DNA of 63,371 nucleotides, counting the filler, from Reclinomonas americana ATCC 50394 (taxonomy: Eukaryota), in assembly GCA_048213135.1 (NCBI GenBank). It is 5 parts of 5 records of this genome, joined end to end, with 100 filler letters (N's around TTAATTAATTAA, not from the genome) between each part and the next. Parts side by side here need not be neighbours in the genome. Positions count along the whole stretch, not along the records: positions 1 to 26,117 come from PS015411.1; 4 more parts are not named here. The stretch is one strand, 5' to 3'. Every line of letters begins with the position of its first letter. The stretch's first letter is position 1. Of the stretch, positions 1 to 63,371 are shown piece by piece. The notes under the pieces were generated by a model, which was given only the letters and a program-made list of their open reading frames with translations, had not been told where the DNA came from and searched no databases. A program made the position numbers and the translations under genes.

Positions 1-575
1 CAAGTGGTGAGTGCGCACCTGTGAGGTAAAGAATTTTGGCTGTCCTGTCTTGGTGGAATGCGACTTGGGATCCGGCAAGTGTGAGGTGGCCCTGGTTTGG
101 TTTGCTGCAATGGGAGGTGAGCTTTGTGTGTGCGTGTGTGAGTGTGGTTGCTGCGATCGGAGCGTTGCAGCTGAATTTGAAGTTTCTCATTGTGTGCTGC
201 AGCTGCTTTCTGCTCGGGATTGCTTTGTGTGTGTGTCTCTCTCTCTCAATTGCACAGTTGATGAGTGTCGTTGATCCGTTGTGCCGGGTCGTTGTGCGAT
301 GCAGACAAGTTGCGACGTCGACAGCGCGACGTTCATCGGTCTTTTGGTGTGAGACAGAGGGAGGCTGCGGGAGGTAACGCGAGTCTGTGTGTGCAGGTGT
401 GCAGGGTGGATTGCCTCTCTCCCTCTCGCACGCTCTCTCTCTCTCTCTCTCGTCCGCCACGAAACAGGACACGCGGAAGAACGCACACAGACAGAGCCTG
501 AGCGAAGAGAACGCAGTGCTCAGTGTGTGTCTGTGTGTATACTGAGTGTCCCTGCTGGATTCCGGGTTGAGAAAA

Positions 576-3500
576 ATGAGGTGTGTTTTGTTGTGTGTTG
601 CTGTCAGAAGGCGTCTCTCACACTCGCAAACGTTGTTTGTGTTCTTGTCTCAGTCAACAAGAGAGGAGGAAAGCATGGGAGATGGCAAGAGAAGGCGATG
701 TGAAGGCACTGCGCGAGTTGGTGGCGAGTGAGGGCGCACAGACTCTCCTGAAGAGAGAGGAGATGAACTGTCGTTGCTTCTCGGCATATTACTTTGCCGC
801 TGCCTTTGACCATCTCCCTGTGCTGGAGTATTTGTGGGAGGAGAGTGGTGTCGGGCCACAACTCGCACAGTTGCTCGCCGATAGTGGCCGGACGCCACTA
901 ATGCCGGCTTCCTTGAGTGGGTATCTGCAAGTGGTCGAGTGGTTGCTTGCCGATGAGCGACGATGTCCGCCGGAGATGGTGCTGGAGGAGAACAGCTACG
1001 GCGAAACTGCGCTGCATTATGCTGCATCTCAAGGACACGAAGCCATTGTGCTCCTCCTCGCCACTCGCTTCCCCGACCTCATCTACATGGACAGCAACAC
1101 GGGCAAGACAGCAGCTGAGTTGGCTCGTGAAGAAGACCAGCCGCAAGTGGCCGAGTTGCTCGACCGCCTCGCTGCGCAACAACAAGAACAGGCGCGATCT
1201 CCTCCACCTCCGCCACCTGCAGGTTTGGTTGCCATGTTTTCGTTCAGCTGGTGCCCTCGCTTCTCACGCTGTTCCTTGTGTGTGTGTGTGTGTGTATCGC
1301 CCTGCACAACACGCAGTTCCTGCACGCCAGGTGAGGCTGACTCTGTTCGTGAGTGCATTCATCTCCTATCCTGCATTTAATTCTCCTTGTCCCTCTCTGT
1401 CCAGGTGGTCGACGGCGACACCGTAGCGCGTCAGGTTGCTCAACTCCAGCGCGATCTCGCTGCTGCACAGCAGGAGCGTGATCAGCAGCGACGAGAGCAC
1501 GAGGACATGGTGGCCCAGTTGCAGCAAGCCAACGCTCAACTGCAACTTGGCAAGGTCGATGAGGAGCGCAAGAATGCCCAGCTGAAGCAGCAAGTCACTG
1601 AATGGCAACAAGCGCATGCCAGAGAGCAACAGCAAGTGGTCCAACTACAGCAGACTGTCACGCAGTGGCAGCAAGCGCATGCTGAGGGACAGCGAGCGTA
1701 TGCCCAACTGCAAGCCGAGCGAGATCGAATCGCCTCCCAGTTGACTGTGGCTCTGCGCGACAAGGACGATCTCGCTGCTCAGCTGCAAGAAAAGGATCAA
1801 CTCGTCTCCCAGCTTCGACAGGAACTCCTCCTCGCTCAAGGTCTGCATGCCTGTCTTCTCTTTCCTTGATCTCACCGTTTCTCACTCCCTTCCCGCTCAT
1901 TCCACAGTAGACACTGCCGTGCAGCGCTTCGAGTGGCCCGAGATCGTGCAAGCCACCGACTCCTTCTCCCCACGCCTCAAGGTCGGCGAGGGTGGTCAGG
2001 GTGCCGTATTCCTCACTCTGCTTCGCGAGATGCACGTGGCCATCAAGGTGCTCGACCCCGCTGCACCGTGGACGATGGAGTCGTTTGAGAGTGAGGTCTG
2101 TCTCTTCCTCTCTCCTCTTCATTGCCTCTCTTTATCCACATCCTTCTTCCCTTCCTCACAAGGTGGCCACCCTCGGACGCCTGCGCGACCGTCGCATTGT
2201 GCCTCTCGTCGGCTACTCGGTGGGCGACGACGAGGCACGCTGTCTCGTGTACAAGGCGATGCAGTGCGTTTCTCATCTCTCTTCATCTCATCCATCGTCG
2301 CCTCACTGTGAAAAGCACACAGAGTCCCCAACCTGGAGGATCTGTTCCTGCTGCCACGCGCAAGTCAAGCACCTCTCTCCGTCCTGCAGCGTGTGCAGAT
2401 TGGTCTCGGGTTGGCCGAGGCAGTGGCGTTCTTGCACAAGGTTTGTTGCATTAAAATAGTCTTCCTCTTTATCTTTGTTCTCTCTGCTTGAGCTCTCTTT
2501 CTTCTTTCCTCCTCGTCACTCTCTTTTTCTCTCTCGAACCCTCGTGCTCTCTTGTCCACTTCTTATACAAGGGCCGCTGCATGAGAATGATCTCCCTCTC
2601 AGTCATCTTTCCATCTGCTTCTCACTTCTTCTCTCGTGCATCTCCATGTGACTCTTTTGTTGTCCTTGTTGCTGGCAGTCTCCCGTGTTCTTTGCTTCCT
2701 GAGTTGTATTTCACTGGCCACCAACAGACAATGAGCAACAGCCAGCAATCGTTGACGTATCTCGTGCTGTTTGTCACTCTCTCGCACACAACCTGCGCTT
2801 CTCTCTCTCTATCTTTTTTTGCGCAGGCGCTCTCTCGTACTCAATTCTCTTTCCTTCATTCACGCTCTGTCAACATGATCCTCATCAACTGCCTTTCTCT
2901 TGTCTCTCGTTTCTTTCTCTCCTTTCTTTCCTATTCACTCTCCGTGTGTCCTTTGCCCTTTTTTCCACGCACCACACTCCTCAGCACGTATGGTGCTCTT
3001 CCTTGTTGATCCTTCTCTCACTTCCTTTTCCCCCTTCTTTCCACTCACCAGAACGACGTGGTGCACCGTGACATCAAGCCCGCGAACGTGCTTCTCGATC
3101 AACGCTTCGAGGCGTGCCTCGGCGACTTTGGCATTTCGCGGTCGACTGCCAGTGGCAAGGTCAGGTCTTCTTCTTCTTCTTCTTCTCTCACGCCCTGTCT
3201 CTCACGCTCTCCCCTCTCGCAGTCGACCGCCGCCGCCGGCACCCTCGACTACATGGACCCTTTGGCCCTCTACGCGAGACAACCACTGCCCAAGCACGAC
3301 GTTTACAGCATGGGCGCGGTGCTGGTGCAGCTGGTCTCCGCCAAACCCGTGGTGACGGTGGCCGAGTGGTCTCTGGAATGGGACGAGTCGCCAGAGTCGC
3401 TGCGCCCCATGGAGCTGGTGGATGGTGGCGTGGAGTGGACGCCACGCATTGCCGAATCTATGTTCGAGCTCGGCATGCAGTGCATGAGTGTGCGACGAGA

Positions 3501-3579
3501 CAGACCGACGGCGCAGGAGGTGCTGGAGAGGATGCGTGCCATTCGCGAGGCGTGTGGGCAGTTCACGATGGAGTTGTAA
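576..3579 (+). CDS. Ankyrin-repeat / coiled-coil / RLK-Pelle (IRAK-like) kinase, paralog 1 (9 exons, ~631 aa)
   Basis: GT-AG exons 576-580, 654-1222, 1317-1330, 1405-1840, 1908-2095, 2163-2263, 2323-2440, 3052-3159, 3223-3579 sum to 1896 nt in frame. ANK motifs GRTPLM, GETALHYAA, GKTAAELA; poly-Pro linker; Gln-rich coiled coil. Kinase motifs RFEWPEIVQATDSFS, GEGGQG, VAIK, HRDIKPAN, DFG, GTLDYMDP, DVYSMG. Confidence 0.88.
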
Positions 3580-3986
3580 GTGAAAGCTGATGAAGGAGAA
3601 GGGTGGTTTGACAAGCCCTCGTGTCTTCCTCGCCGCAGCGAGCACCCAGTGACAACTCCATGCACTTGACTATATGATACCCTCCACTCCTCTTGCTCGC
3701 CCTGTTATCGCATGCTCAATGGCATCCCTTGACCATTGACCCCTGGTGGCACACGAATGAGGTCAAGGTTTACCAAGATACATTAAAGGGTGGTGGTTGA
3801 GTGAGAGCAAGCAGCGTCGCCTTCCTCATCTCAGCAGCAGAATCGTCCGCCATGAAACAGGACACGCGGAAGAACTCGTCGAACTCGTCCTGTCGTCTCT
3901 TGTCACAGACTGACAGAAGGCAGGACGAGAAGACAGTGTGCTCTGTGTGTGTGCGAGTGTCCCTGCCTGGATTCTGGGTTGAGAAG

Positions 3987-6900
3987 ATGAGGTGTGTGTG
4001 TGTGTCTTGTTGTTGTCGTCAGAAGGCGTCTCATCAACTCACTCACAATCTCATTGTTTGTATTTCTGTTTGAACTGGCAGTCTGCAACAGAGGAAGAAA
4101 GCATGGCAGATGGCGAGGGAAGGCGATGTGAAGGCACTGCGCGAGTTGGTGGCGCGTGAGGGCGCACAGACTCTGTTGAAGAAAGAGGAGATGGCATCAG
4201 ATGGCAACTCGGCATTCTTCTGGGCCGCTTGGTCTGGCCATCTCTCTGTGTTGGAGTACTTGTGGGAGGAGAGTGGCGTCGGACCACAACTCGCACAAAT
4301 GGTCACCGACGATGGCTGGACGCCACTGATGACGGCTGCACGCCAAGGTCAAGTGCAAGCTGTAGAGTGGTTGCTTGCCGATGAGCGGCGATGTCCGCCG
4401 GAGATGGTGCGGGCGGTGGACAAGGTCGGTGAGACTGCACTGCATAAGGCTGCTCTGGATGGCTTCGATGCCATTGTGCGACTTCTCGCCACTCGCTTCC
4501 CCGACCTCATTCCCATGGTCAACAAATATGGCAAGACGGCGGCTCAACGGGCAAGCGAGAGAGGCAATCTGCAAGTGGCCGAGTTGCTCGACCGCCTCGC
4601 TGCGCAGCCAGAACCACCATGTCCACAACAACAACAAGAACAACAACAGCAGGCGCGATCTCCCCCACCTGCTCCACCTGCAGGTTTGGTTGCCTGCTTT
4701 TTGTGCACTTGGTGCTCTCTCTTCTCACACTGTTCCCTGTGTGTGCCTGCGTTTATCACCCTCCGCAACACGCAGTGCCAGCACACCAGGTCAGGCTGAC
4801 TCTGTTCGTGAGTCATCCATCTCCTGTCTGGATTTAATTCTCCTTTTCCCTCGTCTGTTCAGGTGGTCGACGACGACACCGTGGCCCGTCAGGTCGTCAA
4901 ACTCCAGCGCGATCTCGCCGCAGCGCAACAAGAGCGCGACCAGCAGCAACGAGAATGGGATCGGCAGCGACGAGAGCACGAGGACATTGTGACCCAGTTG
5001 CAGCAAGCCAACGCACAACTTCAACATGGCATGGTCGATGAGGAACAGAAGAATGCTCTGCTGCAGCAACGAGTTTCTCAGCAGCAGGAGATCAACGCCC
5101 AGCTGCAGCAGCAGGTCACTCAATGGCAGCAAGCCGTCGCGCAGTGGCAACAGGCGCACGCCAGAGAGCAGCAGACAAACGCCCAGCTGCAAGCCGAGCG
5201 AGATCGAATCGCCTCCCAGCTGACTGTGGCGATGCGTGACAAGGACGACCTTGCCGTTCTCGTCTCCCAGCTCCGACAGGAACTCCTCCTTGCTCAAGGT
5301 CTGCATCTGTTCCCTCTGCGTACATTTTTCTCAAACGTAGTTGTCCATGTCTCACTCCGTTCCCTCTCATTCGGCAGTCGACACCGCCGTCCAGCGCTTC
5401 GAGTGGCCCGAGATCGTGCTCGCCACCGACTCCTTCTCCCCACGCCTCAAGGTCGGCGAGGGTGGTCAGGGTGCCGTCTTCATCACTCTGCTTCGCGAAA
5501 TGCACGTGGCCATCAAGGTGCTCGACCCCGCTGCTCCATGGACGATGGAGTCGTTTGAGAGTGAGGTCTGTGTTTCTCTCCTGTTTCCTCTCTCTCTCTC
5601 TTCTCATCCTTCTTCAGGTCGCCACCCTCGGACGGCTGCGCGATCGACGCATTGTGCCTCTTGTCGGCTACTCGGTGGGCGACGACAAGGCGCGCTGTCT
5701 CGTGTACAAGGCCCTGCAGTGCGTGTTCGTCTCTTTCCTCTCTTTCCTCAATCATTGCCTTACTGTGAAAGCACACAGAGTTCCCAACCTTGAGGATCTG
5801 TTGCTACTTCCGCGTGCCAGCCAGGCACCACTCTGTGTCGTGCAGCGTGTGCAGATTGGTCTCGGACTGGCCGAGGCTGTGGTGTTCTTGCACAAGGTCG
5901 CTGCTCTCTGTCTTTCTTTCTCTCTGAATCAGCTCTCTCTTCTCTTTTCACTCCTTGTGCCGCTCTTGGCTCTCTCAAACCCTCATGTTCTCTGGTCCAC
6001 TTCCCTCACGAGGTCTGCTGCGTGAGAATGATGTCCCTCTCAGTCCTCTTTGCACTCTACTTTAGCTCTCTCTTCTCTTTTCTCATTGCATTTCTTTTGT
6101 GTTGTCTTGTCTCTCCAACCCTCATGTTCTCTGCTCCACTTCTTTCACATGGTCTGCTGCGTGAAATTTATTATCCTTCTCAGTCATCCTTGTTCTCTAG
6201 TTTAGCTTTCGCTTCTCGTTTTCCTTCTCTTTCTTTCGTGCCGTCTTGTCACTCGCAACCCCTCATGCACTGTGCTTCACGTCTTTCACGAGGTCCGCAG
6301 TGTGAGAATGATCTCTACTTCTCTCGTGCCTCTCTTTGTGGCTCCTTCGTTGTCCTTGTCGCTTGCAGACTCTTGTATTCTCTGCTGCCCCACTTGCTTC
6401 TACTGGCCGCCAACGAACAAAAAGTAGCAACTAGAGATTGTTAACATGTCTCGTGTTTTCGTCACTATCCCGCGGGCTCCTCCCTCAGTTTCTTTCTCTC
6501 TCGCACACTCTGTCTCTTTCTCTCTCCCTTCCTAGGCACTATCTCACGCCCTTTTCTCTTGCCTTATTTCACTCTCTCTCAACGTGATCCTCATCAAGTG
6601 TCTTGCTTCTCTTTCGTTCCCCCCTCCCCCACGCACCACTCTTGTCTCAGGTGTCTAGCTCTTCGTTAGCCTGCTCTCACTTCTTGCCCCCCTTCTTTCC
6701 ACTCTCCAGAACGACGTGGTGCACCGCGACATCAAGCCCGCCAACGTGCTGCTCGATCACCGCCTCGAGCCATGTCTCGGTGACTTTGGCGTCGCGCGGT
6801 CGACGATCGGAGACAAGGTCTGCTGATTCCCATCCGCCACTGCATCCGTTTCCACCCTCTCACGCTTTCTCCTTGCCTCTCAGACAACCAATGTCGCCGG

Positions 6901-7240
6901 CTCGCGCGGCTACATGGATCCACTCGCACTCCTTGTGCGCCGCCCTCTGCCCAAGCACGACGTATACAGCATGGGCGTGGTGCTATTGCAGCTGGTCACC
7001 GGCAAGCCGGTAGAGATGGTGGCCGAGTGGTTTGTGGAATGGGACGAGTCGCCCGCCTCAATGCGCCCCATGGAGCTGGTGGATAGGGGAGCAGAGTGGA
7101 CGCCGCGCATTGCCGAACCAATGTTCGAACTGGGCATGCAGTGTGTGAGTGTGCGACGAGACAGACCAACGGCGCAGGAGGTGCTCAACAGGATGCGTGC
7201 CATTCGCGAGGCGTGTGGGCAGTTCACGATGGAGTTGTGA
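3987..7240 (+). CDS. Ankyrin / coiled-coil / RLK-Pelle kinase, paralog 2
   Basis: Exons 3987-3991, 4082-4683, 4776-4789, 4863-5298, 5378-5565, 5618-5718, 5779-5896, 6710-6817, 6884-7240. Same intron positions and phases as paralog 1; VAIK, HRDIKPAN and DFG intact. Confidence 0.88.
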
Positions 7241-7563
7241 GTGAAAGCTGGGGACGGAGAAGGGGTGGTTTTGACAAGCCCTCGTGTCTTGCTTGCCGAG
7301 CACTCAGCGACAACTCTTGACCGCTGGAGTTTGGTTGGGCAATATGATGCCTTCCACTCGTCTGGTTCGCCCTCTCCTGCGGGTCTCCTTCGTCCTTCGT
7401 CCCCAAAAAATATTGTCCGCCGCGTAGGACGTGCGGAACAACACACGTAACGCCAAGGTTGGACGAAGAGACACGCAGTTGTTGTTGTTGTGTGTGTGTG
7501 TGTGTGCGTGAGAGAGAGAGGAAGAGAGAGGTGAGAACGCCTGCAGATTACCGGGTCGAGACG

Positions 7564-10500
7564 ATGAGGTGTGTTTTGTTGATCTAGTCACCATTTAGTC
7601 GCACTCTCATTATGTGTTTCTGGTTGAACTGGCAGTCAACAACAGCGACAGAAAGCATGCACAATGGGGGCTACTGGCGATGTGAAGGCACTGCGCGAGC
7701 TGGTGGCGCGCGAGGGTGCACACACTCTGCTGAAGGGAGAGGAAATGAGCGACTATGGGAGCTCGGTGTTTTACTTTGCCGCTGCCAGAGACAATCTCTC
7801 TGTGTTGGAGTATTTGTGGGAGGAGAGTGGTGTGGGGCCACAACTCGCACAAACAGTCAATGACTATGGGTGGACTCCGCTGATGGGGGCTGCCGCCGGT
7901 GGGCAACTGCAAGTGGTGGAATGGTTGTTGGCCGATGAGCGACGATGTCCGCCGGAGATGGCGCGGGCGGTCACCAATGACCGTGATTCTCTCTATCCAC
8001 AGTCCACTGCACTGCATTTAGCTGCCAGAAATGGCCACGATGATGTTGTGCGACTCCTCGCCAATCGCTTTCCCGACCTCATTCCCGTGGTCAACAAGAC
8101 CGAGAAGACGGCGGCTCAGGTGGCACGCGACAAGAACAGGCAACATGTAGCCGAGTTGCTTGATCGCCTTGCTGCGCAGCCAGCACCACCATGCCAACAA
8201 CAACAACAGTCGCGATCTGCCCCGCCTTATCCACCACCTGCAGGTCTAGTTTTGACATCTTCTCTCTTGTTTGTCTAGCTGGCTCTCCCCTCTCAAGCTG
8301 CTTTGTATGTGTGCATATGTGCATATCTCCCTGCGCAACATGCAGAGCCGGCACTTCAGGTGAGAATGTTCATGCCTATCCATCGTCCTTCCATTTCGGC
8401 GTTGTTTTCTTCTCTTGGCACCAATCTCGTCTAATTCGTTGCAGTTTGTTGCTGACGAAGCTACGGCTCGTCAGATCGCTCAGCTCCAGCACGATCTCGC
8501 CGCAGCGCAACAAGAGCATGCTCGGCAGCGGGGAGAGTGGGATCGACAGCGATGTGAGCACGCTGATATCGTCGCCCGGCTGCAGCGTACTGTCATGGAG
8601 CTCGAGCAAAGGATAGAGGAAGAGAGACAACGTGTCTCTCGTGTTCAGAATGAGCTGGATTGTGCTGCAGATCAGCTTGCTCTAACCCTGTGCGCGAGAG
8701 ACTCCACGGCCGCCCAAATAAGTACCTTCCGACAACACGTGCAAGGGAGAGACGCCGTTCAAGGTTTGCGGTTTGTGTCTGGACTGTTCTCTCTCTCTCT
8801 CTCTCTCTCTCTCTGCCAAATTATTGTTTCAAAGTGAGTCGTTTTGCTCGCAGACGATGTCATGTGTAGATTTGTAATGTTATTGATTTCGCTCACTGCT
8901 CGCACCAACGCAGTCGACCTCGCCACTAGGCACGATAAGCCTGCCGTGGAACTCGCCACCGACACGGAAAATGTTGCGCACTTTGCTGATCCTCCGCAGC
9001 TCAGTGCCAGCTTACCTGCTGATCGGTGCAACACTGATGAGGATGCTTCGGAGCTCAATCAAGTCAGACGCAAGTTGGCAACAATCATCGCCGACCGCGA
9101 TGAACTAGAACAGCAGCTGGCTCAATCGCGGCATACCTCTGCCACAGTTGCTGCCGAATGCAGTGACTTGCGTGCAGAACTCGTCATGTCTACCGCTGTG
9201 CGCGACGATTTACAGCAAAGGGTCCGTGAGGTGGAAGGCCAGCTTCGCGCTCTGTTCCACATGGACTTTCTCAGGTCTCTCGTGCGCTGCTTTGCTGTTT
9301 TCTCCTAGCACTGTTCATGGTGTGCTCACTTATTGTTGACAACGTGTGTTCAGTGACCGTCGTCGGATTTTGATGCTGACAGAAGTTGTGCACGAAATAA
9401 TTCCGCTCGCTCTCGGCTCGCTGCTGCAACTGCTTGTCGCCAGTTTCTTTCCTGGCGAATTTCACATTGAGCAACTGTGCCTCCCCGCTCCACCGCCAAG
9501 GTGCGCGATTGCGCGCTGTCTTCACAATGTCAAAGCAGGTTCAATTGTTCATGTGATAATACGTTTTTGATGTGTAGATATTGTCGAATGTTGCTGGATA
9601 AGCGAGGAAACATTCGCATGCGGTCCGCGGAGCTGTATCCTTCCAACTATGAAGCAGTGTGCAAGTTCAAGCGGAGTGGAGAGACGACGAAGATGGATGT
9701 GTCGCTCCTCAGTACTCTACTGTTGCACACAAGCTTTGTTTCAGCCGCCGCCTGCCGTGATGCAGATCTTCTCGAGAGCCGCGTACGCCTCGATCCTGTC
9801 ACCCGCAGAGATCGAATGGCTGTGCCACTGCTCGCTGAACCGGCAAGGGTAAGCATCGTCGATGAGTATTCATGATCGTGCAAGGAACCCACTCGCTCTC
9901 GTCGATGCAGATTCGAGCCGTCGAAAACTTGCGAGATGTGCGCCATCGAGTGTCTCACTTGGCCCGACTTTCCGCACTTGAGGATGCAGAATATGTGAGT
10001 GTCATGCGACTGGTACGCGACTCGCTTCACGCTCTCTTCCCCGAAGGACATGAGAGTATCCAAATGTTGTTCCAAGCATACAAGAGTTACGAGACTTGTA
10101 CCGGAACCGCTTGCGTTTTCTCTCTTCACACTCACTCATCATTGATACAGACGTGAGCCACATCAATGCTACGGCCGAATTGGTCAAGGAAAGAGCTGGC
10201 AGATTTGTGATTCGCGCACCCGTTGTGCGGGTCTCTGATCTGTCGCCTACGAAGCGACTGACGATTGGTGTCTTGATCTCTACGTTGGTTCTTCGGATAT
10301 TCTCCACAGCTCGGTACTTATTGCTATCCCACAGGGCAAGTTGCTATCACAAAAGCTGTTCTCCGTCTCGGCGGTTTGACGCAGACTGTTGCGTACAAGC
10401 AATATCAACTGGCTCATCAGAAAGATTGTGATTTGCAATCGGCGGACTGGGAAATGGTACGCCAGAACTACGAAAGCGAACAATCTCTGCTGATGCAACT

Positions 10501-10875
10501 CGAGTTGCGTGCTGGTGGTGATTACTGCAGTTTAATGCTTACCTCCCTTGCTGATGCACTCGAACACAGTCATCCGAACATTGTGAAACTGATGGCAGTA
10601 TGCAGCGACGATCCGCGTGGTCTCGGTCTCGTTCTTGAATTTGTTGGTCCACAAGACGAAGATGGAGACTCAGTGACGCTTTGCGACTTGGTGAAGGACG
10701 ATCGCGTGACGTCTCAACACCTGCTCAGTCTTCTCGTGCAAGTGGCGTCGGCCGTGGTACACATGCACTCTAGGCGCGTGGTGCATCGAGACCTTAACCC
10801 CCGAAGTTTCGTTCTTCATTATGTCGTGGAGACCGGTGAAGACAAGTTGGCAGCACTTTAGTGCTGCGGTACATA

Positions 10876-10923
<48 letters not shown>

Positions 10924-22772: not shown

Positions 22773-24253
22773 GAGCGAGAGAGAGAGAGAGAGAGACGAG
22801 ACGAGAGAGAGAGAGAGAGAGAGACGACAACGAGCGAGACGTAGTAACGAGTAAGGAAAGAGACGGAGGACGACCGAACCGAGAGAGATGAGTGAGAGGA
22901 GTCAATCGACGACAACGTACGGTACGAACGAANNNNNNNNNNNNNNNNNNNNGACGAGAGAGAGAGAGAGAGACGACGAGAGAGAGAGAGAGAGAGAGAG
23001 AAGCCAACAAGCAGCGTGTAAACGATGGGAAAAGATCGAGGATGCAACCCGAGAGAGAATGAGTGAGGAGCTGTCATCACGCACAACGTGACACGGAAAG
23101 TGTTCGAAAACAACACGAGGGCCCAATCCGAGAGAGAATGAGTGAGGAGCTGTCATCACGCACGACGTGACACGGGAAAGTACACGAAAACAACACGAGG
23201 GCACAATCCGAGAGAGAATGAGTGAGGAGCTGGCAACACGCACAACGTGACACGGGAATACGGACGAAAACGACAAGAGAGCAGATGCCGAGAGAGAATG
23301 AGTGAGGAGCTGGCATCACGCACAAACGTGACACGGGAAATTTACGGAAACAGCACGAGGGCACAATCAGAGAGAGAATGAGTGAGGAGCTGTCATCACG
23401 CACAAGGTGACACGGGAATATGGACGGAAACAGCAGGAGGGCACAATCCGAGAGAGAATGAGTGAGGAGCTGCATCACGCACAAGGTGACACGGGACAAC
23501 ATCCGGAAACAACACGAAGGCAAAGGGCGGAGAGAGAATGAGAGAGGAGCTGGCATCACGCACAAAGTGACATGGGAATATGGACGGAAACAACAAGAGA
23601 GCAAAAAGCCGAGAAGACTCCGCGACGGTGTCCGCGTGACAGTGACAGAAGGACGGGAGAGTAAGAGAGTGTGTGCGAGAGAGATCACAAGCTGCTTGTA
23701 AATGATGCAGAGGCGGGAATGATTGCGTATGTCCAAGCAAGAGGAAGAGTGGGTGAGCAAACGTGAAGACGACTGGCAAGAGGCCGAGAACCACATGACA
23801 ACAAGACAATGCAAAGAAGACAACTCCGCAGTTCTCCTGCAGATGACGCAACAATGCGTGTAGACCAACAACAACGCCGCAGCCGCCTCGCGCGTGCGCT
23901 TATCCCTCAAAAAGCGTGCGAGCAGCGGAACAAACGAGTCGCACGGGAGTCGAGTCACCGCCGACAGAACCTCGTCGCGATCTGAGAATGAAACGTGCGG
24001 AAAAACAAAGAAGAGTGAGAGTGAGTGAGGAAAGGAGGAAGGGAGGAAGTGTGAGGAAGGATGACAGCTTGTAGTGAGCAAAAGAGTGAGGGAGAAGGAG
24101 AGATTGAGAAGGGCAAGTGATTGATTGCAGGAAGAGGCGATTGTGTGAATGAGTGAGTGAGGAAGCGAGGGAGAAGGAATGAGGAAAACAGTGAGGGAAG
24201 GAGGAATAAGGGAGGAAGAGAGTCATGACAGGTAAGAGTGAGCAATGAATGAG

Positions 24254-24286
<33 letters not shown>

Positions 24287-24622
24287 TGAGTGAGCAGAGT
24301 GAGAAAGTGTGAGTGTGAGCGTGTGTGAGTGAGAGAGTGAGAGTCGAGAGTGAGCGTGTTAGTGTGTGTGCGTGTGAGAGAGAGAGAGTGAAGTGAGTGA
24401 GTGAGTGAGTGAGTGAGAGAGAGAGAGAGAGACAACGAGAGACTTAAGTGTCACCTAAGGCGCACAATGTGACGACATAGGCGACACCTAATGAATGACT
24501 GAGTGAGTGTGTGAGACAGACCTTGCATGGCATCACTTAGTGTCTCCAGTGCACTGACGCGTTCTTCGACACTCACGCGACTTGCATCACTCAGGTACTC
24601 GTCTGCCAGACGATTGACAAGC
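20443..24622 (-). CDS. Hypothetical multi-exon protein: helical N-terminal part, possible SPRY-like C-terminus; 5' end lost in gap
   Basis: GC-rich splice-flanked segments: LVNRLADEYLSDAS.., DRDEVLSAVTRLPC.., DGDDDTLLSLLHTAL.., MSWRLRKVPGCNSSMGWGVA.., EIIEVRVEVSREKREATFSRN..VYLAVTM-stop. Exon chain not fully resolved. Confidence 0.45.
23045..23600. repeat. ~80 bp minisatellite, ~7 copies (intronic)
   Basis: Repeated gagagagaatgagtgaggagctgtcatcacgcacaa(c/g)gtgacacggga. Confidence 0.9.
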
Positions 24623-25040
24623 TGTGTGTGTGACAGAGAGTGTGAGTGAGACTTGTCTTTCTTTTCTCTCTGATCTCTTACGTGACCTCTTCCACGCGNN
24701 NNNNNNNNNNNNNNNNNNNNNNNNNNNNNNNNNNNNNNNNNNNNNNNNNNNNNNNNNNNNNNNNNNNNNNNNNNNNNNNNNNNNNNNNNNNNNNNNNNNN
24801 NNNNNNNNNNNNNNNNNNNNNNNNNNNNNNNNNNNNNNNNNNNNNNNNNNNNNNNNNNNNNNNNNNNNNNNNNNNNNNNNNNNNNNNNNNNNNNNNNNNN
24901 NNNNNNNNNNNNNNNNNNNNNNNNNNNNNNNNNNNNNNNNNNNNNNNNNNNNNNNNNNNNNNNNNNNNNNNNNNNNNNNNNNNNNNNNNNNNNNNNNNNN
25001 NNNNNNNNNNNNNNNNNNNNNNNNNNNNNNNNNNNNNNNT

Positions 25041-25486
25041 CACTACCCCGCGACGACAGCAGCAGCGGCCTCTTCAAGAGCGACGACGGCGAACCCCTCG
25101 TCTCCGCCATTGGCGCCGCCGCCACCGCCGCCGCCGCCATGTCCGCCTCGACTTCCTTCAAGAACGGCCCGCCGCCGCCGCTGCCACCGCCACCGACCAA
25201 GCCAGTGATGGGAGGGTACACGCCGGCGCCGTCGGCCGCCGAGCGCGCGTGGGATTTGGCGCATCACGACGGGGGCAGTGAGGCGCTGCCGCCACCCAAG
25301 CGCACCGTGGAGGAGAGCTGGGAGTTGGTCGACGTGCCGGGGGCCGACCACCGCAGCACGACGATGCGTGCCACGCGTGCGACCGCCGCGAGGACGACGG
25401 CGACCACTCACTCCACGTCGTCGTCGGCAGCCTCGGCAGCAGCTGGGGCGTCGACGTTACGCACGCGGTATACTGCTGGGAGCAAG
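25041..25486 (+). CDS. Isolated Pro/Ala/Thr-rich exon of an unknown gene
   Basis: Very GC-rich open frame (PPPPLPPPPTKP..EESWELVDVP..) ending at an aa|gtgagc donor-like site; starts at an N gap. Confidence 0.45.
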
Positions 25487-26161
25487 TGAGCGGTGGCGGT
25501 GGAGGGAGGAGAAGGGATGAGCGGCTGGTTTGTTGAATGAACTGACTCAGTCTCTCCATTGTGGATTACGTATGGCTTGCTCGATGTGTGGGCTGCTTGT
25601 TGAATGGCGAGTTGTCTCGTGAAGTGTGGAGAATGTGATGGCTTTGGATGGCTGTTGACACAGCATTCAGAGTTGTTTGATGTTGCACTTGTGGCAATCT
25701 GCTGACAGGTGGATCGTTTGCTCGGACTGTGCCTCTCGATTATGGAATTGCAAGTTGGTTGTCTCAACTGTGGAGCGACACGGTCTTCCGGCGGGTTGTC
25801 TCGTGAGGAATGTGTCTGCATTGTGCATTATTTTGGCTCTCTGATGTAGGTCAGCGGCTAACTGCTGTGGAGTGTGTTACTTTGGCTTTCTGCCGAGTAG
25901 CACGAAGGAATTCGACTTCGAACAGAATTGCAAGTTGTCTCGCGAACTTCGTGCCTCGTAATGTCTATTGCTACTTCTATGTGATACATGGCGATGACAC
26001 GCTTTCCAGCATACTCCTTCTCCGGTCTTTGCTTGCAAAACGCCCTTCATAATACATGCAACTTCGTGTTGTCCTCTCGCCGAAAATAGTCACTCCGAGT
26101 TTTGTTGCATGTCGACGNNNNNNNNNNNNNNNNNNNNNNNNNNNNNNNNNNNNNNNNNNNN

Positions 26162-26173
26162 TTAATTAATTAA
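26162..26173. other. Artificial contig-joining spacer TTAATTAATTAA
   Basis: Six-frame-stop linker flanked by equal N runs; identical at four sites. Confidence 0.92.
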
Positions 26174-26992
26174 NNNNNNNNNNNNNNNNNNNNNNNNNNN
26201 NNNNNNNNNNNNNNNNNGAGGGAAGCAAGTCAATAGTTTTCTCTTTCTTTCTCCTTGTTGCCCTATGATCCCCTCCTTACTTTGTGTGTCGAGGGAGCAC
26301 AGAAGGATTTCCAAAGTGAGAGATCCACACACACAGAGAGAGAGAGAGAGTCACATCTTCCGTCTTCTCTCGCCCTCTCGTCTTCTTCCTTGTAGTTTCT
26401 TCCAGAACTTGAGGAAGCAGGAGGACGAGTAGTGAGAGAGAGGGGGGCCAGGTATTTTCTTTCTTCTTTTTCCATCGTCGTCTCTCTGTCCCTGTTGCCC
26501 TTCCATCCCTTGCATCGTGAATTTGAGAGAGCAGCAAGACAAGCTTCGCCTTCCCCTCGCTCTCTCGCCATTCCATCTTCTCGTTGTTTTGAAAACTTGG
26601 AAGTGCTGAGTTCTTAGNNNNNNNNNNNNNNNNNNNNNNNNTCTCTCTCTCTCTCTGATTTCTTGCCTGTGCTCCCTCAGTACGCGAAGTAAGCGGGCGA
26701 TAGAGTGCACGGAGAGAGAGAATGACAACAAGAAAAACTGTTGGCTTCCCTCTCTCAACTGGCCCTCTACTCTCATTCACACGCAGACTCAAATGCTCGA
26801 AGCAACGAGGCGACAGGGGAGAGAGAAGAGAAAGCTCTCGACCGTGTGCCTGTTAGAAAAGGAGACCTCGCCCGTGCTGCCATGCCGAATGAATCAAGAG
26901 GAGACAGAGCACGAAGGAGAAGTTTAGCTCTCTCCCCTCTTGCATTCCCCTCCCCTCCCCCCCTTCCCCTCCACCTTTCCCCCTTCACGCAC

Positions 26993-27591
26993 CATGTACA
27001 ACACCGCCCACCCAATCGACCGGGTCGCTCCACACGCCTTGAAATCGGCCTCCCACGCCGCCACCGACCCAAACTGCGCCTCAATCATGTGCGCCACGTC
27101 GGCCGACATGGCCTGCCCGCCCGGCACCAGATTCTCAAAGAACAACTCGTGCAGCACCACTCCATTGTACTCAAAGCCGAAGCGACGACGGCGATCCGCC
27201 ACCACCGGTCCGCTCGCACCCGCCGCACGCCCCTCCTCCAGCTCCTTGCGCAGAGCGTTCAGGTTGGCCACTGTTATGATGATGAATACAGGATGGCGCG
27301 AAAAACAATGTGCGGAGTGGCGATTCCGAACCGTAGCCCTTGTACAGCGCAAAGTGCTGCTCGCACAGATCCTACATTGTGCCAAAAATGAGGAGGAGGA
27401 ATGCACAGAAAGGCATGCACACTGATCATGGCATTTACCTTGGAGATGCCGACCAGTCCGGTTCTTCGGAGTTTTTTTCATCGGAGTGAGCTCAACGTGT
27501 GAGGATATCGCCCGAGAGAAAGGAGAGGAGGACGGAAAGCGTACCCAGCGTTGATCTTCTCCAGAAGAGCGGTCTTGACTTCGTAGGCGGC
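26993..27591 (-). CDS. Fe/Mn superoxide dismutase (partial; C-terminal exons not found)
   Basis: Spliced reading AAYEVKTALLEKINAG-TGLVGISK-DLCEQHFALYKGY-VANLNAL..RRFGFEYNGVVLHELFFENL..IEAQFGSVAAWEADFKA..IGWAVLY. Contains the first two metal-ligand His motifs. Confidence 0.85.
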
Positions 27592-27929
27592 CTGTTGTGA
27601 GAGAAGGGAAGAGTGAGAGATCCGACATGTCTTCTTGCGTGTGCGAGTGTGTTGCGATGTGCAGCGTGTGTGCGTGTGTGCGATGGAGAGGAGCAGTGAG
27701 AGGAGGAGCAGGGCGCGTGCGTGCGTCTGGGCATGGTGACGTGTGTGTGACATTGCACTCGTGTTTTTCTCGGGCCACTCTCTCACTGTCGCTCTATCGC
27801 TCACACGCTGCTATGCCCGCATACGCACCATGATAACAAGCGGACGAGTGAGTGAGTGTGTTTGCGTGCGAGAGACACAAGAGATAACGAGTTGTCTGAT
27901 TTCCACGGGCCAATCGGGTGAACGGATTA

Positions 27930-28460
27930 TCAGAGGTGATCTCGCGTGCTGTGGCTGATTTTGCGAAGTGCGCTAGCAAGGGTAGCGTGTGCGTAAGAGA
28001 GTGCAAGTGAGAAATGCGCACGTGGAGGTCAGGAAGTCTCGTTTGCTATTCCACAAGTCGGTTGAGTGGACGGAATGCATTCGGTGATCACGTGTGCTGC
28101 GGCTGGTTCTGCATAGCGCAATCACTACAGCAGTGAGTGGCTAAGAAAGTGCAAGCCAGAGATGCGCACGAGGAGGTCAGAGAGTCTTGTTTGCGAATCC
28201 ACAAGTCGGTTGAATGAATGGATCGTTTGTGCTGTTCGCGTGTGCTGTGGCTGACTTTGCGTGTCGCACTCACAAGGGTAGCAAGTGGCCAAGAGCCTCC
28301 CTGCAAGAGATGCAAGCGAAAAAAGTCAGTGAGTCTTGTACACAAGTCCACAAGTCGGTTGAATGAATGGATCGTTTGAGGTGATCTCGTGCGCTGCGGG
28401 GGATTCTTCGAGGTGCACTCACAAGGGCCGTGTGCGGGTGAAAGAGTGCAAGCGAGAATC
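27930..28460. repeat. Degenerate ~150 bp direct repeats upstream of SOD
   Basis: ccacaagtcggttga(a/g)tg occurs three times, and gtgatctcgcgtgctgtggctg-like blocks recur. Confidence 0.6.
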
Positions 28461-28720
28461 GCAGTGACTTGCGCTTTGTTTTCTCTCTTTATTGTGTTAT
28501 TGTNNNNNNNNNNNNNNNNNNNNNNNNNNNNNNNNNNNNNNNNNNNNNNNNNNNNNNNNNNNNNNNNNNNNNNNNNNNNNNNNNNNNNNNNNNNNNNNNN
28601 NNNNNNNNNNNNNNNNNNNNNNNNNNNNNNNNNNNNNNNNNNNNNNNNNNNNNNNNNNNNNNNNNNNNNNNNNNNNNNNNNNNNNNNNNNNNNNNNNNNN
28701 NNNNNGAGGAGGAGGAAGAG

Positions 28721-28788
<68 letters not shown>

Positions 28789-30093
28789 TATGTGTACGTG
28801 AGAGTGAGAGGAGAGGAGGAACATCGTTGCAGTTGCATAGGCGAGGAGCAAAGAGGCGCTCTCTCACTCTCTTCATTTGTCTCTGAGTTTGCTTTGCGGA
28901 GGCCACAGCAAGAGAGAGAGAGAGAGTGAGGAGAGATGCACGCACACTCGCAGACAGAGAGAGAGAGAGAGAGAGATGAATGACGCCTGCAGAGAGCAAA
29001 GAGGCATTGTTTTCCTTCCTTTGACTCAATCTCACTCTGAGCTTGTGTAGAGGTTTGATCAAGAGAGAGAGAGAGAAAGCGTGTGAATGAGAGGAAGAGC
29101 GTGTTTGCTGTTGCAAAGCCGGACAGCAACGGGAGGCTTTCTCACTCTTACTATCGTTCTCTTCTTTTCACTCTCTCAAGTGAGATTGCACAATGGGTGT
29201 GTGTGAGAGAGAGGGAGAGGGAGACACAGGTACACAGAGAGGGAGGCACAGTCCCTCTGTCTGCATNNNNNNNNNNNNNNNNNNNNNNNNNNNNNNNNNN
29301 NNNNNNNNNNNNNNNNNNNNNNNNNNNNNNNNNNNNNNNNNNNNNNNNNNNNNNNNNNNNNNNNNNNNNNNNNNNNNNNNNNNNNNNNNNNNNNNNNNNN
29401 NNNNNNNNNNNNNNNNCTGGAAAGCGTTCTTCAACGGTCTCATGGCTTCGTCTCGCAGTTGCAGCGAGAGACTGAGAATCGCCGTCCTTTTCTCCTTGCA
29501 CTCACCTACATTCCTTTCCGTTCCCTCTCTTTCTCTCTCGCTCAAGTCTCTACTCTCTCGAAACGCACAATTACTGTCTCAATATCTTCCATTCCGTGGA
29601 AGTTGAGTCGCACTTTGCCTCTCTCTGTCTCTCCGTTCCTACGAGTTGCTCATTGGAAGCAACAATACTTCCACGTTCTGCAATTGCAAGTTGTATCTCT
29701 CTCTTTTCTTCTCTCTCTCTCTCTCTCTTTCTTTTCTTTCTATACTTTCTCTTTCTTTACTTATATCTCTGTTTCTTTCTCTGAGTTGCACAACGGAGGT
29801 CACTTGGAGAGAGATAGAGAGAGAGAAAGATAGATAGGAGAGAGAGAGAGGCGAATTGCCACTTCTCTGCATCCTTTTGATTAGCACTCTGGAAGTCGTT
29901 CCTTATGACAGCGGCGAGTCTCCATCCTCTCTCTGCCCTCCTACTTTATCTGTTCGTCAGAGTTGCATATCGGAGGCGACGTCTTGTCTCTGTTCCTTTC
30001 CCCCTCCCCCCGTCCCCTTTCCCTTTACCATCCCCTTTCCCTTTACCATCCCTTCCCCTACTCTTCCCTCACACCCCCCTTCCCCTTTGCACA

Positions 30094-31677
30094 GGCCTGG
30101 AGCGCCTTCCACAAATGGAAGACCGCCGAGGAAAAAGAAATCGAAGACGAGGCCGAGTTCAAGCAATCGCTGTGCGACAAGTTCCGCATGGAGCCCAAGA
30201 TGCTGAACTGCTTGCTCACGCTGGGAGTTGCGCAAAACCCCCCTTCCTCCTTACCTTCTTTCTCTCACCCTTTGCCTTCGACNNNNNNNNNNNNNNNNNN
30301 NNAGATCTACGCCGGCGAGGAGGACGAAAAGCAGGAGCGCCACGGCTTTGGCAAGTCCATCTACCCGAACCAGGACACGTTTGTCGGCGACTTTGTGCAC
30401 GGCAAGCGACACGGACGCGGCACGTACTTTAAGCGCTCGGTGCCGGCCACCAAGCTTGACGCCAAGGTGCTGAAGGCCATTGCCGAGTGGCGCAAGTACT
30501 CGGCGGCGCAGGCGGAGCGCGGGGAGGCGGTGGAGACGGTGGAGGCGTTTGTGGGACGGCTGGCGGACAAGCACTGTGTGATTCGCATTCATCCGACGCG
30601 CACGCAGCAGCTGCTGCGGTTTGGGCATGGGCATCCGTTCTTTGAGGGGGAGTTTGAGGCGGACAAGAAGGCCGGGTTCTGCACTGTGCGATATGATGAT
30701 GGGAGTGTTTATATTGGGGGGCATCATGAGTTGCGTCNNNNNNNNNNNNNNNNNNNNAAGAGAGGGAAAGGAGATATAGGGGATAAAGGGAAAGGGTGGA
30801 GGGGGAAGGGGGATAAAGGGGGAAGGAGATATGGGGGGAGGGGGGAGAGGGGGAAGAGGGAAAGGGGATATGTGATTAGTGATTGAGTGGGGAGGTCAGC
30901 AAGCGAATATGTGTGTGTGTGCGTGTGTGTTTAGCGATTGAGTTAGTGTTGGTGATTGTGGAGTGAGAGGATGAGAGACATGGAGTGCGTGCGGTGGAGA
31001 GCGTTGAATGGGCAAGCGATCATTGCAGTGGAATGAGAGTGATGGGATGAGCAGGGGATTAGGACAGCACTGTGGAAAAGATTGAGAGACTTTCTTGATT
31101 TAGGTTGTTGTGTCTCAATCATTCACTGAGTATTTTGTGTGGACTGTGCGGTAGAATTGAAGTGAGATGCTGTCTCTCTGTGTCTCTTGCAGTCCTTTCT
31201 TCGTTATCTCTGTCACTCACTAGTGTTCTTTGTTTGTCATTGAATCGAAATGAGAAGATACGTTCTCTTTCTCTCTTCTCTCACTCAATGCAGCTGCCTG
31301 CTGTTGAGTGTCTGATCGAGTGAAGCAGACTCTCTCTGTGTCTTTCTCTCATTCTCACTAATTTCTCTCTCTCGCTTTCTTTGTTTTCTCTCTCACTCAA
31401 TGAGAGTTCTTTGTTTGTAACTGAATCGAAATGAGAAGTTACATTCTCTCATTCTCTCTCGTTCTCTCTCTCTCTCTCCTTGCGCGTTTGTTTCTCTGTC
31501 TTCTTCAATCTCTCTTCTCTCACTTTCTGCAGCTGCCTGCTGTTGTGTATCGATCCTAGCAAGGCAGGTAATCTCTCTATGTGCGTCTCTTTCCATCTTC
31601 TCTTCCCTCTGTCTCTCTCAATCCTTTCTTTGTTTCTCCTCTATTTCTATTATCTTTCTTTGTTGTGTGTGTGTGCG

Positions 31678-31708
<31 letters not shown>

Positions 31709-33118
31709 CTCTCTCTCTCTCTCTCACACTAGGTATAAGCAGATTGTCTCTCCTTTCCCTCACGAACTGTATCCACCGTTGTCTTAGGAATCGTTTCTCT
31801 GTCACTCAGTGTTCTATGTGACTGTGTGATTGAATCGAAATGAGAAGATCTCTGTGACACTGTTGCTTCGTTCTCTCATTCGCTCTCGTCTCTCTCTCTC
31901 TCTCGCTCGCTTCATACTTTTGTTCTCTGTCTCGTTGTTCTCTCTTTCTTCTCCGTCATTTTTCTTTCTCTCACTCAATGCTGGTGCCTTGCGCTTGTCA
32001 AAGTGAGACTGATGCCCCTCGTTCTGTCACTCTCACATCGACCAGCTGCATTGAGAGAAAACACAGAAATAGAAAGAGCAAACAAAGAGAACGAGATCGA
32101 AGAGAGAGTAGACAAAGAAAAGAAGTGTGTGTGATGGTGAAAGAGACAAATTCTCACTCTGTCTCTTGTCGTCTCTCTGTGTCTTCCTCACCCTCTCTCG
32201 CATTTCTTTTTTTCTATTCCTCTCTCACTTCTGTCAATGCAACTACTTTGCGTTTGTGTATCTGAGTCCAAGTGGAGCAGGCTCTCTCTCACTCTCTCTA
32301 TTTCACACACGCACACTGTTGTGTTCCCGCCTTTCCCAGTCGCGTCTCTGCCACAATTCTCCCCATCACAAGATCTTTCTTGTTTCTCTCTCAGCGCCCC
32401 TTTTCGCATATTCAGCTTCCTTTTTATCCCTCGTTGTCACCCCAGTCATTTCATCTGCTCAGCCATTGTCCTTTTCCTTGCCTTTCCCCTTTCCCTGCTC
32501 TCACCCCTTTCTCCCTTTCCTTCCCCCATTCCCTCTCTTCCCCCTTTCCCCTTTCCCTTACCCTTCCCCCTTCCCCCTTCCCCTTCTCCTTGCACAGCGA
32601 CCTTCGCCACGGCGAAGGCGTCTTCATCTACCCGAACAGCGACGAGTACCGCGGCGGCTGGCAGCAAGGACTCAAGCACGGCGAGGGCGTGTACACCTTC
32701 TTCGGNNNNNNNNNNNNNNNNNNNNNNNNNNNNNNNNNNNNNNNNNNNNNNNNNNNNNNNNNNNNNNNNNNNNNNNNNNNNNNNNNNNNNNNNNNNNNNN
32801 NNNCCAGGACTGCGCCTACGAGGGCGTGTGGGAGGCGGGCGTGCTGAAGAACGGCAGGTGGCTGTTTTGCGACGGCGTAGCGTACGTCGGCGGCTTCCAC
32901 GACATTACCCCCGTGCCAAAGCAGGCCGGGGGTGGCGGTGGTGCTGGCGGCGAGGAGGAGGAGCCGCCGGCCGACGACGGGGAGCCACCAGCGCCCGTCA
33001 CGGTGCGCAAGACGTATCCGTGTGGCAAGAGCAAGTTTGTGTTCCCGCACTTGGCGTTTGAGGCCGAGGGCACGTATGATGAGAAGCACGAGTGGAATCC
33101 GGCGGCGGCGGCGGTGTG
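30094..33118 (+). CDS. MORN-repeat protein, radial spoke head RSP1/RSPH1-like (5' partial, gaps)
   Basis: MORN repeats YAGEE..RHGFGKSIYPNQDTFVGDFVHGKRHGRGTY, RHGEGVFIYPNSDEYRGGWQQGLKHGEGVY, YEGVWEAG..GRW..YVGGF; acidic tail; stop at 33118. Confidence 0.75.
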
Positions 33119-33389
33119 ATGCGGGAGGGGGAAGGAAGGAGGGAGCGGGGAGGGGAAGGAAGGGATGATTTTCGGGAAATGTAACACAAAGGACAAAACA
33201 TGTAGCGGTGGGGCAGAAAAGGGAAGGGGAAGGGGGAAGGGTGGGAATGGGNNNNNNNNNNNNNNNNNNNNAGAAAAAGAGAGAGGGAAAGAAACGGAGA
33301 CCAGCTGGCGTGATCACGTGATGCTCTTCTGTGTTGTTCTTAGGTCCTGCTCTCCTCTCATATTCTGCGTGCTGTTTCGTATGTGTGAT

Positions 33390-33890
33390 GTTTTCTGTGA
33401 TGGTGCGCACCAGATCTCTTCCCGCTATGTTGTCTCCTTGTAGTATGTGTGGTCTCTTCTGTGATGGTGTGCACCAGATCTCTTCCCGCTATGTTGTCTC
33501 CTTGTAGTATCTGTGATCTCTTCTGTGATGGTGCGCACGAGATCTCTTCCCGCTATGTTGTCTCCTTGTAGTAGTATATGTGATCTCTTCTGTGATGGTG
33601 TGCACCAGATCTCTTCCCGCTATGTTGTCTCCTTGTAGTAGTATGTGTGATCTCTTCTGTGATGGTGTGCACGAGATCTCTTCCCGCTATGTTGTCTCCT
33701 TGTAGTAGTATATGTGATCTCTTCTGTGATGGTGTGCACGAGATCTCTTCCCGCTATGTTGTCTCCTTGTAGTAGTATATGTGATCTCTTCTGTGATGGT
33801 GCGCACCAGATCTCTTCCCGCTATGTTGTCTCCTTGTAGTAGTATATGTGATCTCTTCTGTGATGGTGTGCACCAGATCTCTTCCCGCTC
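33390..33890. repeat. ~60-65 bp minisatellite, 8 copies
   Basis: Near-identical tctgtgatggtgtgcaccagatctcttcccgctatgttgtctccttgtagta units with no unique spacers. Confidence 0.93.
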
Positions 33891-34519
33891 ATTTCTCACT
33901 CTTCCTTGTCGTTTCGATAACTGCCGCCCCCGCCTGTTGTTCTGCGCTCTCTTCTCAATATCTGCTAGATGTTTTGCGTGTTGCTCCGTTTGTAGCAGGT
34001 TTGGTGTCTACTTCGCTGTTTGCTTCATGGTCATTCTCTCCATAGTTTCGTGTGTCGCCTTGTTGCAGTAGGTGTGACGGGGACCGTTCAGTGGCGTGTA
34101 CACAAGAGAGATGCATGGATATACTGAGCAATGGAGTGAGGAGACGTGACGCCATTGGTGAAGGGTAAGCCTCATTGGCGATCTCCACGAAGGCGGTGCT
34201 GTACAGAGAGGAGTCGTCTCCTGTGGATGACAGTGAGCAGGCGCAAGGGAAGAGAAAGGAACAGGCTTTGACAGACCTTACAACAGCCACAGGACTGCGG
34301 AGAAAAGGGGAGGAAGGGTGTGAGCGATTTCAGAATGGCAGAATAGGACAAGGCAAGAGACGTAACTCGGAGGATGTGTCGTGATGCTCTGGCGCGTTGT
34401 CGCCACTGTGAACGAACGCAGGGAGTGAGCAGCAGGGAATGCACCAAGCAAGGGTGGAGAGACACAAGAGTTTGAGGAGAACACATAGGCAGACACAAAT
34501 CAGAAGAGTGATGAGGCCA

Positions 34520-35130
34520 CATAGTTGAGAGTCTACGATGCCTGTGTATGCTGCGAGTCACAACTGCAAGAGAAAATAGATGGGTAAACGTGTGTCTGCG
34601 TTGCCTGTGTGTGCTGAGAGTCAGAGCTCCAAAAAGACAGAAAGATGGGTACAAGAGTGTGTCTGCGTTGACTGTGTACGTATGCGTGTCTGCGTTGCCT
34701 GAGTGAACGCTGAGAATCACAAATGCAATAGACAGAAAGCTGCGTACAGGTGCGTGTCTGCGTTGTCTGTGCGTCTGCGTGTCACAACTGCAAAGACAGA
34801 AAGATGGGTACTTGTGTGCGTCTGCTTTGCCTGAGTGAACGCTAAGAATCACAAATCCAAAAGACAGAAAGCTAGGAACAGGTGTGTGTCTGTGCTGAGA
34901 GTCAAAGCTGCATAAGGACAAGAAGATGGACTTCTGTGTGTCTGCGTGGCCTGTGTGCATGTGGAGAATCACAGCTACAAAAGACAAAAGACGGGTACTT
35001 GTGCTTGTGTATGCTGAGAGAAACTGCAAAAAGATAGAAAGCGGGGTACTTGAGCGAGTCTGCATCGCCTGTGTGCATGATGAGAATCACAACTGCGAAA
35101 GACAGAAAGATGGGCACTTGTGTGTGCCTG
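34520..35130. repeat. Degenerate intronic repeats
   Basis: Recurring gagaatcacaactgc..aagacagaaagatgggtac..tgtgtctgcgttgcctg blocks. Confidence 0.6.
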
Positions 35131-35277
35131 TTCGCATGCGCAAACGGAGGGGCAGACAGAGACATTCAAGAACAGGAGGAACATGAATGAAGGGAGACAT
35201 ACGCATGCACACACATACAGAGAGAGAGAGAGCGAGAGAGAGATAGAGAGCAATCAGACGAGCATCATGAACTCACG

Positions 35278-36106
35278 ATGCTGAGGGCGCGACCTCCGCG
35301 GCAGGTGCATATCTGCATACAGGAAAGTGAGTACAAGAGCAGCTTGTAAAACAATGCGGGAAACGGTACGCACTCGGGAGTATCAGGCTTCCAGTCAGGT
35401 GGAGCACGAATCGGGATGGCAAGTGGGGCGTCCTCTCTGCGACACACATTGAGCGGCAGTACAACTCTCCAGTTAAGCGATGGTGATTGCGTACCCTGCA
35501 GCCGGTGGTTGCGCTGGAGTGGGTGCACTCGGGTTCACGTGGCCCTTTTCAGCGTCCGTACTGTGCCTTTTGACAAACAACAGTGAACAGCTGCAACGCA
35601 GTGATGTAATGATTGTGGCGACACGCAACTCTTCCGTGTCCGGCTTCCAGTCCGGAGGGGCGCGGATGGGAGGCGGCAGTGGCTTGTCGTGGCTGCGGCT
35701 AGTCATGAGAATACAGTGAATCAATCAAGCAACCAACATTCACAAACCCAGAAGACGGTGGCGCAGGAGTCGTCGGACTGCGGAGGATGGGTGAGCACAC
35801 CAATCAACTGCGTTGACACAAACGAATGACTGAACTCGGCAGGATCTGGCTTCCAGTCCGGAGGGGCGCGGATGGGAGGTGGCAGAGGCTTGTCATGTCT
35901 GTTGAAACAAATTAGAATGCAAAGATTCAGTTGAATCCACAACACATGAACAAACCCAGAAGCCGGTGGCGCAGGAGATGAGGGACTGTGAAAGACAGAT
36001 GAGCACACCGATCCATTGCGTTCACACAGACGAGTGACTCAACTCGGTGGGATCCGGCTTCGAGTCCGGAGGGGCGCGGATGGGAGGCGGCAGTGGCTTG
36101 TCGTGG
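35278..36106 (-). CDS. Proline-rich protein built from duplicated small exons (partial)
   Basis: Four 63-nt exons (HDKPLPPPIRAPPD[S/W]KPD x3, EDAPLAIPIRAPPDWKPD) alternate with short Pro-rich exons. All are GT-AG and phase 2. Probably continues to exons near 34410-34150. Confidence 0.7.
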
Positions 36107-36154
36107 CTGCNNNNNNNNNNNNNNNNNNNNNNNNNNNNNNNNNNNNNNNNNNNN

Positions 36155-36166
36155 TTAATTAATTAA
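36155..36166. other. Artificial contig-joining spacer
   Basis: TTAATTAATTAA within N runs. Confidence 0.92.
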
Positions 36167-36689
36167 NNNNNNNNNNNNNNNNNNNNNNNNNNNNNNNNNN
36201 NNNNNNNNNNGTGAGTGTGTGTGAGTGAGAGTGAGAGTGAGTGAGTGAGTGAGTGTGTGTCAGAGAGAGACAGAGACAGAGTGAGAGAGAGAGAGTGAGT
36301 GTGTGCGTGTCAGAGAGAGAGAGAGAGAGAGTGAGTGAGTGAGAGGGAGTGAGTGAGTGAGTGATTGAGGGAGTGTGTGTGAGAGTGTGTGTGTATGTGT
36401 TAGTGAGTGAGTGAGTGAGTGAGTGAGTGTGTGTGTGTGAGTGAGAGAGAGAGAGAGAGTGAGTGCGAGTGTGTGAGTGAGTGACTGTCAGTCTCGCGCC
36501 CAAGATTCGATCTCCCTCACTCTCACTCCCACTCTCTCTCGCACTCACTCACTCACTCACTCACTCTCTCACTCGCTCCCCCACCCCCCCTCCTCTCTCT
36601 CACACACACACAGACTCACTCACTCCCACTCTCAAACTCCCTCTCCTCCTCATCCTCCCTTCTCTCCCTCCCCCGCCACCCCTCCAACT

Positions 36690-37206
36690 CAACATTGACA
36701 CTCCTCGTCGGCAACCGAATACCCCCTCGCGCTCCACCACCAGCGCCACCATTCACCGGCGCTCTTCCCTCAAACAACTCGGCGTCGGGGAGAGCGTCGA
36801 CAAGTGGCGCCTGTCCGTTGAGGCCATTCACACCATTGCCGTTGCTGTTGCCGTTGCCTGAGGCGTCGCCGGTGTTGTTGCGGATGGCGCCGAGCTTGAC
36901 TTTGACCATTGCTCGGTGATACGGTGATACAAAGAGGGTGCAACTTGTCCTGTCAAGTGTACGAGGTTGATCGCTGTGTCACTGTGCAGATGTGAGTGGC
37001 GTCGAGAGAGACAATGCACCTGGGCTTGTCTGCCTTTGATTCGGTAATGTAGATGCTACTGTTCTGCTGCTGAGAGTTTCCCCCAAAATGACTGACGCAA
37101 ACGTCTCGATCGACGTCGCAGCCGTCGCCCTTGCAACAGTGATCGCATGCGCAGCCAGTGAAATGCGCAGCCAGTCGTCAAACGTATTCAAAACGGCCGG
37201 CAGCAA
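36690..37206 (-). CDS. Hypothetical protein exons (Asn/Gly-rich), partial
   Basis: GC-rich frames LPAVLNTFDDWLRISLAAHA.. and MVKVKLGAIRNNTGDASGNGNSNGNG.. between microsatellites; no recognisable domain. Confidence 0.35.
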
Positions 37207-37216
37207 GGTATTCTCA

Positions 37217-37272
<56 letters not shown>

Positions 37273-37791
37273 CTACCTACCTACCTACCCTTACCCTACC
37301 TACCCTACCTACCCTACCCTACCTACCTACCTACCTTACCTACCTACCTTACCGTTACCGTTNNNNNNNNNNNNNNNNNNNNNNNNNNNNNNNNNNNNNN
37401 NNNNNNNNNNNNNNNNNNNNNNNNNNNNNNNNNNNNNNNNNNNNNNNNNNNNNNNNNNNNNNNNNNNNNNNNNNNNNNNNNNNNNNNNNNNNNNNNNNNN
37501 NNNNNNNNNNNNNNNNNNNNNNNNNNNNNNNNNNNNNNNNNNNNNNNNNNNNNNNNNNNNNNNNNNNNNNNNNNNNNNNNNNNNNNNNNNNNNNNNNNNN
37601 NNNNNNNNNNNNNNNNNNNNNNNNNNNNNNNNNNNNNNNNNNNNNNNNNNNNNNNNNNNNNNNNNNNNNNNNNNNNNNNNNNNNNNNNNNNNNNNNNNNG
37701 TCTTGTCATTACTGCCGCTCACGACGTCGGAGGCCGATCCTCGCTGTACCGTACATCCGCCTTCGGACCGACGCACGTAGTTACTCTACTC

Positions 37792-37842
<51 letters not shown>

Positions 37843-38083
37843 GCACACACACCTCCCCTCCTCATTCCTCTCCATATACGCCTTTTCCTCCTCGCCCACT
37901 TTGTACATCATGGCAGGGCAAACGAAGTGCATCTGGGGTTGTTGATGCCATACTCACAAGTATTTAAGAAGTTTTCTCCAAAATGCGCAGAGCTGCATGA
38001 TGATCTCCATCTCGTCGTCGTTTTCATCGCCACCAGGGCTCACATCATCGTCATCGAACAATGGCTCTTCGTCCTCCTCATCC

Positions 38084-41000
38084 TCATCGTCCACCCTCGT
38101 CGATCACTTCTTCACGGCCGACGCCACCCACAGCACCAAGCGCGTTGGCGAAATCGGGTAAGACGGTGCCGAGAATACGATCCACAAGCCCACGAGCGTT
38201 TCGACGCATCAGAAAGATCCTCTTGCCGGACACACGGGCGGTGCACGCAGAACCGAACGCCATGCAGCGAAGATACGTCACACGTTCCGCTGAGGGGTTC
38301 ACGAGGTCCGCCTGCTCATCAAGAGGCACTTCTTCTCCAGTCGACAGTGACCACACCCGAACTTCTCCGTGATCACCGCGACTCACGATGTACTGGCCAT
38401 CGGGAGTGACGGCGACAGACCATACCCAAGCAGAGTGTCCCTCCAGTCGAAGCAGTTCCTCTCCACTTGCCAGCGACCACACTCGTATCGTACCGTCCAG
38501 ACTCCCACTTACGACGTGCTGACCATCGGGAGTGACGGCGACAGACTCCACACTACGAGTGTGCCCCTCAAGTCGGCGCACCTCCTCGCCGCTAGCCAGT
38601 GACCACACTCGCACTGTGTAGTCACCACCTCCGCTCACAATGAACTGACCATCAGGAGTGACGACGACACTGTTCACCCAGCCAGTGAGTCCCTCCAGTC
38701 GGCGCACCTCTTCTCCACTCGCCAATGACCACACTCGCACCGTCCTGTCAGCACCTCCGCTCACAATGTACTTGCCATCAGGAGTGACGGCGACACATGT
38801 CACCCCACTCGTGTCTCCTTCCAATCGCCGAACTTCTTCTCCACTCGCCAATGACCAAACGCGCACTGTCATGTCACGGCCTCCGCTGACAATGTGCTGA
38901 CCATCGGGAGTGACGGCGACACACGTTACCTCACCATTGTGCCCCTCAAATCGACGCAATTCAACTCCACTCATCAAAGACCACACCCGAATAAACCCGT
39001 TTCGACTCCCACTCACAGCGTGTTGACCACCAGGAGAAACAGTAAACGCAGAGGACTGTCCTGCCGCCTTCCACAATTCCTCGCCTGTCGACACAGACCA
39101 CATCCTCACCGTGCTATCATAACCGGCACTCAAAACATGCTGACAATCGTGGGTGAGCACGACTGAACGCACCAATTCCGTGTGTCCACCCAACCGTCGT
39201 ACCTCTTCATCACCTATCACAGGCCACATTCGTACTGTCATATCTAAACTCCCACTCACGATAAACTGACCATCAGGAGTAATCTTGATTGAATTCAATG
39301 CGCCAGTGTGCCCCTCCAGTCGGCGCACCTCTCCGCCACTCGCCAGTGACCAAATTCGCACAGTTGAGTCCCCACTCCCGCTGACGACGTGCTGCCCATC
39401 CGGAGTGACGCCGACTGCGTATACTGCGGCAGCGTGTCCCTCAAACCGTCGCATTTCTTCTCCACTTGCCACCGACCACACTCGCACAGTCCTATCCCCA
39501 CTGCCACTCACAATATGCTGGCCATCTGGAGTGACGGCGACAGAATTCACCTCTCCGGTGTGTCCTTCCAGTCGGCGCACCTCCTCACCACTTGCCACCG
39601 ACCACACCCGTACAGTCTTATCCTGACTGCCACTCACAATGTGCTGGCCATCGGGTGTCAGTGCCACTGCTGACACTCCCCGCATGTGGCCCTCCAGTCG
39701 CCGTACCTCCTCGCCGCTTGCCACCGACCACACCCGCACAGTCTTGTCATTACTGCCGCTCACGACGTGGAGGCCATCGGGTGTCACTGCCAAGGCTGAC
39801 ACCTCCCTCGTGTGGCCATCCAGTTGGCGCACCTCCGCGCCACTTGCCAGCGACCACACCCGTACAGTCTTGTCATCACTGCCACTCACAATGTGCTGGC
39901 CATCGGGTGTCACTGCCACTGCTCGCACCCAATCCGTATGGCCTTCCAGTCGGTGCACTTCATCTCCGCCCGCCACAGACCACAATCTTACAGTCCCATC
40001 CAAACTACCACTCACAACGTGCTGGCCATCAGGAGTGACGGCGACAGACGTCACCTGGCCAGTGTGACCCACCATCGGCTTCCTCGGCCACTTCACACCC
40101 ATCACATCCGCCCCTGTGAAATCCGCCTCCCTCGCATACGCCAAGCACACATTCACCCCTCGCAAATCCGCCCCCCTCCACACCGTCCTGTGCATCACCG
40201 CATCCCTCAAATCCGCACCTCTCACTCGCACACCCGACAGATCTCGCCCACTGAACGGCACCTGTGCCACACACAACACCGTCGCTGCATTCGCGGCGGC
40301 CGTCACCACCCGCTCCTCATCTACCTCCCGTGACATCTCAATCACCTCCCACAGTCTCTCTTGCAGTCGGGGAGACCGTCGCACCACCTCCGCAATCTGC
40401 TCCACCAACGATAGTCGATCGTTCAGCAACCGCACTGCCAACACATGCTGCTGCACATCTTGCATCGTCAATCTCCTCTCCTCATCCCACGTCTCCCACG
40501 CAAACGCATGTCGTGCCACACAATGCTCCAGCAGCGACAGATGCACAAATCCCCATTGCGTCGTCCCATACCGTCGCACAATCGGACAGCACGCTCGCAC
40601 ATGCTGATTCTTGTGACCAAGGAACTTGTCAAACGGTCCCTCTTCCACTCGTCGCAAGGCGAGTGGCGCACCACCGAACTCGGCAATGTCCTCATCGAAT
40701 GCACGCTCCTCTGACACCGCTCGCACAACATTCCTCTCGTACATCAATCGTGCCAATCCCTCACAGAATGCCAGACACGTTTCCTCACTCGGCACACGCT
40801 CTTCACCAAGACGTGTCTGCCTCTCCTGCTCCCTCTCAGTCCATTGTCGAATGAATCGGTCAAACACATCACACCGAGTTGGTCGCTGCACACCACTCGC
40901 CACCAATTGCGGCAATACACGAGCCACCACTGCCAACAGGAACGGATTCGACACCAATGCATCCAGTCCACGCACACTGTTCAGTGCATCAATGTACTCC

Positions 41001-42777
41001 TCGGCAGTCGACCACCGCTTTTCGCCACCGTCATCATCATCGTCTCCACCCACTTGCACCAGCCGCCCAAAGTACTCCTCAATCTGCTCCTTGTTCAACG
41101 GTGCAATGTGTCGCTCCATCAACTGCTGCATGCACAACTGTCCTCGTGCATCCACCGGTGCAAAGTACCGTCGATACTGCGTCACGCCACCCAGCGCTGT
41201 CAGTGCGTAATCGCCTCGACAGGTGATAATCATCTTCACATCACGACACACGTCCAGCTGGTTCTTGACAAACAGATTCACACCACGATACAACTCGTCG
41301 TACCCGTCAAGCAACAACAGCAGTGGTTCCTCCTTCAATCGCCGCACATCCGACTCGCTGAATCCCAACTCGGGTGACAGTCGCTCCAGTGCCTCCTCCA
41401 ACAGTCGCTCATCGGCATTGCGCAGTGCACCAAGAGGCACACGCACAGGCACTCGTTTGCTCTCTCCCGTCTGCCACTGTCGCCATGCTCTCTCTGCCAA
41501 CACAGACATGGTGGTGGTCTTGCCGGCCCCGCTGTTGCCAAACAACACCAACACACGCTGCGTGGTGTTGGTGTCGGAGAGGAAACTATCCACTTCCGTC
41601 AACAAATCAGTCATCTTGTCTTTCGACGAGACATCACGATCACGTGAACACAGCAGTGGCACATACATCAGCATGTCCTTGTGCATGCTCTCATCGTGCT
41701 GATAGAATGACAGCTCACGCAAAGCCAGTTGATGCAGTCGCTCATCAAATGTGCTGATAACGTGCTGAACGTGACGTGCCTCGCAGACACGAGCGGAGAA
41801 TCGAGCACGCTCGTCAACCGTCAACTGCAGTCGAGAGAGGATGGAGAGGAAAATCCCACTGTCACTAAGATGCGTACGCACACTGTCGTCCGTCAACGGC
41901 AACTCATCATGCCTCAGTTTGTTCCTGACACTGTGCAGCTCTTCCACTGCCTTCCGTTCGTCAACATCGTCAATCAGCAGTACCTTGCAACCGTCATCTT
42001 GAATGAAGCCGCCATACAACATGATGGAGGAGAGAGCCGTCGTATCGAGACCGTCACACGGCGGGTCGGATGAGGGATCGGCGTCGAATGCAACACGCCA
42101 GGCCAACACCACTGGCTGCTTCTCCTCAAACAACTTGACACGAGAGGGGTGGAGCGGAGCATGTCGATCACGCCATCGCTTCAATGCCGCTGCACTCATG
42201 CCAGCAGGTGTGCAACTCGACACCCATGCTCGCACGTCAAAGTCGGAATGATCACGACTGAACTGGGCCAGTGTGCGTCGACACCGCAGACGCACGGCCT
42301 CCTCGACAACCTCGAAGGCCATGCTGATGCGCTGTGAGTTGACCATGCTGTGCACCCAGGGCCGTCAGCATCACAGAATGAGTAAGCAGGGGAGAAGGAT
42401 GACAAGCAAAACAAACCGAGTGACTCGCTCCGAGTTGCTGCTGGGAGATATGAGAGTGAGCTGCATGGTGTACACAGGGGATGCCACATCCAGACATGCA
42501 CACCTTCTTCTCCCGCTCCCTCCACTCGACTGCAGCGCCACACCAAGTGTCAGACGGACAACGAGATGCGTGGATGAGTTGATGCCGAGTGTCTTCAACT
42601 TCAACACACTCGCATCCTCCAAGTCGAATGCCATCGGCTTCTCCACCCCCACAACCTCCATCCCCCCATCTCCACACTTCTCTCGCAGCAAGCGAGTGGC
42701 CTCGCGCAGCAAATCCGCAAGAGTGGACATGGCCGACATGCCCTCCACCACCACCGACAGTGATGAATCATGCGCCG
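38084..42777 (-). CDS. NLR-like STAND protein: (ubiquitin-like?) - HEPN - NACHT - pentapeptide repeats - 14 x WD40; 5' end in gap
   Basis: Exons 42777-42504, 42440-42417 (24 nt) and 42347-38084 join in phase 2. LDTTALSSIM..VEELHSVRNKLRH (41926-41909). Walker A GNSGAGKT (41539-41516); Walker B LLLLLDGYDE; IITCR; NPFLL; FVHLSLLE. AAANAATVL..DLSGVRVRGADLRDA pentapeptides. 14 GH..W repeats. Confidence 0.9.
38330..40069 (-). repeat. Array of 14 WD40 coding repeats (~126 bp unit)
   Basis: Consensus GHTxxVxxVAVTPDGQHIVSGSxDxTVRVWSLASGEEVRRLE. Confidence 0.95.
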
Positions 42778-42797
42778 NNNNNNNNNNNNNNNNNNNN

Positions 42798-45776
42798 TGC
42801 ATCATCTGCGCCAGTTGCTCCTGCTGCTCCTCCGGCTCCTGTGGCTCCACCTGTGCATGCAGCACCAGTAACTCCTCCTGTGGCTCCAGCGCCTGCTGCT
42901 CCTCAGGCTCCTGCTGCTCCTGCTGCTCCTCAGGCACCTGCTGCTCCTCAAGCTCCTGTGGCTTCTGTGGCTCATGCTGCTCCACCAACGGCGGTGGCTC
43001 CTCCTGTGCCAGTGGCTCCCGTTGTCCCTGCCGTGGCTCCACCGACTTCCGTGGTTCATGCTGCCCCGCCTGCGCCAGTGGCTCCCGCTGTGCATGCGCC
43101 TCCTCCAGCGGCAACAATTCCTTCTGCAGTGGCTCCACCTGTAGCTGTGGCTCCTCCTGCTCATGCAGCTCCTCCAGCTTCTGAGGTCCCTGTTGCTCCT
43201 TCAGCGTCAGTTGCACCGCCGGCACCAGTGGCGCCTGTAGCTCCTGCTGCTGTGCCTCATGTCGCCCCTCAAGCGCCTGTGGCACCTCCAGCGCCTGTGG
43301 CACCCCCTGTAGCACCTCATGCGGCACCGGTTGTGCCTGCGATGTCAGTCGATCACGCTCCACCTCGCGCGGCGCCGCCACCACCACCCTCCGCACCTCC
43401 GCCACCCCCGCCTGCTCATGCGGCGGCCATGCGCTCCATCATCCTCCCGCCCTCCTCCGCCACCGTGCACACGCGGTCGTCGGCCATTCCCGTCATGTCA
43501 CCGGAATCGCCGTCGTCGGATGTGTTTTCGGCGCTGTCGCCCGAGTCGATGCAGGGCGTGCCGTCATCGTACCACTTGCATCAGCGACAGCCGAGCGGCG
43601 ATGACTCCGTATCTGCCGACTATGAGGTTTCCGACTTGTCGACTGAACGTTGCGCATTCGGAGCACAGTCGTCGAGAGATCATCTTGTTTCTCACTCACT
43701 TTCTCTCTCTGGCAGGTGACACGGCGCGATCTGGCGATCAAGGAACGGCGCGATCTGTTGCCACACCACCACCTCCGCCCCCGCCTCCCGCCGCTGCGGC
43801 TCCTGCGGCCCCGCATGCCGCCACTGCATTGCTGTCGGGTGCTCACGGCACTCCGCACTCGGCCTCGTCGATGCATGAATCTGGTTCTCCTGCGTCGCAC
43901 GACTCCTCGGCTCGGCGTTTGGGAGTTGCGCAGCCTTTGTTCTATTGTTATGCGTCGTGTGACATCTCTTGTTGACTCGAGGCTGTGATACAGTCGGAGG
44001 GCGCATATTCACCGCTGCCCTCTGGTCACACGCTGTTCACTCCTGATCCTACTCCACGCGACGGAGATGACGTGCCCCCGTTGCCTCCACGACCAGCATT
44101 TGTTCCAGTGTTGCCGTTGACCTCTGTCAACGAAGCCGCGGCGGAGAAGAAGCAGAAGAAGGAAGGTTTGTATTCTGAAGTGGAATCCTGTTTATTGGGT
44201 AATTGCCTCTTTCTTTCCCTCTCGCTCTCCCCCTNNNNNNNNNNNNNNNNNNNNNNNNNNNNNNNNNNNNNNNNNNNNNNNNNNNNNNNNNNNNNNNNNN
44301 NNNNNNNNNNNNNNNNNNNNNNNNNNNNNNNNNNNNNNNNNNNNNNNNNNNNNNNNNNNNNNNNNNNNNNNNNNNNNNNNNNNNNNNNNNNNNNNNNNNN
44401 NNNNNNNNNNNNNNNNNNNNNNNNNNNNCCTTTCTCACTCTCCCCCTCTTGCTCTCCCCTCTCTCGCTCTCCCCCTTTTGCTCTCCCCTGTTCGCTCTCC
44501 CCCTCTCGCTAATTTCTCCTTCTTGTCGCAGCCCTTGCCGTGGAGGCTGCCAACACCGTTGCGCCCCCGGCAGCAGCACCAGCCCCAGCCCCAGCCGCAT
44601 CGCACACCGCAGGCGAGCCGAAGCGCGGTCCAGAAGTGTATCTCCGCACTGGCCAGCCTCCATCACCGCCGCAGCAGCCGTCCACGCTGAATATTGCGCC
44701 GCCACCGATCATGACGTCCGAGGTGCTCGTACCGTCGCCAACGACACCAAAGGCGGTTCAGGCGCAGGCGGCGGTAAGTGGAGGAGAGATAGAGCGTGAC
44801 TAAGGAAGAAGGAGAAGGGGTAGAGAGGGGAGAAGGCAGCAGTGACAGCTGCGAGAAAAAGGACGAGAAGACGTGTGTGTGCGTGTGTGGTTAAATTCAA
44901 AACAATGCGTGCAGCGCAGAACTTCATAGAACGAGGATGAGGCGAGAAAAGCGGTATCGAGTGAGAGAAAGACGTGATCAATTGAGCAAGGGTGACGTCT
45001 GCTTGCAGTCTCCTGAAGTGCCCTTTTGAGCAGACTCCATCGCCGCAGCCGACGACCCAGATCGCCTATTCATTGCTATCACCAGCTTCACGTGCAGCGG
45101 GTGAGATGATGCACGTTGTCGCTCCGCTTCTGTTTCTGTTGCTCATTCCTTCTCGTGCCAGTCTTGCGTGCCTCAGATATCACGGACCACCACACGATTT
45201 CGCTGCTCAAGCAGGAGCTGGAGTTGGCGCAGCGCGAGCGCGACCAGTTGCTGCTGCGGCTGCGAACCAACGAGGAGCGGCAGCGAACGAATGTTCCGCT
45301 TGAGGTGCAGAAGCAGGTGAGTTGGTGAAAAGGGAAGTGTTTATGGATGTAAAAAAGTGCTCATCTTCTTCCTTGTTGTAGGTCAAGGCCAACACTGCCA
45401 GTGTGGTGGAGCTCAAGGGATGGACGTGCACACCGCAGGCGATGGAAGAGTTTTCAAGATTGGCACAAGGTGCGCTGCTTGTCGCCCTTGTGTCTTCAAC
45501 TTCCCATTGACCATTGTTTCGCAGAGTACGGGCGCGAGACCCCCTTTGCCGACTCGGTGCAGAGTGGAGAGATGTTTGGGCAGCAGCAGCAAATGGCGGT
45601 GCCGGCGGAGTCGCAGGATGATGATGGTGGCGATGGCGATGAGGTGAGTGGGAGGGAAAGGGTGAGAGAAGGAGAAGGGCGAGAGAAGGACGTGGGCAAA
45701 GGGTGGGATTAGGAACTGCATGTTTTGCATGGGTAATAGGTGGGAGAGAGTGACCAGGAATGGGCGAGAGAGAAAA

Positions 45777-45818
<42 letters not shown>

Positions 45819-48800
45819 GGAGAGAGAGAGAGAGAGANNNNNNNNNNNNNNNNNNNNNNNNNNNNNNNNNNNNNNNNNNNNNNNNNNNNNNNNNNNNNNN
45901 NNNNNNNNNNNNNNNNNNNNNNNNNNNNNNNNNNNNNNNNNNNNNNNNNNNNNNNNNNNNNNNNNNNNNNNNCCTTCCCCCTGTTCCTTCCCCTTTTTCC
46001 TTCCCCCTGTTCCTTTCCCCCTTTCCCTTCCCCCTTGCTCTTCCCCCTTGCTCTTCCCCTTGCTCTTCCCCCCTTTGCTCCTCCCCCTTTCTCTTCCCCC
46101 TTTTCCTCTCCCATTCCTTCTTCCCCCTCCTTCCCCCCTCCTTCCCCCCTCTCACACCTCCCTTTGCTCCCCTCTCAGAACGACGACGGCGCGGCCTTCC
46201 AGCACGGCGAAGGCGGCGACGACGACGACGACGAGCAGTACCAAAACGGCGCCGCGCACGTCGACTTTGACACCACCACCCGCCGCTCGCTGTCACCGCA
46301 GAGCCGCGCATCGCGCACCAAGTACGTCCGCCAGCCGAACGCTGGTGGCGGCCACACGCGACCGCGCGCACCCAAGCCAGATCCCACCGTGTTCAATGTG
46401 GAGCGATATCAGGCGTTTTGCGCCCTGTTGCCCGAGTCGCACACTCTGCGGGCGAAGAAGAAGCCGCTGCGGTGGTTGATGAAGGTCTGCCTTTCACACA
46501 AAGTGCTGTTTTCCCGTAGAGTGCTGACCTTCCTTTTCTCGTTCAAGATGACGGAGGAGTTGTACGACGAGCGATTTGCGCACGAGAGCCAAGTGCAGCA
46601 GATGCACCAGCAAAAAGCCATGGAGCTGGGTGAGATCAAGATTGGCGAGCAGCCACGCGTGGGCTTTATGCCGTCGACCACGCCGTTCCAGGAGTTTATT
46701 CGCGACGCCCTGATGCACAAGTACGGACTGCCGCAGATGGTGGATCAGGTGCGCTTTTCAATCTAAGGAGATGGCGCTCCGCCCGTCCCCTCCCCACTCA
46801 CTCGTCGCCGCCGCACAGACCATGTGGGATCTAATTTGCAACGTGGAAATCTACCGCAAGGAGTACTTGGAGGTGGAGACGTTTGGGCGGTTTATTGACG
46901 ACACATACGCGCTGCCGTTGTTGTCGCTGTTTACGTTGGCGAGATATTTCTGCGTGCGGATTGCCGGGCAGCAGCAGGGGGATGCGGAGGCCAGGTCACC
47001 GCAGTCGAGGTTGCAGGCGGTAAGTTGAGGGGAAGGGATGGAAGGGGAAGGGGGGGGGGAACAGGAGAAGGGATTTCGCGTTGAAACTCTCCTTTCCTTT
47101 CATATTCTCTCACGTTGTCCTCTGAATCTCGCAATGGCTGACACTCTGCTTGTCGCACAGGGACTCTGCCTATCGGTCTCCATGTTCACCGCCGCGCTGA
47201 AGATGGTCTCGTTGCAAATCGACCTGCCCATTGCCAACATTCAGAGATTTATTGTCGACGCGCTGGGCGATCGGTGCGCCTTGTCTGTGCCTTCCTCAGC
47301 TGTCCACTTTACTCACTTCCCCTTGTCCAGTGCTCGTGGTCAACGCGTGGAAATGAGCCGCCTGCTGCATCTGTTGATCAAGTTCGCCAGCTTGCCGGGC
47401 ATGCTCGGCATTGAGGGCGACATGGACCCACAGACGCAGTCGGGGCTCAAGCCGTCGACACCCACCGCCTCCTCTTCGGTCACCATCTCCATGCCGATTC
47501 CCGGCATCTCGGTCAATGCGACGACGCTGCCGGGCGCCGATCAGCTGGCCTCCATGGATCCGCAGGAGCGCAAGGTAATGATGGGGGCAGAGGAAGACGG
47601 AAGGGAAAGGGCTCGCTTTCCCCAGAAACTCACTTTCTGTTGAATGCAGTTCCATCAACGCCTGTTGCTGCTGAACAGCATCAAGCAGGACGCAGAGCGT
47701 GCGGCCAAGGAGGACCACGACAGGCAGGAGCGGCTGAAGCGAATCGAGCGCAGCATTCTTGATCGCATGCGCAAGGTGCGGCATGCGGAGCTCGGTCACA
47801 CGCCAAGCTCCAGTGAGGTGAGTGCGGTGAGGGTGCCTTGGGTTGCAGCTGTTGATGCTCACTTTGTGCGCAGATGGGCGACTTGCTGACGAGGGACGAC
47901 TATGAGCGTGCGCGGTTGTGGTCTGCGGTGCTGGCCGATCAGAAGCTGTCGCGGGGGAGTGATCTGAGTGCGTTGAAGGAGGGGAGAAGGGAGGGAGGAG
48001 AGGGAGAGGGAGAGGGAGAGGGAGAGGGAGGGGAAGGGAAGAGAGGGGAGAGGGGAAGGGGAAGGGGAAGTGCGTAAAGAAGGGGGAGGGAGTGAGAAGG
48101 AGTGACCATGAATGGAAGAGAAAAAGAGAGTGTGAGAGAAAGTGGAAGATAAAGTTGGCTTGCAAGAGAGAGAGAGAGGGAGAGGGAAAGGTGTTACCTT
48201 AGAATGAAGAGAGGTAGAGCCTGACGACAGAATGGGGACGCAGGCAGCTGATGCACTCGGAAATTCAGTGTCAGAGAGCACGAGAATGAGAGAGACGAGA
48301 GAGAATGAGTGAGAAGAGAGAAGCAAATGCGAGGCAAAGAGAGCGCCAGAAATGTTTGGGAGAGAAAAAGAGAGAAAGAAGAGAGAGAATGGGGAAAGAG
48401 AGCCTAAAGAGAGAGAGAGAGTGGAAGAAATACTGTGAAGAATGCAGAAAGAGAGACGAGAGTTGGGGAGTGTGTGTGAGGAATAGAGAGGGAAAGAGAG
48501 GGTGATTGAGTTGGAGAGAGTACAAGGGAGACAGTGAATGTGCGACAGGAGGAAGCAGAAGAAATACTGTGAAGAATGCAGAAAGAGAGACAAGCGTGGG
48601 GGAGTGAGTGTGAGGAATAGAGAGGGAGAGAGAGGGTGTGTGAGTTGGAGAGAGTGCAAGGGAGACAGTGAATGTGCGACAGGAGGAGAGGACGTGAGTT
48701 GGAGAAGAATTCGGTTGGCGAAAGAAAGAGCGAAAGGGAAAGCAGGAATGACATTGCGAGGAAGAGCGGGTCAGTGTGAGGAGGTCGAGAAGCGTGGTCT

Positions 48801-63371: not shown

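Follow-up and report, generated by a model that had tools for sequence, protein, structure and literature searches.

The window analysed here, a stretch of 63,371 nucleotides (filler included) of the Reclinomonas americana ATCC 50394 genome, contains a small family of genes with ankyrin repeats (ANK). A tblastn search of the window with the ANK exon of the first gene (copy A) returned exactly four places, namely 682–1218, 4110–4604, and 7664–8236 on the plus strand and 56532–56038 on the minus strand (E ≤ 2e-62). Copies A, B, and C are arranged in tandem, copy D is inverted and lies about 46 kb off in window coordinates, and there is at least one further copy elsewhere. A, B, and D are intact eight-exon genes, whose products of 620–642 aa combine an ANK domain, a coiled coil, and a kinase that is probably of the RLK/Pelle/IRAK type.

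In copy A (plus strand), the ANK exon (682–1222) encodes an N-cap, three internal ankyrin repeats, and a C-cap, and then a Gln/Pro linker. It is followed by a 14-nt micro-exon with AG/GT borders (1317–1330), which brings exon 3 (1405–1840), encoding the Gln/Ala/Leu-rich coiled coil, back into frame with exon 1, and by kinase exons 4–8 (1908–2095, 2163–2263, 2323–2440, 3052–3159, and 3223–3579). A micro-exon of the same length occupies the equivalent place in all other copies. Copy B is a complete gene for 631 aa on the plus strand (ANK exon 4110–4683, micro-exon 4776–4789, then 4863–5298, 5378–5565, 5618–5718, 5779–5896, 6710–6817, and 6884–7240), and copy D is a complete gene for 642 aa on the minus strand (ANK exon 56532–55968, micro-exon 55875–55862, then 55791–55314, 55244–55057, 54991–54891, 54826–54709, 53767–53660, and 53593–53237). 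The seven introns of each of these three genes are all GT–AG and lie at homologous positions; the presence of such introns led us to reject a reading of the region as prokaryotic ORFs. The reading frames of A, B, and D are open, and the sole stop codon is the terminal one.

Copy C (7664–8837, plus strand) shares the first three exons with the other genes (ANK exon 7664–8243, micro-exon 8346–8359, and a coiled-coil exon from 8445). Its sequence 3′ of the coiled-coil exon encodes additional coiled coil and a kinase unlike that of the other copies (ORFs 10277–10858 and 11555–11812), and the gene is interrupted by an N gap (11023–11328). A relic of a further copy at 56802–57196 on the minus strand comprises a kinase 3′ end and intergenic DNA resembling positions 3397–3800 of copy A (76% over 418 nt by blastn); tblastn finds it in pieces in three frames and revealed no upstream exons for it. 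A separate NACHT–WD40 STAND gene is located elsewhere in the window, at 38087–42364.

One more copy, P0194, is a protein from a Reclinomonas americana EST and is thus expressed, so that the copies seen are four in the window, one relic, and one EST copy. P0194 shares 74 of the 80 columns that are invariant in A–D; at the surface positions, its residue is new in 9 of 21 cases. It was the only close match in a profile search at near lengths (22 matches among 8000 candidates) and among the 150 listed of the 38391 matches of an all-against-all comparison of representatives, where its identity is 70% and that of the others 28–44%. A comparison of the ANK exon with longer proteins gave 166 matches among 6824 candidates with a best identity of 43% (P0003), kinase exon 8 had no match at E ≤ 1e-8 among 682 candidate longer proteins, and none of the 555 pattern matches of a metagenome profile scan was confirmed. 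Searches of the literature on RLK/Pelle/IRAK kinases, protists, and ankyrin, and on the Reclinomonas nuclear genome, kinases, and gene families, found no such family; a Reclinomonas transcriptome is reported to exist on Figshare (PMC11513930).

All four ANK exons pass the Pfam Ank_2 threshold (63–81 bits against a cut-off of 27.3), with E-values from 2.9e-17 (copy A) to 9.6e-23. A profile search of the PDB with the ANK domain revealed matches to ankyrin-1/2, NOMPC, and DARPins. The AlphaFold2 model of the copy-A domain (pLDDT 95.1, pTM 0.89) shows an N-cap and four repeats, each repeat built of paired helices, and the best Foldseek matches of this model are five-repeat DARPins (probability 1.00, TM 0.78/0.84, rmsd 2.2–2.4 Å). 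The likeness to DARPins concerns size and fold, with an N-cap, three repeats, and a C-cap, and extends to natural variation at the positions randomised in libraries. Unlike DARPins, the domain is natural and kinase-attached, its repeats are connected by longer loops that include an additional short helix, and it does not vary at repeat position 33. In copy C and P0194, the third β-turn carries an insertion of 5–6 residues.

The coiled-coil exon of copy A is devoid of proline. The hydrophobic periodicity of 3.5 exceeds that of shuffled sequences in A, B, and D (p ≤ 0.005), and the three indels that distinguish the copies in this part are each exactly seven residues long. Pfam Pkinase was recognised in the exon 7–8 region of copy A (1.8e-18). 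Compared as single exons with solved structures, the kinase is nearest to SymRK (3.4e-5), IRAK4, and Pto, and to a LysM-RLK (5e-5), IRAK1, and CERK1; the segment preceding the Gly-loop aligns with a juxtamembrane-type motif of LysM-RLKs. The translated sequences of A, B, and D display the Gly-loop, VAIK Lys, HRD, DFG, and GT..Y.DP motifs, and judging by sequence these kinases are apparently active. The initial annotation called the kinase exons nearly invariant, which applies to A, B, and D (85–89% identity, 246–259 of 290 residues) but not to copy C with its different kinase. The members of the family presumably oligomerise through the coiled coil and act as kinases.

The main feature of the family is the distribution of differences within the ANK domain. 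The contrast described in the initial annotation, a constant scaffold with radically different hairpin and first-helix positions across four paralogs, is real and beyond chance, and the strings quoted there are present in the translations. As an a priori set we took 24 columns, corresponding to binder-library positions 2, 3, 5, 13, 14, and 33 in four repeats; this is reportedly the DARPin set of Binz et al. from 2003. Among the four copies, 23 of these 24 columns are variable, compared with 47 of the 148 others (Fisher p = 1.4e-9), and three or more residues occur in 14/24 and 18/148 columns, respectively (p = 2.2e-6). Repeat position 33 is nevertheless not hypervariable (MMMM, LVVV, EVVV, DVVV), and position 10 of helix 1, which belongs to the independently published ANK-N5C library set (2, 3, 5, 10, 13, 33; PMC4308713), varies in all four repeats. 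The variation was claimed to lie only at the binding surface; it is concentrated there, but 11 of the 32 columns with at least three residues are outside repeat positions 1–14, at the N-terminus, in the final C-cap helix, and at a few other places.

The same can be said of individual sites under selection, the calls of which are imprecise given the small number of sequences (four coding sequences and one protein). Twelve NEB sites were obtained under M2a (P(ω > 1) > 0.8). The copy-A codons of eleven of them, residues 29, 30, 33, 42, 78, 79, 113, 116, 140, 147, and 154, fall at 766–1143 on the plus strand, and the twelfth is residue 3 (nt 688–690). The span 760–1150 initially assigned to the feature therefore contains the finding for copy A but covers that copy alone, and has to be supplemented with the three other exons for the comparison. 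In the model, helix 1 itself, the loops leading into it, and the turn that follows contain all eleven residues. Judged by repeat position and secondary structure, ten of the twelve sites map to the concave face, which is made up of the β-turn and helix 1 (repeat positions 1–14), as expected from the initial annotation; the other two lie off these positions. The proposed identity with DARPin-randomised positions holds for nine of the twelve, which are at published library positions, and does not hold for position 33. The positions reported as the most diverse across 7,407 ankyrin repeats are these same surface positions (PMC8415598), so that the pattern is no proof by itself, and it is the comparison of rates that carries the argument.

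Site models of the ANK domain favoured a class of positively selected codons in M2a over M1a (lnL −1580.84 and −1604.50, 2Δl = 47.3) and in M8 over M7 (−1580.92 and −1605.23, 2Δl = 48.6, four copies); M8 also exceeded M8a, in which ω of the extra class is fixed at 1 (−1604.63, 2Δl = 47.4). The selected class has ω2 of about 16 and includes about 9% of sites. With a fixed partition, ω is 3.03 at the 24 a priori codons and 0.43 elsewhere (test against ω = 1, 2Δl = 25.05, p = 5.6e-7), which bears out the prediction of dN/dS above 1 at binding positions, and the ANK-N5C positions give 2.86 (p = 2e-6). The codon-model code was purpose-written and was checked at M0 against IQ-TREE, which reproduces the fit (lnL −1648.827, ω 0.608), and by simulation: all 14 data sets simulated under M1a gave 2Δl ≤ 3.70. 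As control domains, the coiled coil gave 1.07 and the kinase 0. Two alternative topologies gave 51.3; leaving out one copy at a time gave 14.3–50.2, with ω > 1 in every set, and the partition test weakened to p = 9e-3 without copy A. Pairwise tests that use no tree agree (Fisher p from 1e-3 to 6e-8). At the a priori codons of A, B, and D, dN is 0.78–1.25 against a dS of 0.28–0.47 and an intron divergence K of 0.30–0.36, which dN exceeds about 2–4 times. Thus, the repeat framework, the coiled coil (ω 0.14–0.23), and the kinase (ω 0.13–0.20) are under purifying selection, whereas residue replacement in the β-turns, the inner helix, and the turn behind it has outpaced the divergence of neutral DNA, and this amounts to positive selection for differing binding surfaces.

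We consider it probable that this is a duplicated ANK–coiled coil–kinase family in which the surfaces have been positively selected, each paralog binding a different ligand. Each copy would be a cytosolic protein with a five-repeat, DARPin-sized ankyrin domain, a heptad coiled coil, and an apparently active kinase, probably of the RLK/Pelle/IRAK type. The groove of each paralog would bind a different protein ligand, and binding may be relayed by oligomerisation of the coiled coil and activation of the kinase; alternatively, the ANK domains might bring different substrates to the same kinase. The ligands may be foreign, as in an immune-like arms race, or endogenous, with specialised paralogs. 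The family is a compact system open to testing: the binding domain has about 170 residues, roughly a dozen of which would set specificity, and the read-out is catalytic and conserved.

The kinase domain finds its nearest solved relatives in the RLK/Pelle/IRAK family of the TKL group (SymRK, CERK1, LysM-RLKs, and Pto of plants, IRAK1/4 of animals), in which a variable recognition module is likewise paired with a kinase of this type. In contrast to RLKs, no hydrophobic segment is visible by eye in the translations of A, B, and D, nor is a signal peptide, a transmembrane segment, or an extracellular LRR/LysM part, and the proteins begin straight at the ANK N-cap. In contrast to IRAK/Pelle, a death domain was not detected by a Pfam scan of the N-terminal and coiled-coil exons, which returned only ankyrin families and, weakly, a coiled-coil family. 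Recognition would differ from that in RLK/Pelle/IRAK proteins in being cytosolic, through the N-terminal ANK domain and the coiled coil. Ankyrin repeats and a TKL-type kinase are also combined in the cytosolic proteins ILK, RIPK4/ANKK1, and TNNI3K, whose domain order or kinase subfamily differs from that of the genes described here. To our knowledge, these are conserved single-copy genes, and we know of no report of diversifying selection on their ANK face.

As regards endogenous ligands, each copy may have adapted once after duplication to a different partner or substrate and may now be under purifying selection, the signal being left by past episodic selection rather than marking a repertoire. 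Such one-time adaptation of old duplicates would yield the same signal, and we consider it possible, though less likely than not. The copies are few, old, and intact, and in copy C the shared ANK exon is combined with another kinase, suggesting that it serves as a modular adaptor. In the C–D pair, moreover, ω at the a priori codons is near 1 (dN 0.30 against dS 0.29–0.38), so selection was not uniform. However, ω exceeds 1 whichever copy is left out, and P0194 is again new at its surface positions. The tree is also nearly star-like with long terminal branches, and the change is thus spread across all lineages. Even with endogenous ligands, the family would show clearly how binding specificity is remodelled in nature while the ankyrin scaffold stays fixed.

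A diversifying repertoire of non-self receptors, engaged in an ongoing arms race with, for example, bacterial or viral effectors and with members and alleles held different by balancing or diversifying selection, is possible but rather doubtful. It would account for ω > 1 on the binding face, and the combination of tandem, dispersed, and relic copies indicates birth-and-death turnover. Both plants and animals employ kinases of this type in innate immunity, and the NACHT–WD40 STAND gene lies within the same window. On the other hand, the known copies are just four plus one, the duplicates are old (dS 0.28–0.54) without a recent burst, and no relatives beyond P0194 were found in the protein searches or in the metagenome scan. 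A precedent is provided by Podospora Pa_3_8560 and related fungal NLR-like STAND proteins, for which ankyrin repeats under positive diversifying selection have been described (Dyrka et al. 2014, PMC4986451). In both systems, recognition and signalling modules are joined in one protein. The fungal proteins are described as having a NACHT/NB-ARC core and many near-identical repeats with repeat-number polymorphism and concerted evolution (PMC4986451), whereas the genes studied here have five fixed repeats without repeat-to-repeat homogenisation and a coiled coil with kinase output, and a domain scan found no NOD domain (NACHT or NB-ARC) in A–D. Furthermore, the variation compared here is between paralogs, and that in the fungi is between alleles. 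Positive selection on the ankyrin concave face is thus already known from fungal NLR-like proteins, and the same face is exploited in DARPins; here, the principle recurs in a different architecture, with ANK, a coiled coil, and a kinase probably of the RLK/Pelle/IRAK type.

It is unlikely, though worth stating, that a jakobid employs these proteins as sensors in the cytosol, where foreign proteins would be detected by a DARPin-like ankyrin domain that an arms race keeps variable, and the signal would pass through the coiled coil and the Pelle/IRAK/RLK-type kinase. If so, a rapidly evolving repeat sensor coupled to this kinase type would serve non-self recognition outside plants and animals, and as the lineage may branch near the eukaryotic root, this would mean either great antiquity or repeated invention. 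For jakobids, the probable group of this organism, we know of almost no functional genomics. The family could be used to ask which distinctions a free-living heterotrophic protist has to make, and whether variable sensors coupled to kinases predate the immunity of plants and animals.

Relaxed constraint alone, under which the exposed positions of loops and helix 1 would be subject to neutral drift on a conserved framework, would fit the general diversity of these positions in ankyrin repeats. It is very improbable and was rejected, since ω at the a priori codons is above 1, M8 is better than M8a, and dN exceeds intron divergence.

Equally improbable is an artefact of local hypermutation, patchy conversion from diverged donors, framework homogenisation, or misalignment. 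Recombination can inflate site-model tests, tandem paralogs are liable to conversion, and the A–C pair contains an identical run of nominally significant length (p = 0.011). A mosaic produced by hypermutation or conversion was rejected because the other five of the six pairs are without such a run, the ANK alignment of A–D contains just three small indels, the tree-free pairwise tests agree, dS of the ANK exon (0.28–0.41) resembles that of the kinase (0.39–0.47) and the intron divergence, and invariant codons near variable ones show no more synonymous change (15/32) than those far from them (22/57; p = 0.51).

A tblastn search of the window with the ankyrin (ANK) exon of copy A as the query located four copies of this exon: A (682–1218), B (4110–4604) and C (7664–8236) on the plus strand, and D (56532–56038) on the minus strand. 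The DNA is eukaryotic, with short GT-AG introns, and includes 28 runs of N totalling 3150 N. All four exons pass the Pfam ankyrin models, and their translations contain the segments quoted in the initial annotation, which had described ankyrin variation as confined to the binding surface. The gene model of copy A was assembled manually on the basis of its reading frames and splice sites and carried to the other copies via DNA alignment. All seven introns of both B and D have GT-AG borders at positions homologous to A, and the coding sequences of A, B and D (1863, 1896 and 1929 nt) are open, with a sole terminal stop. All four copies keep a micro-exon of 14 nt bordered by AG/GT (A 1317–1330, B 4776–4789 and C 8346–8359 on the plus strand; D 55875–55862 on the minus strand), and its presence preserves the frame between the ANK and coiled-coil exons. 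On the plus strand, an out-of-frame ATG lies 7 nt before the start codon in A (675–690), B (4103–4118) and C (7657–7672) and opens a short overlapping upstream ORF; D has TTG there.

The proteins of A, B and D (620–642 aa) are composed of an ankyrin domain, a Gln/Pro linker, a Gln/Ala/Leu-rich segment and a protein kinase, in this order. The third part, on the coiled-coil exon (A 1405–1840 and B 4863–5298, plus strand; D 55791–55314, minus strand), comprises 145–159 residues without proline, with significant 3.5-residue hydrophobic periodicity in all three copies (p ≤ 0.005). Three indels distinguish these exons among A, B and D, each of exactly 7 residues (one heptad), as would be expected of a coiled coil, and Gln-Trp-Gln-Gln-Ala-His-type units recur within them. 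The kinase part matches Pfam Pkinase (E 1.8e-18), and the usual catalytic motifs are readable in its translations. Among solved chains, the closest to the kinase exons are plant receptor-like kinases and IRAKs; the matches are SymRK, IRAK4 and Pto as well as LysM-RLKs, IRAK1, CERK1 and BRI1. In the Pfam scan and translations of A, B and D, neither a death domain nor a signal peptide or membrane segment was seen. From the predicted domains we therefore regard the products as cytosolic ANK–coiled coil–RLK/Pelle/IRAK-type kinases and reject identity with an IRAK or RLK orthologue.

The AlphaFold2 model of the ANK domain, constructed from a five-sequence alignment (mean pLDDT 95.1, pTM 0.89), consists of four pairs of helices behind an N-terminal cap. 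Its best PDB matches are five-repeat designed ankyrin binders (TM 0.78/0.84, rmsd 2.2–2.4 Å, ~160 columns), and therefore the modelled domain has the DARPin layout of an N-cap, three internal repeats and a C-cap. The DARPin set of Binz et al. 2003 reportedly comprises repeat positions 2, 3, 5, 13, 14 and 33. Among copies A–D, 23 of the 24 columns of this set vary, versus 47 of 148 others (p = 1.4e-9), and at least three residues are present in 14/24 and 18/148 columns, respectively (p = 2.2e-6). Repeats were numbered with the Thr-Pro-Leu-His-type motif at positions 6–9, as in the excerpted description of the ANK-N5C library (PMC4308713), in which positions 2, 3, 5, 10, 13 and 33, described as a continuous binding surface of beta-turn 1 and helix 1, were randomised. 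According to an excerpt of PMC8415598, where the numbering is offset by two, the same positions are the most diverse of ankyrin repeats generally, so the variation pattern by itself is no proof of selection.

Selection was analyzed with a self-written Goldman–Yang F3x4 codon model of the four coding sequences, mainly on the best topology, ((A,B),(C,D)); IQ-TREE matches its M0 fit (lnL −1648.827, ω 0.608, κ 1.80). The lnL rises from −1604.50 under M1a to −1580.84 under M2a (2Δl = 47.3, p = 5e-11) and from −1605.23 under M7 to −1580.92 under M8 (2Δl = 48.6); M8a gives −1604.63 (2Δl = 47.4 against M8). A class with ω ~16 takes ~9% of the ANK codons. The dN/dS above 1 anticipated for the binding positions was indeed found: in the two-ω model it is 3.03 for the 24 codons of the DARPin set, chosen before the rate tests, and 0.43 for the rest, with ω = 1 rejected for the former (2Δl = 25.05, p = 5.6e-7). 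The chosen codons of the three internal repeats alone give ω 3.65 (p = 1.8e-7), and ω for the published ANK-N5C set is 2.86 (p = 2e-6). Sites were called by NEB, not BEB, at a probability >0.8. Nine of the 12 codons called are at repeat positions 2, 3, 5, 10, 13 or 14 (28 of 172 columns, p = 3.7e-6), and ten, mapped by repeat position, fall within positions 1–14 (p = 7e-4), the concave-face stretch to which the variation had been assigned. In the AlphaFold2 model, the called codons lie in the loops preceding helix 1, in helix 1 itself or in the turn following it.

Run on A, B and D only, the site test yields 2Δl = 50.2 for ANK, whereas the coiled coil reaches 1.07 and the kinase 0; 14 simulations under the fitted M1a range from 0 to 3.70. 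Two alternative topologies give 51.3. When each copy is left out in turn, the site test remains significant (2Δl 14.3–50.2) and the partition ω stays above 1 throughout (2.0–9.4, p = 9e-3 to 6e-12). In A, B and D pairs, dS, dN and ω are 0.28–0.41, 0.19–0.22 and 0.54–0.71 for the whole ANK domain and 0.39–0.47, 0.06–0.09 and 0.13–0.20 for the kinase; at the 24 codons dN is 0.78–1.25, and dS is unreliable there, with ~12 synonymous sites. For the C–D pair, these codons have dS ~0.3, dN 0.30 and ω ~1. Intron divergence (K = 0.30–0.36, 952–1196 alignable nt per pair) is in line with dS, which rules out a depressed synonymous rate as the cause of the signal, and in each of the three pairs among A, B and D the 24 codons show a significant excess of non-synonymous over intron differences (p = 3.5e-6, 6.3e-8 and 1.2e-3). 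Synonymous differences in invariant-residue codons are equally common near variable codons (15/32) and far from them (22/57; p = 0.51), which counts against both local hypermutation and an import of patches. The run-length test for conversion tracts reached nominal significance in one of six pairs (A–C, p = 0.011); the remaining five were not significant.

Among the matches listed from very large protein collections and a metagenome scan, the single close relative is P0194, an ORF of 154 aa on an EST of Reclinomonas americana (EukProt); this EST shows that at least one family member is expressed. Its identity to the window copies is 69–77%, with an exact match to none; the relationship suggests that the window derives from this jakobid or a near relative. 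Of the 80 columns that do not vary among A–D, P0194 matches 74, and of 21 binding-surface positions in repeats 1–3, nine carry a residue absent from A–D; judging by these residues, a sequence not used in finding the pattern shows the same pattern.

The sequence comparisons support positive selection acting to remodel the ankyrin binding face on a conserved scaffold, joined to a conserved coiled coil and kinase. Most likely, each paralog would bind a different protein in its ankyrin groove, and this binding would be coupled to a common kinase output, a mechanism suggested by the roles that ankyrin grooves and coiled coils, as well as RD kinases from this family, play elsewhere. The copies may be old duplicates that have separately adapted to different endogenous partners or, slightly less probably, an immune-like repertoire in an arms race, as proposed in the initial annotation; the few copies compared do not distinguish the two. 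For selection on the binding face, the closest precedent is fungal NLR-like proteins, with ankyrin repeats positively selected on the concave face (excerpt of PMC4986451); their architecture differs from ANK–coiled coil–kinase. No description of such an architecture was found in the literature searched.

Copy C (7664–11812, plus strand) shares the ANK exon, micro-exon and coiled-coil start with A, B and D, after which both the coiled-coil sequence and the kinase differ. Its downstream ORFs (10277–10858 and 11555–11812) encode a longer coiled coil and this kinase, whose catalytic loop is HRDLNPRS, with Asn in place of the usual Lys; an assembly gap of N (11023–11328) interrupts the gene. By its composition, copy C resembles the outcome of exon shuffling that involved the sensor module. 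Upstream of D, a relic of a further family member (56802–57196, minus strand) retains the 3' end of a kinase, split over three reading frames, and includes intergenic DNA with 76% identity to 3397–3800; none of its upstream exons was found up to the N gap at 58323.

Between the ankyrin-kinase copies, an uninterrupted, intronless ORF of 1426 aa in an otherwise intron-rich region (38087–42364, minus strand) encodes a STAND/NLR-like protein in which a NACHT NTPase (Pfam 9.6e-9) is combined with a pentapeptide repeat and an extended array of WD40 repeats. At 12138–14350, both strands carry long open frames, Pro/Ser/Thr-rich with short tandem peptide repeats and no Pfam match, which are probably low-complexity or repetitive DNA. 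Unrelated neighbours are an arginase-family gene of at least two exons (16704–19405, plus strand), a D-glutamate cyclase-like C-terminal domain (59001–59792, minus strand) and an ion-channel domain (Ion_trans_2; 61741–62703, plus strand).

What the first reader, a model, noticed from the sequence alone, without database searches (positions are those of the whole stretch)
41700..42347. NLR with an N-terminal HEPN ribonuclease-like effector
Seen: ahead of the NACHT domain lies LDTTALSSIM..KAVEELHSVRNKLRH..LTDD, with an intact R-N-x3-H at 41926-41909. Known: this is the HEPN RNase signature of Swt1/DZIP3-like domains, and NLR/STAND proteins activate N-terminal effectors by oligomerising. Inference: a WD40-sensing NLR that degrades RNA. 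It is the second HEPN of this type in the window, on a different sensor chassis, suggesting HEPN is a recurrent immune effector in this organism.
Basis: partly seen in the sequence, partly recalled or inferred. Interest (0 to 1): 0.85.

Follow-up and report, generated by a model that had tools for sequence, protein, structure and literature searches.

The report
NACHT-WD40 protein with HEPN-like head
A single-exon eukaryotic gene encodes an NLR-type switch protein whose N-terminal end probably carries a very divergent HEPN RNase domain, a design already well documented in oysters, corals and bacteria.

Summary
ORF 38084-42346 (-) encodes a 1420-aa protein with an N-terminal ~180-aa helical domain, a NACHT NTPase with Walker A and B, pentapeptide repeats and 14 WD40 repeats. 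R-N-K-L-R-H lies exactly at 41926-41909.

The motif alone is not beyond chance, but its context is. HEPN_Swt1 is the only Pfam family hitting the N-terminus (E 0.005-0.05, 14-17.5 bits, below the 27.5 cut-off). A profile I built from 33 cyanobacterial Swt1-like HEPN domains matches residues 130-158 (p 2e-6). With R, N and H held fixed, 0 of 2000 shuffles reach the real score.

The similarity covers only about 30 residues (helix 3, loop, helix 4). No homologue of the domain was found in any database. The fold could not be verified: AF2 models were poor and fold searches inconclusive.

The chassis is 28-32% identical to Mortierellomycotina proteins that carry ARM-repeat heads instead.

HEPN-NACHT proteins have been described since 2013 and are abundant in bivalves and cnidarians. 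I file this as a probable new, divergent member of a known kind. RNase activity is inferred, not shown.

The parts
38084..42346 (-). Whole coding sequence, apparently one exon. ATG at 42346-42344, stop at 38086-38084. It is 1420 aa from the Met (1423 aa in the tool's listing, which starts at a GTG at 42355).
   Evidence: GC3 is uniform along the ORF: 0.635, 0.629 and 0.563.
41813..42346 (-). N-terminal all-helical domain (Met-based residues 1-178): the candidate divergent HEPN domain in the effector position.
   Evidence: Secondary structure from AF2 is all-alpha with one possible hairpin. BLASTP matches to chassis homologues start at query residues 178-268 of P0001, so this part is not shared with them.
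41861..41962 (-). The stretch that matches the HEPN_Swt1 profile (P0001 residues 132-165 against profile positions 74-106 of 115). It corresponds to the end of helix 3, the loop and the start of helix 4: ERKAVEELHSVRNKLRHDELPLTDDSVRT.
   Evidence: Pfam, 14.2-17.5 bits; custom HMM, 130-158 against 75-103; hhalign, 30 columns, 40% identity, E 6.4e-4, probability 27.8%.
41909..41926 (-). R-N-K-L-R-H, an Rx4H motif with the polar N after R (R144 and H149 in P0001 numbering).
   Evidence: It lies at the end of predicted helix 128/130-145 and is followed by a loop.
41570..41812 (-). Helical linker ahead of the NACHT domain (P0001 residues 182-262).
   Evidence: BLASTP matches to the longest-reaching fungal homologues begin at query residues 178-200 (P0031, P0027, P0034, P0038).
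41264..41557 (-). NACHT NTPase core (Pfam residues 267-364). Walker A GNSGAGKTT at 41513-41539, Walker B LLLLLDGYDE at 41294-41323, MIITCR at 41216-41233.
   Evidence: NACHT E 9.7e-9, 35.7 bits against a cut-off of 26.7.
40088..40249 (-). Pentapeptide repeats between the NACHT helical domains and the WD40 array.
   Evidence: PF00805, E 8.3e-7, 28.9 bits against a cut-off of 20.2.
38330..40069 (-). Fourteen WD40 repeats of 42 aa, enough for two 7-bladed propellers (that count is inference). Mean pairwise identity is 60%, and variability is concentrated at repeat positions 4-8, 24 and 26.
   Evidence: PF00400, 14 stretches, E 9e-151; 126-bp DNA period.
9866..10153 (+). It is a weak match and is not part of the NLR.
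   Evidence: HEPN_Swt1 E 0.13, 13 bits; 9.8 bits, p 5e-5; 0 of 2000 motif-fixed shuffles reach it; rank 2 of 921 ORFs.

Best explanation
The gene encodes a STAND/NLR-type molecular switch. The parts, in order:
- A C-terminal array of 14 WD40 repeats, preceded by pentapeptide repeats, is the ligand-sensing part.
- A NACHT NTPase with intact Walker A and B is the nucleotide-dependent oligomerisation switch.
- The N-terminal ~180 residues sit in the effector position. They are most likely a very divergent HEPN domain of the Swt1/Abi2 branch with an intact R-N-x3-H catalytic motif.

Proposed mechanism, which is inferred and not shown: ligand binding releases autoinhibition, the NACHT domains oligomerise, and the HEPN heads are brought together so that pairs of Rx4H motifs form a metal-independent endoribonuclease site, as in other HEPN RNases. 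RNA of the cell or of an invader is then cut, giving growth arrest, cell death or restriction.

What is shown: the architecture, the intact NTPase motifs, the motif and its significant local likeness to Swt1-type HEPN. What is inferred: the HEPN fold of the whole domain, catalysis, activation by proximity and an immune role.
For: Architecture:
- Pfam finds NACHT above its cut-off, pentapeptide repeats above theirs, and 14 WD40 stretches.
- Walker A, Walker B and MIITCR are present.

HEPN likeness:
- HEPN_Swt1 is the only Pfam family found in the N-terminal 252 aa. E is 0.015, and 0.0052 for the 105-aa core.
- A profile built here from 33 cyanobacterial PF18731 domains gives p 2e-6 for the 259-aa N-terminus and 2e-7 for residues 125-180.
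- 0 of 2000 shuffles with R, N and H fixed reach the real score.
- The ORF ranks 1 of 921 six-frame ORFs of the window.
- hhalign gives E 6.4e-4.
- Positions nearly invariant in the bacterial family are kept in the MAFFT alignment A2: E136, R141, N142, H146, D154 and R157, Met-based.
- The motif sits at the end of a predicted helix and is followed by a loop. N follows R. The 2013 HEPN survey gives both as rules (PMC3710099, sections 6-7, passages read).
- Language-model features: 13 of 30 nearest Atlas clusters carry HEPN_DZIP3 on a minority of their members, 5 carry DUF4559, and Swt1 clusters score 0.87-0.88.

Effector position:
- The same chassis carries other heads elsewhere: ARM_5 in P0007 and a kinase in P0008.
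- 33 of 41 homologue N-termini form one family unrelated to ours.

Precedent:
- HEPN-NACHT fusions exist in animals and bacteria.
- The matching bacterial HEPN is itself N-terminal to a P-loop ATPase (DUF499) or to RNase III plus dsRBD.

Sensor:
- WD40 variability is concentrated at a few repeat positions.
Against: - The Pfam score (14.2-17.5 bits) is well under the gathering cut-off of 27.5.
- hhalign probability is only 27.8%, or 37.4% with the two window domains as a profile.
- The significant similarity covers about 30 residues. Residues 1-129 give no signal against profile positions 1-74, so the MAFFT pairing of W41, W83 and F87 with family invariants is unsupported.
- W89 and A90 of the family (the WAH of RNxWAH) are L and R here.
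- No HEPN_DZIP3 or other HEPN model hit at E up to 10.
- The Atlas tool itself warns that recognition (1935) is below its 2300 mark, and that only 3 of the ten best family-bearing hits share a family or clan, which it reads as 'probably wrong'.
- The fold is unverified. AF2 alone gives pLDDT 44. AF2 with a hybrid alignment of bacterial HEPNs gives 62.9, that run is circular, and residues 65-123 stay below 50.
- No homologue of the domain was found, so conservation of R and H cannot be checked.
- There are no expression data.
Confidence: 0.55

Rival explanations
1. The N-terminal ~180 residues are an unrelated, lineage-specific helical domain, for example an adaptor or oligomerisation module like the death-fold or HeLo-type heads of other NLRs. 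In this reading the R-N-x3-H with its neighbours is a chance look-alike of the HEPN catalytic helix, and the protein signals through protein-protein contacts or membrane action, not RNA cleavage.
For: - Only about 30 residues match, all scores are below curated thresholds, and residues 1-129 show nothing.
- Fold searches gave only generic helical hairpins.
- The domain is an orphan in 1.84 billion representatives: the single hit, P0002, is a spurious repeat protein.
- The Atlas tool flags its own family call as weak.
Against: - In a hypothesis-free scan of 24,736 Pfam models the only hit is a HEPN family, at E 0.005-0.015.
- The flanks add significant score beyond the fixed motif: 0 of 2000 shuffles reach the real value.
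- The hit aligns to exactly the catalytic segment and keeps E, R, N, H, D and R of the family.
- Atlas neighbours are enriched for two HEPN families.
Confidence: 0.25
2. The domain is a true HEPN fold but is not a nuclease. It would act as an RNA-binding or sensing module, or as a dimerisation surface, as proposed for eukaryotic Swt1 HEPN and for MtlR.
For: - The 2013 survey states that Swt1 proper is probably inactive and that HEPN domains lacking the motif bind rather than cut (PMC3710099, passages read).
- The family's W and A in RNxWAH are replaced here.
- No Ex3[KR] acidic motif could be placed with confidence.
Against: - R, the polar N and H are all present with the canonical 4-residue spacing. 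The survey takes this as the mark of active members (PMC3710099, section 6).
- The bacterial relatives used here also keep the motif.
Confidence: 0.12
3. The gene is not an immune receptor at all. It would be a housekeeping or regulatory NACHT-WD40 protein in the manner of TEP1 or NWD1, or an untranscribed or decaying copy.
For: - No expression evidence could be obtained.
- The organism is unknown and no genome is held.
- The neighbouring genes are not recognisable immune genes.
Against: - A 4.26-kb frame is open, NTPase motifs are intact and codon composition is uniform.
- The repeats are highly similar to one another with localised variability, as in rapidly evolving NLR sensors.
- The chassis takes exchangeable heads.
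Confidence: 0.08

Closest known systems
DZIP3/hRUL138-like HEPN-NACHT proteins of bivalves and cnidarians (PF18738 plus PF05729)
   Same: An N-terminal HEPN with Rx4H and N after R, a central NACHT and C-terminal repeats (LRR, TPR or WD40). The pearl oyster has more than 50 such proteins, and anthozoans have 17-83 per genome (PMC9646362 and PMC8260672, passages read). They are listed in Table 1 of PMC3710099. Atlas neighbours of our domain are cnidarian and mollusc clusters that partly carry PF18738.
   Different: The Pfam DZIP3 model does not hit our domain at E up to 10; the only hit is Swt1-like. Pentapeptide repeats lie between the NACHT and the WD40 array. The chassis is nearest to fungal proteins, not animal ones. 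The organism is unidentified.
Bacterial Swt1/Abi2-branch HEPN proteins of the Ava_2192 type (HEPN_Swt1 plus DUF499 AAA+ ATPase) and HEPN-RNase III-dsRBD proteins of cyanobacteria
   Same: The HEPN is at the N-terminus of a P-loop NTPase protein. The shared segment is ER..V.EL...RN...H....TDD..R. The architecture was checked on L083 and L080. PF18731 matched in 34 of 301 genomes of that phylum sample.
   Different: The NTPase is DUF499/AAA+, not NACHT, and there is no WD40 array. Only about 30 residues are detectably alike. The family's W and A of RNxWAH are not kept.
ARM_5-NACHT-pentapeptide-WD40 proteins of Mortierellomycotina (Linnemannia, Mortierella, Benniella, Haplosporangium)
   Same: The same chassis. 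Identity is 28-32% over query residues from about 180-250 to 760, and they carry the same unusual pentapeptide insert.
   Different: Their 420-700-aa N-termini are ARM-like repeats (P0007: PF23948, E 3e-75). They show no likeness to our head (best E 0.6 among 41) or to the HEPN profile (best E 0.65 among 44).
RNase L and Ire1 (KEN-type HEPN RNases)
   Same: A HEPN RNase whose R and H of Rx4-6H are catalytic (PMC3710099, section 6). Activity is switched on by induced self-association of an upstream sensor and NTP-binding module; that point is recalled from the literature, not from a call.
   Different: The domain order is different (Ank, pseudokinase, KEN). The HEPN is C-terminal, there is no NACHT, and there is no sequence match here.
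Bacterial Avs and bNACHT antiviral STAND proteins
   Same: The logic of sensor repeats, a STAND NTPase and an N-terminal enzymatic effector. HEPN RNases are listed among NACHT-linked effectors (bioRxiv 10.1101/2022.07.19.500537, passages read).
   Different: They are prokaryotic. No hit in PADLOC or NCBIfam for our head. No prokaryotic relative of the NACHT region was found by the locus scan.

Membership tests
HEPN superfamily | Rx4-6H motif, with a polar residue (N, D or H) right after R | tested here: met
   R144-N-K-L-R-H149 at 41926-41909. The rule comes from PMC3710099 section 6.
HEPN superfamily | [quoted passage not shown] | tested here: met
   Predicted helix 130-145 or 128-145, Met-based, ends at H146. 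A loop spans 146-152 and the next helix is 153-162. This is secondary structure from low-confidence models only.
HEPN superfamily | [quoted passage not shown] | tested here: inconclusive
HEPN superfamily | Conserved acidic residue in helix 2 (Ex3[KR]) | tested here: inconclusive
   The family's EREMK aligns with CRRTL in A2, but that part of the alignment has no statistical support.
HEPN_Swt1 (PF18731) | Score at or above Pfam's gathering cut-off of 27.5 bits | tested here: not met
   14.2, 16.0 and 17.5 bits for the 762-, 252- and 105-aa queries. It is significant as a lone hit (E 0.005-0.05) but sub-threshold and partial (profile positions 74-107 of 115).
HEPN_DZIP3 (PF18738) | Match to the family profile | tested here: not met
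   Not listed at E up to 10. Only language-model neighbours point to it.
NACHT STAND NTPase / NLR-like architecture | NACHT domain above the Pfam cut-off, with Walker A and Walker B | tested here: met
   35.7 bits against 26.7. GNSGAGKTT and LLLLLDGYDE are present.
NACHT STAND NTPase / NLR-like architecture | C-terminal superstructure-forming repeats as sensor and a separate N-terminal domain in the effector position | tested here: met
   14 WD40 repeats plus pentapeptide repeats. The N-terminal 178 aa are not shared with chassis homologues, which carry ARM_5 or kinase heads.
NACHT STAND NTPase / NLR-like architecture | Ligand-induced oligomerisation that activates the effector; a role in immunity | not testable with these tools
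   This needs biochemistry or genetics.

The most novel reading that the evidence does not exclude
A bacterial-type (Swt1/Ava_2192-branch) HEPN RNase head was joined, independently of the animal DZIP3-HEPN NLRs, to a NACHT-pentapeptide-WD40 chassis that elsewhere carries ARM or kinase heads. This would have happened in a eukaryote that is not an animal. RNase-armed NLRs would then have arisen convergently in at least three lineages (bacteria, animals and this one). Being an intron-less gene, it would be a convenient first HEPN-NLR for biochemical work.
Probability: 0.3. Interest if true: 0.55.

Novelty: new member of a known kind. Interest (0 to 1): 0.35.

Why it matters
As far as my two literature searches show, HEPN-NACHT proteins are catalogued in large numbers, but the passages I read describe no biochemical test of any of them. 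I did not read those papers in full.

This copy is a single 4.3-kb exon with intact NTPase and Rx4H motifs. It would therefore be easy to clone and to test: WD40-deleted auto-active forms, and R144A/H149A mutants.

If the organism proves to be outside animals, the gene would widen the known range of RNase-armed NLRs and would argue for repeated, independent assembly of this design. If the HEPN call fails, the head is an orphan effector domain on a chassis shared with early-diverging fungi, which is of modest interest in itself.

Tried and rejected
Searches for homologues of the N-terminal domain found none:
- The search for homologous proteins, region 1-260, near lengths: 0 of 3431 candidates scored.
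- The 259-aa piece alone at E up to 10: 0 of 1056 candidates.
- Exhaustive phmmer over 1.84 billion representatives: 1 hit, P0002, a tandem-repeat protein matched in 11 stretches. I judge it spurious.
- Metagenome contigs and viral contigs: none.
- PDB sequences: only an E 1.4 KCTD5 hit.
- PADLOC and NCBIfam: none.
- Earlier notes of this scan: nothing.

Other blanks:
- No whole genome is held for the window, so no census of paralogues was possible.
- Sequencing runs: none was listed, and no RNA holder was listed.
- A prokaryotic locus scan with the NACHT region found none.
- PF18738 was not found in 301 genomes sampled from the phylum of G004, and the controls rang nowhere, so that search is uninformative.
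- Rfam found nothing in the window.

Structure:
- AF2 on the single sequence gave pLDDT 44.
- AF2 with the hybrid alignment A2 gave pLDDT 62.9. That run is circular by construction.
- Foldseek against the PDB gave 0 matches.
- VIA-align wide gave only generic helical hairpins.
- A profile of A1 against PDB sequences found no solved relative.

Other attempts:
- A two-sequence profile of the two window domains against A1 gave hhalign probability 37%.
- I looked for further copies of either HEPN-like segment in the window. tblastn found none; the three other ankyrin-kinase genes lack it.
- A homodimer job could not be queued, so there is no result.

Limits on what I saw:
- The Additional file of PMC3710099 held here is only an index page, so I could not see the published DZIP3 and Swt1 alignments.
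- I did not open the supplementary tables of PMC9646362 and PMC8260672. They may list HEPN-NACHT-WD40 proteins directly comparable with this one.
Full report
WHAT IS THERE

The window is eukaryotic DNA with N gaps, (AG)n microsatellites and split genes. No whole genome is held for it.

On the minus strand a 4.26-kb frame is open from 42355 to 38084. The first ATG is at 42346-42344.

R144-N-K-L-R-H149 maps to 41926-41909, exactly as reported. GC3 is the same in the N-terminal part and in the NACHT part, 0.635 and 0.629. A 4.26-kb open frame with uniform GC3 is most simply read as coding throughout.

ARCHITECTURE

Pfam finds these parts:
- NACHT at residues 267-364, 35.7 bits against a cut-off of 26.7.
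- Pentapeptide repeats at 727-754, 28.9 bits against 20.2.
- Fourteen WD40 stretches, E 9e-151.

Walker A (GNSGAGKTT), Walker B (LLLLLDGYDE) and MIITCR are intact.

The 14 WD40 units are 42 aa long and on average 60% identical to one another. Variability is concentrated at repeat positions 4-8, 24 and 26. From general knowledge of fungal NLR repeats, that pattern is expected of a diversifying binding surface.

An unreported detail is the pentapeptide block between the NACHT helical domains and the propellers.

THE CHASSIS HAS RELATIVES, THE HEAD DOES NOT

A search with residues 1-760 returned 44 proteins at E up to 0.001 among 8000 scored candidates. Nearly all the named ones come from Mortierellomycotina fungi (Linnemannia, Mortierella, Benniella, Haplosporangium).

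BLASTP matches to them are mostly 26-32% identical. They start at query residues 178-268 and mostly run to residue 760. They therefore cover the pre-NACHT linker, the NACHT, the helical domains and the pentapeptide repeats, but not the head.

The homologues' own N-termini group as follows:
- 33 of 41 form one family. In P0007 it is an ARM-like repeat (PF23948, E 3e-75).
- Two metagenomic proteins carry a kinase instead (P0008).
- None resembles our head: the best phmmer E is 0.6 among 41.
- None matches a HEPN profile: the best E is 0.65 among 44.

The chassis therefore takes exchangeable heads. This is the usual sign of an effector or adaptor position.

Residues 1-260 found nothing anywhere:
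- 0 of 3431 and 0 of 1056 word-sharing candidates scored.
- One spurious repeat protein among 1.84 billion representatives.
- Nothing in metagenome or viral contigs.
- Not even a self-hit was found, so the organism's proteins are apparently not in these collections.

IS THE HEAD A HEPN DOMAIN?

Evidence for:

1. In a scan of all 24,736 Pfam models the only family hitting the N-terminal 252 aa is HEPN_Swt1 (E 0.015, 16 bits). The 105-aa core gives E 0.0052 and 17.5 bits, aligned to profile positions 74-107 of 115.

2. I fetched Swt1-like HEPN domains from cyanobacterial genomes. PF18731 matched in 34 of 301 sampled genomes. From 33 of them I built a profile. The tool alignment A1 holds 31, because L090 and L109 were left out: their loci are cut at contig ends. 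The results:
   - The profile matches Met-based residues 130-158 (ERKAVEELHSVRNKLRHDELPLTDDSVRT) to positions 75-103 with 14.3 bits, p 2e-6 for one comparison.
   - Residues 125-180 alone give 17.6 bits, p 2e-7.

3. 0 of 2000 shuffles reached the real 16.2 bits; the maximum was 12.2, and 80 shuffles gave no score at all. The neighbours of the motif therefore carry signal of their own.

4. The next best is 0.68.

5. hhalign against A1 gives E 6.4e-4 with 40% identity over 30 columns.

6. Positions nearly invariant in the bacterial family are kept here: E136, R141, N142, H146, D154 and R157.

7. The motif ends a predicted helix and is followed by a loop, and N follows R. Both are rules stated in the 2013 survey (PMC3710099, sections 6-7; passages read).

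8. Protein-language-model neighbours are cnidarian and mollusc clusters. 13 of 30 carry HEPN_DZIP3 on a minority of members, and 5 carry DUF4559. I recall that DUF4559 is the CXorf38 HEPN family, but no call checked this. Swt1 clusters score 0.87-0.88.

Evidence against, or missing:
- All profile scores are below Pfam's cut-off of 27.5 bits.
- hhalign probability is only 27.8%, or 37.4% with a two-sequence profile.
- Only about 30 residues are detectably alike. Residues 1-129 give nothing, so the attractive MAFFT pairing of W41, W83 and F87 with family invariants has no statistical backing.
- The W and A of the family's RNxWAH are L and R here.
- HEPN_DZIP3 itself does not hit.
- The Atlas tool flags its own result as weak.
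AF2 alone gave pLDDT 44. AF2 with the bacterial domains as alignment gave 62.9, but that run is circular and leaves residues 65-123 below 50.

I put the odds that the head is a true, very divergent HEPN domain at about two in three.

THE SECOND DOMAIN

The segment 9866-10153 (+) carries AVENLRDVRHRVSH.
- It hits HEPN_Swt1 at E 0.13.
- It hits my profile at 9.8 bits, p 5e-5.
- 0 of 2000 motif-fixed shuffles reach it.
- It is not significantly similar to the NLR head by BLASTP.

It lies in a gene with ankyrin repeats, coiled coil and a kinase domain. Three further ankyrin-kinase genes in the window lack it.

'A second HEPN on another chassis' is therefore possible but weak. 'Recurrent in this organism' cannot be tested without the genome.

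MECHANISM

Shown: a sensor-type repeat array, an intact STAND NTPase, a head in the exchangeable position, and an intact Rx4H with HEPN-like surroundings.

Inferred from established knowledge of STAND proteins and HEPN RNases: ligand binding to the propellers releases the NACHT, the protein oligomerises, the heads pair, and the paired Rx4H motifs cut RNA without metal. The R and H of the motif are catalytic in RNase L, PrrC and RloC (PMC3710099, section 6). That self-association activates HEPN RNases and STAND effectors is recalled, not checked in a call.

WHAT IS KNOWN ALREADY

- Table 1 of the 2013 survey lists DZIP3/hRUL138 HEPN fused to NACHT, CARD, DEATH and LRR, with expansions in Nematostella, oyster and Capsaspora. 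It also lists CXorf38 HEPN fused to NACHT, and bacterial N-terminal HEPN with STAND NTPases.
- The pearl oyster genome paper counts more than 50 NACHT proteins with an N-terminal DZIP3-like HEPN, some with TPR or WD40 repeats. 194 of 202 HEPN proteins there keep Rx4-6H, mostly Rx4H with N after R.
- Anthozoans have 17-83 HEPN-NACHT proteins each.
- HEPN RNases are listed among effectors of bacterial NACHT proteins and of other conflict systems.
- The bacterial domains that match ours are themselves N-terminal to a DUF499 ATPase or to RNase III plus dsRBD.

The design is therefore known. What is particular here is the extreme divergence of the head, its best match being to the Swt1 branch rather than to DZIP3, and a chassis shared with early-diverging fungi.

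VERDICT

- Novelty: a probable new member of a known kind.
- Interest is moderate to low (0.35). It could rise if the organism is not an animal and the RNase activity is shown.

Noticed in passing
window 580-3576 (+), 4074-7237 (+), 7628-11812 (+), about 53700-56568 (-): Four paralogous genes with ankyrin repeats, a coiled coil (shared peptide ...LQRDLAAAQQE...REWDRQRREHEDIV...) and a protein kinase domain. Three are head-to-tail about 3.5 kb apart and one is inverted.
   Followed up: partly
window 7628-11812 (+): Only the third ankyrin-kinase gene carries the HEPN-like segment (9866-10153), between the coiled coil and the kinase. Ankyrin repeats, a kinase and a HEPN-like domain are the same parts as RNase L, in a different order. 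An N gap at about 11020-11370 interrupts the kinase.
   Followed up: partly
window 42374-43719, both strands: Just upstream of the NLR start lies a GC-rich (61%) low-complexity tract. It reads as P/A-rich on one strand and E/Q/P-rich on the other, and it holds a short N gap. It is unclear whether it is coding, a 5' exon or a repeat.
   Followed up: no
L080 1471-2631; L083 1360-3342: Cyanobacterial Swt1-like HEPN domains occur in two architectures. One is HEPN plus a DUF499 ATPase (about 1100 aa). The other is HEPN plus RNase III plus dsRBD (about 390-450 aa), that is, two different RNases in one protein.
   Followed up: partly
L033, L047, L060, L068, L078: Among the 78 prokaryotic loci with WD40 arrays most like the query (36-54% identity), five come from records titled Mycoavidus cysteinexigens. 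I recall this as an endosymbiont of Mortierella, the fungal group that holds the nearest relatives of the NACHT chassis. Whether this reflects gene exchange was not examined.
   Followed up: no
window 16704-17720 (+), 29909-30883 (+), 59001-59792 (-), 61741-62703 (+): Other recognisable genes in the window are an arginase-family protein, a MORN-repeat protein, a D-glutamate cyclase-like C-terminal domain and an ion channel. None is an obvious immune gene.
   Followed up: no
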